DNA of 64,000 nt from Trueperaceae bacterium (GCA_034520945.1 JAXHNB010000006.1:448001-512000); one strand, 5' to 3'. Shown: positions 1 through 64,000, counted from the stretch's first letter. Made by a program: numbers and translations. The notes: generated from the letters alone by a model not told the origin.

Positions 1-190
1 GACCTCCTGGGAAGGCAAGGGCATGTACCGCGGCGGGCAGCGGACCGTGCTGTTCTGCACCGTCAACCGTGCCGAAGTCCGCGAGCTGGGCCGCATCGTG
101 CGGGAGGCGGATCACCACGGGTTCATGGTGATCGGGCAGGGCCAACGCGCCTCCGGCGGCACCATCGGCCAGAGCGATGCGCCTGGGTGA
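1..190 (+). CDS. YitT family protein, C-terminal DUF2179-like end (5'-partial)
   Basis: Frame from nt 2 reads TSWEGKGMYRGGQRTVLFCTVNRAEVRELGRIVREADHHGFMVIG, typical of the YitT C-terminal domain; TGA at 188-190. Confidence 0.75.
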   Translation, partial: TSWEGKGMYRGGQRTVLFCTVNRAEVRELGRIVREADHHGFMVIGQGQRASGGTIGQSDAPG

Positions 191-312
191 GGGGGCGTCG
201 CGCGATCATGAGGCGCACGCACGTAGAATGAGGTCGAGGCGTACGCACGCATCGTCACGCTGGGGCCGTCCGTCGCGCAGCGACACGGGCGCCCCGAATC
301 GGAGGGAGACAC

Positions 313-690
313 ATGCGCGATGCACCATCCCTACCCCAGTCGGTCGCCACGTGGATCGTGGTACTGGTCCTCGTCACGGCCGGCATCCACTTCTACCGGG
401 CGCTCGTGAACGACATGACGGTGCTGATCTTGTTCACCCTGAACGCGATCGGCTACCTGGTGCTCCTGGCCGGCATGTTCAGGGCCCCGACCCAACGCAC
501 CCGGCGCCTCGCCCGGCGCGTCTTGATCGGCTACACCGCGGTGACCGCGATCCTCTACGTGGCGTACGGGCTCGCCGGGGGCGGCTGGAAGTTGCCCTGG
601 GGGCCGACCAAGGAGATCGCCGAGATCGCGCTGCTGGTGCTGCTGTTCCGGGTCGAGAGGGCCGAGCGCACGGAGGTCGCTCAGGCCTGA
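313..690 (+). CDS. Small four-TM membrane protein, unknown function
   Basis: GGAGGGAG RBS before the ATG; four hydrophobic segments in 125 aa. Confidence 0.75.
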   Translation: MRDAPSLPQSVATWIVVLVLVTAGIHFYRALVNDMTVLILFTLNAIGYLVLLAGMFRAPTQRTRRLARRVLIGYTAVTAILYVAYGLAGGGWKLPWGPTKEIAEIALLVLLFRVERAERTEVAQA

Positions 691-765
691 TCGGTCGTTC
701 GAGCACCAGCGGCCTCGCCGCCGCCCCCGTTCCCCGATAGGTTCGAACCGCGCACCAGCGTGTCG

Positions 766-1464
766 TCAGGAAGAGGCGTCCATGCTGCCGTCGTGGGCGT
801 CGACACGGAGGCCCTCCAGGAAGTGCGTGACGATGCGTCCGGCGTCGTCCAGTGCGCGCGCCGCGTCCTCGGCGTGCGCGACCTCCATGCATGCTTCGTG
901 AAGGGCGCCCGACAACATCGTCGCCAGCAACGGAAGCGGCAATCGACGTATCAACCCGCGATTCATCGCGCGGCGCAGGTCCGCACGGAGCAGCAACGTG
1001 CCGTGCTCCTGCTCGACGCGATGCCACTGCTCCCAGCTCAAGACGGATCTCGGGTCCAGCAGGGCGATGCGTTGCACACGCGGGTCGGTTTGCAGCTCGA
1101 TGAACAGTCGGCAACGTGCGATCAACTCCTGCCAAACCTCGTCGTCGGTCTGCTGGTGCAGCAGCTTGATGCCCTTCTGCCCCAACGTTCGCGCCTGCGA
1201 TCCGGTGAAGGCGTCGTGGGAGGTGTGCACGATGAACGCGGCCCGTCCGAGGTTGCGCTTGACCCGCTCGTAGACCCGCAAGAAGATCTCGTCCTTGCCG
1301 CCGAAGTGATGGTAGAAGGCGCCCTTCGTCACCCCGGCGGTGCGGACGATCGCCTGTAGGGACGTCCCCGCGTAGCCGAATTCCCCGAACAATCTCTGCG
1401 CAGCCGTCAGGAGTGCTTCGCGGGTGGCCTCGCCTTGCTCCACGCGCTTCGATTTGACCGTCAC
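766..1464 (-). CDS. TetR/AcrR family transcriptional regulator
   Basis: HTH ATREALLTAAQRLFGEFGYAGTSLQAIVRTAGVTKGAFYHHF; GTG at 1464 with GGAGA RBS. Confidence 0.9.
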   Translation of the reverse strand: MTVKSKRVEQGEATREALLTAAQRLFGEFGYAGTSLQAIVRTAGVTKGAFYHHFGGKDEIFLRVYERVKRNLGRAAFIVHTSHDAFTGSQARTLGQKGIKLLHQQTDDEVWQELIARCRLFIELQTDPRVQRIALLDPRSVLSWEQWHRVEQEHGTLLLRADLRRAMNRGLIRRLPLPLLATMLSGALHEACMEVAHAEDAARALDDAGRIVTHFLEGLRVDAHDGSMDASS

Positions 1465-1503
1465 TGCGTCAACGTCTCCATCAGGACGAACGGTACCTGA
1501 TCC

Positions 1504-1549
1504 TTGACAGAGCATACCAGCGGTACGTAACATACATACCAGCGGTATG
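1504..1549 (+). promoter_or_regulatory. Promoter (TTGACA ... TAACAT) overlapped by two tandem palindromic TetR-type operators
   Basis: TTGACA 1504-1509 and TAACAT 1528-1533; CATACC-AGC-GGTACG 1513-1527 and perfect CATACC-AGC-GGTATG 1535-1549, between divergent tetR and DUF4242 genes. Confidence 0.75.
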
Positions 1550-1573
1550 GACCGTTGGAAGGGAGCGTCGAGC

Positions 1574-1840
1574 ATGCCCAAGTACGTCATCGAACGTGAG
1601 GTCGAAGGGGTCGGGCGCCTGTCCCCTGCCGAGCTCCGGCAGGCCGCGAGGGAGTCGGACACGGTCATCCGGGAACTCGGCATTCAATGGATCACCAGCT
1701 ATGTCACCGACGACAAGCTCTACTGCGTCTACGTGGCGGAGAGCGAGGAGGTGATCCGTGAACACGCCCGGTGCGTCGACGTCCCCGCGAACCGTGTGTC
1801 CAGAGTGGTGACGAACATCGATGCGGTGACGGCCGAGTAG
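1574..1840 (+). CDS. DUF4242 (SCO4226-like) small protein
   Basis: MPKYVIERE...IQWITSYVTDDKLYCVYVAESEEVIREHA...PANRVSRV matches the family pattern; GGGAG RBS. Confidence 0.85.
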   Translation: MPKYVIEREVEGVGRLSPAELRQAARESDTVIRELGIQWITSYVTDDKLYCVYVAESEEVIREHARCVDVPANRVSRVVTNIDAVTAE

Positions 1841-2036
1841 CCGAAGGACGACGCAGGGCGCTTCGCTCCGTTCTCGGAGGCCGACGTACGGGCGATCTTC
1901 GGTGCACGGTGCACGGCGGGCACCATCGAACCGTCTCGGGTCGCTACGGCGCACGAATGTCGTTTCGAGCCGGCGGCGCACCCGCGCGCGGACGCGCCCC
2001 GCCGCCTCCCGTCCATCGCGACGTACAATGGTCGGA

Positions 2037-4526
2037 ATGCAGAGTTCCACGGGGCGGGGGTACTACGCTGGAAAAACGATCCTTCTGACCGGCGCGACGG
2101 GGCTGGTGGGGAAGGCGCTGATCGAAGCCATCCTGCGAAAGCTGCCGGAGGTCGGGCGTGTCTACGTCCTGATTCGCGCACGAACCGACGCGGCGGGGCG
2201 CACCGTCTCCGTCGCGCGGCGGTTTCGCGAGGAGGTCCTGGCCTCCTCGGCCTTCGACGAGCTCCGCGCCCAGCACGGCGAGGGGTTCGAAGCGTTCGTG
2301 CACGACAAGGTCGAAGCCGTCGGCGGCGAGTTGTCGCGCGAACGGCTCGGCCTGGCCCCCGAGCTCTACCGGCGTTTGCAGGAGGAGGTCGACGTCGTCA
2401 TCGGCAACGGTGCGTTGGCCGTGTTCGACGCGCCGCTGGACCAGGCCGTCCACACCAACGCGCTGGGGCCGCAGCGGATCCTGGACTTCGCCCGCGGCGC
2501 GGCCAAGCGGCCGTTCGTGGCGCACGTGTCGACCTGCTACGTCAGCAACGTGGCGGGACCGGTGTTCGAGGCGCCTCTGCCGCCCGACTGGACGCCGGCC
2601 GGTCCGGACGCCGCCGACCCCTACGACGTCGACCGGGAGCTCGAACGGCTGCTGGCGCACGTCGGCCACGTTCGTAGCGGCGACCCCAGTGAAACCACGT
2701 CGCCGTGGTGGCAGGACCTCCTGACGCGCATCGGCGGGGACGGCCGCCCCGCGGGAAACGGCAGTGCCGGCCGGGCGGTCGACCCTGGCGAGCGGGCGGT
2801 GACGCAGCGGCTGGTGAACGACGGCCTTCGCTGGGCCCGCCGGCGCGGTTGGCGCGACACCTACACCTTCACCAAGGCGATGGGCGAACAGCTGTTCGCC
2901 CGCCACGGCGGCGACGTGCCCGGCCTGATCCTGCGTCCCTCGGTGATCGAGAGTGCGCTGGCGACGCCGACGCCCGGCTGGATCGACGGCTACCGGATGC
3001 TGGACCCGTTGATCGTCGGCTTCGCCCGCCGGCAGTTGACCGAGTTTCCGGGCAACCCCGAAGCCGTGTTGGACGTCGTGCCGGTGGACGTGGTGGTGAA
3101 CGCGCTGCTGATGGCCATCCCCTACACGCATGGGGGCGAGGGGCCCGACGTGTACCAGGTCGCGTCCGGCACCGAGAACCCGCTGCTGGTCAAGGAGTTC
3201 CGCGACTACGTCCGCGAGCACTACCAACGCGCGCCGCTCCGCCGCGCACGCGCGGGCCAGGACGACGACCTTCCCGAGTTGGCGTTCCCCGCGGTGGGTC
3301 GCTTCCTGCGCGGCCTCGAGTACGGCTACCTGCTTCCGGTGCGAGCGCTGGAGGCCGCGTACCGCCCGTTGGCGTTCACGAACTGGGGCCGCAAGCGGCG
3401 CGCCACCCTGAGCGCGCGACGGGCCCGGCTGACGTGGCTCCGCGACATGGCGGAGATCTACGGTCCCTACGGGGAGAGCCGCGCGCGCTTCCTGACGTAC
3501 AACGTGCGCCGGGCGTGGCGGGCGTTGCCCGCGGCGGAGCGCGCGGCGTTCCCGTTCGACGTGCGGGCGTTGGACTGGAAGCGCTACGTGCAGGAGGTGC
3601 ACCTGCCGGGCGTGGAGCGCTACCTGTTGGGGTTGCGGGGACGCCGTGCCGCGCCGGTCGCGCTGAGCGACGACGACGCGGCGGCCGGGGGGTGCCCCGC
3701 ATCGGTCGCAGCCGACGCCGGAACGCACGGAGAGGAGTTGGAGCCCGAGGTGCCCCGCGGCGCGCGCTCGAACTGGCGGCGGGCCGAACAGGTCCTCACC
3801 CTCACCCGCGCGACCTCCGCGGCGGAGGCGACCACCTGGACCACGCCGACGTATAAGCGGCTCATCCGCTGGGCCAGCATTCACGCCATCCACCTGGTCG
3901 CGCGCCTGCGCCTGGAGCTGGCGTGGGACGGCCGCGAGCACGTGCCCGAACGCGGCCCCTTCATCGTGGTGTCCAACCACACCAGCCACGTCGACACCGG
4001 CGTGCTGTTGGCCGCACTGGGGCCGCACGCGTCGCACACCTACCCGACCGCCGCGGCGGACTACTGGTTCAGCCGGCCTGCCGTGGCTTGGCTGCTGCAC
4101 GCCACGCTGGGCGGCATTCCCTTCGACCGGCACCGCCCCAACGTGGCACGCGCCCTGGCGCTTCCCGCGCAGGTGCTTCGCAACGGCCACTCGCTGATCT
4201 TCTACCCCGAAGGGACGCGCAGCCCGGATGGAACACTCCAGCCCTTCCGCAGCACCGTCGGCCTGCTGGCGCTCGCGTCGGCCGCACCGATCGTGCCCGC
4301 CTACGTTACCGGGGCCGCGCAGGCGCTCCCCAAAGGACACGCGGTGATCGCCCATCATCCCGTCCACGTCCGGTTCGGCCCGCCCACCCCGATCGAGGCG
4401 TACCTGGCGCGGCTGGACTACGAGAGCGTCTCCAGCGTGTCCCGGCGCTTGGCGCAGGACACGCACGCCGCCGTGGCGCGGCTGGCGCCCCCAGGCGCCC
4501 TACCGGCCGGGGAGGCACGGCCATGA
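2037..4526 (+). CDS. Fatty acyl-CoA reductase (alcohol-forming, male-sterility type) fused to a C-terminal glycerolipid acyltransferase
   Basis: TGATGLVGK, HVSTCYV, YTFTK (YxxxK), RPSVIES, PGWIDG, DVVPVDVVVN and FAR C-terminal FPFDVRALDWKRY; then NHTSHVD (HxxxxD), FYPEGTRS, PIVP; TACAAT 7 nt before ATG 2037. Confidence 0.9.
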   Translation: MQSSTGRGYYAGKTILLTGATGLVGKALIEAILRKLPEVGRVYVLIRARTDAAGRTVSVARRFREEVLASSAFDELRAQHGEGFEAFVHDKVEAVGGELSRERLGLAPELYRRLQEEVDVVIGNGALAVFDAPLDQAVHTNALGPQRILDFARGAAKRPFVAHVSTCYVSNVAGPVFEAPLPPDWTPAGPDAADPYDVDRELERLLAHVGHVRSGDPSETTSPWWQDLLTRIGGDGRPAGNGSAGRAVDPGERAVTQRLVNDGLRWARRRGWRDTYTFTKAMGEQLFARHGGDVPGLILRPSVIESALATPTPGWIDGYRMLDPLIVGFARRQLTEFPGNPEAVLDVVPVDVVVNALLMAIPYTHGGEGPDVYQVASGTENPLLVKEFRDYVREHYQRAPLRRARAGQDDDLPELAFPAVGRFLRGLEYGYLLPVRALEAAYRPLAFTNWGRKRRATLSARRARLTWLRDMAEIYGPYGESRARFLTYNVRRAWRALPAAERAAFPFDVRALDWKRYVQEVHLPGVERYLLGLRGRRAAPVALSDDDAAAGGCPASVAADAGTHGEELEPEVPRGARSNWRRAEQVLTLTRATSAAEATTWTTPTYKRLIRWASIHAIHLVARLRLELAWDGREHVPERGPFIVVSNHTSHVDTGVLLAALGPHASHTYPTAAADYWFSRPAVAWLLHATLGGIPFDRHRPNVARALALPAQVLRNGHSLIFYPEGTRSPDGTLQPFRSTVGLLALASAAPIVPAYVTGAAQALPKGHAVIAHHPVHVRFGPPTPIEAYLARLDYESVSSVSRRLAQDTHAAVARLAPPGALPAGEARP

Positions 4527-6391
4527 CGAGACACGACGGGCAGCACCGCGCACGCGGCCGGCGGCGTGCCGCGGCGGAACGCCCCTACGACCCTGCGCCC
4601 GGCCAGCGCGACCCGCACCTGTGGGGCTACCTGGACACGCGCTTCGAGTTCGTCGACGCCCGCACCGTGCGCCTGACCGGCGACCGCTACCCGCTGGCGG
4701 GCATGCCGCTGCCGCACTTCATGCCGTTCGTGGAGGAGCTGCTGGGCGTCCCGGTCGGGCCGGACCACCTTCAGGAGCCCGTCCCGCCGCCCGCGTTGCC
4801 GGCGCCGGTTCGGCACGAGGCCTTCCTGGCGGACCTCCGTGACGCCCTGCCCGAAGACCGGCTGGACGATGGCGAGGAGGCGCGGTTGGTGCACAGCCAC
4901 GGCCAGCTCAGCGTCGAGGAGATCTACCGTCTGCTGGGCGGCAACATTCCGGAGCGGATCGTCGACCTGGTGGTGCACCCCCGCGACGAGGACGAGGTGC
5001 AGACCCTGGTGCGCCTGGCCCATGAACACGGCGTGGTGCTCATCCCCTACGGCGGCGGCACCAACGTCTCGGGCGCGCTGACCTGCCCGCCGCACGAGAC
5101 GCGCATGATCGTGTCGGTGGACATGCGTCGCATGGACCGCATCCTGGAGATCGACCGGGCCAACGGCTGGGCCGTCGTCGAGGCCGGCATCACCGGCAAG
5201 GAACTCGAGACCCGCCTGGAGGCGGAAGGACTGACGACTGGACACGTGCCCGACAGCATCGAACTGTCCACGCTGGGCGGGTGGATCGCCACCCACGCCA
5301 GCGGCATGAAGAGGAACCGCTACGGCAACATCGAGGAGGTCGTCCTGGACGCCGTCCTCGTCACCCCCCGCGGGGTGGTCCGCGCCGTCCCGGTCGTGCC
5401 GCGCAGCGCCACCGGCATCCAGCCGCAGCGGCTGGCGTTCGGGAGCGAGGGCGGCCTCGGCATCGTCACCCGCGCCGTGCTGCAGGTGTGGCCGCTGCCC
5501 CCCGTGCGCCGGTACGCCTCGTTCGTATTCCCGGACTTCCAGGCCGGCGTGCGCTACCTGCGGGCCGTGCAGGCCGCCGGCGTGCGTCCGGCCAGCATCC
5601 GCCTGACCAACAACACCGAGTTCCGCCTGGGCCAGGCGCTGGGCCCCGCGCGTCACGGCACCAGCGCGTGGGTGTCGAAGGCGAAGCGGTGGTACGTCAC
5701 GCGCGTGAAGGGGTTCGACCCGCAGCGCATGGTGGCCTGCACGGTCGTGATGGAGGGCACCGCGGCCGAAGTCCGACAGCAGACGCGGGGCCTGTTCGGG
5801 CTGCTGAAGGATCATGGCGGCCTCTCGGGCGGCGCCGAGAACGGCAGGCGCGGCTACGCCGTCACGTTCGCGATCGCGTACATTCGCGACTTCCTGAACA
5901 AGCTGGGCATTCTGGGCGAAACGTTCGAGACATCGGCCCCGTGGAGCCGCATCCACGACATCACCAGCAGCGTCCAAGCCGAGCTGCACCGCCTCTGCGC
6001 CGAACGCGGCGTGCCCGGCCGGCCCTACCTGTCGTACCGGGTCTCACAGAGCTACCGGACCGGCGTGTGCATCTACTTCACGATGGGGTTCTGCGCGCGC
6101 GGCCTGAACGAACCCGAGGCCACCTTCCAGGAGATCGAGCACCGCCTGCGCGAGGTCGTCCTCGAGCAAGGCGGGTCGCTGTCCCACCACCACGGCGTCG
6201 GCAAGGTCCGCCAGGACTTCGTCCCCCGCGTCCACTCCGGCGCATCGATCCGCGCCGCCCAAGGACTGAAGCGTTCCCTGGACCCCAACGACGTGTTCGG
6301 CGCCGCCAACCACCTCTTCGGTGCGCACCTTGCCGAGACCGACGCGGTGGCACCCCAGCGCGAGGAGGGCCGCGCGGAGGGGACGCCTTGA
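4523..6391 (+). CDS. Alkyldihydroxyacetonephosphate synthase (AGPS-like FAD-linked oxidoreductase)
   Basis: PYGGGTNV, GHVPDSIELSTLGGWIATHASGMKRNRYGNIE, GSEGGLGIVT, PASIRL, IAYIRDF, GETFETSAPW, GVCIYF, GGSLSHHHGVGK; ATGA overlap with the upstream stop. Confidence 0.88.
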   Translation: MTRHDGQHRARGRRRAAAERPYDPAPGQRDPHLWGYLDTRFEFVDARTVRLTGDRYPLAGMPLPHFMPFVEELLGVPVGPDHLQEPVPPPALPAPVRHEAFLADLRDALPEDRLDDGEEARLVHSHGQLSVEEIYRLLGGNIPERIVDLVVHPRDEDEVQTLVRLAHEHGVVLIPYGGGTNVSGALTCPPHETRMIVSVDMRRMDRILEIDRANGWAVVEAGITGKELETRLEAEGLTTGHVPDSIELSTLGGWIATHASGMKRNRYGNIEEVVLDAVLVTPRGVVRAVPVVPRSATGIQPQRLAFGSEGGLGIVTRAVLQVWPLPPVRRYASFVFPDFQAGVRYLRAVQAAGVRPASIRLTNNTEFRLGQALGPARHGTSAWVSKAKRWYVTRVKGFDPQRMVACTVVMEGTAAEVRQQTRGLFGLLKDHGGLSGGAENGRRGYAVTFAIAYIRDFLNKLGILGETFETSAPWSRIHDITSSVQAELHRLCAERGVPGRPYLSYRVSQSYRTGVCIYFTMGFCARGLNEPEATFQEIEHRLREVVLEQGGSLSHHHGVGKVRQDFVPRVHSGASIRAAQGLKRSLDPNDVFGAANHLFGAHLAETDAVAPQREEGRAEGTP

Positions 6392-7221
6392 CGACGCGCC
6401 CGGCGACCCAGGCGTTCGCCGGCCAGGTCGTGATCGTGACGGGCGCATCCTCGGGCCTCGGTGCGGCCCTCGCTCGGGCGTTGGCGGCCGCCGGCGCGCA
6501 CGTCGCCCTGTTCGCCCGCTCCCAGGCCGAACTGGCGCGCGTGGCGGACGACTGCCGCCAGGCCGGCGGCGAGGCGCTGGTGGTGCCCGGCGACGTGACC
6601 TCACCGGACGCGTGCGCCGCGCTGGTGCAGCGCACCACCGAACGGTTCGGCCGCCTGGACGCGGCCGTGGCGTGCGCCGGCCTCGGCATGTGGGCCCGCT
6701 TCGACGAACTGGACGATCCCTCGGTTCTGCGACGGCTGATGGACGTGAACTACCACGGCGTCGCCAACCTGTTCCTGCCCGCCTTGCCGCACCTCACCGC
6801 GAGCGGCGGCATGCTGGTGGCGATCTCCTCGGTGCAGGGCGTCGTCGGCGTCCCCCATCACAGCGGCTACGCCGCGTCGAAGCACGCGGTGCAGGGCCTG
6901 TGCGACTCGCTCCGGATGGAGCTGCGCGGCAGCGGCGTCGGCGTCCTGACGGTGATGGCGCACTGGGTGCGCGGCACCGACCTGCGCGCCCGCGCCCTCG
7001 GTCCGGACGGCGCACCCCGAGGCAGCGCCGCCCCGCGTCACGGCGGCGGCGCCACCGATGTGGACACCATGACGCGCGCCGTGCTGAACGCCATCCACAG
7101 GCGCAAGCGGCGGGTGTTCGTGCCCGGGTGGCTGCGCTACCTGGCGTTGCTGTCGGAGGTCGCGCCCGGGTTGGCGGACCGGGCGATCGCGGGGCGGGTG
7201 GCGCGGGAGGGGAAGGAGTGA
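6388..7221 (+). CDS. SDR family oxidoreductase, candidate acyl/alkyl-DHAP reductase
   Basis: VTGASSGLG, MDVNYHG, SSVQG, YAASKHAVQG; TTGA overlap with the AGPS stop; GGAGG RBS. Confidence 0.85.
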   Translation: MTTRPATQAFAGQVVIVTGASSGLGAALARALAAAGAHVALFARSQAELARVADDCRQAGGEALVVPGDVTSPDACAALVQRTTERFGRLDAAVACAGLGMWARFDELDDPSVLRRLMDVNYHGVANLFLPALPHLTASGGMLVAISSVQGVVGVPHHSGYAASKHAVQGLCDSLRMELRGSGVGVLTVMAHWVRGTDLRARALGPDGAPRGSAAPRHGGGATDVDTMTRAVLNAIHRRKRRVFVPGWLRYLALLSEVAPGLADRAIAGRVAREGKE

Positions 7222-7225
7222 AGCC

Positions 7226-7623
7226 ATGACGCAGAACGTCATGACCTACAGGGGATACGCAGCCAGCGTCGCGTATGACGACGGCGATGGGGTGTTCACA
7301 GGGAAGGTGCTGGACATCAGTGACACGCTGTTGTTCTCCGGGGAATCCGTGGATGAGCTGCGCAGCAGTTTCCGTAGCCTCATCGACGACTACCTCGCGT
7401 ACTGCGAACGAACCGGCGCACCTGCGGACCGCCCGTTCTCGGGTCGCGTGCAGCTTCGCCTTTCACCTCAGCATTGCATCGCGACGCGGTCGTCGCTGCT
7501 GCCAGCAGGGATCAGAGCCTCAACGCCTTTCTCGTCGATGCCGTGAGCTCGTTCCTGACCTCGCTTGACGACGAAGCGCGCGAAGGCGGTACCGTCATAG
7601 ATTTCCAACGACTGGCGTCGTAG
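7226..7623 (+). pseudogene. hicB: HicB family antitoxin, frameshifted near 7470 (or assembly indel); no hicA partner
   Basis: MTYRGYAASVAYDDGDGVFTGKV...FSGRVQLRLSP continues in a shifted frame as LHRDAVVAAASRDQSLNAFLVDAV (RHH domain) to TAG 7621-7623. Confidence 0.75.
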
Positions 7624-7670
7624 TACGCGACCGCTGCACAGTGGGACGCAAACCGATGAGGCCGAGCGCT

Positions 7671-7895
7671 TCACCCCAAGCGTGCTCGTACGGCGCGAAA
7701 CACATCCCGCGCCGCGGTGCCTGAATCACCGCTTTGGTCCCATGCCGCATCCCGGCGCGCGGCCTCTTCGGCCCACAGAAGCGCGTTCTCTTCTTCGGAT
7801 AGTTCCTCGAGGCTGGCGAGAAGCTTCTGCGCCAAACGAGCCCGCTGACGCAAATCCAACTTCAGGATTTCCGCCTCCAACTCGTCGACGCCCAT
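7671..7895 (-). CDS. Addiction-module (TIGR02574-like) putative antitoxin, orphan
   Basis: LEAEILKLDLRQRARLAQKLLASLE...LWAEEAARR pattern; no recognisable RelE/ParE toxin follows. Confidence 0.75.
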   Translation of the reverse strand: MGVDELEAEILKLDLRQRARLAQKLLASLEELSEEENALLWAEEAARRDAAWDQSGDSGTAARDVFRAVRARLG

Positions 7896-8198
7896 GCTGG
7901 AACGGTACCGCGTATCGACGTGCTGGAGCGTGCCAGAGCCCGCAACGCTACGAGAAGGGGAAAGGGGAGGACGGCAGCACGGCCGAATCGAGCAGCAGCC
8001 GAGCTACGAGAAGCGGCAGCAAGAGTACGGCCGGATCCTGGGCTTCGCAAGGGGCAACGTCGTACAGGAGGTCGCGAACGCCGAAACGCAAGGCGCGGAG
8101 GGGATTGACAACGGTAAGAGAATCTTGACGCACCCCTGGGGAGGCGTGTTGTCACTTGGCAGGTTGTCTCAGGGCCATGACAATCGTCCACCTAGGGC

Positions 8199-8271
8199 TA
8201 GAATACGAACAGATCCCCCCTGATTCTTCGGAATCAGGCCGCGGCGCCCCTTCATTGGGGCGCCTGCTTTT
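8199..8271 (+). promoter_or_regulatory. -10 box followed by two hairpins (UUCG stem-loop and terminator-like stem with T-tract) upstream of the NYN gene
   Basis: TAGAAT 8199-8204; CCTGATTC-TTCG-GAATCAGG 8219-8238; GGCGCCCC-TTCATT-GGGGCGCC 8243-8264 then TGCTTTT. Confidence 0.55.
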
Positions 8272-8290
8272 GTGGCACGATCGGTTGGTG

Positions 8291-8913
8291 ATGCGAACAC
8301 GCGTGTACGTGGACGGATTCAACCTCTACTACGGGGCACTTCGTGGAACGCCATACAAGTGGCTCGACTTGTCGACCTTGCACGGGCGCCTACTTCCCAA
8401 GAATCGGATCGACCCTATCTACTACTGCACGGCCCGTGTGACAGGCCGCGCTCATGATCCAGATCAGCCGGTGCGCCAGGACGTCTACCTGCGTGCACTG
8501 CAAACGATCCCAAACCTCACGGTCGTCGAGGGTACGTTTCTCTCGCAAGAGAAGAAGATGCCTCTCGTGTCGCCTTGGTCAGGAGGACAACGGTTCGCAA
8601 CGGTCATCAAGACGGAGGAGAAGGGTCTGACGTGAACCTCGCCAGTCTGATGCTCCGCGACGGGTTCTTGGGCCTCTATGACGTTGCCGTACTCGTGTCG
8701 AATGACTCTGACCTCGCATTGCCCCTCAAGATCGTGCGTAACGAGATCGGCAAGACCGTTGGCATTCTCAATCCCCACAAGCGCGCGAGTAAGGAATTGA
8801 ATCTGCACCGCGACTTCTACAAGCCGATCCGGAAGGGCGTCCTTGCCGCAAGTCAGTTCCCGCACGAATTCCGAGAAGGAAACGGCCTTATCGCGAAACC
8901 AACCGAGTGGTAG
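8291..8913 (+). pseudogene. NYN (PIN-like) domain ribonuclease, split by a 1-nt deletion in a G run at about 8623-8625
   Basis: VYVDGFNLYYG...KTEEKG in one frame and SDVNLA...VLVSNDSDL...KPTEW in another; adding one G restores EEKGSDVNLA. Confidence 0.8.
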
Positions 8914-9063
8914 AGGTAGTCATGTTGCGAGGACGGTGCCGCTTCTTCAGCCACCCAAGGCGCCCGAGCCCGGTCCACCTCGCCGGGGGAGGTCCAGTGG
9001 GAACACTTCGCCGACACGCTGCAACGGCACGCCCCGAACGCGCTCCTCGAGCACGCCCTCGAA

Positions 9064-9357
9064 ATGCCGAACGACGAAGCGACCGCCCGAGCGTTGCAAC
9101 GCGAGTACGACCTCGACGCGCTCGACGCGTGGATCGCGTCCCTACCCGACGATGCAGGCATCACCCCCGACCCGGACGCACCGCCGGACCTGACCCGCTG
9201 GCCGGCCAACCTGCCACCCCCACCGCCCGAACCGCCCGGCGTGTGGGAAGCCCTGCAACACCTCGAAGCGTCCGGCCGGGAACCTGACGCCGCGTTCGCC
9301 GCTGGCGCCCTGTTCCATCTCGCCATCGCGCGCACCGTTCGGGAGGTCCAAGCGTGA
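9064..9357 (+). CDS. Hypothetical protein (mobile-element-like)
   Basis: ORF coupled to the next ORF by a GTGA overlap; start uncertain. Confidence 0.45.
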   Translation: MPNDEATARALQREYDLDALDAWIASLPDDAGITPDPDAPPDLTRWPANLPPPPPEPPGVWEALQHLEASGREPDAAFAAGALFHLAIARTVREVQA

Positions 9358-9539
9358 AGCACCTACACCCCCGCCTCGCCCGCCTCGAGGCCGCCAGTCG
9401 CCAGCCGTCCCGCGCCAGGACCAACGCCCGCGACCAGCTTCTCGACCGCGTTACGGACCTGGTCGAAGCGGGCGACACCGCCACGCTCGACCGGCTCGCC
9501 CACCGTGCGCGCGAACTGCGGGCCGCGAGGAACGCGTGA
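9354..9539 (+). CDS. Small hypothetical protein (mobile-element-like)
   Basis: GGGAGG RBS; GTGA overlaps at both ends; N-terminal RLARLE. Confidence 0.55.
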   Translation: MKHLHPRLARLEAASRQPSRARTNARDQLLDRVTDLVEAGDTATLDRLAHRARELRAARNA

Positions 9540-9754
9540 GCCGCGCCCTCGCACGCATCGCTGCCCTCGAGCGGCAAGCCTGCCGCGAAACGGGCGTGAC
9601 CGTGTGGAACCAGGACCCGACGGGCGCGGACACCTTCACCAGCTCGAAGCATCCGGGCGAAGCGCTCGTCCGCGCGCAGCTCGCTGACCGGCCGGGACCG
9701 ACCGACGCCCTCCGCATCGTCGTCGAATACGTGACCGCTACGCCTCGAGACTGA
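9536..9754 (+). CDS. Small hypothetical protein (mobile-element-like)
   Basis: GAGGA RBS; GTGA overlap; N-terminal RIAALE. Confidence 0.55.
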   Translation: MSRALARIAALERQACRETGVTVWNQDPTGADTFTSSKHPGEALVRAQLADRPGPTDALRIVVEYVTATPRD

Positions 9755-9883
9755 CGGCCTGCGGCCGGCTTGCCTTCGCAAAGAACAGGCCCGGCCCGGG
9801 ATGGGGAGCGGGCAGTCGGGGGTGACGCGCTGGAGGCATTCACAGCGGCGCACAGCGGTGGACCCTATGTGTTGGACAGTTAG

Positions 9884-10195
9884 CCCTTGGTCCTCTACTT
9901 CGTCATCATGTTCACCGTCAGCTTCTTCATGGGCAAAGCGTTCGGTGCGGACTACCCACGCTCCGCGACGCTCGCGTTCACGGCGTCTGGTAACAACTTC
10001 GAGCTTGCGCTCGCGGTCGCGATCTCGGTCTTCGGTCTCAGCTCAGGCGTCGCCTTTGCAGCCGTCATCGGGCCGCTGGTCGAGGTGCCCGTGCTGATCT
10101 CGCTCGTGTGGGTGGCGCTCTACTTCCGCAAGCGCTTCTTCGCTGAGGCACATGCTTCGGCCGCCGCCGTCGAGGGTAGCCGGGAACGTCAGTGA
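9884..10195 (+). pseudogene. acr3: ACR3 arsenite efflux pump, C-terminal fragment only
   Basis: PLVLYF...[20 protein letters not shown]...[15 protein letters not shown]; in-frame TAG immediately upstream and the N-terminal two thirds are missing. Confidence 0.85.
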
Positions 10196-10343
10196 TCGAC
10201 GGGAGAGCGAACCCAAGCGAAGGGACCCACCCATCCTCCGCGACCGCGATCTCGCCGCAACGCTCGAGCGCGCCCAGCTCGACAGTGCATACGTCGGAGC
10301 GCTCGCGTCCTCGATCTTCACGAGGCCGATCGGGCTCCGGTGT

Positions 10344-10670
10344 TCAAGACTCCGGATCCGAGAGCCACGCAAGAGCGTCGGCGGCCGTGTCCTGCACAGT
10401 CGCCATCTTCATGAGCCGGGCTACCAGGATTGCTTCGATGATCTCCGCGTCGCTGACGCCGGCCTTCCGAGCCTGCTTCGTCCACATGAGCGTGCAGGTC
10501 GACGACTGCAGGGCGGCGGCGACGCCGATGCCGATGAGCAGCTTCTGCGTCAGCGGCAACGCCTGCAACGCCGGGTTCTCGAGGGTGGCGGCGCGGTGGT
10601 CCATGTAGGTACGTGCGCCTTCGGGGGATGCGGTGCGAAGGATGTCCATTGGGGCGGCGGATGAGTTCAT
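10344..10670 (-). CDS. Carboxymuconolactone decarboxylase/AhpD-like protein
   Basis: LPLTQKLLIGIGVAAALQSSTC...ARKAGVSDAEIIEAILVA; AGGAGA RBS. Confidence 0.8.
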   Translation of the reverse strand: MNSSAAPMDILRTASPEGARTYMDHRAATLENPALQALPLTQKLLIGIGVAAALQSSTCTLMWTKQARKAGVSDAEIIEAILVARLMKMATVQDTAADALAWLSDPES

Positions 10671-10891
10671 TGTGTCTCCTCTTCGAAATGGGGTGGAGAG
10701 GTGCGCGGAGAACGCCGTCACGAAGGGAGTGAGCAACGACTCGCAACACCGCGGCACACCTTGCGACGTGATCGTCGGCACGGCTTAATCGCGGCGCACC
10801 TAAGGGCACCACCGCCCACGATGTCGTGAAACTGGCAGGTCACCAAGGGCCATTCGTCCGTGGCCCGCCGCGGCTCCGACGAAGACCGTGC

Positions 10892-11002
10892 GACCTGCCC
10901 GACCCGTGAAGCTTCGACCTGGTGCTGACCGTGTGCGACGCGGCCGCCGAGGCCTGCCCCGCCTACCCTGCGCGCACCACGCGCCTGCACGTGCCGTTCG
11001 AT
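10892..11002 (+). pseudogene. arsC: Arsenate reductase (LMW-PTP type) internal fragment with in-frame stop
   Basis: DLPDP*SFDLVLTVCDAAAEACPAYPARTTRLHVPFD; TGA at 10907-10909 where Trp is expected; no N-terminal CxxNxxRS loop. Confidence 0.75.
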
Positions 11003-11078
11003 CGCTGGACGATCGATCGCCGGCGCGTCGCGCGACTCAGTCGAACGCCGCCGCCGCCGGCACGCGCGCCGGCGTGTT

Positions 11079-11819
11079 TCACGGCATCCCCTCCTCGAAC
11101 AGGGCACGCTCGTCCTCGGGCAGGCGAGCACGCGCAAGGTCCCGAATCCCGTTCACGCCGATGAAGAACTCGCGCATCATCACGACCAGCAGGTACCGGC
11201 CGCTCTCGGTCAGCTCGAGCGCCTCGGCGTCGTCTCTAGAGAACGCACACGAGCCTTTCAGGAACAGGTACTCCGCCCACAGCGCACGCTCCACCGGCGC
11301 ACCGGTGCGCTCCGCGAAGGCGCGCTTGTCCAACCGCAAACCGAACAGGTCCATCATCAGCCGGTACCGCCAACGATCTGCTCGACTGAGCGGCATGTGA
11401 GCATCGACGCTGAGCCGTCCCTCGCCGATCGCTTCGGAATACGCTCGCAGGCTGAACGGATTGGCGTAGAGCTCGTCGCGTAGATAACTGAACGAACCGC
11501 TACCGATCCCCACGTACTGGTCGTGGTCGACAATGTACTCGTCGATCATCGTCGCGGCCTTACGTGAGAACGCCCACGCCGAGGTGGGCTCGAAGGTGTC
11601 GGACAACGCCCGGGAGAGCTCGCGGTATTGCCGCTCCTCGCGCGCGTAGTCGACCTTCCCGAGGGCACGCTCGAGCGGCTTCTCGACCGAGGGCGACACC
11701 ATCAGCGGGTAGTAGGTCACCTGATCCGCGCCGGTCGCTTTCAAGGTCTCGATGTCGCGCTTTAGCACAGCGTCCGTCAGGGACGGAAGGTTGAAGATCA
11801 TGTCGACGTTGAGCGTCGT
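11079..11819 (-). pseudogene. HemN-like radical SAM protein (MenK/MqnK-like), N-terminally truncated
   Basis: LNVDMIFNLP, QVTYYPLM, IDEYIVDHDQYVGIGSGSFS, GRYLLVVMMREFFIGVN; CxxxCxxC half absent. Confidence 0.7.
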
Positions 11820-11919
11820 GAGGCGGCCGGCAGCGCGACCTTCGCCTTGAACGCGGGAGCATGATTCCGACGGTTCTTCTTCACTTCAATCCCCATTCCG
11901 GAAGCCGAACGCTTCCTAC

Positions 11920-12423
11920 CTAAGGGAACTGTCCAAGATCCGGGGTCCAGCTCTCCCCCGCACGCACCCAGGCCCGCAACCTGATCTTTGATGAGTCTGA
12001 CGCATTGAGCACATCTCGTGCCATGTAGTGGAGTTCGTGCGCGAGGCCGCCACTCTGTTTCGGAGGGATTGTCTTAGGTGGCGCGAGCCCGGCGCTGCGC
12101 GCCAACTGGGAAGCGATGAGGGTGAAGTGGGGTCGCGTGCGTCGGGGCCATAGCCGCCAGAGAGGGCCACGTGCCTCAATGGCAATTCCGAAACTAAGGA
12201 CCTGGGCGCCATGCTGACTTCTGTTCATCACCTCTGCCATGAGCACGTCAGCTTTGAGGGGCGGTGTCAGCATCCCGAGTTGCGTGATGATCTTGAGTCG
12301 TGTGGACTCTCCAATTCGCCACTGGATGACGTTCCACACTAGAGACAGGACGGCTAAAATTGCGCCGATCAGGCCGACGGGTTCGCGTTCCCAGGCGCCG
12401 CTTAGCGCTTCCAAGAGATTCAC
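11920..12423 (-). CDS. Hypothetical protein with an N-terminal TM helix
   Basis: 167-aa ORF in visibly lower-GC DNA next to the tRNA; hydrophobic VGLIGAILAVLSLVWNVI. Confidence 0.55.
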   Translation of the reverse strand: MNLLEALSGAWEREPVGLIGAILAVLSLVWNVIQWRIGESTRLKIITQLGMLTPPLKADVLMAEVMNRSQHGAQVLSFGIAIEARGPLWRLWPRRTRPHFTLIASQLARSAGLAPPKTIPPKQSGGLAHELHYMARDVLNASDSSKIRLRAWVRAGESWTPDLGQFP

Positions 12424-12488
12424 TGTACTGAGTGTAAGTGTGCCGGCCGAGTTGTTGTCAAACTGCTGTCAGCGACGCTTCACAAAGC

Positions 12489-12513
12489 CGCCCCCGCGAC
12501 TTGAGCGGGGGCG
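12489..12513 (-). terminator. Hairpin downstream of tRNA-Ser
   Basis: CGCCCCCGC-N7-GCGGGGGCG followed by GCTTT on the minus strand. Confidence 0.6.
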
Positions 12514-12526
12514 ATTCTTACGTCTC

Positions 12527-12616
12527 TGGCGGAGGGAGAGGGATTCGAACCCTCGATACGGAAAACCGTATACACGCTTTCCAGGCGTGCTCCTTCAACC
12601 ACTCGGACACCCCTCC
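12527..12616 (-). tRNA. tRNA-Ser(GGA)
   Basis: Reverse complement GGAGGGGTGTCCGAGTGGTTGAAGGAGCACGCCTGGAAAGCGTG...GGTTCGAATCC...CCTCCGCCA; long variable arm; encoded CCA. Confidence 0.97.
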
Positions 12617-12742
12617 AGGGCCGCCGCGTGCGCACGAGAGTCTAGCAAGCCCGGGAGAGGCGGTCAACGCGGCGCGGCGCCGTGGTTTCACGGCGACATC
12701 CGACGGCGGCGGCCGCACGTACCATGCGTACGTGGAGGCGTC

Positions 12743-13399
12743 ATGTTGAGAGAGAGAATCGTGAACCTGTCGAGTCCGGACGAGGTGGATGCGTTCCTGG
12801 ACCAGAACCCGTCCAGCGTCGTGTTCAAGGCTGGAACGTGCCACAAGACCATGCAGGGGTTCGGCTTCCTGCAGGAGAAGGTCGAACCGCGCGAGGACCT
12901 GAAGGTCGGCGTGATCCGCGTCGTCGAGGCGCGCGCGGCCAGCAACCAGGTCGCCCAGCGTACCGGCATTCGCCACGAGAGCCCGCAGGTGATCGTGTTC
13001 AAGGACGGCCAGCCGGTCTTCGACCTCGACAATTGGGACATCACGCCCGAAGCCCTCGAGGGCGGCTTCCGCGAGCTGCCCGAGACCGGCGCGTCGGCGG
13101 CGGGGCCCTCGGCGTCGGGCAGCGACGAATTGGCGCCGTACCTGCAGGTGCTGGAGCAGTACCTGAACGGCGACATCGACGATCGCGAGTTCGAGTTCAA
13201 CTACACCACCATGTTCCGCGACGACGCCAGCCTGCGCGGCAACCGCGAGGTCGAGATCCTGAACTCCATCTTCGGGGACGTCGACCAGCACGTGAACATG
13301 CACATGATGATGGCGGGGCGGGGCCAGGATCCGAATCTTCGTGAGCGGGCGGATTCCGCGTATCGCGCGCTCAAGGAGCTTACCGCCCGTCCTGCCTGA
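12743..13399 (+). CDS. BrxC/YtxJ-like monothiol thioredoxin-fold protein with an extra C-terminal helical domain
   Basis: [53 protein letters not shown]. Confidence 0.8.
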
Positions 13400-13462
13400 C
13401 GGCGGGACCGGATCGGGGGAGCGAGCCACCGTACGGAGAAGTCCCCTGCGAAGACGAAGCCG

Positions 13463-13494
13463 ACCGCGGGCGTTCCCAAAGGAACGCCCGCGGT
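13463..13494. terminator. 14-bp perfect stem-loop, probable terminator
   Basis: ACCGCGGGCGTTCC-CAAA-GGAACGCCCGCGGT downstream of the BrxC-like gene. Confidence 0.6.
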
Positions 13495-13590
13495 GTCGTG
13501 AGGGGCCCGTCGGCGCGAGGTTCCGACGCTTCGAACCGGTCGTTCGGTCCGCCCAGCGACCGTGAGCGCGGGGGGATGACCCGGGATGCG

Positions 13591-13685
13591 TGCAACGCCT
13601 TGACGAATCACGCATACCGGGCTATGTTGAGAGATAAGAAACGAACTCATGGCAGGGCCGCCCACCGGTAGGTGGGCGCGTTTCA
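13591..13685 (+). ncRNA. Candidate sRNA unit 1 (promoter, about 50-nt transcript, hairpin)
   Basis: TTGACG 13600-13605, 17 nt spacer, TATGTT 13623-13628; A-rich AAGAAACG; CGCCCACC-GGTA-GGTGGGCG then CGTTTC. Confidence 0.5.
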
Positions 13686-13852
13686 TGTTCGGTGATGCGC
13701 GGGTGCCTCGGCGTGCGCTCCGTCCAACGTGCCCACCATCCTCGGCACGCCGCACGGGCCTTACGCACCAGGTGGTCGCGCTGCGCTTCGCGGATGTGAT
13801 CATTGGCGTCTTCCCGGGCCAGTCGGAGCAACAGATCGGGGTGGGACTGCAT
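13622..13852 (-). CDS. Small hypothetical protein
   Basis: AAGGAGG RBS before ATG 13852; MQSHPDLLLRLAREDANDHIREAQRDHLVRKAR. Confidence 0.55.
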   Translation of the reverse strand: MQSHPDLLLRLAREDANDHIREAQRDHLVRKARAACRGWWARWTERTPRHPRITEHETRPPTGGRPCHEFVSYLST

Positions 13853-13926
13853 GGGGAACCTCCTTCGGTTCCCGAGCATGCGTCCAGCAGGCGCCTGCCG
13901 CCATCGGGCGTCGGCCCGAGCCGGGA

Positions 13927-13944
13927 CTGCGACCAAGGTCGCAG
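13927..13944. promoter_or_regulatory. Perfect palindrome, candidate response-regulator binding site
   Basis: CTGCGACC-AA-GGTCGCAG between the LuxR-type regulator and the small ORF. Confidence 0.45.
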
Positions 13945-13987
13945 GGCGCCGGGCGATCTACACGCAATGCCGCCCCGCGGCGACGCG

Positions 13988-14430
13988 TCAGATGCCCGCT
14001 CCCGCGCCCAGCGCGCCGCTTGCGTGCGGCGGTCGACCCTCAACTTGGCGTACACGTTGCCGGCGTGCGTCTTGACGGTCTTCTCGCGAATGCCCAGCCG
14101 CGTCGTGATCTCGCGGTTGGTGAGCCCCTCGGCGATGGCGCGGAGCACCTCCCGCTCGCGCGCGGTGAGGTCGCTCAGCGGATCGGGGGCGGCGGGGCTG
14201 CTCAACGCCCGCACGGCGCCCGGCGCCAGGGGGAGCTCGCCCCGCATGGCGCCCCGGATGGCGTCGGAGAGGGCCTCGGGGCCCTGCTGCTTGTCCAACC
14301 AGCCGTGCGAGCCGGCCGCCATCGCCTCCCGCACGGCGTCCTCCTCCAGGAAGCTGGACAACACCAGGATGCGCGCCTCAGGTACGTCGCGGCGGAGCTC
14401 CGGGATCAGCGCCAAGCCTCGTCCGTCCGG
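13988..14430 (-). pseudogene. NarL/LuxR family response regulator lacking the N-terminal half of the receiver domain
   Basis: PDGRGLALIPEL...ILVLSSF...LTAREREVLRAIAEGLTNREI...KTVKTHAGNVYAKL; no phosphoacceptor Asp region; one missing G near 13995 bypasses the natural RERGI-TGA stop. Confidence 0.75.
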
Positions 14431-14447
14431 TCCACGCCCACCTCCGC

Positions 14448-14834
14448 TCAGCGATCGAAGTCCTCGCGCTGCCGGCGTCCCGCGTCCAGGAACCGTTCGA
14501 ACGGGTCCTCGCCCCGCTGGGCGCGCTCCTCGCCCGCGTCGCGTACCTGCACCGAGCCTGCACGCTCGCGGGTCGCACGTTCGGCCCGGCTTTCCTCGCG
14601 CGGCGCCAGCCGGTCCGGGGCGGCCGGCGGGAGGTCCTGCCTCTCGTGGGAGGCGTGGGCGCCGCGCACCACGTCGTTGCTGACGTCAGGCCGTGTGCGT
14701 GTGGGTCGCTCGGGGGGACGGGATTGGTCGATGCGGCGCGCCCGCTCGCGGGCGGTGAGCGTCAACCACGTCAGCATCAGCAGGCCGATCAACAGCCCGA
14801 ACGCCAGCGCGATCAACGTCACCAAGGAGGACAT
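14448..14834 (-). CDS. Hypothetical protein with an N-terminal TM anchor
   Basis: Hydrophobic N-terminus and charged tail ending EDPFERFL; 9 nt downstream of the dehydratase. Confidence 0.65.
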   Translation of the reverse strand: MSSLVTLIALAFGLLIGLLMLTWLTLTARERARRIDQSRPPERPTRTRPDVSNDVVRGAHASHERQDLPPAAPDRLAPREESRAERATRERAGSVQVRDAGEERAQRGEDPFERFLDAGRRQREDFDR

Positions 14835-14843
14835 CGCTTCATG

Positions 14844-15851
14844 CTACCCCAGGGGCCGGGCCTCCCCAAGTGAGCTCAGCACGGCCTCGTCGACGTTCCC
14901 ACCGCTGATCATCAGCACGGTCCGGCCGGGTGCCAATCGCACCTCGTCGCTGGCGCCCGACGTCAGGCGGTGCCACCCCGCCAACGTCAGCGCCCCGGTC
15001 GGCTCCACCACCAGCCGGGCGTGCCGCGCCCACCACCCCAGGGCCGGCCGCAGGGCCTCCTCGGGCACGGTCACGATCCCCTCCAGGCGCTGCGACAGCA
15101 GCCGGAACGGCAGGTCGCCCAGTCGTTGCGTCTGCACGCCGTCCGCCCAGGTGCGGGTGGTCTTCTCGGCGGGCCACGCGATCGGCTCGCCGCGGCGCAG
15201 CGACTCCTGCGCGTCGGCCGCCAACGCCGGCTCCACCCCGATCACCCGCGCGCGGGGCGCCAGCGTCTCCAACGCCAGCACCGTGCCGGCGGACAGCCCG
15301 CCCCCACCGACGGGCACCAGCACGTTGGCGATGTCGTCCAGGTCCTGCGCGATCTCCAGCGCGGCGGTGGCCTGCCCCGCCACGATCCACGGGTGGTCGA
15401 AGGGCGGCACCAGCGTCGCCCCCTCCCGCTGCACCACCTCGTCGGCGCCTCGTGCGCGATCACTGGCGGTATTGGCGCAGCGCAGCACCGTCGCGCCCCA
15501 CCCCTGGGTGCGGGCGACCTTCACCTCCGGCGCGCCCTCGGGGATGACCACGGTCGCGGGCACGCCGAAGGCGTGGGCGGCGCACGCCACCGCCTGGCCG
15601 TGGTTGCCGCTGGAGTGCGTCACCACCCCCCGCGCCCGCTGCGCCGGGTCCATCGCGGCCAGGAAGTTGGTCGCGCCCCGCAGCTTGAACGAGCCGGTGC
15701 GCTGCAGGTTCTCGGGCTTGGCCCACAGGTCGGGGCCCAGCGCGCCGGGGCCGACGTCGTCCAGCGGGAGGAGGGGCGTGCGGCGCGCGCGGCCGGCGAT
15801 GCGTTCGGCCGCGGCCCGTACGTCCGCGAAGGTGGGATCCGGGGGCGTCAT
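14844..15851 (-). CDS. PLP-dependent threonine/serine dehydratase family protein
   Basis: KPENLQRTGSFKLRGA, SSGNHGQ, PVGGGGL, VVEPTGAL, ISGGNVD. Confidence 0.92.
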   Translation of the reverse strand: MTPPDPTFADVRAAAERIAGRARRTPLLPLDDVGPGALGPDLWAKPENLQRTGSFKLRGATNFLAAMDPAQRARGVVTHSSGNHGQAVACAAHAFGVPATVVIPEGAPEVKVARTQGWGATVLRCANTASDRARGADEVVQREGATLVPPFDHPWIVAGQATAALEIAQDLDDIANVLVPVGGGGLSAGTVLALETLAPRARVIGVEPALAADAQESLRRGEPIAWPAEKTTRTWADGVQTQRLGDLPFRLLSQRLEGIVTVPEEALRPALGWWARHARLVVEPTGALTLAGWHRLTSGASDEVRLAPGRTVLMISGGNVDEAVLSSLGEARPLG

Positions 15852-16015
15852 GCCGCGCATGATGCCACGCGTTCGTGCCGGCGGGCGCCGAGGGCCCGAG
15901 TGACACGGACCTGCAGCGGCGGAACGTGGCTCGCCCCTCGCGTCCGTGGAGCGACCGAGATGGGCCGCGAGTGGGGCAGGGGGGCCCGGTTCACGCAGGA
16001 ACCAGGCCACCTGGC

Positions 16016-16106
16016 TGCAAGGCCTTGACGAATCCCGCATACTGCCGTATAGTAAGGACAATCAAACGAAGAAACGGATCGCGCCCGCTTCGGCGGGTGT
16101 TCTTCA
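16016..16106 (+). ncRNA. Candidate sRNA unit 2 (promoter, about 45-nt transcript, hairpin)
   Basis: TTGACG 16025-16030, 17 nt spacer, TATAGT 16048-16053; AAGAAACG; GCGCCCGC-TTCG-GCGGGTGT then TCTTC; no plausible + strand CDS follows. Confidence 0.55.
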
Positions 16107-16172
16107 TGGCTTACGATGCGTCGTTCGGGCCGATGTCGCCCTGTCGCCCGCGCCGCCCCTCGCACCGCCGCC

Positions 16173-17126
16173 TCAGCCGGCCGCCACGAACCCCGCCAGC
16201 GCCTCCCGGGTCGGCAGGCCCGGTATGGCGCCGTGCCGCGTGGTGGTCAACGCCGCGTACGCGTTGGCGCGCCGCAGCGCCTCCGTGAGGGCCTCGCGGT
16301 CCTCGTACAGGCGGGGCGCCCGCACGCACGCGGCCAGCATGGCGGCCATGAACGCGTCGCCCGCCCCGGTGGTGTCGACCGGTTCGACGCGGACGCCCGG
16401 CTCCTCGCCCTCGTCGTTCCGCGTGAACCACGCCACCCCCTCCGCCCCGCGCGTCACCATCAGCAGGCGCAGGTCGTCGTGCATCAGCTCGCGCGCCGCG
16501 GCCGGCTCGCGCGAGCCGGTCAGGAACGCCAGTTCGTCCTCGCTGACCTTGATCAGGTGCGCCCGTGGCCACGCCTCCAGGATGGCCTGGCGGGCCGAGG
16601 CGTCGTCCGGCCACAACGCCGGACGCAGGTTCGGGTCGTAGCTGATCGTGCGTCCCGCCGCGCGCGCCACCTCCACGGCGTGCAGCGTCGCCTCCCGCGA
16701 GGGGGACTGGATCAGGCTGATGCTGCCGTGGTGCAGGATGTCCGCCGAGGCGACGGCCTCGTCGTCGATCTCGCCTGGACGGTGCAGCTGGTCGGCCGAG
16801 GGGTGGCGGTAGAACATGAACTCCCGTTCCCCCTCCGCCGTCAGCGTCACGAACGCCAACGCCGTGCGCGCGGCGGTGTCGAAGCGCAGCTGGCGCACGT
16901 CGACGTCGTCGGCCCGCAGCACCTCCGCCAGCCAATGGCCGAACGGGTCGTCGCCGACCTTGCCGATGAATCCGCTGGCGACGCCGAGCCGCGACACGCC
17001 GACGGCCACGTTGGCGGGGGCGCCCCCCGCCGCCTTGATGAAGCGGTCCGCCTGCGCCAGCGTGACGCCCGAGCGGTCGGGCACGAAGTCGATCAGTAGC
17101 TCCCCGAGCGTCCACACCTGGGTCAT
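16173..17126 (-). CDS. PfkB family carbohydrate kinase (fructokinase-like)
   Basis: GELLIDF, GGAPANVAVG, DPNLRPALW, VDTTGAGDAF. Confidence 0.93.
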   Translation of the reverse strand: MTQVWTLGELLIDFVPDRSGVTLAQADRFIKAAGGAPANVAVGVSRLGVASGFIGKVGDDPFGHWLAEVLRADDVDVRQLRFDTAARTALAFVTLTAEGEREFMFYRHPSADQLHRPGEIDDEAVASADILHHGSISLIQSPSREATLHAVEVARAAGRTISYDPNLRPALWPDDASARQAILEAWPRAHLIKVSEDELAFLTGSREPAAARELMHDDLRLLMVTRGAEGVAWFTRNDEGEEPGVRVEPVDTTGAGDAFMAAMLAACVRAPRLYEDREALTEALRRANAYAALTTTRHGAIPGLPTREALAGFVAAG

Positions 17127-17358
17127 GCCCCACGCTACCCCAGGGCCCCGGCAGCGGGCTCCGTGTGCCGCGCGCCGTGCGTGTCCCTCCGTGCGGGGCC
17201 GCGCATCGAGCCGTGGTACAACGGCGGACGGCATGAAGGCCCCTCGGGCCGCGCCGGAGGGCGCCTGGGACGCGCCCCGCTTCGGCCTGCGGGGCCGCGA
17301 CGCGACACCGAACGGACGGGCGCTCCGCGTGCGCCCGCGAATTCGCACGAGGTAGGCG

Positions 17359-20148
17359 GTGGCGATGCACGACACCAACGAGGCGACGGCCGTCCTGAAC
17401 GGGTCCAGCCTGGCGTTTGCCGAGGAGATGTACCTGGCGTACCTCCGCGACCCAGGCTCGGTCCCCGAATCCTGGCGGCGCTACTTCCAGCAGGTGCCCA
17501 GCAACGGCCAGACCGGGCGTGAAGCGCTGGCCCCCAGCTTTGGGCGGCGGAGCCTGTTCCGCGGCGGCGCGGCGGCCGCCGCGACCGATGCCGGCACCGC
17601 GGTGCAGCACCGCGCCGACAAGTTGATCCGCAACTACCGCGTCCGCGGCCACCGCGTGGCCGACCTCAACCCGCTGGGCAGCACCATGATCGAGGTGCCG
17701 GAACTGGACCCGGCGCACTACGGCCTCACCGACGCCGACATGGATGCGCCGGTGCTGGAGAGCAGCTTCCGCAACGCCCACACCCTGGGCGAGGTGATCG
17801 AGGGCCTGCGCGAGACGTACACCCGCTCGATCGGCGCGCAGTTCATGCACATCGACGACCTGTCGGTGCGCCGCTGGCTGCAGGAACGCATGGAGTCGGA
17901 ACGGAACCGCCGCGCCCTGTCGCGCGAGGTGCAGTTGCGGATCCTCACCAAGCTGACCGACGCCGTCATCTTCGAGGAGTTCATCCAGAAGAAGTTCATC
18001 GGCGCCAAGAGCTTCAGCCTGGAGGGCGGCGAGAGCCTGATCCCGCTGCTGGACATGGCGATCGAGAAGGCCGGCCAGCAAGGCGTCGTCGAGATCGTGT
18101 TCGGGATGGCGCACCGCGGCCGCCTGAACGTCCTCGCCAACATCCTCGGCAAGAGCCCCCGCACCATCTTCCGGGAGTTCGAGGACGTCGACCCGGAGAT
18201 GAACCGCGGGCGCGGCGACGTGAAGTACCACCTGGGCTACTCCAGCGACTGGACCACCGAGGAGGGCCGCTCGGTCCACCTCAGCCTCACCTTCAACCCC
18301 AGCCACCTGGAGTTCGTCGACCCGGTCGTTCTCGGCCGCGTGCGGGCCAAGCAGGATCGTGGCCGCGACGTGGACCGCACGCGGGTATTGCCGATCCTGA
18401 TCCACGGCGACGCCTCCTTCATCGGGGAAGGCATCGTGCAGGAGACCCTCAACATGTCCGAACTGCCGGGCTATCAGGTCGGCGGCGCGCTGCACCTGAT
18501 CGTCAACAACCAGCTCGGCTTCACGACGTCCTCTCGGCAGAGCCGCAGCACCACCTACGCCAGCGACGTGGCCAAGATGCTGCAGGCGCCGATCTTCCAC
18601 GTGAACGGCGAGGATCCCGAGGCGGTCGCGCAGGTGATCGAGCTCGGCATGGACTTCCGGCAGCGCTTCCGGCGCGACGTGGTGATCGACATGTACTGCT
18701 ACCGACGGCACGGCCACAACGAGGGCGACGAGCCGGGCTTCACGCAGCCGCAGATGTACGAGGTGATCCGGGCGCGCGAGAGCGTGCGCGAGGGCTACCT
18801 TTCGCGCCTGCAGACCCTCGGCGAGGTCGGGCGCGAGGAGGGCGACCGCATCGCCGAGAAGCGACGCGAGCACCTGGAGCAGGAGCTCTCCGTCGCCCGC
18901 AGCGACGAGTTCAAGCTGCAGTACTCCGCCGGCGAGGGCGTGTGGGCGCCGTACGCCGGCGGTCCCGACGGCGCCGTCCCGGACGAGGAGACCGGCATCG
19001 CCGAGGAGGACGCGGCGCGCCTGCTGCGCGCCCTGTTCCGGGTTCCCGAGGGCTTCACCATCAACCCCAAGATCGCGCGCGGCCTCGAGCTCCGCGAAAA
19101 GATGGCGAGGGGCGAGCGGCCGCTGGACTGGTCGGCCGGAGAGGCGCTGGCGTTCGCCAGCCTGGTGGACGAGGGCGTGCGGCTGCGCATGAGCGGGCAG
19201 GACACCGAGCGGGGCACCTTCTCGCACCGCCACGCCGTGTTGCACGACCCGGAGACCGGCGAAACGTTCATGCCGCTGGCCAACCTGAGCGAGGCGCAGG
19301 GACCGGTCGAGATCCACAACAGCCCGCTGTCCGAAGCGGGCGTGCTGGGGTTCGAGTACGGCTACAGCCTCGACATGCCGGAGGGCCTGGTGGCGTGGGA
19401 GGCGCAGTTCGGCGACTTCGCCAACGCCGCGCAGGTGATCATCGACCAGTTCATCGCCAGCGGCGAGGACAAGTGGCGACGCCTCAGCGGACTGGTGATG
19501 CTGCTGCCCCACGGCTTCGAGGGGCAAGGACCGGAGCACTCCTCCGCGCGGCTGGAGCGGTTCCTGCAGTTGTGCGCCGAGGACAACATGCAGGTCGTCA
19601 ACCCCACCACGCCGGCGCAGATGTTCCACCTGCTGCGGCGGCAGGTGCATCGGACCTGGCGCAAGCCGCTGGTGATCATGACGCCCAAGAGCCTGCTGCG
19701 CGCCAAGGAGGCCGTCTCGGCGTTGTCGGACTTCACCTCCGGCCGCTTCCAGCGGGTGTTGCCCGACACGGTGGACCCAGGGTCGGTGACGCGGATCCTG
19801 CTGGCCAGCGGCAAGGTGTACTACGACCTGGCCGCCGAACGGACGGAACGCGGCCGGGACGACGTCGCCATCGTGCGGATGGAGCAGTTGTACCCCCGCC
19901 CCGACGAGCTGCTGGCGCAGGCGCTGACGCCCTACCCCGAAGGCGCGCCGTTGCTGTGGGTCCAGGAGGAGCCCGAGAACATGGGCGCCTGGCGTACCCT
20001 GCGGGTCGCGTGGGGCGCCGAGGCGTTCGGGCGGCGCTTCACGGGCGTGACCCGGCCCGCGTCGGCGAGCCCCGCGACCGGTTCGCGCAGCAGTCACGAG
20101 TTGGAGCAGAAGGAACTATTGCGCGACGCCTTCGAACGCGAGGCGTGA
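17359..20148 (+). CDS. sucA: 2-oxoglutarate dehydrogenase E1 component
   Basis: [53 protein letters not shown]. Confidence 0.97.
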
Positions 20149-20212
20149 GGCGCGTGGAGCCGACATCGCGGAACGGGCGCCGACGTCGTCGCGCGGCCCG
20201 GGAGGAGTAGGT

Positions 20213-21517
20213 ATGGCCGACGTCAAGGTGCCCTCGGTGGGCGAATCGATCAGCGAAGTGTTCATCGGAAGCTGGCTCAAGAAGCCCGGCGAACGCGTCG
20301 AACGGGACGAAGCGTTGGTCGAGGTCGAGACCGACAAGGCGTCCCTCGAGGTGCCCGCGCCCGAATCGGGCGTGCTGGCGGAGATCCTCAAAAAGGAGGG
20401 CGACGAGGCCGAGGTGGGCGAGGTGATCGCTCGCATCACGGCGGGCGAAGGCGCCGCCGCCTCCGGCGCCGACGAGGCCACGGACGAGGCCACCGCCGAG
20501 GAGACGGCCGACGACGAGGCGCCGGAGGCCGAACAGGCCCAGCCGTCCGGCTCCGCTGCGCAGGAAGGGGAGGCGCCCTCCGCCCCGGCCACCAGCGGCG
20601 ACGGCGAGGCCGACGGTGGCGTCATGCCGGCCGCCCAGCGCATGTTGGACGAGCACGACGTCGACGCCGGCGACGTCCGCACCTCGGGCCCCGGGGGGCG
20701 TTTGTTGAAGGAGGACGTGCAGCGGCACCTGGACGAAGCCGACGCGGAGGCGGAGCCTGTGCAAGCCGAGCAGGCGCAGGCGTCCCCGCAGGCCCCGCCC
20801 CCCACCAGCGCCGGCACGCGCCACGAAGAGACCGTCAAGATGAGCCCGCTGCGGCGCACCATCGCCCGGCGCCTGGTGGAGGCGCAACGCTCCGCGGCCC
20901 TGCTGACCACCTTCAACGAGGTCGACATGCAGCAGGTCATGGCGTTGCGCAACGCGCACAAGGAGGCGTTCGAGAAGCGCTACGGGGTGCGGCTGGGCTT
21001 CATGAGCTTCTTCGTGAAGGCGTCGATCGACGCCCTGAAGACCATCCCCAGACTGAACGCCGAGATCCGAGATCAGAGCGTGGTGTTCAAGGACTACTAC
21101 GACATCGCGGTGGCCGTGTCGACCGAGCGGGGCCTGGTCACGCCGGTGATCCGCAACGCCGAAGCGCTGAGCTTCGCGGAGATCGAGACCACCATCGGCG
21201 ACTTCGGGCGGCGCGCGCAGGACGCCTCCCTCACGCCGGAGGAGTTGCAGGGCGGGACCTTCACCATCAGCAACGGCGGCGTGTTCGGCAGCCTGTTGTC
21301 CACCCCGATCGTGAACCCGCCCCAATCCGGCGTGCTGGGCATGCACACCATTCAGGAACGCCCGGTCGCGATTCAAGGACGCGTGGAGATCCGCCCCATG
21401 ATGTACCTGGCGCTCACCTACGACCACCGCATCGTCGACGGACGCGAGGCGGTCACCTTCCTGAAACGCATCAAGGACGCCATCGAGCAACCCGCGCGGA
21501 TGCTCGTCGAGATTTGA
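20213..21517 (+). CDS. sucB: Dihydrolipoamide succinyltransferase (E2)
   Basis: Lipoyl [27 protein letters not shown]. Confidence 0.97.
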
Positions 21518-21530
21518 GGAGGCGACGCCC

Positions 21531-22929
21531 ATGCCACGACACGATCTGCTGATCATCGGGGCCGGCCCCGGCGGGTACGTTGCGGCGATCCGCGGCGCGC
21601 AACTGGGCCTGAACGTCGGGCTGGTCGAGAAGGAGCCCACCCTGGGCGGGACCTGCCTGCGGGTCGGCTGCATCCCCAGCAAGGCCCTGCTGGAGTCCAG
21701 CGAGCGCTACGCCGAAGCCCAGCACGACCTCGAGGCGCACGGCATCACGGTCTCGGACGTCACGCTGGACCTCGCCACCATGATGAAGCGCAAGGACGCC
21801 GTGGTGAAGGCGAACACCGACGGCGTCGCCTACCTGATGAAGAAGAACCGGATTGCCCGCTACACCGGGACCGCCGAGATCACCGCACCCGGCACGGTGG
21901 TCGTGCACGCAGACGACGGCGACAGCGAGGCGACGGCAGAACACGTGGTGATCGCCACCGGCTCCCGGGTGTCGACCCTGCCCGGCGTCGACATCGACGG
22001 GGACGCCGTGGTCGACTCGACGGGCGCGCTGTCGTTCGCCGAGGTGCCCCGCCGCTTGGCGGTGATCGGGGCGGGCTTCATCGGCCTGGAGCTCGGCTCG
22101 GTGTGGGCCCGCCTCGGCAGCGAGGTCACCGTCCTCGAGTACATGGACCGCATCCTGCCGGGGATGGACGCCGAACTCGCCCGCGACGCCCACAAGGCGT
22201 TCGAAAAGCAGGGCTTGACCTTCCAGCTTGGGCGCGAAGGTGACCGGCACCGAGGTGCGCGGCAAGGGCAAGAAGCGCACCGTGCGGGTGCACGCCGAAG
22301 GCCAGGACCCCCTCGAGGCCGACACCGTCCTGATGGCGGTCGGCCGCCGTCCCAACGTGGAGGGACTGGGCCTGGACGCGGTCGGGGTCGACACGGACGA
22401 GGCCGGCCGCGTCCGCGTCGACGGCGCGTACCGCACCAGCGTGGACGGCATCTACGCCATCGGCGACGTGATCCAAGGCCCCATGCTGGCCCACAAGGCG
22501 ATGGAGGACGGCGTGGCGGTGGTCGAGCGGATCGTCCGCGGCTTCGGGCACGTCGACTACGACCTGGTGCCCGGCATCGTGTACACCGAGCCCGAAATCG
22601 CGACGGTGGGCGCGTCGGAAGACGACCTGAAGGACGAGGACATCCCCTACCGCAAGGGCGTGTTCCCGTACCAGGCCAACGGGCGCGCGCGCGCCATGGG
22701 CCGCACGGACGGCAAGGTCAAGATCCTGGCGCACGCGGTGACCGACCGCATCCTGGGCGTGCACATCATCGGTGCCCGCGCCGGCGACCTCATCGCGGAG
22801 GCGGTGACCGCCATGACCTTCCACGCCAGCGCCGAGGATCTCGCCCGCACCGTGCACGCCCACCCGACGCTGTCCGAAGTGGTCAAGGAGGCCGCCCTGG
22901 ACGTCGAGGATGCCGCCCTGCACATGTAG
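21531..22929 (+). CDS. lpdA: Dihydrolipoamide dehydrogenase (E3), apparent 1-nt insertion at about 22227 (likely assembly error)
   Basis: GGTCLRVGCIPSK in the first frame; LGAKVTG...GPMLAHKA...HAHPTLSE in the shifted frame. Confidence 0.93.
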
Positions 22930-23028
22930 GGCGGCCGCCGCGGCGTGTAGCGCGTGAAGCCTCTTGTGAACTCGGTCACTGGCACCCTGTGCAACGGAAT
23001 GGGAGGGGTTCCCCATGAAAGGAGCACC

Positions 23029-23577
23029 ATGACCACGGTTTCTCACGCAAGCAAGCACCTTCGCTTCGTCGCGGCGCTCGCCGCGATCGTCACGGTCGTC
23101 GCCGCGCTGGGCCTGGGCGCGGCCGTCGCGCAGGACGGCGAGGTCGTCGAAGTCGAGATGACTGCCAGCGACGGCGTCTACTACTTCGATCCCGTCGGCC
23201 TGCACGTCGAGCCGGGCACCACCATCCGCTTCGTCAACGTCCGCGACGTGCACAACACCCTCAGCTACAGCGAGGACAACGGCAAGCCGCAGCGGATCCC
23301 CGACGGGGCGGACGGTTGGGCCTCCCCGATGTTCACCGAGGAGGGCGGCACCTTCGAGGTGACCTTGAGCGAAGAGGGCGTGTACGACTACTTCTGCCAG
23401 CCGCACGAGGCGCTGGGCATGGTCGGCCGGATCGTGGTCGGCGATCCCGAAGCGTTCCCGGCCCGTGATCCGGGCGAGCTGCAGTTCGACGCCGCCGCCG
23501 ATGCGCTTCCCTCCGTCGACGCCATCATGGCCGACGAGGACGGTCGCTTGACCTTCGAGGAAGCGAACGCCGACTGA
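23029..23577 (+). CDS. Secreted type-1 blue copper protein (plastocyanin/halocyanin-like)
   Basis: Signal peptide; HN and YFCQPHEALGM copper ligands; AAGGAG RBS. Confidence 0.88.
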   Translation: MTTVSHASKHLRFVAALAAIVTVVAALGLGAAVAQDGEVVEVEMTASDGVYYFDPVGLHVEPGTTIRFVNVRDVHNTLSYSEDNGKPQRIPDGADGWASPMFTEEGGTFEVTLSEEGVYDYFCQPHEALGMVGRIVVGDPEAFPARDPGELQFDAAADALPSVDAIMADEDGRLTFEEANAD

Positions 23578-23674
23578 GCCCGGTGCGGGCCACCGGCCCG
23601 CGCACCGGGCGGCCCCGAGCAGCGAGGCCCCGCGCGACCGTCGCGTCGGGGCCTCCCTGCTATCTTGGGCGGCA

Positions 23675-24823
23675 ATGAGCGTCGCCAGCGTAGCCGACTT
23701 CCAGATCCGCGATCCCGCCCTCGAGCCCGTTGCCGACAAGGTCATGTCGGGGGTCCGCCTCACCTTCGAGGATGGCATGATCCTCTACCGCACGCCGGAC
23801 CTTCCGGCCCTGGCGGCGCTGGCCGACCAGGTGCGCCGCCGCACGGTGGGGGACAAGGCCTACTACGTCCACAGCCTGCGCCTGTCGCAGACCAACGTCT
23901 GCTACGTCGGCTGCACCTTCTGCGGCTTCCAACGCAAGATCGGCGAGGAAGGCGTCTGGGACATGGACCTCAGCGACGTGTGGGCGTACGTCGAGGAGCA
24001 CGGCCATCCCGACCTGACCGAGATCCACATCAGTTCCGGCCACCACCCCAAGCGCGGCTGGGACTACTACCTCGACCTGACGCGCGGCTTGACCGAGCGG
24101 GGCTACCAGGTCAAGGCCTGGACCGCGGCCGAGATCCACCACTTCGCGCGCATCGCGCGGCCCAAAGGCACCACCGCGCCCGTCCCCTACCGCGAGGTGC
24201 TGCGCGAACTGCAGGACGCCGGTCTGGTCGCCCTCCCCGGTGGCGGCGCCGAGATCTTCGCGGAACGGGTCCGCCGGCGCATCGCCGCCGCCAAGGTCGA
24301 CGCCGACGGTTGGCTCGAGATCCACCGGGCCGCGCACGAACTCGGCATCCCCACCAACGCCACCATGCTGTACGGCCACATCGAGACGCTCGAGGAGCGC
24401 TTGGACCACATGATGCGCCTCCGCACCCTGCAGGACGAGGCGCCCGGGTTCATGAGCTTCGTGCCGCTGGCGTTCCAGCCGGACAACAACCAGCTGGCCC
24501 GCGAACTCGACAAGACCGAGTTCACCACCGGCGTCGACGACCTCCGCAACCTCGCGGTGGCACGGTTGGTGCTGGACAACGTGCCCCACATCAAGGGGTA
24601 CTGGATCATGATCACGCCCGAGCTGGTGCAGGTCACCCTCTCCGCCGGCGTGAGCGACGTGGACGGCACCATCAAGGACGAACGCATCGCGCACGCCTCC
24701 GGCGCGCGCACCGAGAAGGGCATGACCGAAGCCGAGCTGATCCGGCTGATCCAGGACGCCGGCCGGGTGCCGGTCAAGCGCGACGCGCTGTACGCCGAGC
24801 TCGAGGTGCACCCCCGCGCATGA
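23675..24823 (+). CDS. mqnE: Aminofutalosine synthase (radical SAM, CofH/MqnE family)
   Basis: CYVGCTFC, PGGGAEIF, NATMLYGHIE, LDNVPHIKGYW; coupled to mqnA. Confidence 0.85.
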   Translation: MSVASVADFQIRDPALEPVADKVMSGVRLTFEDGMILYRTPDLPALAALADQVRRRTVGDKAYYVHSLRLSQTNVCYVGCTFCGFQRKIGEEGVWDMDLSDVWAYVEEHGHPDLTEIHISSGHHPKRGWDYYLDLTRGLTERGYQVKAWTAAEIHHFARIARPKGTTAPVPYREVLRELQDAGLVALPGGGAEIFAERVRRRIAAAKVDADGWLEIHRAAHELGIPTNATMLYGHIETLEERLDHMMRLRTLQDEAPGFMSFVPLAFQPDNNQLARELDKTEFTTGVDDLRNLAVARLVLDNVPHIKGYWIMITPELVQVTLSAGVSDVDGTIKDERIAHASGARTEKGMTEAELIRLIQDAGRVPVKRDALYAELEVHPRA

Positions 24824-25707
24824 CCGGCGATCCGAACCCCGCGCCCGGCGACGGCGCGCGCCCGGCCCCGCAGGGCGCCCAGGCCGGCCCGCGCGAAGAG
24901 CGCCTCGGCATCGTGTCGTTCACCAACGTGGCGCCCCTCCACCACGGGCTCGAGCCGTGGGACGAGGACGGGCACCGCGCCCGCTTCGTCCGTGGCGTCC
25001 CCAGCGAGCTGAACCGCCTGCTGCTGGAGGGCGAGATCGACCTCACCCTGATCTCGTCGATCGAGTTCCTGCGCCACGCGGACCGACTGCGCGCCCTCCC
25101 GGACTTCTCCATCGCCACCCTCGGCCCGGCCTACAGCGTGACGCTGTTCCACTGGCGACCGTGGGCGGAGCTGCAGGGCGCCCGCATCGCCGTCAGCACC
25201 GACTCCGCCACCAGCGTCCGCCTGCTGGAGGTCCTGCTGGAACGCGACGGCATGCGGGCCGAGATGGTGCCCACGCCGCCCGACCTGCCGCACATGATGC
25301 GCAGCTACGACGCCGCGCTGCTGATCGGCGACGCGGCGTTGCGCGAAGGGGTGGCCCGCCGCCGCATCGGCGGCCGTGCCCCAGGCATGACCGACCTGGG
25401 CGAGGCGTGGTACGCCCGCACCCGCCTGCCGTTCACGTTCGCGGTGTGGGCCTCGCCGGCCGACCGGCCCCCCTCGGCGCGGATGGTCGCCAAGCTGCGC
25501 GCCGCCCGCGAGCACGGCTTGGGGCACCTCGAGGAGGTGGCCGCCGCAGCCGCGGACCGCATCGGCGTGAGCCCCTCGGTGATGCTGCGCTACCTGGCGA
25601 ACTTCCGCTACCACCTGCTGCCGCCGGACCGCGACGGCCTGGCCGCCTTCGGCCAGTGGGCCATTCCAGGGTTCCGCCCCGAACGGTTGCGGTACTTCGC
25701 CAGGTAG
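24820..25707 (+). CDS. mqnA: Chorismate dehydratase (futalosine pathway)
   Basis: FTNVAPL, GVPSELN, SATSVRLL, LLIGDAAL, DLGEAW...LPFTFAVW; ATGA overlap. Confidence 0.88.
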   Translation: MTGDPNPAPGDGARPAPQGAQAGPREERLGIVSFTNVAPLHHGLEPWDEDGHRARFVRGVPSELNRLLLEGEIDLTLISSIEFLRHADRLRALPDFSIATLGPAYSVTLFHWRPWAELQGARIAVSTDSATSVRLLEVLLERDGMRAEMVPTPPDLPHMMRSYDAALLIGDAALREGVARRRIGGRAPGMTDLGEAWYARTRLPFTFAVWASPADRPPSARMVAKLRAAREHGLGHLEEVAAAAADRIGVSPSVMLRYLANFRYHLLPPDRDGLAAFGQWAIPGFRPERLRYFAR

Positions 25708-25758
25708 ACCCGTCACGGCCGGGACGGCCCACCACGCGTTAGACTCCGCTGGGTCGAC

Positions 25759-27906
25759 ATGAGCCACGACACGATGGAACGCCCTTCTCTGCCTACCACC
25801 TCACGACTCCTGCCCGGACGCCCTCATCCGCTGGGGGCGAGCTTCGACGGTCAGGGCGTGAACTTCGTGTTGGCCTCCGAACGGGCGGAGGGGGTGGAGC
25901 TGTTGCTGTACGCCGACCCCGAGGACGCCGAACCGTCGGCGGTCCTGCCGCTGCGTGAGCGGACCGGCCCCGTGTGGCACGGCTACCTGCCGGGCGCCCG
26001 CCCCGGCACGTTGTACGCCTACCGTGTTCACGGCCCGTGGGACCCCGCCCGCGGGCTTCGCTTCGACCCCGCCAAGGTGTTGTTGGACCCCTACGCCCGC
26101 GCGTTGGGGCGGACGCTCCGCTGGCACGAGAACTTCCTGCCCCGCGACCCCTACGGGCCCGAGCCCGACGGTCGCTCCACCGCCGCGTGGGCGCCGCTCG
26201 GGGTGGTGACCCACGACCGCTTCGATTGGGGCGACGACGCGCGCCCCGACGTGCCGTGGACCGAGACGGTGATCTACGAGACGCACGTGCGCGGCCTCAC
26301 CATGCTGCACCCGGACGTTCCCCCGGAGCTACGGGGGACCTACCTGGGCCTGGCCAGCGAACCGGTGACCCAGCACCTGCGCGCGCTGGGGGTCACCACC
26401 GTCTCGCTCCTCCCGGTGCACGCCTTCACCACCGAGCCGCACCTGCAGGACAAGGGCCTGACGAACTACTGGGGTTACAACTCGCTGTCCTACTTCGCGC
26501 CGGAGCCCCGCTACGCCGCCGGCGATCCGACCGAGGCGGTGAACGAATTCAAGCGCATGGTGCGGGCGTTGCACCGCGCCGGCCTCGAGGTCCTGATCGA
26601 CGTGGTGTACAACCACACCGCCGAAGGGGGGCCGGACGGCCCCACGCTGTCGTGGCGCGGCATCGACGACCTCGGCTACTACAAGCACGCCCAGGGCGAC
26701 CCCGGCCGGTACATGGACTACGCCGGGACCGGCAACACGCTGGACGTCGGCGACCCGCACGCGCTGCGGATGGTGACCGACAGCCTGCGGACGTGGGCGC
26801 AGGAGATGCGCGTGGACGGCTTCCGCTTCGATCTGGCGCCGGTGTTGTCGCGCGCGTCGCACGAGGTGGACATGGGTTCCACCTTCTTCGACGTCGTGCA
26901 GCAGGACCCCGTCCTGAGCGGCCTCAAGCTGATCGCCGAACCGTGGGACATCGGGCCGAACGGCTACCAGGTCGGCAACTTCCCCTGGCACTGGGCGGAA
27001 TGGAACGGCCGCTACCGGGACGCGGTGCGGGCGTACTGGCGCGGCGAGGGCGCCCTGGTCGGCGAGCTCGCCACGCGCGTGGCCGGCAGCTCCGACCTGT
27101 TCGACGCCCGGGGGCGCCGGCCGCACGCCTCGATCAACTTCGTCACCGCGCACGACGGCATGACGATGCACGACCTGGTGTCGTACGCACGCAAGCACAA
27201 CGAAGCCAACGGCGAGAACAACCGCGACGGACACCAACCGCCCCTGTCGCAGAACTTCGGCGTGGAGGGCCCCAGCAGCGACGCGCGCGTGCGGGCGCGC
27301 CGGATGCGCGCCAAGCGAAGCCTGATGGGCACGCTGCTGACGTCGCAGGGCGTTCCCATGCTGCTGGGCGGCGACGAGCTGTCCCGCACCCAGCAGGGGA
27401 ACAACAACGCCTACTGCCAGGACAACGAGCTCAGCTGGTACCACTGGGAGCTCGACGACGACGGCCGCGCGTTCCTCGACTTCGTGCGCCGCATGATTGC
27501 GTTCCGGCGGTCCCATCCCGTGCTGCACCAGCGGGACTTCCTGACCGGCGAAGCTGGACGCGCACGGACGCAAGGACGTCTCCTGGTGGAGCGCCACCGG
27601 CAAGGAGATGACCAAGGCCACCTGGCGTCAAACGGCGCGCACCTCGCTCGGCATGATGTTGTGCGCGTGCGCGCGCCGCGGGACGTGGACCCTTCGGAGC
27701 CGGCGGAGCAGACGGTGCTGGTGGTGTTCCACGGGCGCCGGCCGTCGTGGTTCACGTTGCCCGCCCCGCCGGCGGGCGTGGCGGGGTGGCGGTTGGCGTT
27801 CGGCCCGAACGGCGAAGCGCCCGGCCGGAGCTACGACCCCGGGGAGAAGCTGCGCGGCGTCGTGGACGGCCTCACGGTGTTGACGGGCGTGCCCGACGAC
27901 GGCTGA
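25759..27906 (+). CDS. glgX: Glycogen debranching enzyme (isoamylase), with a compensated frameshifted segment near 27553-27680
   Basis: [47 protein letters not shown]. Confidence 0.93.
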
Positions 27907-27954
27907 GAAAGCCTTCGCGGGGCCCGCTCCCCCCGGCCCTGCACGGCCGGTCGC

Positions 27955-29442
27955 TCAGAACGTCCGGCTCCACTGCTTCGGCCAGCGCTCGATGACGACC
28001 TTGGTCTCGGTGTAGAACTCGATCCCGTGCGCGCCCTGCGCGTGCAGGTCGCCGAAGAACGACTCGCGCCAGCCGCTGAACGGGAACGGCGCCAGCGGCG
28101 CGGCGACGCCGAGGTTGATGCCGATGTTGCCGGCCTGCACGCCATACCGGAAGGCGCGGGCCGCCGCGCCGCTGGAGGTGAACAGGCACGCCTGGTTGCC
28201 GTAGGGGCGGTCGTTGCACAGCGCGATCGCCTCCTCCAGCGTCTCGGCGTGCATCACGCTCAGTACGGGTCCGAAGATCTCGGTGCTGGACAGCGTGCCG
28301 TGCGGGTCGACCTCGTCCAGGACGGTGGGGTGCAGGAAGTAGCCGTCGGCGTAGCCGTCCACCTGGCGGCCGCGGCCGTCGACGACCGGGCGCGCGCCCT
28401 CCTGCACGCCGGTGTCGATCAGGCCCTCGATGCGCGCCTTGCTCTCCGCGCTGATGACGGGCCCCATCTGGACGTTCTCGTCCAGGCCGTACCCGACGCG
28501 GCGCGTGGCGGCGTCGTCGGCCAGGCGCGGCACGATCTCGTCGTGGGCGCTACCGACGGTGATGGCGACGCTGGTGGCCAGGCAGCGTTGCCCCGCGCAG
28601 CCGAAGGCGCTGTCGCCCATGATGCGGCTGGTCATGTCCAGGTCGGCATCCGGCAGGATGATGGCGGGGTTCTTGGCGCCGCCCTGGCACTGCGCGCGCT
28701 TGCCGGCTGCGGTGGCGCGGGCGTACACCGCGCGCGCCACGGGGGTGCTGCCCACCAGGCTGAGGGCGCGGACGTCGGGATGGTCGCACAGCGCCTCGAC
28801 GGCGTCCTTGGCACCGTTCACCAGCGACAGCACGCCCGGCGGGAACCCGGCGCGCTCGATCAGGCCGAACAGCGCCTGCGTGGTCATGGGGACGCGCTCG
28901 CTGGGCTTCAGGACGAAGCAGTTGCCGGTCGCCACCGCGTACGGCAGGAACCACAGCGGGATCATGCCGGGGAAGTTGAACGGGGTGATGGCGGCGACGA
29001 CGCCCAACGGCTGGCGGATCATGTGCTCGTCGATGCCGCGCGCCACGTCCTCGTTGTTGATGCCCTGCATCAGGCTCGGCGCGCCGCAGGCCACCTCGAC
29101 GTTCTCGATGCCGCGCCGCAGCTCCCCGGCCGCCTCGGCGTGGGTCTTGCCGCACTCGTTCACGATCACTCGGGCCAGCTCGTCGAGGTTCTCCTCCAGC
29201 AGGCCCTTGAGGCGAAACAGGGGCTGCACGCGTTCGGTGACCGGCGTGGCGCGCCAGTCCGGGAACGCCGCCGCCGCGGCGCGGACGGTGGCGTCCACCT
29301 CGTCGGCGGCGGCCAAGGGCACCTCGGCCAGCGTCTCGCTGGTGGCGGGGTTGCGCACCTCGCGCCGCTCGCGCGCACTGGAACGCACCCACGCCCCCGC
29401 GACGTAGTTCAGCAGTTCGCTCGGGCCTCGAACGGTGGTCAC
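27955..29442 (-). CDS. mmsA: CoA-acylating methylmalonate-semialdehyde dehydrogenase
   Basis: [53 protein letters not shown] before GTG. Confidence 0.9.
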
Positions 29443-29491
29443 GGTGATACCTCCTCCCGGCGGGCCGGCCGCCGGCACGGGAACGAAGGGC

Positions 29492-30820
29492 CTAGAGGAC
29501 GTAGCGGCGCAGGTCTTCGTCGCCCGCGGCGTCGTCGACCTTGTCGCGCACGTACGCCCCGTCGATCACGACACGCCCCAGCGCCGTGCCGAAGGCGATG
29601 TCCTCCAGCACGCGCTCCAGAATGGTGTGCAGGCGCCTTGCGCCGATGTCCTCCACGTCGCGGTTGACCTGCTCGGCCAGCTCGGCGATGGCGACGACGC
29701 CGCTCTCGTCCCACACCAGTTCGGTGCCGTCGACGCGCAGCAGGTCGGCGTACTGGCGCGTGAGGGCGTACTGCGGTTGCGTCAGGATCCGCTGCAGGTC
29801 CACGGCGGTCAGTTCGTCCAGCTCGACGCGAATGGGGAAACGCCCCTGCATCTCCGGGATCAGGTCCGACGGTTTGGCGGTGCTGAACGCGCCGGCCGCG
29901 ATGAACAGCACGTGGTCGGTCCGCACCGCGCCGTGCCGCGTCTGGACCTGGGTGCCCTCCACGATGGGGAGCAGGTCGCGCTGGACGCCCTCGCCCGACA
30001 CGTCCGCGCCCCCGCCGCTGCCTTCGCTCTCGGCGATCTTGTCGACCTCGTCCAGGAACACGATGCCGCGGTTCTCGGCCCGGTCGATCGCTTCGCGCCG
30101 GACCTCCTCGTCGTCCAGCAACGCCGTGGCCTCCTGGTCGTGCAGGATGCGGCGCGCCTCGCGAACGGTGGTCTTGCGCGTGGCGGTCTTGCCGGGCGCG
30201 AAGCGGGAGAACATCTCCTGCAGGTTGCGGCCCATCTCCTCCATGCCCGGCATGCCCATCCCGATCTGGGGCGGGTCCTCCTGCACCTCGATCTCGACGG
30301 TGCGGTCCTCCATCTTGCCGTTTTGCAGCAAGGCGCGCATCTTCTCGAGCCCTTCGTGGGTGCCGCCCGGCAACAGCGCCTCCAGCAGGCGTTCCTCCGC
30401 GGACTCGGCGGCACGGCCTGCGACGCCGGCCTTCATCTCCTCCTCCACCATGGCGTAGGACGACTGCGCCAGGTCCCGGACGATCGAGTCGACGTCGCGA
30501 CCCACGTAGCCGACCTCGGTGAACTTGGTGGCCTCCACCTTCAGGAACGGCGCGCGGGCCAACTTTGCCAGGCGGCGCGCGATCTCCGTCTTGCCGACCC
30601 CGGTCGGACCGATCATCAGGATGTTCTTGGGCGTCACCTCGGCCTGCTCCTCCGGCGGCAGCCGGCGCCGGCGCACGTGGTTGCGCAACGCGACCGCCAC
30701 GCTGCGCTTGGCCTTGTGCTGCCCGATGATGTGCGCGTCCAGCGCCTCCACGATCTGGATGGGCGTCAGTTCGGACAGTTCGGGCAGCGCGAGCGCGCCG
30801 CCGCCGTCGCTGGGGGGCAT
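29492..30820 (-). CDS. hslU: ATP-dependent protease ATPase subunit
   Basis: [44 protein letters not shown]. Confidence 0.97.
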
Positions 30821-31398
30821 CAGAAGTCCTCCGTGTCGTCCGCCTCGTCCGCCTCGTCCGCGTCCGGGACGGACAGGACGGTGGCGGTGCCGCTGGTGTA
30901 CAGGTCGATGTCGCCGGCGATGCGGATCGCCTCCCGGGCGATCTCCGGCGCCGCCAGGTCGGTGTGGTCCAGCAGCGCCTGCGCGGCCGCCAGGGCGTAC
31001 GCGCCGCCGCTGCCGACCGCGGCGGCAGGGATGTCGGGCGCGACCACGTCGCCGGCGCCTGAGAGCGTCAGGATCTGTTCGTGGTCGGCCACGATCAGCA
31101 TCGCCTCCAGGTTGCGAAGCGCGCGATCGGTGCGCCATTCCTTCACGGTCTCGACCGCCGCCTTGAGCAGGTTGCCCTTGGCGGAAGAGAGGTAGCCCTC
31201 GAACTTGTCCAACAGCGTGAACGCGTCGCTGACCGCCCCGGCGAACCCCGTCAGGATCCGTCCGTCCTGGAGGGTGCGGACCTTGATCGCGCCGCGTTTG
31301 ACGATCTGCTCGCCCAGGGTGACTTGGCCGTCGCCGGCGATGGCGGAGACGCCGTCTTTGTGCACCGCAATGATCGTGGTGCCGTGCATGCGTGTCAT
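30820..31398 (-). CDS. hslV: ATP-dependent protease peptidase subunit
   Basis: [30 protein letters not shown] 7 nt before the ATG. Confidence 0.97.
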
Positions 31399-31513
31399 GA
31401 GGGGGAGCATAGCAGCGGCGTCCGGACCGGACGTGTCCCGCGCGGCCCGATCTCATCGGGATTCGGACGCGGTTCGGGAGGGGGCGGGGGGCGACTGCGG
31501 TAGGCTCCTTGGC

Positions 31514-32134
31514 ATGCAGGCGTACCCGTTCGGTGGAGGATGGCTCGAGGTCGTGGTCGGCCCCATGTTCAGCGGAAAGTCGGAGGAGCTGATCCGCCGC
31601 GTCACACGCGCTGTGCTGGCGCGACAGTCGGTCCAGGTGTTCAAGCCGGCCATGGACGATCGCTACGATCCGCTCCAGGTGGCCAGCCACGCCGGACGGA
31701 CGGTTCACGCCGAGGCGGTGCGCAGCAGCAGCGAGGTGCGCGGCCGGGTGCGGGACACCACCCAGGTGGTGGCGGTGGACGAGGCGCAGTTCTTCGATAC
31801 GGACCTGCCGCGCTTGGCCGAAGACCTTGCCGATGAGGGCTTGCGCGTGATCGTGGCTGGGCTGGACCTCGACTTCCGTGGCGAGCCGTTCGGGCCGCTG
31901 CCCACCCTGTTGGCGCGCGCGGAGGCGGTGGAGAAGCTGACCGCCATCTGCGGCTGTGGCCGCGCGGCCACCCGCACGCAGCGCCTCATCGGCGGGCACC
32001 CGGCGCACTACGACGATCCGGTGATCCTGGTCGGCGCGCACGAGAGCTACGAGCCGCGCTGCCGCGCCTGCCACCGCGTCCCGCGGCGGGAGCGCGCGAC
32101 CCCGCTGTTTGCGCAGGAGGCGGCGGGCGCCTGA
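31514..32134 (+). CDS. tdk: Thymidine kinase
   Basis: [44 protein letters not shown] 7 nt before the ATG. Confidence 0.96.
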
Positions 32135-32273
32135 GCTGGGCGAGGGGTTTCGCACGTCCCAGCCGGTCTGCGACCTGCTAGCCTGAGTTCCGAGTGGAAC
32201 CGTCGCGAGTTCAGCGGCGTGCACGGCCTGGCCGGCACGCCTGTGTCTCGTTATCGCCGAACGACGAAAGGAC

Positions 32274-33512
32274 GTGAACGTGCCCAAGCTCTACCTCGGA
32301 GAAGCGCTCGGCCTGTTGGGGAAGACCCTCCCGTTCATCTGGATCCGCCTGGGGAGTTACCTGCTGTTGGGCCTCGGCCTGCTGGTCTACTTCGGCATCA
32401 TCGGCGGCGTCGCCTGGCTGCTGGGCCAACTGTGGGCGCCGCTCGGGTTCATTTTGTTCCTGCTGGCCATCGGCGGAGCGTTCGGCATCGTGCGTTGGGT
32501 GACGCGGTACTACTTCTACCTGCTCAAGGCCGCCCATACCGCCGTGATGACGGAGTTCATCGTGTACGGCCGCGGCCCGGAGGGGAGCCAGGTCGAGTAC
32601 GGCAAGAAGCAGGTCATGGAACGCTTCCGCGACACCAGCATCATGTTCGCCGTCGACGTCCTGGTCGACGGCATCGTCAAGCGCATCGTGCGGACCTTCG
32701 TGCGGGTCGCCAGCATCCTGCCGATCCCGGGCCTGGACTCGCTGGGCAAGCTGCTGGAGCGGGTGGCGCTGATGTCGTCCACCTACGTGGACGAGTCGAT
32801 CCTGTCCCGCGCCTACAAGCAACGCGAGGAGAACGTCTGGAAGGTCGCGCACGACGGCATCGTGTTGTACGCCCAGGCGTGGAAGCCGATCGTGGCCAAC
32901 GCGGTGGTGCTGAGCCTGATCAGCTACGTCGAGTTCTTTCTGCTGCTCATCATCCTCGGCCTGCCCGCCGTGGCGGTCGGTGCGGTGTTCCCCGCGCTGG
33001 GACCGGCGCTCGGCATCGCGGTGGTCGTGGGCGCCTGGATGATCAAGCTGGCGGCGGCCGACGCATGGTCGCTGGCGGCGACGCTGCTGGCCTACCACCG
33101 TGCCACCGAAGGGCAGGAGCCCAACCCCGAGTGGGTCGCCAAGATCGAGAACGTCTCCGACAAGTTCAAGGAGCTGGGCCAGAAGGCCCGGGACGCCGCC
33201 AGTAGCCAGGCCCCGCAGCAGGGCCCGGCGCCCTCCGGTGGGACGTCCTCCGGCGACGCTGCCGGGCCCACGGGCTCGGGCGGGCCCGGGGGCGCCGCCG
33301 GCGCAGCGGCGGCCGGCGCCAACCCGGGCACGGGCGGCGTCGACCCCGATGCGCCCACCGAAGGGGACGGTGGCGCCGGAGCGACGCGCCGCCCGGCCGG
33401 CACGGATCCCGACGCGAACGCCGACACGACCGATACGGCCGATAGCGACGACACGGACGAGCGGGACCCGTCGCAGGACGCGGACGACGGTGACGACACG
33501 ACGCGGCGCTGA
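32274..33512 (+). CDS. Multi-pass membrane protein with a low-complexity acidic tail
   Basis: Several hydrophobic segments; G/A/D-rich C-terminus; start 32274 or 32280. Confidence 0.8.
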   Translation: MNVPKLYLGEALGLLGKTLPFIWIRLGSYLLLGLGLLVYFGIIGGVAWLLGQLWAPLGFILFLLAIGGAFGIVRWVTRYYFYLLKAAHTAVMTEFIVYGRGPEGSQVEYGKKQVMERFRDTSIMFAVDVLVDGIVKRIVRTFVRVASILPIPGLDSLGKLLERVALMSSTYVDESILSRAYKQREENVWKVAHDGIVLYAQAWKPIVANAVVLSLISYVEFFLLLIILGLPAVAVGAVFPALGPALGIAVVVGAWMIKLAAADAWSLAATLLAYHRATEGQEPNPEWVAKIENVSDKFKELGQKARDAASSQAPQQGPAPSGGTSSGDAAGPTGSGGPGGAAGAAAAGANPGTGGVDPDAPTEGDGGAGATRRPAGTDPDANADTTDTADSDDTDERDPSQDADDGDDTTRR

Positions 33513-33583
33513 CGTACCGGAGCTCGGACGGGCCCACCCCCACGGTGCGTCCGCGACGCCGGACCGGTAGCGAAGGAGGACCC

Positions 33584-34177
33584 ATGATGACGACCCGAAC
33601 GATCCGCACGGCGATCGCTCTGGCCCTTGCGGCCCTGCTCGGGGGCGCGTTCGCGCAGTTGGGCGACGCCCTCGGCACGGTCGAAGCCACCTTCCGCGGC
33701 GAAGAGCGCACCTGGACGACGTACGACTACGCGCAGACCGAAGAAGAGGGCGTTCCCGCCAGCGCGAACTACGTGCCGTTCCCCGGCGGCCGGATGGAGG
33801 TCTCCATCACGGCGTTCCCCGAAGGCGCCACGCGGGACACGATCGATGGGCGCCTGTCGATCTCGTTCGTGGCGAACGGGTTTCCCGACGCCTGCCCGTG
33901 CGAGTTCGAGGACACCACGGTGCTGTACTTCGACGACGACACCTACTTCGGCGACGCCTTCGCGGCCAGCGATGACCAGGGGTCGGTGACGCTGACCTTC
34001 ACGCGGTTCGAGCGCCTGGAGGACGGCACGGTGGTGGCGGAAGGGACCATCGACGCCGTGCTGGCGTTCCTGCCGGGCGAGGAGAGCGAACGGTCCGCGG
34101 ACGAGGTCGAGCCCGAAACGCTCGAAGGGGGGCTCGAGACCCGCATCGCGCCCGACCGCGAGATCTCGATCGAGTAG
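33584..34177 (+). CDS. Secreted acidic hypothetical protein
   Basis: AAGGAGG RBS; signal peptide ending AFA-Q. Confidence 0.8.
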   Translation: MMTTRTIRTAIALALAALLGGAFAQLGDALGTVEATFRGEERTWTTYDYAQTEEEGVPASANYVPFPGGRMEVSITAFPEGATRDTIDGRLSISFVANGFPDACPCEFEDTTVLYFDDDTYFGDAFAASDDQGSVTLTFTRFERLEDGTVVAEGTIDAVLAFLPGEESERSADEVEPETLEGGLETRIAPDREISIE

Positions 34178-34239
34178 GCCCCTAGGCACTGCACCGCGGC
34201 ACGCCGACGCGGCCGCGCGAGAGAGGAACGGGTGACGTC

Positions 34240-34872
34240 GTGGGCAAGAAACTGGCGATCGGATGTCTGATCGTGTTCGTGCTGTTGTTCCTGGGCGGGG
34301 CCGGCGTGGCCTGGTGGTACATCGGCCGGCCGGCCGGCGAGCTGATCGGCTCCGTCCGCGACGTGCAGCGCATCGAGTCGATCCGCGACAACGTGCGCGC
34401 GAGCGGCCCCTACGACGCGCCACAGGACGGGGTGCTGGCCGAGAGCCAGGTCGATCGCTACCTCGCCGTGCAGGAGACCATGCGCACCCGCCTCGAGGAC
34501 CGCGTCGCCACCCTACGCGATCGTTACGAGGAGATCGACGAGCGCGGCGGCGACCCGACGCCGGCAGAGATCGCCCGCGCCTGGTCGGACGTCACCAGCA
34601 TCCTGGTCGAGGCGGTCGAAGCACAGGTCGATGCCTTGAACGAACAGAACTTCTCGTTGGAGGAGTACGACTGGGTGCGGGCCCGGGTGCTGGCGGCGGC
34701 CGGGTTCGCGGCCGGCGGGTACGACCTGACCGACCTGACGTCGGGCGAGGTGCCGGACCAGGCCGTGCCGAGCGAAGAGCGCGCGGAGGTGCCGGAAGAG
34801 AACGTCGAGCTGGTGGAACCGCACCTCGAACGGATCGAGGAGACGCTGCCGTTCGCCTGGTTCGGGCTGTAG
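34240..34872 (+). CDS. Membrane-anchored hypothetical protein
   Basis: MGKKLAIGCLIVFVLLFLGGAGVAWW anchor followed by a helical acidic domain. Confidence 0.8.
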   Translation: MGKKLAIGCLIVFVLLFLGGAGVAWWYIGRPAGELIGSVRDVQRIESIRDNVRASGPYDAPQDGVLAESQVDRYLAVQETMRTRLEDRVATLRDRYEEIDERGGDPTPAEIARAWSDVTSILVEAVEAQVDALNEQNFSLEEYDWVRARVLAAAGFAAGGYDLTDLTSGEVPDQAVPSEERAEVPEENVELVEPHLERIEETLPFAWFGL

Positions 34873-34939
34873 CACGCACGGAACCCGGCAGGGTGGCACG
34901 CGCCGTCGCACGTCGCGGCACGGTGCACGAGAGGAAGGC

Positions 34940-37900
34940 ATGTCCATGACCACCGATCGCACGAGAACGGCGCGGCCGCACGCTCGCCCCCGCACGTGGC
35001 TGACGCTGTTGGCATTGTGCGCATTGGCCACGTGGCAGATGGGCTGGGCGCAGGATTGCCGCGTCGAGGCCGAGCCCAACGACGCCCCCGCCGCCGCCAA
35101 TGCGATCGGCGATCAGCGCTGCTTCGTCGGCGAGCTGGACGGCGATGATCAGGACGCCTTCGTATGGGACGTCAGCGAGCAGGATGCCGGCACGTTCTGG
35201 GTGGTGGAGATCGAAGGGATCCGCAACCAGCTCACGCGGATCGATCTGCTCGACATCGCCTTCGCCGAAGACGGTGAGGGCGTTACGGAGGCCAACGAGT
35301 TATGGACGTTCGCGACCCCCGACGGGCGCCCCAACGCGTCGGCGCCCCTCCTGCTGCCGCCCGGCCCCCTGTACATGGGCATCTCGAAGAGCGGCGGCTC
35401 GGGCTCCTACGTCGTGACGCTGCGGCCGCAACGAACCCTCGACCGGGACCACGACGCGCTGCGGCACGGCTTGGAGGTCGACGGCGCATTCGCCGTGCAT
35501 GGCGGCGTCCCCGGCGAGGACGCCGGCGAGAGTGAGCCCACCGAGTTGGCGTGGACGCTCGACGAGGACGACGCGTCCTACCTGTGGGACGTGCACGCGG
35601 ACGTGTCGATCGGCGATGCGCTCGATCTGGAGATCGTCGGCCCGGACGGCACGCTGCTGGACACCGCCTTGGCGCCCGGCGGCACGAGACGAACCAACCT
35701 CGGGGTGGAGGCGGGCACCTACCAGGTTCGCGTGCACGGGGAGGCCGGCATGATGGCGCTCTCCCTGGTGCGGGGCGGCCGCGTCACCTCCGGACGCGAG
35801 GTCGAACCGAACGACGGCTTCGATCAGGCCAACCTCCTGCCGCTGGGCGAGCCGGTCGAAGGCGAACTGGAGGGGGACGACGTGTTCACGTTCACGGTTC
35901 CCCAGGACGCCGAAGAACGCGCCTACGACCTGGTGATCGACATCGACGCCGAGGCGGACGTGTCGCTGCACGACGAGGAACGCACCCTGCAGGAGCGCCG
36001 CGGCGCCGGCGGCCGGCTCCGCGACCTGGTGCTGGAGCCGGGCCGGTACTACGTGTGGCTGGACGGCGGCGGAAACGCTCCCTACCGGCTGCAGTTGGAG
36101 CAGACCGAGCTGCCCGGCGCGGGCTCCGAGCGCGAACCGAACGACGTGCTGGCCGCGGCCAGCCCCATGGCCGACGATCTGACGGCCCGCGGCACCCTCC
36201 ACTCGCAGGACGTCGACGTGTACCGTTTCGAGGTCGGCGGCGAGCCGCAGTTGTGGCGCGTGCAGACGGTCGGCGAGGGGGTCGGCCGTCTCACCATCTA
36301 CAACGAGGGCGGGATACAGCAGCGCAGCCTCGACGGCGAGCGCCGCCTTCGCCTCGACGACGTCCGGCTGCTGCCGGGCACCACCTACCTGGAGGTCTCC
36401 CGCGCGGAAGGGGACTACGCCCTGCGCGCGCTGGCCTTGGGCCCCGCGCCCGAACCGGAGCCCGAGGAGATGCCCGAGGAGGACGCCGAGCTCGAATCCG
36501 CGCCCGCACGCGACGCCGCCGACGACGAGGAGGCCCCGGACGACGCGGACGCGGCGGCGGCCGTCAGCGAGGAGGACCTCGACGACACGCCGCTGCCGTC
36601 GCCCCCGCCCGGCCGGCTGGAGGTGGAGCCGAACGACGACACCTCTCGCTCCGAGCGGCTGCGGGCCGGCGAGGTGCGCGTCGGGACGCACGGCCACGAT
36701 CGCGACGATGATCTGTACCGCTTCTTCCTGGCGAACGACCAGTACGTACGCATCGAAGCCGTGCCGCCCGAAGGGGGCCAGGTGCGCTTCGACGTGGGCT
36801 CCAAGCGCGCCGCCCCCGTCCGCGAGGGGGGTCCCGCCGTGTTCGAAGGGTGGCTCCGCGCGGGCGACCACTTCGTCGAGACGTGGTCGGACACGCAGGT
36901 CCGCGGGTACTACCAGCTGCGCCTGCGCCTGCTGGACCCCATCGCCGTCCCGGTCGACCAGGAACCCAACGACGACCCGGAGCAGGCGGCCCAGGTCCCC
37001 GCCAGCCTGACGTGGCAGGGCACCGTGGGCGCCACTGCGGGGAACGACTACTACCGCCTGCCGAGATTCGACCAGCCCGCCGAGATGCGGATCGAAGGAA
37101 ACGTGCCCGAAGGCGTCAACCTCGACGTGTCGACCGACGACGGTCGGCAGGGGGTCGACCTGAACGAGGAGGACGGCGGCCGCGTCTCCCTTCCCGCTGA
37201 CGGCGAGGCGACCCTCCGCGTCCGGGGAACCGGCAGCTACCGCCTGTCGCTCTCCTTCGACCCGCCCGCCCCCCGGTCGCAGCTACGCGACGACCCGGGC
37301 ACGGGCGCGGCGGAGTTGACCTTCGCGGAGCCGGCCCGCGAGGTGGCCGCGTACTGGCACGAGGGCCAGCGGGTCGAGAGCGACCTCACGGTTCGCAACA
37401 CCACCGACGAGGAGGTCGCCTTCCGACTGGAGGCGCACGCCAGCGACGCCGCGGCCGAGGTGGACGTGCCGGCCGAGGTGGCCGTGCCCGCCGGCGCGTC
37501 GGCCGATGTGCCCGTCGCCGTCCAACTTCCCGTCGATCGGCGCGACGACCAGCCGATCCAGGTCTCCGTCGCGACGCACGGCGCAGGCAGCGTGGACGCC
37601 GCCACCCTGCGCCTACACCCCCGGTGCGAAGCCCCGCCCGTCGGGTCCGCCCCGCACTGGCGGGTCCCGGACCCGCTGCTGGGGGGTCTGAACATGCTGT
37701 CGCCCGGCTTCGGCGCCGTCCCGCAGGTCGAGGACCCGGGCGACGTGGCGGCGCTGTTCGACGGCCGAACGGCGCCGTCCACGGGGGTGCGCCGCGCGCC
37801 GGACGCCCCGATCACGGTCGCGCTGGCCGGGGACGAGCCGGTCGAACTGCTGGGCACGCTGCTGCACCCCCAAACGCGAGGCGGCGTCTCCGAGCAGTTG

Positions 37901-40309
37901 CATCGCTTCCGCATCGAGACCTCCATGGACGGCGAGACGTTCACCACCGTGCTCGAGGATCGATTGCAGGCCGCCCGCATCGAGCAGGCCTTCGCGTTCG
38001 ATCAGCCCGTCCGGGCCCGCTACGCCCGCCTCACCTTCCTGGACGCGCACGGCGACCGCACCGCGCGCCTGGGCGAGTGGAAGCTGGTGGCCGCGCCCGA
38101 ACGGGACGTTGGCCGCCTGGACCTGACGCGGCCCGAGCTGGGCGGTTCCGTGACCTGGTCGCGACCCATACTGCGCCATCCCGGCGAGCTGCTGCAGGAG
38201 GAGCCGCTGCGCGCGCGGAACATGGACATGCGGGACCACCAGGAACTCCGCTTCGTGGTGGGGTTCCACCACCAGCGCGCCGCCGCCCTCGACGAGATCG
38301 CATGGGTGGTGCCCCCCGAGGCGGAGGCCGAGGAGGTACCGCCCGAGGTGATCGTCGAGGTCAGCCCGTATGGGCCCACCGGCCCGTGGGAGGAAGTCGG
38401 ACGTTTGGCGCCGAGCTCGCCCGGCGAGACCGCCTCGCTGGCGTTGGATCCGCCGGCCTGGGCGCGCTACGTCCAGTTCCGCGTGCCCAAGATCGAGGAC
38501 GTGCGCAACCTCGCCCTGCCGGGAAAAATCCGTGCTTTCGAACGTCCGGTCGGTGACGACTACCGCTCGATCACCGGCGAGTGGGGACACTACCGCCGTG
38601 AAGCCGCGTTCGAATGGAGCCAACCGCAGAGCGCCGAAGCGGGGCCCGCCAGCGACGACGCGGGCGACACCATGGACGACGCCACACCGCTTCGGGGCGG
38701 TGCGTTCGCGGAGGGCTCCGTGCAGGTCGCCGAGGACGTCGACTGGTACCGCCTGGAGCTCGGCGCTGAAGAAAACGCGGTCGAGATCCGCCTGCGTGGC
38801 GACCCCACCATCGCCTTCGAGTACGAACTGATGGACGCCGCGGGCGAGACGGTCTACTACGACCTGCGCGAGGAAGGGCTCGACACGGTCCTGACCGCCT
38901 TCGCCGACCCCGGCAGCGAACTGTTCCTGCGGCTGCAGGAGCCGAAGCGCTCGGTGGTGTTCTCGTGGGACACCAGCGGCAGTGTCAGCCCCTACCTGCC
39001 GATCACCTACAACTCGTTGGCCGGCTTCGCCCGCGACGTCGACCCCAGCCGCGAGTTCGTGCAGTTGCTGGCCTTCGACAATCCCGAGCCGATCTGGTTG
39101 CTGCCGTACTGGTCCAGCGACCGCGAGCGCGTGCAGCGCGGCATCCAGACCTTCGACCGCGATGCTGACTCCTCGAACGCCGAGCAGGCGCTGCTGTGGG
39201 CGGCGCGGGCACTGGAGGACCGCGAAGGCACCAAGGCGGTCCTGTTCATGACCGACGCGGAATCGACCGGCTACCGCCTGACGGGCGAGCTGTGGGAGGC
39301 GCTGGAGGCGGCCGACCCGCGCGTGTTCACCTTCGAGATCTCCACCTCCGGTTCGGACTACTCGCAGGACCTGATGCAGTCCTGGGCCAGCGTGAACCAG
39401 GGCTACTACGACTACGCCCGCAACGTGGCCGACTTCGAGGTCGGCTTCTCTCGCGCCTCCTGCATTCTGCGGCGCGCCAAGCGCTACGAGGTGGAGGTCG
39501 CCACCCGCTTCCAGGAGCCGCCCGGCCCCGGTGCATTGAGCGTCGCGCGCGGCGGGCAGGCCGACCTGCCAGGGATCGAGGTCATCTTCGACGCCTCCGG
39601 CTCCATGGGCGCCCCGCTGCCCAGTGGCGAATCCAAGATCGACGTCGGTAAGCGCGTGCTGCGCGACCTGGTCGGTGAGATCCTGCCGGAGGGTACCCCC
39701 TTCGCGCTGCGGGCGTTCGGGCACATCACGCCGCAGTCGTGCGAGTCGCGGCTGGACGTCCCGCTAGGTCCCCTGGACCGCGAGGCCGCTTTGAGCGCCA
39801 TCGACGAGATCCAACCGAAACTGTTGTCGCAGACGCCGATCGCCGACGCGCTGTCGCAGGTCGGCAGCGACCTCGCCGATGCCGGCGCCGGCCGCTCGGT
39901 CATCCTCATCACCGACGGCGAGGAGTCCTGCGGCGGCGACCCCGAGGCAGCCCTGGCCGAACTGCGCGACGCGGGCGTCGACGTGCAACTCTCCATCGTC
40001 AGCCTCGGCATCGACGAGGAGGAGGTCCGCACCAGCTTCGCCGAGCTGGCCCAGTCCGCGGGCGGCAGCTACGCCCCCGCCGACGACCTGGACAGCCTGC
40101 GAGGCGCCGTCACCGAAGCGCTGAACCCGCCCTACGAGGTGCTGGACGCCAGCGGCGAGGTGGTGGCCCAGGGCAGGATCGACGGCAAGGCGATCGAGGT
40201 GCCGATGGGCGTCTACACCGTGCGCGTGCCCGGCTCGCCGCCGCAGTTGATCCGCGACGTGCGCGTGCCGGGCGACGGCAGCCGGACGGTGACCCTGCCG
40301 AGCCCCTGA
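34940..40309 (+). CDS. Large secreted protein with repeated EPND beta modules, discoidin-like modules and two VWA domains
   Basis: Signal peptide; five EPND motifs; MIDAS motifs DTSGS and DASGS with MTDAE and ITDGE. Confidence 0.85.
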   Translation: MSMTTDRTRTARPHARPRTWLTLLALCALATWQMGWAQDCRVEAEPNDAPAAANAIGDQRCFVGELDGDDQDAFVWDVSEQDAGTFWVVEIEGIRNQLTRIDLLDIAFAEDGEGVTEANELWTFATPDGRPNASAPLLLPPGPLYMGISKSGGSGSYVVTLRPQRTLDRDHDALRHGLEVDGAFAVHGGVPGEDAGESEPTELAWTLDEDDASYLWDVHADVSIGDALDLEIVGPDGTLLDTALAPGGTRRTNLGVEAGTYQVRVHGEAGMMALSLVRGGRVTSGREVEPNDGFDQANLLPLGEPVEGELEGDDVFTFTVPQDAEERAYDLVIDIDAEADVSLHDEERTLQERRGAGGRLRDLVLEPGRYYVWLDGGGNAPYRLQLEQTELPGAGSEREPNDVLAAASPMADDLTARGTLHSQDVDVYRFEVGGEPQLWRVQTVGEGVGRLTIYNEGGIQQRSLDGERRLRLDDVRLLPGTTYLEVSRAEGDYALRALALGPAPEPEPEEMPEEDAELESAPARDAADDEEAPDDADAAAAVSEEDLDDTPLPSPPPGRLEVEPNDDTSRSERLRAGEVRVGTHGHDRDDDLYRFFLANDQYVRIEAVPPEGGQVRFDVGSKRAAPVREGGPAVFEGWLRAGDHFVETWSDTQVRGYYQLRLRLLDPIAVPVDQEPNDDPEQAAQVPASLTWQGTVGATAGNDYYRLPRFDQPAEMRIEGNVPEGVNLDVSTDDGRQGVDLNEEDGGRVSLPADGEATLRVRGTGSYRLSLSFDPPAPRSQLRDDPGTGAAELTFAEPAREVAAYWHEGQRVESDLTVRNTTDEEVAFRLEAHASDAAAEVDVPAEVAVPAGASADVPVAVQLPVDRRDDQPIQVSVATHGAGSVDAATLRLHPRCEAPPVGSAPHWRVPDPLLGGLNMLSPGFGAVPQVEDPGDVAALFDGRTAPSTGVRRAPDAPITVALAGDEPVELLGTLLHPQTRGGVSEQLHRFRIETSMDGETFTTVLEDRLQAARIEQAFAFDQPVRARYARLTFLDAHGDRTARLGEWKLVAAPERDVGRLDLTRPELGGSVTWSRPILRHPGELLQEEPLRARNMDMRDHQELRFVVGFHHQRAAALDEIAWVVPPEAEAEEVPPEVIVEVSPYGPTGPWEEVGRLAPSSPGETASLALDPPAWARYVQFRVPKIEDVRNLALPGKIRAFERPVGDDYRSITGEWGHYRREAAFEWSQPQSAEAGPASDDAGDTMDDATPLRGGAFAEGSVQVAEDVDWYRLELGAEENAVEIRLRGDPTIAFEYELMDAAGETVYYDLREEGLDTVLTAFADPGSELFLRLQEPKRSVVFSWDTSGSVSPYLPITYNSLAGFARDVDPSREFVQLLAFDNPEPIWLLPYWSSDRERVQRGIQTFDRDADSSNAEQALLWAARALEDREGTKAVLFMTDAESTGYRLTGELWEALEAADPRVFTFEISTSGSDYSQDLMQSWASVNQGYYDYARNVADFEVGFSRASCILRRAKRYEVEVATRFQEPPGPGALSVARGGQADLPGIEVIFDASGSMGAPLPSGESKIDVGKRVLRDLVGEILPEGTPFALRAFGHITPQSCESRLDVPLGPLDREAALSAIDEIQPKLLSQTPIADALSQVGSDLADAGAGRSVILITDGEESCGGDPEAALAELRDAGVDVQLSIVSLGIDEEEVRTSFAELAQSAGGSYAPADDLDSLRGAVTEALNPPYEVLDASGEVVAQGRIDGKAIEVPMGVYTVRVPGSPPQLIRDVRVPGDGSRTVTLPSP

Positions 40310-40343
40310 GCGGCTGGAACGTCCGGCCGTGAACGGCACGAGC

Positions 40344-40370
40344 AGCGGCGCCCCGACTCGGGGCGCCGCT
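40344..40370. terminator. 12-bp stem-loop between convergent genes
   Basis: AGCGGCGCCCCG-ACT-CGGGGCGCCGCT. Confidence 0.65.
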
Positions 40371-40447
40371 TCCTGTGTCGTTTCGGATGTCGGTTTCGCG
40401 TCGCGTCGACCCGACGGCTCAGCAGGGGATGGGCATCGCCCGGCGGC

Positions 40448-41083
40448 TCAGAAGGTGGTGCGGATCGCCGCGACGACCTCGCGCACGGCCTGCGCCGAGG
40501 CGTCGGCCAGCAACGGACCGACCGTGGGATCGTTGTACGAGATGCGTCCCGCAGGGATGCGGTTCACCGCGATGTTGGGGTCGCTGGCGGTGCCGATCCC
40601 GGTCAGCGACACGACCACCTCGCCCGTGATGATGTCGGTGGCGCGCACGTCGACCTCGACCTGAGCCCGGGTTTCGCCCAGCGACAGGCCGAACGCGGTC
40701 ACGCCCGGCTCGGCGATGGTGGCGCGCGTGACGGTGCCCGTCACCACGTACCCGGCGCCCGCGGCCTCCGCCAGCGCTTCGGGTTCCATCGACTCCAGGC
40801 CCTGCTGCGCCATCACGTTCTGCAGTTCGCTACGCTCCAGGATGACGTAGCAGTCGCTCTCCTTCATCAGCGTGATCAGGCGGGCGGTGGCGGCCTCCTC
40901 GACCCCGGTGACGGTGGTGCCGTGACGGCCGGTGGTGTTCTCGAACTCGATCACGGCGACGCGGGGCGGCTCGTCGCTCTGGCACTCCAGCGACGACAGG
41001 TCGACCTCCGCTTCGGTGGTCGGTGCACACGCGGCCAGCAGCGAAAGGCTCAGCACGAGGGCCAACGGTAGGGCTCGGTTCAT
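40448..41083 (-). CDS. CsgG/HfaB family lipoprotein
   Basis: Lipobox LAAC; RVAVIEFEN, ILERSELQNVMAQQ, VDVRATDIITGEVV; AGGAGG RBS. Confidence 0.8.
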   Translation of the reverse strand: MNRALPLALVLSLSLLAACAPTTEAEVDLSSLECQSDEPPRVAVIEFENTTGRHGTTVTGVEEAATARLITLMKESDCYVILERSELQNVMAQQGLESMEPEALAEAAGAGYVVTGTVTRATIAEPGVTAFGLSLGETRAQVEVDVRATDIITGEVVVSLTGIGTASDPNIAVNRIPAGRISYNDPTVGPLLADASAQAVREVVAAIRTTF

Positions 41084-41221
41084 GGTTCCTCCTGTGATGC
41101 ACGCGAAGTGTAGGGCCGGACGGGCCTCGGTTGCACGCGATCGCCTCATCCTACGGCGCGGGGCGTGCCGTGTGCCGCGGGATCCATCACGGCCGCCGGT
41201 TCCTGAGCGGCCGCCGCGCGT

Positions 41222-42514
41222 TCAGGGCTGCAGCCGGCTGCCGTCCCGCGGGAACGCCCGCGCGAAGCGCACGTTGGGAATCCCCAGCAACAGCGCGGTC
41301 AGGCGTTCCGCGCCGATGGCGAACCCGCCGTGGGGCGGCATGCCGTGCCGGAACACCTCGAGGTACCCCTCGAAGCGGCGCGGGTCCATGCCGCGCTTCT
41401 CGAGCTCCCGCACCAGCACGTCGTGCTCGTGCACGCGCTGCCCGCCGGAGGTGATCTCGACGCCGCGGAACAACAGGTCCACGCCGCGCGTCAATCCGTC
41501 GCCCGTCGGCTGCGTATAGAACGGCCGGGCCGCCTCCGGGTAGCGCGTCACGAACACGAAATCGCTGCCGTGCTCCTCCTTGGCCCACCGTCCCAGCAAC
41601 CGCTCGCCCTCGGGGTCGAGGTCCTTGCCGCCCGGCGCGTGGCCGTAGCGCTCCTCGACCAGGGCGCGCGCGTCCAGCAGCGGGATGCGGGGGAACGCCA
41701 CGCTGGTGTCCGGCACGGTCGCCTCGAGGCGGCGCAACAGCTCGCCGCAGCGCTCCCGCACGCGTGCCATGATCGCGCCGAGCAGCGCCTCCTGGAGGTC
41801 CATCACCTCGTCCTCGTCGCGGATGAAGCCGAACTCGACGTCCAGGCTGAGGTACTCGGCGAGGTGCCGGGTGGTGTGCGACGCCTCCGCCCGCCACACC
41901 GGCGCGGTCTCGTACACGCGCTCGTGCACCGCCACCATGATCTGCTTGTACAGCTGCGGCGACTGCGCCAGGAAGGCGCGCCGTCCGTAGTAGTCCACCT
42001 CGAACATGTCCGCGCCGCCCTCGGCGCCGGCCGCGACCAGCTTCGGGGTGAAGATCTCGGTGAAGTCCCGTGCGTCCAAGAAGGCCCGGAAGGCCGAGAC
42101 CAGCTGGGCCTGAACCGAGAGCATCGCCTGCGTCTCGGGCGCCCGCACGGTGACGTACCGGTACGCCAGCAGCGTCTCCGGATTGGCGTGCCAGCGTTCC
42201 TTGGGGATCTCGACCGGCGGGGGCGCGGTCGCTTCGCTCAGCACGGTCAGGGCGTCCGCTTGCACCTCGAACCCGCCCGGCGCCTTGTCGGACGCCACCA
42301 CCGTGCCGCCGACCTGCACGCACGACTCCGGCAACGGCACCGGCGTACCGTGCAGCACGCACTGCGCCACGCCGCTGCGATCGCGCAGCAGCAGGAACTG
42401 CACGCCGCCCAGGTCCCGCCGCGCGTGCACCCAGCCGCGCAGCGTCACGCGCGCGCCCAACTGCTCTTCCAGGGCGTGCGCGAGGGTTCGTTCGGCTTCG
42501 CTCGTCTCGCTCAT
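41222..42514 (-). CDS. aspS: Non-discriminating aspartate--tRNA(Asp/Asn) ligase (archaeal-type)
   Basis: GWVHARRDLGG, KAPGG, LAQSPQLYKQ, EITSGGQR, GMPPHGGFAIGAERL; short form without GAD domain. Confidence 0.93.
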   Translation of the reverse strand: MSETSEAERTLAHALEEQLGARVTLRGWVHARRDLGGVQFLLLRDRSGVAQCVLHGTPVPLPESCVQVGGTVVASDKAPGGFEVQADALTVLSEATAPPPVEIPKERWHANPETLLAYRYVTVRAPETQAMLSVQAQLVSAFRAFLDARDFTEIFTPKLVAAGAEGGADMFEVDYYGRRAFLAQSPQLYKQIMVAVHERVYETAPVWRAEASHTTRHLAEYLSLDVEFGFIRDEDEVMDLQEALLGAIMARVRERCGELLRRLEATVPDTSVAFPRIPLLDARALVEERYGHAPGGKDLDPEGERLLGRWAKEEHGSDFVFVTRYPEAARPFYTQPTGDGLTRGVDLLFRGVEITSGGQRVHEHDVLVRELEKRGMDPRRFEGYLEVFRHGMPPHGGFAIGAERLTALLLGIPNVRFARAFPRDGSRLQP

Positions 42515-42690
42515 CGGTCCCAACCTTCCCAGAGGCGCATCAGCAGAACCCCCGAGGCCGCGCCCCGGGGGTTCCACGCGCGCAGATGTCGGCGCCCTAC
42601 GCCCCGAGGCCGTCTCCGCTCGAATTGTCGTCCCGCGCGGGCGCGGCGACGCCGGCATGGGCCGGGCTCGGGGCGAACATGCGCTGCAGC

Positions 42691-43164
42691 CTACTCCTGC
42701 CCGGCGTCGGGTGTCAAAGGTTCGGCGCCGGCCAGCTTCGGCGGTGGGGCGTCGAGGGCCGTGCGGACGGCCTCCCCCAGGGCCTGGAGGGGGCTTCGCG
42801 CCAGGAACGCGTCGGCGTCCAACCAGGCGTGCCTGTCGTGCTCCTCGCTGAGGCGCAGACGCCCGCCGACCGGCACGGCGCGGTACACCACCACCAACAT
42901 CGGCTCGCCGGCCCGGTCGGCCACGTACGCGGTCCATGGGCGGCCCTCGACGGCGATCTCCATGCCCGTCTCCTCCCACGCTTCGCGCCTGGCGGCCTGC
43001 CAGGGCTGCTCGTTCGGTTCGATCCGGCCGGACAGCGCCTCCCACACGCCGGGCGCCGCATCCTTCCAGGCCGCGCGGCGCAGCGCCAGCACCTGGCCGT
43101 CCCGGATCACCAGGACGGCCACGGCGGCGACGTGATGGGCGTGCACCGGCTCGTGCACGCCCAT
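42691..43164 (-). CDS. NUDIX hydrolase
   Basis: Nudix box GRIEPNEQPWQAARREAWEETG; LSEEHDRHAW. Confidence 0.88.
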   Translation of the reverse strand: MGVHEPVHAHHVAAVAVLVIRDGQVLALRRAAWKDAAPGVWEALSGRIEPNEQPWQAARREAWEETGMEIAVEGRPWTAYVADRAGEPMLVVVYRAVPVGGRLRLSEEHDRHAWLDADAFLARSPLQALGEAVRTALDAPPPKLAGAEPLTPDAGQE

Positions 43165-43179
43165 CCGGGGCGGATGCGC

Positions 43180-44724
43180 TCAGCGCTGCGGCGCGGGCGT
43201 GAACTCGCCCGTCTCCACGTCGACGGAGCCGATGGGGCGGAGCAGGATCTCCGCCGCGGCGAGGTTGCGACCCTCACCACGCGTGGCCTGTGAAGCCAGC
43301 GCCATGTCGTACGGCTCCGCCTGCGAGCGGTCCACCTCGAGCCCGATGTCCTCGAGCGACGCGATGCTCATCTCGCTGAGAGGGTTGTGCTGACCTTCGT
43401 TCAGGTAGCCGGTCATGAGCTCGTTGCCGAAGGTGTCGTCGTCCCAGTGGCCGCAGCGGGTGCCCAGCCGGCCGTCCGCCTCGACGGGGATGTCGCCGCT
43501 CTCGCCCAGGTCGTGGTACGCGCTGACGCCCATGGCACCGGTGTAGACGGGCAACTGGGTGAACGAGTCGACCGTCTCGCAGGTCTCGCCGGCGCTGGGC
43601 TCGTAGTCCAGCAGGGCGAACGGTCCGAACTCCCAGTTGGTGCCGAAGCCGAGCACGTGGCCGATCTCGTGCACCAGGGTCTCGCGCAGGTCGCCGTCGT
43701 CCTCGAGGTCGGCCAGGTACGAGGTGTTGAGCTCCATGTAGCCGACGAAGTTGGTGCCGTCGTCCGGTCCGCTGGTACGGGTCAGGCACGGCCCGGCCAG
43801 ACCAATCGTATTGGAGCTCGGGTTGGTGAAGGTGGTGACGAAGATCAGGAGGTCGTCGATGGTCCCGTCGAAGGCGGGCTCACCCTGTTCGCAGGACTCG
43901 CCGGTTGCGGCGTCGTGCGCGATGTCCTGAAGATCGCCGGTCACGATGGACTCCCAGCGTGCCACGGCATCCTCGAAGGCGGCTCGCTGCGAGGCCGAGA
44001 AGTCGCTATCGAACATTCGCAACTCGATCTGGAAATCTCCGCTGCTCGGTGGCGGCTCGTAGGTGATCGTGACATCATGCGTAGCTGGCTTGCCCGCTGC
44101 GTCCTCGGCGGTGATCGTCAGGTCGTTGTCGCCGGTCTGGAGAAACACGTCGGGACAGATGAAGCTACCGCCGCTTACCGTGCAGGTGTACGTGCTGGCC
44201 TCGGTGTGGTTCTCCAACGCGACGCTGGCGACGGTACCGTCGTCGCTGACGTCGCCGGTCACATCGATCGGCTGGTCGGCCAGGGTAGCGCCGTCTTGGG
44301 GGGTCACATTGCTGAGCGTCGGGGCGCCCGAACCGCCGCCTGCTTCGCGGGTGACGCTGATCGGCACGGTCCGCTGGTTTCCGTCCCCGTCGCGGACGAC
44401 GACGTCGATCAGGTTGACGCCCTCGACCAGCTCGACGTCCGAACAGGTGAACGAGTTGCCGCTGACGGCACAGAACGCGCCGAACCCATTGGCGCCGTTC
44501 GCGACGGTGACGTCTCCGATGCCGTCCTGGTCGGTGGCGGTGCCTTCGATGTCGATCGGCGACGTGCTCACCGTGGTGCTACCGGCGGGGCTGGTGAGGG
44601 TGACCTCGGGCGGGCCGTCGTCGGGCTCGGGCCCCGGCCCGGTCACGACGTTCACTTCCTGACACCCGACGGCCAACGCCAGCAGCGCCCCGCAGGCGAT
44701 CGCAGCGCGCAGCGACCGACGCAT
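43180..44724 (-). CDS. Lipoprotein zinc metalloprotease (leishmanolysin/M8-like) with two Ig-like repeats
   Basis: Lipobox AVGC; two repeats of the GTATD...V.V.N...F....V.L..G.N type; HEIGHVLG, GHW, ELMTG. Confidence 0.82.
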   Translation of the reverse strand: MRRSLRAAIACGALLALAVGCQEVNVVTGPGPEPDDGPPEVTLTSPAGSTTVSTSPIDIEGTATDQDGIGDVTVANGANGFGAFCAVSGNSFTCSDVELVEGVNLIDVVVRDGDGNQRTVPISVTREAGGGSGAPTLSNVTPQDGATLADQPIDVTGDVSDDGTVASVALENHTEASTYTCTVSGGSFICPDVFLQTGDNDLTITAEDAAGKPATHDVTITYEPPPSSGDFQIELRMFDSDFSASQRAAFEDAVARWESIVTGDLQDIAHDAATGESCEQGEPAFDGTIDDLLIFVTTFTNPSSNTIGLAGPCLTRTSGPDDGTNFVGYMELNTSYLADLEDDGDLRETLVHEIGHVLGFGTNWEFGPFALLDYEPSAGETCETVDSFTQLPVYTGAMGVSAYHDLGESGDIPVEADGRLGTRCGHWDDDTFGNELMTGYLNEGQHNPLSEMSIASLEDIGLEVDRSQAEPYDMALASQATRGEGRNLAAAEILLRPIGSVDVETGEFTPAPQR

Positions 44725-44880
44725 GTACCTGCGTGGGAGAGACGCGTGCATGTTCATGCGGGCCGACGCTAGCACGCGGAATCGGGGCCAGCCTCCCGTC
44801 GGTGAAGCAGGCTTCACGTACGCTGTGCCCCGGGGCGTAGATGCCTCCCAGAGCGCCGTACCCGACGGGCCTGGTGCGCT

Positions 44881-45285
44881 TCAGGGATCGCTCTGGCCGC
44901 CCTCATCATCGTCACGCGCCCCCTCGCGGTCCCGTTCCCGCGCCAGCGCCCGCATGGCCGTCAGCGCCCGCGGGAAGCCGGCGAACATGGCGGCGTGCAG
45001 GATCGTCTCCTTCGCTTCGTCGTAGCTGCCGCCGTTGCGGAGCAGGGCGCGGACGTGCGTGCGGATCTCGTCCTCGTGGCCGACGTGCATCAGGTGCGCG
45101 ATCGCCAGCAGCGAGCGCGTGCGGTGGTCCAGGCCGGGCCGGGCGAAGACGCGGCCGTAGGCAATGTTCAGGATCAGGTCGGCGAGGTCGGGGTCGACCT
45201 CGCGCAGGGCGGCCTCGATGCGGGCGGCGTCCTCGCCCCACAGGGCGCGGGCGGGGTGGTCGTCGCCCCGGTCGCCCGCGCTCAT
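44881..45285 (-). CDS. Carboxymuconolactone decarboxylase family protein
   Basis: AYGRVFARPGLDHRTRSLL, HVRALLRNG, AGFPRA; ATGA overlap with thiN. Confidence 0.88.
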   Translation of the reverse strand: MSAGDRGDDHPARALWGEDAARIEAALREVDPDLADLILNIAYGRVFARPGLDHRTRSLLAIAHLMHVGHEDEIRTHVRALLRNGGSYDEAKETILHAAMFAGFPRALTAMRALARERDREGARDDDEGGQSDP

Positions 45286-45914
45286 TCGTGCCACTCCACG
45301 ATCAGCAGGACCTGGCCGGCGTGCACGCGGACGCGCGGCCCGCCGCGGGCTTGGTTCGACAGGCCGAGGCCGACCCCTGGGGGCAGCTCGCTGCGGGTCA
45401 GGTCGTACGTTGCCCCGCTCACGTCCAGGGTGGCGGGGGCGCCGACGGCCAGCAGGCTGAACACCGTGCCGTCCGGCAGGGCCTCGTCGAACAGGTCGCC
45501 GGGCCCCAGCGGGTGGGCGTCGTGACGGCCGTCCAGCAGCGCGACGCGGAGGCCCTCGGCGGCGTAGCGCAATGCCACCAGCGCCGCGGCGACGCTCTGG
45601 TCCAAGCGACCCCCGAACGCGCCGACCACCCGCACTTCGTGCGCGCCGCGGGCCCAGGCCGCGTCGATCGCCAGTTCCAGGTCCAACGCGTCCTTGTCGG
45701 TCGGAAAGCGCTCTTGCGGGAGGTCCGGCCACCGGTCCAGGTCTGTGGCCTGGACCGAGTCCAGGTCGCCGACCAGCAGGTCGGGGGTGAGGCCGAGCGC
45801 CTCGGCGTGCCGCAGGCCGCCGTCGGCGGCGACGATCATGTCGGCGCCGGCCAGGCGCTCGTGGAGGCGTGCGTCTGCGTGCACCGATCCGCCCGCCAGC
45901 ACCAGGGCGATCAC
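45282..45914 (-). CDS. thiN: Thiamine diphosphokinase
   Basis: VAADGG, VGDLDS, DKDALDLELA, GAFGGRLDQ, LGLSN. Confidence 0.92.
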   Translation of the reverse strand: MIALVLAGGSVHADARLHERLAGADMIVAADGGLRHAEALGLTPDLLVGDLDSVQATDLDRWPDLPQERFPTDKDALDLELAIDAAWARGAHEVRVVGAFGGRLDQSVAAALVALRYAAEGLRVALLDGRHDAHPLGPGDLFDEALPDGTVFSLLAVGAPATLDVSGATYDLTRSELPPGVGLGLSNQARGGPRVRVHAGQVLLIVEWHE

Positions 45915-46915
45915 GCGCGTACCTCCAGCACCGTCCACGCGTCGTCCGGCACCCGCAGGTGCAGGGTGTCGCCCACCTGGGGCGGGCCGGACGCCAACTC
46001 GCGCGGGCGGGCGTGCCAGGTGAGCTGCACGCCCCACTCGGGGGAGGCCAGCTGCAGCGCCAGGTCGGTGCCGACCCGCTGGACGCGGCGCACCTCGAAG
46101 GGATGTCCGTCCGGGTGGGGCGTCAATCGTTCGGTGCGCAGCAGGACGGGTCCGGGGAAGCCGAGCGTGCGGGCCGTCGTTTCGGGCAGCAGTTCGCGCA
46201 GGCCCAGGAAGCGGGCCACCCAGGCGTTGCGGGGCTGCTCGACCAGCTCGTCCGGGGTGCCCTCCTGCGCGATGCGTCCCTCGCGCATCACCGCCACGCG
46301 GTCCGCCAGCGCGAACGCCTCGGTTTGGTCGTGCGTGACGTGGATCGCGCGGACGTCCAGCTGGGCCAGCAGGGTGGCCAGCTCCTCGCCGAGCTCGTCG
46401 CGGAGGGTCCGGTCGAGGTTCGACAGCGGCTCGTCCAACAGCAACAGCGACGGCCGGGGTGCCAGGGCGCGGGCCAGCGCGACGCGCTGCTGCTGCCCGC
46501 CGGACAGCTCGTGCGGGCGCCGGGCGGCCAGCTCCGGCATGCCCATCGAGGACAGAAGCTCCTGCACGCGCGCCTGCTGGTCGGACTTCGGCCAACCGCG
46601 CTCCACCAGGCCGAAGGCGACGTTGGTCGCGACGTCCATGTGCGGGAACAGCGCGTAGTCCTGGAACACCATCCCCACCCCCCGCCGCTGCGGCGGCACG
46701 CGCCGCAGGTCCGCGCCGTCCAGGCGCACCGCGCCATGATCCGGCGGTTCCAGCCCCGCGACCAGGCGCAGCAGTGTCGACTTGCCGCACCCTGAGGGGC
46801 CCAGCAGCGCCACCGTCGCTCCTTCCGGCACCGTCAGATTCACGCCGTTCACGGCGCGCACGGCGCCGTAGCGTCGCGACAGGTCGTCCAGTTCGAGGGC
46901 CACGGGCGGCATCAT
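45911..46915 (-). CDS. thiQ: ABC transporter ATP-binding protein (thiamine uptake)
   Basis: GPSGCGKS, LSGGQQQR, LLLDEP; operon context. Confidence 0.85.
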   Translation of the reverse strand: MMPPVALELDDLSRRYGAVRAVNGVNLTVPEGATVALLGPSGCGKSTLLRLVAGLEPPDHGAVRLDGADLRRVPPQRRGVGMVFQDYALFPHMDVATNVAFGLVERGWPKSDQQARVQELLSSMGMPELAARRPHELSGGQQQRVALARALAPRPSLLLLDEPLSNLDRTLRDELGEELATLLAQLDVRAIHVTHDQTEAFALADRVAVMREGRIAQEGTPDELVEQPRNAWVARFLGLRELLPETTARTLGFPGPVLLRTERLTPHPDGHPFEVRRVQRVGTDLALQLASPEWGVQLTWHARPRELASGPPQVGDTLHLRVPDDAWTVLEVRA

Positions 46916-46968
46916 ACCCGCGGCCCAGCGGGCCGGATCCGGCGTTTTGGGGCGGCTGGAAACGACGT

Positions 46969-48555
46969 TCAGAATTCGCTCTCACCGCCCCACCGGTCCA
47001 GTACCGCGATCACCAGGGCGGTCAGAATCATGAGCAATAGCGCCATCACCATCGCCGCGGCGTAGTTCTCGGCGCCCGGCCGGGACAGGCGCTGGTAGAT
47101 CGCGACCGGCAGGGTGGCGTGCTCGGGTCGGGCCAGCACCAGGGCCGCGCCGAACTCGCCCAGCGACACCGCCGCCGCGAACCCCGCGCCCGTCGCCAGC
47201 CCCGAGGTCATGGCGGGCAGGTCGATGCGCCACGCCCGCCGCCACGGTCCCGCCCCCGCCGTCGCCGCCGCGGCCGTGCGGGAGGCAGGGATGCCGCGCA
47301 GCGACGGCAGCACCGAGCGAACCACGAACGGCACCGCGATCAGCGCGTGGGCCATGGCCAGGCCCCAGAAGGTGCCGGCCAGGTAGGGCCAGGCCAACAG
47401 GTAGCCCAGCCCCAGCGTCACGGCGCTGGTCGCCAACGGGAGCAGGCTGGCGCGGTCCAGCACCCGCCACCTGCCCCGTACCACCGCGAACGCGAAGGCG
47501 ACGCCCACCACCACCGCCGCACCGCCCCCCATCAGCGCGAACCGCAACGAGTTCCACGCCGCCTGCGTGGCGGTCGTCACGCCCGAGAGTCCGCTGGGGG
47601 TGAAGGCGGCGCGCACGCCCATCAGCGTGAACCCGTCCGCACCGGGCGGCACGAACGCGCGACCCGCCAGGGCCAGCAGCGGCGCGGCCGTCAGCAGGGC
47701 GGGGGGGAGCAGCGCGAGAATCAGCACGACCGCGCCGACGCGGCCCGGTCGCGGCAGCGGCGTCGCGGCGGACAGCGGCACGGCGGCGCGGGCCTGCAGG
47801 GCGGTGTACACCCCACCGACGCTCAACGCCACGGCCAGCTGCACCAGCGCCAGCGTAGCGGCGACGTCCAGGCGCAGCACGCGGCTCAGGTTGCGGTAGA
47901 TCTCGACCTCCAGCGTGTTCCAGCCGCCGCCCGGCGCCAGGATCAGGATCACGCCGAAGGAGGTGAAGCAGAACACGAACACCAGCGCGGCGGCCGCCAG
48001 GATGGCCGGCGCCGCCAGCGGCAGCGTCACGCGGCGCATGGTTCGCCACGGGCCGGCCCCCAGCGTGGCGGCGGCGTCGCGCAGCTTGGGGGCGTTGGCC
48101 TCCAGGAAGCCCCCGACCATCCGCACCACGACGGCGTGGTTGTAGAACACGTGCGCCAACAGGACCAGCGCCAGGGTGTCGCTCAGGTCGAGACCGGCCG
48201 CGCCGCCGGGGCCCAGCCAGGCCAGGAAGCCGGCCCCGGCCACGACGGTGGGCATCACGAACGGCACCGTGAACGCCGCCCGCACCAAGCGCTTGCCGGG
48301 GAAGCGCCAGCGGGCGAACGCCAACGCGCCGGGAATGCCGATCGCGACCGTCAGCAGCGTCGACAGCGTCGCCTGAACGACCGTCAGGCCGAGGCGGGAG
48401 AGGAGGTAGGGGTCGCTGGCGACGGCGCGCAGCGTCGCCCACGGGCCGTCCGCCAGGCCGCGCGCCACCACGGCCACCAGCGGCACCGCCAGCAGCAGCG
48501 CCAGGAACGCCGTGGCCAGCAGACCGGCGACCAGACCGAGCGGCAGGGGCCTCAT
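46969..48555 (-). CDS. thiP: Thiamine/iron-type ABC transporter permease
   Basis: Two EAA-like loops (DAAATLGA, AAAATAGA); PFVMPTVV, LAHVFYN, SLGEFGA. Confidence 0.85.
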   Translation of the reverse strand: MRPLPLGLVAGLLATAFLALLLAVPLVAVVARGLADGPWATLRAVASDPYLLSRLGLTVVQATLSTLLTVAIGIPGALAFARWRFPGKRLVRAAFTVPFVMPTVVAGAGFLAWLGPGGAAGLDLSDTLALVLLAHVFYNHAVVVRMVGGFLEANAPKLRDAAATLGAGPWRTMRRVTLPLAAPAILAAAALVFVFCFTSFGVILILAPGGGWNTLEVEIYRNLSRVLRLDVAATLALVQLAVALSVGGVYTALQARAAVPLSAATPLPRPGRVGAVVLILALLPPALLTAAPLLALAGRAFVPPGADGFTLMGVRAAFTPSGLSGVTTATQAAWNSLRFALMGGGAAVVVGVAFAFAVVRGRWRVLDRASLLPLATSAVTLGLGYLLAWPYLAGTFWGLAMAHALIAVPFVVRSVLPSLRGIPASRTAAAATAGAGPWRRAWRIDLPAMTSGLATGAGFAAAVSLGEFGAALVLARPEHATLPVAIYQRLSRPGAENYAAAMVMALLLMILTALVIAVLDRWGGESEF

Positions 48556-48905
48556 GGCGACCCCGGGCGGCGCCGCCACGCCCGGCGTGTCAGGTGCGGC
48601 GACGTGCCGGGTTGCGGCAAGCGATCATGCCGTGCAGGACGCATGCCCCCGCGTTGCCGCCACCTTAGGTATCCCGGGGGGTTCCCAACCATGGGCGCGG
48701 CGGGGTAGAAGGGGCGTCGGCATGATACGGCCACGTCACCCCCTCGTCAGTTGGATCCGTCGCCGGTTCGGCCGGCCTCGCGCCAGACGGTCCGTTCGCG
48801 GCCCCGTCGCCTCCATCCGAGAGGAACGTGCCACCCTCGCCCGCTGGGCGCGCCGCTCCGAAGAGCGTGCCTCCTGAGGACCTGCGTCCAAGCGCCCTCG
48901 CTCCC

Positions 48906-49997
48906 TCACCGCACCTGCTCCGGGCTGCGGCCCCTGCGTACCACCTCGGTCCACTGATCCAACCAGCGTTCCTGCTCCCGTTCGATCCGTTCGGCCGGGA
49001 GATCGGCGGTCTGCGCTTCGCTGGGCATGGTGGCGAAGCGATCGTAGGCGTCCGGGAGCGCCACGTCCTCCCGGACGGGGTAGACGAACATCGAGGTGGG
49101 GACCGCCTCCTGCACCTCCTCCGAGATCAGGAAGTCGATCACGCGTTCGGCGTCCTCGGGGCGGCCTGACCCGGCCAGGATGCCGGCCGCCTCGATCTGA
49201 CGCCAGGCGCACGCTTCGCACGTCAGGTTCAGGGTGAGCGGCGCCTCGGGCGGTTCGTCGGCGAAGATCGCTTCGGCGGCGGGGCTGGTGGCGTAGGACA
49301 GCACGATGGGACGGTCGCCGCCGTAGCGGGTGAAGGCCGTGTAGTACGCGTCGGACCAGCCGGAGGTCACCTGCACGTCCGCGTCGCGCAGGTCGGCCCA
49401 GTAGTCCAGCCAGTCGTACGACCCGCCCTCGCCGAAACGGGCGACCGTGGTGAGGAGGAACGCCAGGCCAGGGCTGCTGGTGGCGGGGTCCGGCACGACG
49501 GTGGCGCCGTGGTAGGGCCCCTGCACCAAGTCGGTCAGGTCCTCCGGCAGGGGCAGGCCGCGCTCCTCCAGGGCCGCGGGATCCAGGTTGAAGTTGACGT
49601 ACCCCACCGTGACCGGCGTGAGCAGGTCGCCGGCGAAGCGCAGTTCGTCCCGCACCGCCAAGATCCCCTCCGCGCGGTAGGGCGTGAACAGGTCGCGGGC
49701 GCCCTCGCGGGCGATCAGCGCGTCGTCGATGCCGAACAGCGCGTCGGCGATGGGGCGCGCCCGCGTCAACAGGGCCCGGTTCACCATCTCGCCAGCGTCG
49801 CCGCCGGAGAGGACGCGCAGCTCCAGGCCGGTGTCGTCTTCGAAGCGTTCGATCGCCTCGTCCGGCAGCGAGAACGAATCGTGCGTCAGCAGGGTGACGG
49901 GCTGCGCATGCGTCAGGGCCGTCACCGCCAGAACGGCCCAGAACAGCAGCACCGCGAACCCGAGCCGCCGGATACGAATCATCTGTCTGTGGGTCAT
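48906..49997 (-). CDS. thiB: Thiamine ABC transporter substrate-binding protein
   Basis: LLTHDSF, GDAGEM, DPATSSPGLAFL, GWSDAYY, VLSYATSPAAE; preceded by a TPP riboswitch. Confidence 0.92.
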   Translation of the reverse strand: MTHRQMIRIRRLGFAVLLFWAVLAVTALTHAQPVTLLTHDSFSLPDEAIERFEDDTGLELRVLSGGDAGEMVNRALLTRARPIADALFGIDDALIAREGARDLFTPYRAEGILAVRDELRFAGDLLTPVTVGYVNFNLDPAALEERGLPLPEDLTDLVQGPYHGATVVPDPATSSPGLAFLLTTVARFGEGGSYDWLDYWADLRDADVQVTSGWSDAYYTAFTRYGGDRPIVLSYATSPAAEAIFADEPPEAPLTLNLTCEACAWRQIEAAGILAGSGRPEDAERVIDFLISEEVQEAVPTSMFVYPVREDVALPDAYDRFATMPSEAQTADLPAERIEREQERWLDQWTEVVRRGRSPEQVR

Positions 49998-50031
49998 GAG
50001 GGGTCCCTTCCGTCACCAGGGAAGGGGATCG

Positions 50032-50114
50032 GTCACGCTTCCTACGCCCGTACGAACGGGGTCAGGTTCGAGGGTGTGATCTCAGCCCGGACGTTCCGGG
50101 CACCCCTGGCGACG
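50032..50114 (-). promoter_or_regulatory. TPP riboswitch
   Basis: Minus strand AGGGGTGC...GCTGAGATCACACCCTCGAACCTGA...GCGTAGGAAG; downstream CCCTTCC pairs with the GGAAGGG SD of thiB. Confidence 0.93.
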
Positions 50115-50172
50115 AGATCATGATATCACGCCCCGTGGATGCCCGGCGCGGTGGGCGCACCCCGCACCGCCC

Positions 50173-51399
50173 TCAGTCGCCGTGCGCCGGTCGCGGGTGG
50201 GGCCGCGTCCGCTGGAGGCCGGTCGCGATCAAGATGGTGACGCCGAACAAGGCGGCTGCGCTGAGGAACACGGCGCGGTAGCCGGTCTCCCCGCCGCCCA
50301 GCAGGGCCGCCAGCCCGACCCCGACCAGGGGCGCGACGGCGCGACTGGCCGCGATGACGGCGTTGTCGAGCCCGAAGGCCGAACCCACCTCGGTCTGTTC
50401 GGTCACCACGTTCAGCAGGGCGGACAGCGACGGCATCACGCCGCCGATCGCGACGCCCGCCATCCCGTTCAGGAGCAGCAGCTGCCAGCCGGTCTCCACG
50501 AACGCCATCGGCAGGTAGCAGGCCGCCGCCACCGCCGACGAGCCGATCAGGACGGCCCGGTGACCGATCCGGTCGCCCAGGTTGCCCAGCGCGATGGCGG
50601 AGAGGGTGCTGGTGGCGGCCGCGATGCCGATCACCAGGCCGGTGAAGGTGCTGGTGCGGGCGCCTTCGGACAGCAGGAACGGCACGAACAGGGGAAGGAT
50701 GGGCACCATCACGCCCCGCCCCAGCCAGGCGGAGAAGCGGGCCGCGAAGGTGCGGCCCACGCCCGGCGTGCGCAGGATGTGCGACCAGTCGCGGGCCATG
50801 CCGGACAGCCGCCGCGCCTGGGCGGGCGGCGTGAACGACTCTTTGACGCCGAACTGCACCAGCACCCCGCCCAGCAAGAGCAGCCCCGCCGTGATCACGA
50901 AGGCGGCGCGGTACCCCACCGTGTCCGCCAGTACGCCGCCCAGGACGGGGCCGAGGGCCACGCCGCTGGTCAGGGCGGTCTGCAGCGCGCCCAGCGCGAA
51001 GCCGGAGCGTTCCCGCGGCGCGACCGAGGCCACCAGCGCATTGCCTGCCGACACCACGCCGGTCAGCACGCCCTGCACCGCGCGCATGAGCACCAGCTGT
51101 TCGGCGTTCTGGGCGTACGCCATCAGCAGGATGATGGCCGCGCCCCCCAAAAGCGCGCGCTGCACCATCGGCTTTCGGCCGACCCGGTCGGCGACCGCGC
51201 CCCATACCGGCGAGGCCAGCATCATCGTGATCGCCTGGGCGCTGAACACCGCCCCCGCCAGGAACACCAGGTCCAGGTTCCACGCGCTGCCGAGGGATTC
51301 GACGTAGTTGGGCAGGAACGGGAAGATCATCGAGAAGCCGATCGCCGACAGCATCTGCGCGACGAACATGATCACGAGGATGCGTTTCCAGTCGTTCAT
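50173..51399 (-). CDS. MFS transporter (DHA1/MdtG-like)
   Basis: Motif A WGAVADRVGRKPM and GNLGDRIGHR; about 12 TM segments. Confidence 0.9.
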   Translation of the reverse strand: MNDWKRILVIMFVAQMLSAIGFSMIFPFLPNYVESLGSAWNLDLVFLAGAVFSAQAITMMLASPVWGAVADRVGRKPMVQRALLGGAAIILLMAYAQNAEQLVLMRAVQGVLTGVVSAGNALVASVAPRERSGFALGALQTALTSGVALGPVLGGVLADTVGYRAAFVITAGLLLLGGVLVQFGVKESFTPPAQARRLSGMARDWSHILRTPGVGRTFAARFSAWLGRGVMVPILPLFVPFLLSEGARTSTFTGLVIGIAAATSTLSAIALGNLGDRIGHRAVLIGSSAVAAACYLPMAFVETGWQLLLLNGMAGVAIGGVMPSLSALLNVVTEQTEVGSAFGLDNAVIAASRAVAPLVGVGLAALLGGGETGYRAVFLSAAALFGVTILIATGLQRTRPHPRPAHGD

Positions 51400-51527
51400 G
51401 GCTCCTCTCACGCCCCTACGCGCATCTGCGCCGGGCGGGGCCGGCGCGAACGGCCCGCACCATACGCCCGTCCAGCTGGGACGTTCGGTCGTGGCGGGCA
51501 CAGCACGCACGCGCTACGGTGGGAGGC

Positions 51528-53690
51528 ATGTCATCCCCTCACGTATTCTTCGTGGCCCCCGTCGGTCCGGGCGCCGGGCTGACCTCGGTATGCCTGGGGC
51601 TGGTCCGGGCGTTGGATCGCAAGGGCCTGCGGGTCGGGTTCTTCAAGCCCGTGCGTCAACCGGGGCAGGACGAGGGACCGGAGCGCTCCACGCACTTCGT
51701 GCGAAAGACCAGCGACATCGATCCCATCGAACCGTTCTCGTGGGCGTGGTCGGAGGGGTTGCTGTCGGCCGGCAAGGACGACGAGCTGTTGCAGGCGATC
51801 GTCGGGCGGGCGCAGGACGAGGTGCTTGGCGGTGATCACGACGTGCTTGTCGTGGAGGGGTTGGTCGCGACGGCGGACCACCCGGAGCTGGACACGTTGA
51901 ACGAGCGCGTCGCGGCCGCCTTCGATGCGGAGGTGATCCTGGTCGGCGCCCCGCCGCGCGGCTCGTTGGAGGCCCTGTCCGAGCGGCTGGAGACGGTGGC
52001 GCACCACTTCGGCGGGCCCGACGACCGGCGCGTGCTGGGCGCGATCGTGAACAAGCTGGACGCGCCCACCCAGGAGGTGACCACCGCCACGCGCACCGAC
52101 CGGGTGCGGCCCGGCACGCCGCGCGACGCGGCCTCGCTGGCGGAGCACATGCGCGTGCTGCGCGAGGACTCGTTTCACCTGATCGGCGCCGTCCCGTGGC
52201 GGCAGGCCTGGGTGTCCCCCCGCACGCTGGACGTGGCCCGGCAGTTGGACGCCCGCGTCCTGAACGAGGGCGAGCTGGCGCGCCGGCGGGTCGAGGACGT
52301 CTCGGTGGTGGCCCGCACGGTCGCGAACATGACGCACCGCTTGCGTCCCGGCGCGCTGCTGATCACGCCGGGCGACCGCGACGACGTCATCCTGGCCGTG
52401 TCGATGGCGACCGCGAACGGCGTTCCGCTGGCGGGCCTGGTGCTGACCGGGGGGATCGAGCCGGACCCGCGGATCGTGAAGCTGTGCGAACGCGCCCTGC
52501 ACGGCGACCTTCCGGTGTTGTTGGTCGAGGCGGACAGCTTCGTCAGCGCAGCGCAGGCGGCCGCCATCAACCTGGAGGTCCCCCCGGACGACGTCGGGCG
52601 GATGGAGCGGGTCATGGACGAGGTGGCGTCGTTCCTGGACGCCGACTTCCTGGCCGAGCGTTGCGCGACGGAGCGGGAGCCGCGCCTGTCCCCGCCCGCG
52701 TTCATGTACCGCCTGGTCACCCGCGCCCGCGCCGCCGACAAGCGGATCGTCCTGCCCGAAGGGGAGGAGCCGCGCACGGTGCGGGCGGCGGTGACCTGCC
52801 ACGAGCGCGGCATCGCGCGCTGTGTGCTGTTGGGCGCCCCGGAGGAGGTGCGGCGCGTTGCCGACGCGCACGAGCTCGCCCTTCCCGACGCGTTGGAGGT
52901 GGTGCGTCCCAACGAAGAGCTGCGGAACCGGTACGTGACGCGCCTGGTGGAGCTCCGAGAGCACAAGGGCATGACCGAGCCGATCGCCTGCCAGCATCTG
53001 CAGAACCCCGTCGTGCTGGGCACGATGATGCTGGCGTGCGGCGACGTGGACGGCCTGGTGTCGGGGGCGGTGCACACCACGGCCGAGACCGTGCGTCCAG
53101 CGCTGCAGCTGATCAAGACCCGCAGTGATGCCAAGCTGATCAGCTCGATCTTCTTCATGTGCCTTCCCAACCAGGTGCTGATCTACGGGGATTGCGCCAT
53201 CAACCTCGACCCGAACGCCGAGGAGCTGGCCGACATCGCGATCCAGTCGGCCGCGTCGGCGCGGCTGTTCGGCATCGAGCCGCGGGTGGCGATGATCAGC
53301 TACTCGACCGGAAGTTCCGGTGAGGGCAGCGAGGTGGAGAAGGTGCGCGAGGCGACCCGCCTCGCGAAGAGGCTGCGACCCGACCTGGTGATCGACGGGC
53401 CGCTGCAGTACGACGCCGCCTCGGTGGCGTCGGTGGCCGCGTCGAAGGCGCCGGACAGTCCGGTGGCGGGGCGGGCGACGGTGCTGATCTTCCCGGACCT
53501 GAACACCGGCAACACCACCTACAAGGCGGTGCAGCGCAGCGCGCAGGTGGTGTCGGTCGGCCCGATGCTGCAGGGCCTGCGGCGTCCGGTGAACGACCTG
53601 TCGCGCGGGGCGCTGGTGGACGACATCGTGTACACCATCGCGCTGACGGCCATTCAGGCCGAGCAGGCCGAGCAGGCCGTGCCGGCCTGA
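51528..53690 (+). CDS. pta: Phosphate acetyltransferase (long form with DRTGG domain)
   Basis: GFFKP, ITPGDRDD, RIVLPEG, DGPLQYDAA, GNTTYKAVQR, PVNDLSRG. Confidence 0.96.
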   Translation: MSSPHVFFVAPVGPGAGLTSVCLGLVRALDRKGLRVGFFKPVRQPGQDEGPERSTHFVRKTSDIDPIEPFSWAWSEGLLSAGKDDELLQAIVGRAQDEVLGGDHDVLVVEGLVATADHPELDTLNERVAAAFDAEVILVGAPPRGSLEALSERLETVAHHFGGPDDRRVLGAIVNKLDAPTQEVTTATRTDRVRPGTPRDAASLAEHMRVLREDSFHLIGAVPWRQAWVSPRTLDVARQLDARVLNEGELARRRVEDVSVVARTVANMTHRLRPGALLITPGDRDDVILAVSMATANGVPLAGLVLTGGIEPDPRIVKLCERALHGDLPVLLVEADSFVSAAQAAAINLEVPPDDVGRMERVMDEVASFLDADFLAERCATEREPRLSPPAFMYRLVTRARAADKRIVLPEGEEPRTVRAAVTCHERGIARCVLLGAPEEVRRVADAHELALPDALEVVRPNEELRNRYVTRLVELREHKGMTEPIACQHLQNPVVLGTMMLACGDVDGLVSGAVHTTAETVRPALQLIKTRSDAKLISSIFFMCLPNQVLIYGDCAINLDPNAEELADIAIQSAASARLFGIEPRVAMISYSTGSSGEGSEVEKVREATRLAKRLRPDLVIDGPLQYDAASVASVAASKAPDSPVAGRATVLIFPDLNTGNTTYKAVQRSAQVVSVGPMLQGLRRPVNDLSRGALVDDIVYTIALTAIQAEQAEQAVPA

Positions 53691-53751
53691 GCCGCGCCCG
53701 CGTCCGCGCAGAGGCCCGCGCGGCGCCGGCCCAGGCGTATACTGTCGCCTC

Positions 53752-56097
53752 GTGGACACGGATGCCGCGTTGTTGGACAAGCTCGCGTTCGGCCGCGTCC
53801 GGGCCGCGCTGCGGGACCGGGCGGCCACGCAGTTGGGGGCCGAGCGGGCCGAACGACTCGTGCCGCTCGGCACGCGTGAGGAGGCCGAGGTCCGCCTGGC
53901 GCGCGTGCGCGAGGTCCGCAGCGGCGAGGAGCTGCCCCTCGGCGGCATCGAGGACGTGCGGCCCCTGCTGGAGCGGGCTCGCTCGGGACGCATGCTGGAG
54001 GGTCGCGAGATCCTGTCCTTGGCGTACACGCTGGACGGCGCGTCGCGCCTTCGCCGCACGGTGGTGGAGGGCGACCGGCCCGCCCTGGCCGAGCTGGCCG
54101 CCCGCATGGGCGCCTTCGACGGCTGGCTGCGGTTGGTGCGCGAGCAGTTGGACGGCGAGGGGGAGGTGCGGGACGACGCCACCCCCAAGCTTCGCGAGAT
54201 CCGGCGGCGCCTGAAGCCGCTTCGGGGGCGGATTCGCGACAAGATGCACAAGCTGCTCGAGCAGTACGCCGACGCGGTGCAGGATCCGATCATTACGCTG
54301 CGCCGCGACCGGTACGTGATCCCGATCCAGGCGTCGGCCCAGGCGCGGGTGCCCGGGATCGCGCTGGACAGCAGCGACTCGGGCCGGACGGTGTTCGTGG
54401 AGCCGCAGTCGGTGGTGGCGATGAACAACGAGTTGGCGCTGCTGATCTTCGAGGAGCGCGACGAGGTGCGGCGCATCCTGTTGGAGCTGGGTCGTCAGAT
54501 CGCCGGCACGGATGGCGTGGACGAGACGCTCGAGATCGTGGCGCTGCTGGACCTCGCCAACGCCTCCGCCCGCTTGGCCGAGGATTGGGGCCTCGTCGAG
54601 GCGGTGCCTGGCGAGCAGGACGGCGACGTGCGCTTGCCGGACGCCCGGCACCCGTTGATCGAGGACTGCGTGCCGAACGACCTGGACTTGGGCCTCGAAC
54701 GCCGGCTCCTGGTGGTGACCGGTCCCAACGCGGGCGGCAAGACGGTGTTGTTGAAGACGTTGGGGTTGGCGGTGACGATGGCGCAATCGGGCCTGTTCGT
54801 GGCGGCGGGCCGGCCGGAGGAACCGCCGCGCTTGCCCTGGTTCGATGACGTGCTGGTCGACATCGGTGACGAACAGTCGATCGAGGCGTCGCTGTCCACC
54901 TACGCGGGGCACCTCGTCAACCTGAGCCGGATCGTGCGTCAGGCGCATCCGGGCACGCTGGTGCTGATCGACGAGTTGGGCTCGGGGACCGACCCCGAGG
55001 AGGGGGCGGCGCTGTCGCAGGCGATCCTGGAGGCGGTCCTGGAGACCGGCGCGCGGGGGCTGGTGACGACGCACCTTGCGCCGCTCAAGGTGTTCGCGTC
55101 GGACACGCCCGGCATTCGGAACGCCGCGATGCGATTCGACGTGGACGCGCTGGCGCCCACCTTCGACATGGTGGTGGGTCAACCGGGCCGCAGCTACGCC
55201 CTGGCGATCGCGGAGCGCCTGGGGCTGCCCGCCCCGGTCCTGACGCGGGCCGGCGACGTGCTGGGGCCCGAGGGCGAGCGGCTGGAACGGCTCCTGGAGA
55301 CGTTGGAGGCGCAACGCGACGCGTTGAACGAGCGCGTGCGGGAGGCCGAGGCCAGCCGCGACGAGGCGCAGGACGAGGCGGCCCGCCTCCGTGACGAGGT
55401 CGCGCGCATGCGGGAGCACGAAGAGGCGTTGATGGCCGACGCGTCGGCCCGGGCCGAGGAGCGATTGCAGGCCACGCTGCAACGCGCGACGCGGCTGGAG
55501 CGCACCGCGCGCTCGGGACCTTCCGAGGGCCGATCGGAGGCGCTGGACGAGATCCGGCGCATGCGCGAGGAGGCGCGTCGGGACGCGCATCGCCCCGCGA
55601 AGCGACGCGCGGCGCAGGCCGCGCCGGACGGCCAGGCCGAGGCCCCGCCCCGCCTGGCGCCGGGCGTACGGGTGTACGTGCCCGAGTACGAGGCGTCGGG
55701 TCCGGTTCACGAGGTGCGAGGCGATGTGGTGCTGGTGCAGCTCGGGCTGTTGCGCGTCGAGGTGCCGGCGCAGGAGGTGCGCATCGAGGAGGCCGCCCGC
55801 GAACGCGCCTCCGTCCGACACGAGCCGGTCACGCCCGCGTTCGGAGCGACCTTCGACGACGAACTGAACCTCCGCGGCGAGCGGGCCGAGCAGGCGGTCG
55901 AGAAGGTGCGTGATTTCGTGCTGGAGGCCGGCGCCATGAAGGTGGGCAAGGTGCGGATCCTGCACGGCAAGGGGACGGGGGCGTTGCGGGACGCGGTGCG
56001 GAACTACCTCAAGAACGAGCCGCGCGTGGAGCGGTTCGAGGACGCGGTTCCCTACGAAGGCGGTCACGGCGTGACGGTCGCCTACCTGCGGTCGTGA
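53752..56097 (+). CDS. mutS2: Endonuclease MutS2
   Basis: TGPNAGGKT, DEQSIEASLST, DELGSGTDP, Smr domain ILHGKGTGALR; TATACT 8 nt before GTG. Confidence 0.95.
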   Translation: MDTDAALLDKLAFGRVRAALRDRAATQLGAERAERLVPLGTREEAEVRLARVREVRSGEELPLGGIEDVRPLLERARSGRMLEGREILSLAYTLDGASRLRRTVVEGDRPALAELAARMGAFDGWLRLVREQLDGEGEVRDDATPKLREIRRRLKPLRGRIRDKMHKLLEQYADAVQDPIITLRRDRYVIPIQASAQARVPGIALDSSDSGRTVFVEPQSVVAMNNELALLIFEERDEVRRILLELGRQIAGTDGVDETLEIVALLDLANASARLAEDWGLVEAVPGEQDGDVRLPDARHPLIEDCVPNDLDLGLERRLLVVTGPNAGGKTVLLKTLGLAVTMAQSGLFVAAGRPEEPPRLPWFDDVLVDIGDEQSIEASLSTYAGHLVNLSRIVRQAHPGTLVLIDELGSGTDPEEGAALSQAILEAVLETGARGLVTTHLAPLKVFASDTPGIRNAAMRFDVDALAPTFDMVVGQPGRSYALAIAERLGLPAPVLTRAGDVLGPEGERLERLLETLEAQRDALNERVREAEASRDEAQDEAARLRDEVARMREHEEALMADASARAEERLQATLQRATRLERTARSGPSEGRSEALDEIRRMREEARRDAHRPAKRRAAQAAPDGQAEAPPRLAPGVRVYVPEYEASGPVHEVRGDVVLVQLGLLRVEVPAQEVRIEEAARERASVRHEPVTPAFGATFDDELNLRGERAEQAVEKVRDFVLEAGAMKVGKVRILHGKGTGALRDAVRNYLKNEPRVERFEDAVPYEGGHGVTVAYLRS

Positions 56098-56107
56098 GGG
56101 CGGCGTG

Positions 56108-56788
56108 ATGGGGCGCGCGGCGGGACGGACCGCTCAGCGACGCGCGATCGTGTTCGACCTGGACGGCACGCTGATCGACAGCCTTCCCGACATCGTCGCG
56201 AGCTTCCAGGACGCCTTCGACGCCTGCGGGGTGCGCGCGCCCGACGAGGGGGCGGTGCGGGCCTTGATCGGGCGTCCGCTCGAGGAGATGTACGGCACCT
56301 TCAGCACCGATCCGGCCGAGGTGGCGGCGTTGTCGGCCGCCTACCGGCGGATCTACCCTCGACGCTTCGCCGAGCGGACGCGTCCGTTCCCCGGCGTGCC
56401 CGAGGTGCTTGCGGCGCTGCGCGGGCGGGGTTGGTTGCTGGCGGTCGCCACCACGAAGCGGACGGAGATGGCCACGCGCTTGGTGGCGGCGCTCGGGATG
56501 GAGGCGCAGCTGGATCACGTGCAGGGCACCGACGGGTTCCCGCACAAGCCGGCACCGGACGTGGTGCAGCGGGCCTTGGCCGTCCTGGGGGCGGAGGGGG
56601 CGTGGATGGTGGGGGACACCGTCTCGGACCTGGAGGCGGGCCGGGCGGCCGGGTTGCGCACCTTCGGCGTGACCTGGGGCACGCAGGCGCGGGCCCGCCT
56701 GGCCGAGGCGGATCCCGACGCCTTGGAGGACGACCTGGACCGGTTGCCGGCCTGGGTGGGCCACCCCGATGGAGCCGCCCTCGGCTGA
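56108..56788 (+). CDS. HAD family phosphatase
   Basis: FDLDGTLIDS, ATTK, KPAP, MVGDTVSD. Confidence 0.9.
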   Translation: MGRAAGRTAQRRAIVFDLDGTLIDSLPDIVASFQDAFDACGVRAPDEGAVRALIGRPLEEMYGTFSTDPAEVAALSAAYRRIYPRRFAERTRPFPGVPEVLAALRGRGWLLAVATTKRTEMATRLVAALGMEAQLDHVQGTDGFPHKPAPDVVQRALAVLGAEGAWMVGDTVSDLEAGRAAGLRTFGVTWGTQARARLAEADPDALEDDLDRLPAWVGHPDGAALG

Positions 56789-56872
56789 GCGCGGGGCGCC
56801 GCCCGGGGCGGTCGCCCGCTGCGCACGACGCACGCGAGGGGGTGCCCTCCGGCAGGCGCGGTAGCATCCCCC

Positions 56873-57559
56873 ATGGACAAAGACGAGATTTCCTACGTCA
56901 TCGACGCGCTGGCCGAGGACTCCTGGCGCATGTTCCGCATCATGGGCGAGTTCGTGCAGGGGTTCGAGGAGATGGCCGACGTCGGCAAGGCGGTGACCAT
57001 CTTCGGCTCCGCCAGGCTTTCGGCGGGCGACCCGGTGTACGACAAGGCCGAGGTGCTGGCGGCCGACCTGGCGGCGTGCGGCTACACGGTGCTCACCGGC
57101 GGCGGCCCGGGGATCATGGAGGCCGGCAACAAGGGGGCCTACCAGGCGGGGGGCCGTTCGGTAGGCCTGAACATCAGCCTGCCGCACGAGCAGTCGCCGA
57201 ACGGCTACCAGACCGACAGCCTGGGGTTCAAGTACTTCTTCGTCCGCAAGGTGATGCTGGTGAAGTACTCGACGGCGTTCGTGGTGTTCCCGGGCGGCTT
57301 CGGCACCATCGACGAGCTGTTCGAGGCGCTGACGTTGATCCAGACCAAGACCATCAAGCCGTTCCCGGTGTACCTGATCGGCGTGGACTTCTGGCAGGGC
57401 CTGGTGCAGTGGCTTCAGGGCACCCTGGTACGCAAGGGCACCATCTCGGACCGTGACCTGAACCTGTTCAAGATCGTCGACGACGTGTCCACCATTCCGG
57501 GCGAGATCGACGCCTACTACGAGAGCGCGTCGCGGGGTGGGTTCGACCTGCCGGGCTGA
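56873..57559 (+). CDS. LOG family (TIGR00730) nucleotide phosphoribohydrolase
   Basis: IFGSAR, TGGGPGIMEA, YFFVRK, PGGFGTIDELFE. Confidence 0.92.
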   Translation: MDKDEISYVIDALAEDSWRMFRIMGEFVQGFEEMADVGKAVTIFGSARLSAGDPVYDKAEVLAADLAACGYTVLTGGGPGIMEAGNKGAYQAGGRSVGLNISLPHEQSPNGYQTDSLGFKYFFVRKVMLVKYSTAFVVFPGGFGTIDELFEALTLIQTKTIKPFPVYLIGVDFWQGLVQWLQGTLVRKGTISDRDLNLFKIVDDVSTIPGEIDAYYESASRGGFDLPG

Positions 57560-57602
57560 GGGGGGATCTCATCGGACGCAGCGCTTCCGCGTGGCGCCAG
57601 AA

Positions 57603-57639
57603 CATAAGACTTGACAAGAGGCCACTCAGATCTTATGAT
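57603..57639 (+). promoter_or_regulatory. hsp20 promoter overlapped by a HAIR-like (HspR) inverted repeat
   Basis: TTGACA 57611-57616, 17 nt spacer, TATGAT 57634-57639; CTTGACA-N7-ACTCAGA flanked by CATAAGA/TCTTATG. Confidence 0.75.
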
Positions 57640-57700
57640 TCATGGTGAAGACGTCGAGAGGACGTCGCCAAGCAACACCACCTACGCGAGGAGGCAAGCC

Positions 57701-58174
57701 ATGACACTTGCACGCAACCGTCCCACCCGGACCCTGAGAAACTACGGAGACTACGGCGTCGAAAACGCCTACGCCGACCCCATCGACCGGCTGTTCGAGC
57801 GTTTGGCCGCCCCGGTGTTCGGCAACGGCGGAGAGTTCGCCAGCGCGTACGCCTACCCCTTCGATCTCTACGAGACCGACGAGGCGCTCGTGCTCGAAAT
57901 GAGCGTGCCCGGGCTCCGTGCCGACGACCTCGAGATCAGCATCGAAGGTCGCCAGTTGACGGTGCGCGGCGCCGTGCCCGAAGGCCAGGACGCGGAAGAG
58001 CGCCGCTACTGGACGCGCAACATCCCGCGCGGCGAGATCGGACGCACCATCCGCCTGCCGGCCAGCGTCGACACGGACGGGATTCAGGCACGCGTACACG
58101 ACGGGCTTCTCACCCTGACCATGCCGAAGCAGCAGGAGGCCAAGGCCAAGCGGATCCAGGTCACGCACGAGTGA
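57701..58174 (+). CDS. Hsp20/alpha-crystallin small heat shock protein
   Basis: DLYETDE, VPGL, RTIRLP, DGLLTLTMPK; GAGGAGG RBS. Confidence 0.93.
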   Translation: MTLARNRPTRTLRNYGDYGVENAYADPIDRLFERLAAPVFGNGGEFASAYAYPFDLYETDEALVLEMSVPGLRADDLEISIEGRQLTVRGAVPEGQDAEERRYWTRNIPRGEIGRTIRLPASVDTDGIQARVHDGLLTLTMPKQQEAKAKRIQVTHE

Positions 58175-58232
58175 TCGCATGACGGTGGCGCGGGCTCGCG
58201 CTTCGCACGGGCGCCCGCGCCGCTGCCCCAAC

Positions 58233-58270
58233 GAGAACGCGCCCCCGGTACCTTCCGGGGGCGCGTTCTC
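58233..58270. terminator. 16-bp stem-loop between convergent genes
   Basis: GAGAACGCGCCCCCGG-N6-CCGGGGGCGCGTTCTC. Confidence 0.75.
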
Positions 58271-58321
58271 ATGGGACGGCTCGGCGTGGCCTCGTGGCCG
58301 GTCCTGGCGCCCGGGCGCGCG

Positions 58322-59476
58322 TCAGAAGGTGAGACCGGTGTCGGTGAACGGCGGCAGCGCCGACAGGCCGAACACCTGTGCGGCGCGGGCGTAGATCTCG
58401 GCCGGTTCCATGTTCTGCCCCAAGTAGCGATCGTTGCCGCGCCACACCTCGACGTGCGGGTGCGGCTCGTCCTCGGTGCCCGTCGCCCCCTCCAGCGTGC
58501 CCGAGTTCCCCGTCAGACCGATGATGGTGCCTTGCCGCACGGAGGTGCCCTCCGTGATCCCCTCCGGGATCGCCGACAGGTGCGCGTACCGCGTCACGAA
58601 CCCGCCCGCGTGCCGGATCCACACCTGCCGCCCGCGCAGGGTGTCCAACACCTCGGGCGGCGTGTCCAGCGAGGCCGTGGCGCGCTCGATCACCTCGTCG
58701 TACCCCTCGGGCGTGAGCTCCTGGTAGTTCACGTCGGCCCGGATCACCTCACCCGGGGCGGCCGCCCGCTGTTCGGTGCCGTAGCCGATCTCCACGCTTA
58801 CGGTGCCGTCGTAGAAGTCGAAGCCCTCGTGCGTTCCGTTGCGGTACGCCCGCGGCGCCCCCGGCAGGTGGTTGGCGCGCGAGCTCAGCGTCGCCCCGTC
58901 CACCGGCACCACGTACCCGGCCGGCCATTCCGGGTCGAACGCCGGCGCGCCGGTCAGCTCGGCCAGGTCGTCGAACCCTTCGGTGAGCTCCTCCAGGCGC
59001 GACCACAGGCCGCTGCCGCGGACCGCCGCGTTGCCGCGGGCCAGGTCGAGGGCGCGTTCCCCCGCCTCGTCCTGCGCCAAAGGATCGCCACCCGCGTTGA
59101 GCAACAGCAACACCGTCCGGGCGCTGGGCGCCTCCTCCGCCGCGATCATCAGCGGCGTCTTGCCGTCGTCCGCCCGTGCGTTCGGATCGGCGCCCGCCTC
59201 CAGGAGCGACATGACGGCGTCGTCGTGGCCGCCGGCCGCCGCGATCATCAAAGCCGTCCGGCCGAACGCGTCCCGCGCCCCCACCGCCGCGTCGCCGGCC
59301 AGGGCCTCGGCGATCCCCTCGACGTCGCCGTCCTCGGCGGCCACGAACAACGCCTCCGCCGACGCGCTGGCGTCCGGCGGCGGCTCCTGCGAAGACGGCG
59401 CGAGCCACCCCAGTTGCCACACCCCAATGAGCACGAGGGCGACCAGGGCGAGTGCGGCGGCGAGGGTCCGAATCAT
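58322..59476 (-). CDS. Membrane-anchored ankyrin-repeat / M23 peptidase fusion
   Basis: GRTALMIAA and GKTPLMIAA ankyrin repeats; HEGFD, TRYAHL and HPHVE M23 motifs. Confidence 0.87.
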   Translation of the reverse strand: MIRTLAAALALVALVLIGVWQLGWLAPSSQEPPPDASASAEALFVAAEDGDVEGIAEALAGDAAVGARDAFGRTALMIAAAGGHDDAVMSLLEAGADPNARADDGKTPLMIAAEEAPSARTVLLLLNAGGDPLAQDEAGERALDLARGNAAVRGSGLWSRLEELTEGFDDLAELTGAPAFDPEWPAGYVVPVDGATLSSRANHLPGAPRAYRNGTHEGFDFYDGTVSVEIGYGTEQRAAAPGEVIRADVNYQELTPEGYDEVIERATASLDTPPEVLDTLRGRQVWIRHAGGFVTRYAHLSAIPEGITEGTSVRQGTIIGLTGNSGTLEGATGTEDEPHPHVEVWRGNDRYLGQNMEPAEIYARAAQVFGLSALPPFTDTGLTF

Positions 59477-59561
59477 GGTCGAAATGCTACCCCACCACCC
59501 GGAGCGGCGGCCTGCCTGCGCCGGCGGGTCGCCGCCCATGCGCTGACGTATGGTGATCCGC

Positions 59562-60947
59562 ATGCGTCGCCCGGCCCGCCCGTTCTGGATCCGCACCCGG
59601 CGGGAGTTCGCCGACCTGTTGCGGGTGGCTGGGCCGCTGATCCTCGCGCAGATCGCGCAGATGAGCATGAGCCTGGTGGACACCCTGATGGCGGGACGCC
59701 TGGGCCAGGACGCCCTGGCCGGCATCGCGCTCGGAAGCGTCGTGTTCATGATGGTGTCGATCGTGTGCATGGGCGTGTTGTTCTCCGTCGCCCCGCACGT
59801 GTCGCAGGCGCATGGCGCCGGCGACGCGCCGGCCGCCGGCCGTGCGGCGCGGCAGGGCGTGTGGTTGGCGCTGCTGTTGTCCCTGCCGGCGTTCGCCCTG
59901 TTCCAGTCGGCCGAGCCGCTGCTGCTGGCGCTCGGTCAGGATGCGGGGACCGCCCACTTGGCCGGCGGGTACCTGCGGTGGGCCGCGTTCGGGTTCCCCG
60001 CATCCATGCTGCTGACCTCCCTGCGCGGCTTCCTGGAGGGGATCTCGGACACGCGCCCCGTCATGGTGGTGCTGTTGATCGGCATCGCGCTGAACGTCGT
60101 GGCCGACAACGCTCTGATGTTCGGCCGCTGGGGGTTCCCGCAGCTCGGGTTGATCGGCACCGGCGTCGCCACGGCGTTCGTGTACAGCGCCATGGCGGCG
60201 GTCGCCGCGGCGTACGTCGCCCTGCGCTACCCGGCGTACCGCGTGCTGCGGGGGTTGAGGCGGCCGGATCCGTCGATGTTGCGCGCGCTGTTCCGGATCG
60301 GGTGGCCGATCGGGCTCACACTGGGGTTCGAGGCGGGGTTGTTCTCGTTCACCGCCCTGCTGATGGGGTTGTTCGGTCAGGCGGCGCTGGCGGGGCACCA
60401 GATCGCCGTGCAGGCCGCCTCCGTCACCTTCATGATCCCCGTCGGCATCGCCATCGCGACGGGGGTGCGGGTCGGTCAGGCGGTCGGCCGGGAGGACCCC
60501 GACGGCGTGCGCCGGGCCGGCCTCATCGGCGTCGCGACGTCGGCGGCGTTCATGTTCGTCACCGCGGCGATCTTCCGGTTCGCCCCCGGGTTGGTGGTCT
60601 CCGCCTTCCTCGATCGTGGCGATCCCGCCAACGCCGACGCCGTCGCCCACGCCGTCGCCTTCCTCGGGATCGCGGCGCTGTTTCAGGTCGTGGACGGCAT
60701 CCAGGTCTCGGCGTCCGGGGCGCTTCGGGGACTGCGGGACACGCGCGCGCCGATGGCGATCTCGCTGGTGTCGTACTGGTTGGTCGGCATGAGCGTGGCC
60801 ACGGTGCTGGCCTTCCCGGTGGGATGGGAGGGGGAGGGATTGTGGGCCGGCCTGGTGGCCGGGCTCGGTTTGGCCGCCACGTTGTTGCTGCGCCGCTTCC
60901 TGCGGCTGTCGGCACGCGCCCAGAGGCGTCCCTTCGCGCGCGCCTGA
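59562..60947 (+). CDS. MATE family efflux transporter (NorM-like)
   Basis: VDTLMAGRLG, PQLGLIGTGVAT, FQVVDGIQ, GALRGLRDT; start 59550 or 59562. Confidence 0.92.
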   Translation: MRRPARPFWIRTRREFADLLRVAGPLILAQIAQMSMSLVDTLMAGRLGQDALAGIALGSVVFMMVSIVCMGVLFSVAPHVSQAHGAGDAPAAGRAARQGVWLALLLSLPAFALFQSAEPLLLALGQDAGTAHLAGGYLRWAAFGFPASMLLTSLRGFLEGISDTRPVMVVLLIGIALNVVADNALMFGRWGFPQLGLIGTGVATAFVYSAMAAVAAAYVALRYPAYRVLRGLRRPDPSMLRALFRIGWPIGLTLGFEAGLFSFTALLMGLFGQAALAGHQIAVQAASVTFMIPVGIAIATGVRVGQAVGREDPDGVRRAGLIGVATSAAFMFVTAAIFRFAPGLVVSAFLDRGDPANADAVAHAVAFLGIAALFQVVDGIQVSASGALRGLRDTRAPMAISLVSYWLVGMSVATVLAFPVGWEGEGLWAGLVAGLGLAATLLLRRFLRLSARAQRRPFARA

Positions 60948-60977
60948 CGCGCGGGCGGGGTGCTGTACACTGAGCGC

Positions 60978-61106
60978 GTGGAAACGTTTCTCTCGATCGC
61001 CCTGTACGCCGTGTTCGTGTTGGCCGGCCTCAGCGCGGCCGCGGCCGCATTCACGTTCGTCGGCGTCTGGCTGTCCGACCAGAGCGACGAGGACGGCGCG
61101 CACTGA
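60978..61106 (+). CDS. 42-aa single-TM small protein (not in the ORF track)
   Basis: METFLSIALYAVFVLAGLSAAAAAFTFVGVWLSDQSDEDGAH; TACACT 6 nt before GTG. Confidence 0.65.
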   Translation: METFLSIALYAVFVLAGLSAAAAAFTFVGVWLSDQSDEDGAH

Positions 61107-61216
61107 ACCAACCGGCCGAGGCCGGCGCCCCGGACGGTCGCCGCGCCCTCCTCGGGGGGGCGCGCCTGCGGGGCTACCTGGCGGGCGCCACCCTCGATCG
61201 CCGCACGGCGGCGGCC

Positions 61217-61684
61217 GTGCTGCACCGCGTCTACCTGGCGTTCTTCGCGGTGCATACGCTGGTGGCTGCGCTGCTCGCCGCCGTCGCCGGCGCGCTGGCG
61301 CGCGTGCCGGCCGGCCCCGCCTCCTGGCTCGGCGGCGCGCTGGTGCTCGCCGCGTTGGTTCAGCTCGGCGCGTCGCTGGCGTTGGCCGGCCGCCTCGTCC
61401 GGGGGCCCACCGCCGTCCCGAACGACCCGGACAGGGGCGGCCCCGACGGCGCCGAGGCGCGCCGGGTCCACGCGGCCCGACGCGCGGCGGTGGGCGGCAG
61501 CGTGGCCGCCGCCGCGCTGTTCGCGGGCCCCGTCTGGTTCGCGTCGCTGGCGTGGGCGGCCGGGCAGCGCGGCGCGCCGTTCCTGCTTCTGCTCGGGGTG
61601 GGGGCGCTGGGGTTCACGCTCGGCGCCCTGCACGTTGGGCGTTTGGCCCGGCGCCTGGCCGCGGTGGCCCCGGGTCCGGCGTGA
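61217..61684 (+). CDS. Hypothetical membrane protein
   Basis: Four Ala/Leu-rich hydrophobic segments; start uncertain. Confidence 0.55.
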   Translation: MLHRVYLAFFAVHTLVAALLAAVAGALARVPAGPASWLGGALVLAALVQLGASLALAGRLVRGPTAVPNDPDRGGPDGAEARRVHAARRAAVGGSVAAAALFAGPVWFASLAWAAGQRGAPFLLLLGVGALGFTLGALHVGRLARRLAAVAPGPA

Positions 61685-61889
61685 CGCGAAGGCCGGATGG
61701 GCGCCCCGCGCAGGACGCGGACCGATCGCGGGGGCCCAGCGAGGCCCGGGGACCGTCGCGGACGCCCACGAGAGGCGGGTAAACTTACCCGCGGGCGCGT
61801 GACGCCCGCCACCGGGCCCGCGGACCGACGCCCACCGGTCGGGCCCCACCCCCCATCAGGCGTCGGTCGCCCCGCGCCGAGGAGTCACC

Positions 61890-63476
61890 ATGGACGTCCG
61901 CCTGCCCTACCCTTCACGACGCATGCCCGTGCTGGCGCGCAACGTGGTCGCGACCAGCCAACCGTTGGCGGCCAGCGCAGGCGTACGGATGCTGCTGGAC
62001 GGCGGCAACGCCGTCGACGCGGCGCTGGCGACGGCGATCGCACTCACCGTGGTCGAGCCCACCTCGAACGGCATCGGCGGCGACGCGTTCGCGATCGTGT
62101 GGGACGGCCAGCGGTTGCATGGGCTCAACGCGTCGGGCCGGAGCCCCGGCGGCCTCACTGCCGAGCGCTTCGCCGGCATGGACGCCGTGCCCGCCCAGGG
62201 CGAGGACAGCCTCACCACCCCCGGCGCCGTGTCGGCCTGGACCGAGCTGCACGCCCGCTTCGGACGGCTTCCGTTCGAGTCGCTGTTCGCGCCCGCCGTT
62301 CAGTACGCCCGTGACGGCTTTCCCGTCTCGCCGCTGACCGCCCGCGCCTGGAAACGGGCCGAATCGCTCTACGGGCACCGCCCCGACTTCCGTTCCGCGT
62401 TTTTGCCCAAGGGCAAAGCGCCCGCGGCGGGCGACACCTGGCGCTTCACCGACCAGGCCGGAACCCTGGAACGGATCGCCGCCACCCGGGGCCGTGACTT
62501 CTATCAGGGCGCGCTGGCCACGCAGATCGCGTCGCACGTCCGCTCGGGCGGCGGGTTGCTCGGCGAGGAGGACCTGTTCGCCCACCAGGTGGAGTGGATG
62601 GGCACGCTGTCGACCTCGTGGCAGGGGACCGAACTGCACGAGATTCCGCCCAACGGCCAAGGGTTGGCGGCCCTCGTGGCGCTGGGCATCCTCCGGCACA
62701 CCGACGCCAGCGACATGGACGTCGACTCGGTGGCGTCGCTGCACCTGCAGATCGAAGCGATGAAGCTCGGCTTCGCCGACGCGTATCGGTACGTCGCCGA
62801 CCCGCACCACCTGGACGTGCGCCCCGCCACGCTGCTGGACGACGGCTACCTGGCCGAACGGGCCGCGTTGATCGACCCCGCGCGGGCCCAGGACCCCGGC
62901 TTCGGGGTGCCGCCCCGGAGCGGCACGGTGTACCTCGCCACCGGCGACGCGGACGGCATGATGGTGTCGTTCATCCAATCCAACTACCAAGGGTTCGGCT
63001 CCGGCGTGGTGGTGCCCGGGACCGGCATCGCCCTCCAGAACCGCGGCGCCGGCTTCACGTTGGCGGAGGGGCACCCCAACCGCGTCGGCCCCGCCAAGCG
63101 ACCGTTCCACACCATCATCCCGGGTTTCCTGATGGCGGGCGGCGAACCCCTGATGAGCTTCGGGGTGATGGGCGGACCGATGCAGCCGCAGGGACATCTG
63201 CAGATGGTGTTGCGCACCGTGACGGCGGGTCAGAACCCCCAGGCGGCCAGCGACGCGCCCCGCTGGCGCGTGGTCCAGGGCCTCGAAGTGGCCGTCGAGG
63301 ACACGCTCCCCGCGGACACCGCCGCCGGCCTCGAAGCGCTGGGTCACCGCCTGACCCCCTCCGCCCCCGAGGCGAGCTTCGGCTTCGGCGGCGCCCAACT
63401 GGTCCAGCGCCTGCCCCGAGGCGGCTACGTCGCCGGCAGCGACGGCCGCAAGGACGGTCAGGCGGTCGGGTTCTAG
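61890..63476 (+). CDS. ggt: Gamma-glutamyltransferase family protein
   Basis: GGNAVDAA, GIGGDAF, nucleophile region GTVYL, NYQGFGSG, KRPFHTIIP, GVMGGPMQPQGH. Confidence 0.92.
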   Translation: MDVRLPYPSRRMPVLARNVVATSQPLAASAGVRMLLDGGNAVDAALATAIALTVVEPTSNGIGGDAFAIVWDGQRLHGLNASGRSPGGLTAERFAGMDAVPAQGEDSLTTPGAVSAWTELHARFGRLPFESLFAPAVQYARDGFPVSPLTARAWKRAESLYGHRPDFRSAFLPKGKAPAAGDTWRFTDQAGTLERIAATRGRDFYQGALATQIASHVRSGGGLLGEEDLFAHQVEWMGTLSTSWQGTELHEIPPNGQGLAALVALGILRHTDASDMDVDSVASLHLQIEAMKLGFADAYRYVADPHHLDVRPATLLDDGYLAERAALIDPARAQDPGFGVPPRSGTVYLATGDADGMMVSFIQSNYQGFGSGVVVPGTGIALQNRGAGFTLAEGHPNRVGPAKRPFHTIIPGFLMAGGEPLMSFGVMGGPMQPQGHLQMVLRTVTAGQNPQAASDAPRWRVVQGLEVAVEDTLPADTAAGLEALGHRLTPSAPEASFGFGGAQLVQRLPRGGYVAGSDGRKDGQAVGF

Positions 63477-63640
63477 CGAGGATCCGCAGGGCCTGGACGC
63501 CGCAGCGTCCGGGCCCCAGCGCGCTACCCGGACGACACGCGACCCGGCGCCCGCATGGCACGCTCGCGTACGCAAGGGGCCGGTACGACGCCGGTCCGAA
63601 CCCCACGTCCCGTCCCGGCGATACGCCACGGGAGGCACAG

Positions 63641-64000
63641 ATGTCCACCGCCAAGCAGGGCGACACCGTCCAGATCCACTACACCGGCAAGCTCGACGAC
63701 GGCACCGTGTTCGACAGCAGCGAGGGCCGCGACCCGCTCACCATCACCATCGGCGAAGGCCAGGTCATTCCCGGCTTCGAACGCGCCGTCGCCGGCATGA
63801 CGGAGGGCGAGCAGAAGGAGGCCCGGCTGGAGGTCGAAGAGGCCTACGGCGAACCGCGCGACGACCTTCGCCTCGACGTCCCCCGCGAGCAGCTCCCCGA
63901 CGATCTCGAGGTGGACATCGGCACGCCCCTTCAACTGAACCAGCCCGACGGCACGCCGGTGCCGGTGACGGTCGCCGCATTGAGCGAAGAGACCGTCACA
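63641..64000 (+). CDS. slyD: FKBP-type peptidyl-prolyl isomerase, SlyD-like (3'-partial)
   Basis: MSTAKQGDTVQIHYTGKLDDGTVFDSS...GQVIPGFE...EAYG; GGGAGG RBS. Confidence 0.88.
   Translation, partial: MSTAKQGDTVQIHYTGKLDDGTVFDSSEGRDPLTITIGEGQVIPGFERAVAGMTEGEQKEARLEVEEAYGEPRDDLRLDVPREQLPDDLEVDIGTPLQLNQPDGTPVPVTVAALSEETVT

Follow-up and report, generated by a model that had tools for sequence, protein, structure and literature searches.

Three adjacent genes from a Trueperaceae bacterium most probably form a single operon for the synthesis of 1-O-alkyl-sn-glycerol-3-phosphate, by a route that would depend on alkyl-dihydroxyacetonephosphate synthase (AGPS) and be compatible with oxygen. The FAR domain of the first protein would turn acyl-CoA (or acyl-ACP) into a fatty alcohol, and the HX4D acyltransferase of the same protein would make 1-acyl-DHAP from DHAP. 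AGPS, the second protein, would then swap the acyl group for the alcohol to give 1-O-alkyl-DHAP, whose keto group would be reduced by the third protein, an SDR, with NADPH. A housekeeping PlsC-type enzyme would finally acylate the sn-2 position, resulting in plasmanyl (alkyl-acyl) membrane lipids. All substrates and products of the three enzymes are predictions from sequence.

The gene set itself is already known; it has been described in Myxococcus, and uncultured bacteria commonly carry it. What is new here is the grouping of the cassette, the two AGPS lineages in Trueperaceae, and the PlsC/ElbD-like nature of the acyltransferase.

Layout of the operon

The operon lies near one end of the window, which is the whole 64-kb stretch of DNA that was analysed. 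Its features and nearest neighbours are as follows.

766..1683, minus strand: TetR-family regulator (Pfam TetR_N and TetR_C_41), divergent from the operon side; a possible regulator, operon membership uncertain
1547..1840, plus strand: SCO4226-like small protein, on the same strand 196 nt upstream of the operon; operon membership uncertain
2024..2029, plus strand: TACAAT, a -10-like hexamer and putative promoter, 7 nt 5' of the ATG at 2037
2037..4526, plus strand: gene 1, 829 aa, FAR (fatty acyl-CoA/ACP reductase) with a C-terminal HX4D acyltransferase, 'FARAT' (Pfam, PDB matches, motifs)
2085..3629, plus strand: FAR domain of gene 1 (NAD_binding_4, residues 17-356, E 9e-57; Sterile, residues 469-531)
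3927..4307, plus strand: acyltransferase domain of gene 1, PlsC/AGPAT-like (PF01553, residues 631-757, E 3.5e-20)
4510..4515, plus strand: GGGAGG, ribosome-binding site of gene 2 (from the sequence)
4523..6391, plus strand: gene 2, 622 aa, AGPS, EC 2.5.1.26 (FAD_binding_4 and FAD-oxidase_C; PDB matches)
6377..6383, plus strand: GGAGGGG, ribosome-binding site of gene 3 (from the sequence)
6388..7221, plus strand: gene 3, 277 aa, TTG start, classical SDR (adh_short, E 6e-48), proposed NADPH-dependent acyl/alkyl-DHAP reductase

An earlier sequence-only reading of this DNA had described three genes within 2037-7221 and assigned a protein type to each. All three reading frames are borne out, on the plus strand at 2037-4526, 4523-6391 and 6388-7221, and Pfam supports the domain assignments for all three genes. 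Both overlaps claimed between the genes can be seen as well: ATGA at 4523-4526 joins the end of gene 1 to the start of gene 2, and TTGA at 6388-6391 joins gene 2 to gene 3. The 4-nt overlaps and the ribosome-binding sites indicate that the three genes are translationally coupled.

The TACAAT hexamer that had been described ahead of gene 1 is found at 2024-2029. It occurs once in the 64-kb window, both strands counted, and shuffled sequences average 1.6 copies. No -35 hexamer was found for it, a sigma-70 consensus scan made no call there, and no Shine-Dalgarno sequence is present between the hexamer and the ATG. The hexamer is probably the promoter of a leaderless transcript. The start of gene 1 at 2037 agrees with the N-termini of six homologues; the ATG at 2028 is a possible alternative. 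No terminator was called 3' of gene 3.

Upstream, the SCO4226-like gene has a promoter-like site of its own (TTGACA-18-TAACAT, 1504-1533). This gene and the TetR gene were considered as conserved operon partners and rejected, as neither adjoins the operon in the relatives examined.

The three proteins

Gene 2 is identified as a true AGPS orthologue. It contains PF01565 (E 8e-37) and PF02913 (E 9.6e-34), and in phmmer searches of the PDB it matches guinea-pig AGPS (4bby) with 469 bits (E 1.6e-139; residues 33-596 against chain positions 95-656) and Dictyostelium AGPS (2uuu) with 292 bits (E 7.5e-86). The best non-AGPS match reaches 90 bits and is aligned only from residue 148. The AGPS-specific N-terminal region is present in gene 2, and other flavoenzymes match from about residue 148 only. 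The catalytic Arg419, Tyr578 and His615-617 loop of the guinea-pig enzyme have their aligned counterparts in R360, Y518 and H555-557 of gene 2. These five positions (Arg, Tyr, HHH) are invariant across 11 bacterial AGPS homologues (alignment A1). The PDB variant 4bca departs at the Tyr position in the gene 2 alignment.

A flavoprotein of the VAO family could also be a D-lactate/glycolate oxidase or dehydrogenase, with no role in ether formation and a coincidental neighbourhood. The top NCBIfam match of gene 2 is of this kind (GlcD, TIGR00387), although its 149 bits are far under the cut-off of 568 and NCBIfam apparently has no AGPS model. Grouping with such oxidases had been named as one outcome that would overturn the proposal, but the protein falls with AGPS, at 469 bits against at most 90 for D-lactate, glycolate and 2-hydroxyglutarate enzymes. 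The N-terminal region, the HHH loop and a gene linkage kept across phyla likewise speak against an oxidase. The AGPS scores of gene 2 effectively refute this explanation, and we give it almost no credence.

The nearest homologues of this AGPS come from sources labelled Trueperaceae, Deinococcota or Deinococcus-Thermus, and the window clusters with records named as Trueperaceae. This agrees with the Deinococcota origin that had been guessed.

Gene 3 carries the SDR motifs TGASSGLG, ISS and YAASK, corresponding to TGxxxGxG and Ser...YxxxK, and scores 272 bits against NCBIfam PRK06181 (cut-off 215). Its solved matches are generic, one of them being 11-beta-HSD1 with 78 bits, and no specific solved or named relative was found in the PDB or NCBIfam. 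Passages of PMC13256971 describe Ayr1p, DHRS7B and the Dictyostelium reductases as classical SDRs and state that SDR identities are seldom above 30%. The SDRs linked to AGPS in other genomes are 37-60% identical to gene 3 across about 265 aa, compared with 37% across 180 aa for its best own-genome paralogue. The AGPS-linked proteins, being far closer to gene 3 than its own-genome paralogues, are assigned as its orthologues.

Of 76 usable loci, spread over many phyla, 61 have an SDR directly 3' of AGPS, and this linkage supports a role for gene 3 as alkyl-DHAP reductase. Usable loci have at least 900 nt downstream, and an SDR counted if it was on the same strand and no more than 2 kb away; 60 loci were counted by script, and the remaining one (L046) has an SDR that overlaps AGPS by a few bases. 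The adjacent SDR is absent at the other 15 loci.

Gene 1 has the FARAT architecture, a single polypeptide with NAD_binding_4 and Sterile domains at the N-terminus and PF01553 at the C-terminus. The FAR part matches the fatty acyl-CoA reductase 7eoz (E 5e-76), and no FAR-domain paralogue was found elsewhere in the genome (tblastn, E 1e-5). Acyltransferases of the LPLAT or GPAT-AGPAT type are recognised by blocks I-IV, which are HX4D, (F/I)xxR, EGTRS and a proline block. All four are present, as NHTSHVD, GGIPFDR, FYPEGTRS and PIVPAYV, and they are kept in 7 fused homologues together with TGATGLVGK and YTFTK. The fusion is kept as a single open frame in loci L026-L030. Of 66 fusion-related clusters above the score drop, most have the full set of FAR, Sterile and Acyltransferase domains.

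The acyltransferase domain is classified as PlsC/ElbD-like rather than GNPAT-like. Its best solved match (residues 627-789) is PlsC 5kym (E 3.7e-17); in NCBIfam the highest-scoring matches are 1-acylglycerol-3-phosphate and acyl-ACP-phospholipid acyltransferases. The GPAT_C domain (PF19277) has no match in gene 1 at E 0.01, so the pairing of PF01553 with PF19277 that marks the GNPAT/PlsB type (PTHR12563) is not found. Outside its own clade, the domain is nearest to that of ElbD-like FAR-ACS-ACP-AT proteins of 1432-1449 aa (E 1e-18 to 1e-23). One of these, P0194, matches gene 1 in both parts (FAR, 30% identity, E 4e-54; acyltransferase, 38%, E 1e-26). P0192 and P0194-P0196 are taken as ElbD orthologues by domain architecture only. 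A word-based search with the acyltransferase domain returned no named Myxococcus protein among the matches listed.

We infer that this domain is the DHAP acyltransferase of the pathway. It might instead be an sn-2 AGPAT acting on 1-alkyl-G3P, with acyl-DHAP supplied by a different enzyme or by the housekeeping acyltransferases as a side activity. The domain is PlsC-sized, its PlsC and AGPAT-type matches and the missing GPAT_C domain fit such a role, and the JGI name on its relatives is '1-acyl-sn-glycerol-3-phosphate acyltransferase'. However, AGPS requires acyl-DHAP, for which the cassette holds no other candidate enzyme, and an acyltransferase, fused or separate, goes with AGPS in several architectures across phyla. 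A separate PlsC-like gene is already present in the genome (on contig C1), and the equivalent myxobacterial domain is read as GNPAT-like in the relevant parts of PMC9131029 and PMC13012113. We consider an sn-2 role unlikely and prefer DHAP acylation.

The end product must also be considered. The operon could chiefly serve to make fatty alcohols, wax esters or neutral ether lipids for storage or the cell surface, not precursors of membrane phospholipids. FAR enzymes like the 7eoz relative yield free fatty alcohols, and M. xanthus also makes neutral alkyl-diacylglycerol, according to sections of PMC9131029. Such a purpose is very improbable here: an intact AGPS, with every catalytic position kept, and a conserved ketoreductase downstream of it have no part in making wax esters, and Pfam finds no wax synthase/DGAT-type domain in the three operon proteins.

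For phospholipid precursors, the remaining choice is between alkyl and vinyl ethers. CarF/PEDS1 (PF10520), by which the aerobic plasmalogen pathway is recognised, had been noted as missing from the window, and it has no match in the whole genome either (G000, 97.4% complete). Five further AGPS-bearing Trueperaceae genomes also lack it (0/5). The search is sensitive: it gave matches in two of five AGPS-bearing genomes that belong to other phyla. Since no CarF/PEDS1 was found in the genome, the predicted products are alkyl ethers and not vinyl ethers.

Linkage and distribution

Bacterial species genomes contain at least 577 AGPS loci. The loci compared here are the best 80 of the 577, and none is myxobacterial. 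A FAR gene lies within 3 kb upstream of AGPS in 27 of the 61 loci with room for one, and other phyla show the variants acyltransferase-AGPS-SDR and FAR-X-AGPS-SDR. In the split operons, a 658-aa gene stands between FAR and AGPS; it has a weak Pfam Acyltransferase match (E 0.008) and no PDB or NCBIfam match. The idea that three proteins supply four activities, also put forward in the sequence-only reading, agrees with the conserved linkage of AGPS to SDR and to acyltransferase/FAR genes.

Within the phylum, AGPS is present in 12 of 127 other Trueperaceae genomes and was not found in three other large families (0/125, 0/23 and 0/68 genomes). Alkyl ether lipids are predicted for a minority of Trueperaceae. 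A literature search found no paper on ether lipids in Truepera or Trueperaceae.

Two unrelated AGPS lineages occur within Trueperaceae (AU test, p 4.9e-9), and the 5.2-kb cassette falls together with cassettes from Gammaproteobacteria, Hydrogenedentota and Phycisphaeraceae. Tentatively, FARAT-AGPS-SDR may be a self-contained cassette that moves between Trueperaceae, halophilic Gammaproteobacteria, Hydrogenedentota and Phycisphaerae. Its fusion would then have arisen from an ElbD/PlsC-like acyltransferase, independently of the myxobacterial and eukaryotic FARAT; we consider this possible, with the odds somewhat against it.

Composition was examined for a signature of recent transfer, and none emerged. 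The operon has a GC content of 72.6%, which falls at the 74th percentile of the genome (70.8 ± 2.9%); in tetranucleotide distance it ranks at the 27th percentile. An island at tRNA-Ser was also considered, but no integrase turned up in C6:438000-449000 or in positions 1-13000 of the window.

Relation to known ether lipid routes

The closest described system is found in M. xanthus, where MXAN_1676-MXAN_1675-MXAN_1674 encode AGPS, a fusion of FAR1-like and acyltransferase parts ('FARAT') and an NAD-dependent reductase, as given in parts of PMC9131029 and PMC13012113. The novelty that had been suggested for the compact operon does not hold against these publications. Novelty in the lineage does not hold either, for Trueperaceae AGPS and FAR-acyltransferase fusions (804-831 aa, with gene numbers adjacent to AGPS) stand in Datasets S4 and S5 of PMC13012113. 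The main text of that paper contains 0 occurrences of Deinococcota. Relatives of gene 1 stand in its FAR table under PTHR11011; its GNPAT table has no Deinococcota row, and the PF19277-bearing proteins there are 800-905 aa. The silence of the GNPAT table on Deinococcota is weak evidence because Myxococcus is missing from it too.

Both operons hold the same three protein types, with an animal-like AGPS and the same proposed chemistry, but their order differs: FARAT-AGPS-SDR here and AGPS-FARAT-reductase in M. xanthus. MXAN_1674 is placed by its description in the NAD-dependent epimerase/dehydratase family; gene 3 is instead a classical SDR (adh_short). No CarF/PEDS1 or elb gene was noted next to the operon described here. 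The acyltransferase here is PlsC/ElbD-like, the M. xanthus side being compared by its published description.

According to sections of PMC9131029, MXAN_1676 contributes genetically to alkyl ether lipid formation, loss of AGPS lowers ether lipids only slightly, and ElbD is the main route. Given so small an effect, even the M. xanthus operon is only a putatively sufficient set. ElbD combines FAR, acyl-CoA synthetase, ACP and acyltransferase parts; gene 1 has no AMP-binding or carrier-protein domain. Gene 1 is also coupled to AGPS, which the ElbD route does not need (PMC9131029, same sections).

The peroxisomal pathway of animals and Dictyostelium (FAR1, GNPAT, AGPS and DHRS7B/Ayr1p) likewise has an AGPS orthologue with the catalytic positions kept, a FAR with a Sterile C-terminal domain and a classical SDR as reductase. 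Unlike that pathway, the bacterial one has no organelle, and the acyltransferase of gene 1 is a PlsC-like domain of about 200 aa, where GNPAT has about 680 aa. The fusion of FAR with acyltransferase is shared with many protists and is lacking in animals (PMC13012113). The label 'eukaryote-type', which had been given to the operon, is the wrong way round by the argument of the same paper, in which bacteria are the donors.

The anaerobic enzymes PlsA/PlsR and Ger yield the same product class, bacterial non-isoprenoid glycerol ether lipids. Portions of PMC13159169 and of the preprint 10.64898/2026.06.23.733905 describe them as reducing an existing ester under anaerobic conditions only. Enzymes and chemistry are unrelated to those proposed here, and the operon contains no enzyme of this kind.

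Non-isoprenoid glycerol ether lipids serve as environmental biomarkers and are relevant to the 'lipid divide'. For the oxygen-compatible AGPS route, genetic support comes from one bacterium only. The 5.2-kb cassette comes from a second, distant phylum; it has four predicted activities, and no competing protein of the ElbD type is linked to it. Its compactness makes it a convenient object for showing the sufficiency of the bacterial AGPS route and for testing the specificity of the fused acyltransferase. If the reading as a mobile cassette is true, the non-isoprenoid monoalkyl glycerol ethers usually assigned to anaerobes by geochemists would have an unrecognised source in aerobic Deinococcota.

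Layout and products of the operon

Three forward-strand open reading frames fill positions 2037-7221 of the window, which has a G+C content of about 71%.

2037-4526, forward strand: gene 1, 829 aa, with Pfam NAD_binding_4 at residues 17-356 (E 9e-57), Sterile at 469-531 and Acyltransferase at 631-757 (E 3.5e-20)
4523-6391, forward strand: gene 2, 622 aa, with Pfam FAD_binding_4 and FAD-oxidase_C
6388-7221, forward strand: gene 3, 277 aa, TTG start, a classical SDR

The genes overlap as the sequence-only reading had described, through ATGA at 4523-4526 and TTGA at 6388-6391, and a GGAGG-like site lies 5-7 nt upstream of both overlaps. The TACAAT hexamer reported before the operon is also present, at 2024-2029. 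It ends 7 nt before the ATG of gene 1, and the window has no second TACAAT on either strand. The start region of gene 1 has neither a Shine-Dalgarno sequence nor a -35 box for this hexamer, and a consensus scan called no promoter there. Leaderless mRNAs are common in Deinococcus. The position of TACAAT just before the ATG suggests that the operon mRNA is probably a leaderless transcript.

Gene 2 had been read as an AGPS (alkyl-DHAP synthase) rather than a D-lactate or glycolate oxidase. A phmmer search of all PDB chains agrees: guinea-pig AGPS (4bby) matches residues 33-596 with 469 bits (E 1.6e-139) and Dictyostelium AGPS (2uuu) matches at E 7.5e-86, whereas the best non-AGPS family reaches 90 bits in an alignment that begins only at residue 148. 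The guinea-pig residues R419, Y578 and H615-617 correspond in the alignment to R360, Y518 and H555-H557 of gene 2, and these positions are invariant among 11 diverse bacterial homologues. The deposited variant 4bca differs exactly at the tyrosine aligned with Y518. Judged by sequence, gene 2 is an AGPS orthologue.

The reductase half of gene 1 matches the solved fatty acyl-CoA reductase 7eoz (E 5e-76), and the last 200 residues of the protein resemble PlsC (5kym, E 3.7e-17). The Rossmann motif, YTFTK, HX4D (NHTSHVD), GGIPFDR, FYPEGTRS and PIVPAYV are kept in seven fused homologues. The acyltransferase domain is PlsC/AGPAT-like and lacks a GPAT_C domain. Gene 3 carries the motifs TGASSGLG and YAASK; the named and solved proteins related to it are all generic SDRs.

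Recurrence of the gene set and earlier descriptions

A scan that took one genome for each bacterial species gave at least 577 confirmed AGPS loci. The best 80 were kept, and come from Trueperaceae, Aquisalimonas, Wenzhouxiangella, Hydrogenedentota, Phycisphaeraceae, Latescibacterota, Gemmatimonadota, Acidobacteriota, Neomarinimicrobiota, Chloroflexota, Cyanobacteria and Poribacteria. Of these 80, 76 have 900 nt or more of downstream room, and 61 of the 76 carry a gene 3-like SDR directly after AGPS in the same orientation (60 by script, plus locus L046, where the SDR overlaps AGPS). Identity between these SDRs and gene 3 is 37-60% across some 265 residues; within the window's own genome no paralogue of gene 3 does better than 37% over 180 residues.

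Likewise among the best 80, 61 loci have room of 4.5 kb or more, and in 27 of these FAR occurs within 3 kb upstream of AGPS. Loci L026-L030 have it fused to the acyltransferase; 20 loci have a split arrangement with a gene of about 2 kb between FAR and AGPS. In locus L097 a single open frame runs from FAR through the spacer to an acyltransferase match. The spacer protein of the Trueperaceae genome G012 (L013:5537-7513, 658 aa) has a weak Pfam Acyltransferase match (E 0.008, residues 441-560) and no PDB or NCBIfam match. The spacer protein of the split operons probably fills the acyltransferase step. Other loci have the arrangement acyltransferase-AGPS-SDR. The linkage pattern thus yields a recurring set of alcohol-forming reductase, acyltransferase, AGPS and SDR, the four activities that the pathway needs.

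Within the phylum, AGPS (E ≤ 1e-100) was found in 25 of 364 genomes, the window's own included. Leaving that genome aside, it occurs in 12/127 genomes of the same family and 12/19 of a second family, and is absent at this threshold from the remaining families (0/125, 0/23, 0/68 and 0/1). Two of the 10 genomes of the genus carry it.

In a quick IQ-TREE analysis (89 rows, LG+G4), the window's AGPS falls in a 6-row Trueperaceae clade (SH-aLRT 99). This is nested in a 10-row clade (SH-aLRT 100) with Aquisalimonas, Wenzhouxiangella, one Hydrogenedentota and one Phycisphaeraceae MAG, all of the fused type wherever the sequence extends far enough. Two Trueperaceae with the split arrangement (G012, L068) have their AGPS among Latescibacterota and Gemmatimonadota. 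Constraining the eight Trueperaceae rows to one group lowers the log-likelihood by 184 units (AU p 4.9e-9), in a test chosen after the tree was seen and with the constrained group defined by taxonomy.

A branch of length 1.14 carries the AGPS copies of the second family, which belongs to the same order. In four of its genomes (G040, G036, G028 and G032; loci L014-L017, e.g. L016:7254-10347) the gene is divergent, at 43-45% identity; the L016 copy is a row of the 11-homologue alignment (A1), all of whose rows keep the catalytic positions. A class-V aminotransferase gene adjoins this AGPS-like gene, and neither FAR nor an acyltransferase nor an SDR is found next to it. In P0105, a metagenome protein of 1060 aa, an aminotransferase and AGPS are fused. 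This AGPS-like gene may lie outside the standard ether-lipid route.

Operons of this kind have been described before. PMC9131029 reports that in Myxococcus xanthus MXAN_1676 is an AGPS about 42% identical to the human enzyme, that MXAN_1675 in the same operon combines FAR1-like and GNPAT-like acyltransferase parts, and that MXAN_1674 belongs to the NAD-dependent epimerase/dehydratase family. Disruption of MXAN_1676 lowered ether lipids only slightly, because ElbD, a FAR-ACS-ACP-acyltransferase enzyme, is the main route. The name FARAT for the fusion, and a GTDB search for all four enzymes, appear in PMC13012113. Its Dataset S5 lists AGPS in 8 Deinococcota genomes, 6 of them Trueperaceae, and Dataset S4 lists FAR in 5 Trueperaceae; three of these rows are 781-831-aa FAR + Acyltransferase fusions with gene numbers adjacent to AGPS. 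Deinococcota appear nowhere in its main text. Homologues of agps are also noted in Poribacteria, Acidobacteriota and Latescibacterota MAGs (a 2026 preprint, 10.64898/2026.06.23.733905), and distant ones in Ger-bearing bacteria (PMC13159169). A literature search combining Truepera or Trueperaceae with ether lipids found nothing relevant. With the M. xanthus operon, the Trueperaceae dataset rows and the other bacterial homologues already in print, the cassette belongs to a known type of AGPS operon, and the suggestion that it was new to this lineage is not supported.

Of 8000 candidates scored in a search with the acyltransferase domain of gene 1, 79 proteins matched at E ≤ 1e-5. The 66 best are of the same fusion type, a few truncated; below them the score drops abruptly, and the proteins that follow have AMP-binding and carrier domains. 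Four of these lower-scoring matches (1432-1449 aa) have an ElbD-like FAR-ACS-ACP-acyltransferase architecture. This order of matches hints that the gene 1 fusion may not be of the MXAN_1675 type.

The cassette and its flanks

Between the window, genome G024 and locus L026, only the 5.2-kb cassette is colinear, and the flanks differ. Synteny with relatives in the genus resumes at a tRNA-Ser(GGA) gene (12527-12616, reverse strand). From this gene to the next shared gene the distance is about 18.5 kb, operon included, versus about 3.3 kb in the relative G008. No integrase was found in C6:438000-449000 (the window's contig C6) or in window positions 1-13000, and the composition of the operon is native-like. 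Transfer of the cassette is therefore likely, but not recent.

Downstream, a HicB-family antitoxin gene (7226-7620, forward strand) starts 4 nt past the operon stop and changes reading frame near 7470. One frame matches positions 1-27 of the Pfam HicB profile and the second frame positions 27-50, both scoring slightly below the gathering threshold. Either the gene is a pseudogene with a frameshift or the assembly is in error here. In G024, the FARAT gene (noted at L012:12289-12292) changes frame about 85 codons past its start, with tblastn pieces in two frames; the cause is a frameshift or else an error of assembly.

The region 7222-12200 is compositionally foreign (GC 64.7%, 4th percentile of genome windows; tetranucleotide distance at the 96.5th percentile). 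The only genes in it are fragments: NYN (8575-8913) and a HemN_C-like match (11079-11801). Genus relatives carry multi-copy sequence that shares 84-92% identity with segments between 9.9 and 11.8 kb, with two occurrences in G005. An open reading frame at 12218-13399 (forward strand) matches a monothiol bacilliredoxin BrxC domain and, weakly, a colicin-immunity-like protein; the call at this length is doubtful because the tRNA-Ser gene lies within its range on the opposite strand.

Proposed ether-lipid pathway

In the proposed pathway, the FAR domain of gene 1 would produce a fatty alcohol and the fused acyltransferase 1-acyl-DHAP. AGPS would convert these to 1-O-alkyl-DHAP, which the SDR would reduce to 1-O-alkyl-G3P. 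The plasmanyl backbone would then be completed by a housekeeping PlsC-like gene, found on contig C1 of the same genome. The weakest step of the scheme is that the acyltransferase would act on DHAP, given its domain type. In eukaryotes the reductases that perform the fourth step are classical SDRs of low mutual identity (PMC13256971), so synteny is the best available argument for the role of gene 3.

The desaturase family PF10520 (CarF/PEDS1) was not found in the window's genome (97.4% complete) or in five other AGPS-bearing Trueperaceae; the identical search was positive in 2/5 AGPS-bearing genomes of other phyla. The prediction of alkyl rather than vinyl ethers is thus upheld. Homology and synteny together make an ether-lipid function of the operon a well supported prediction.
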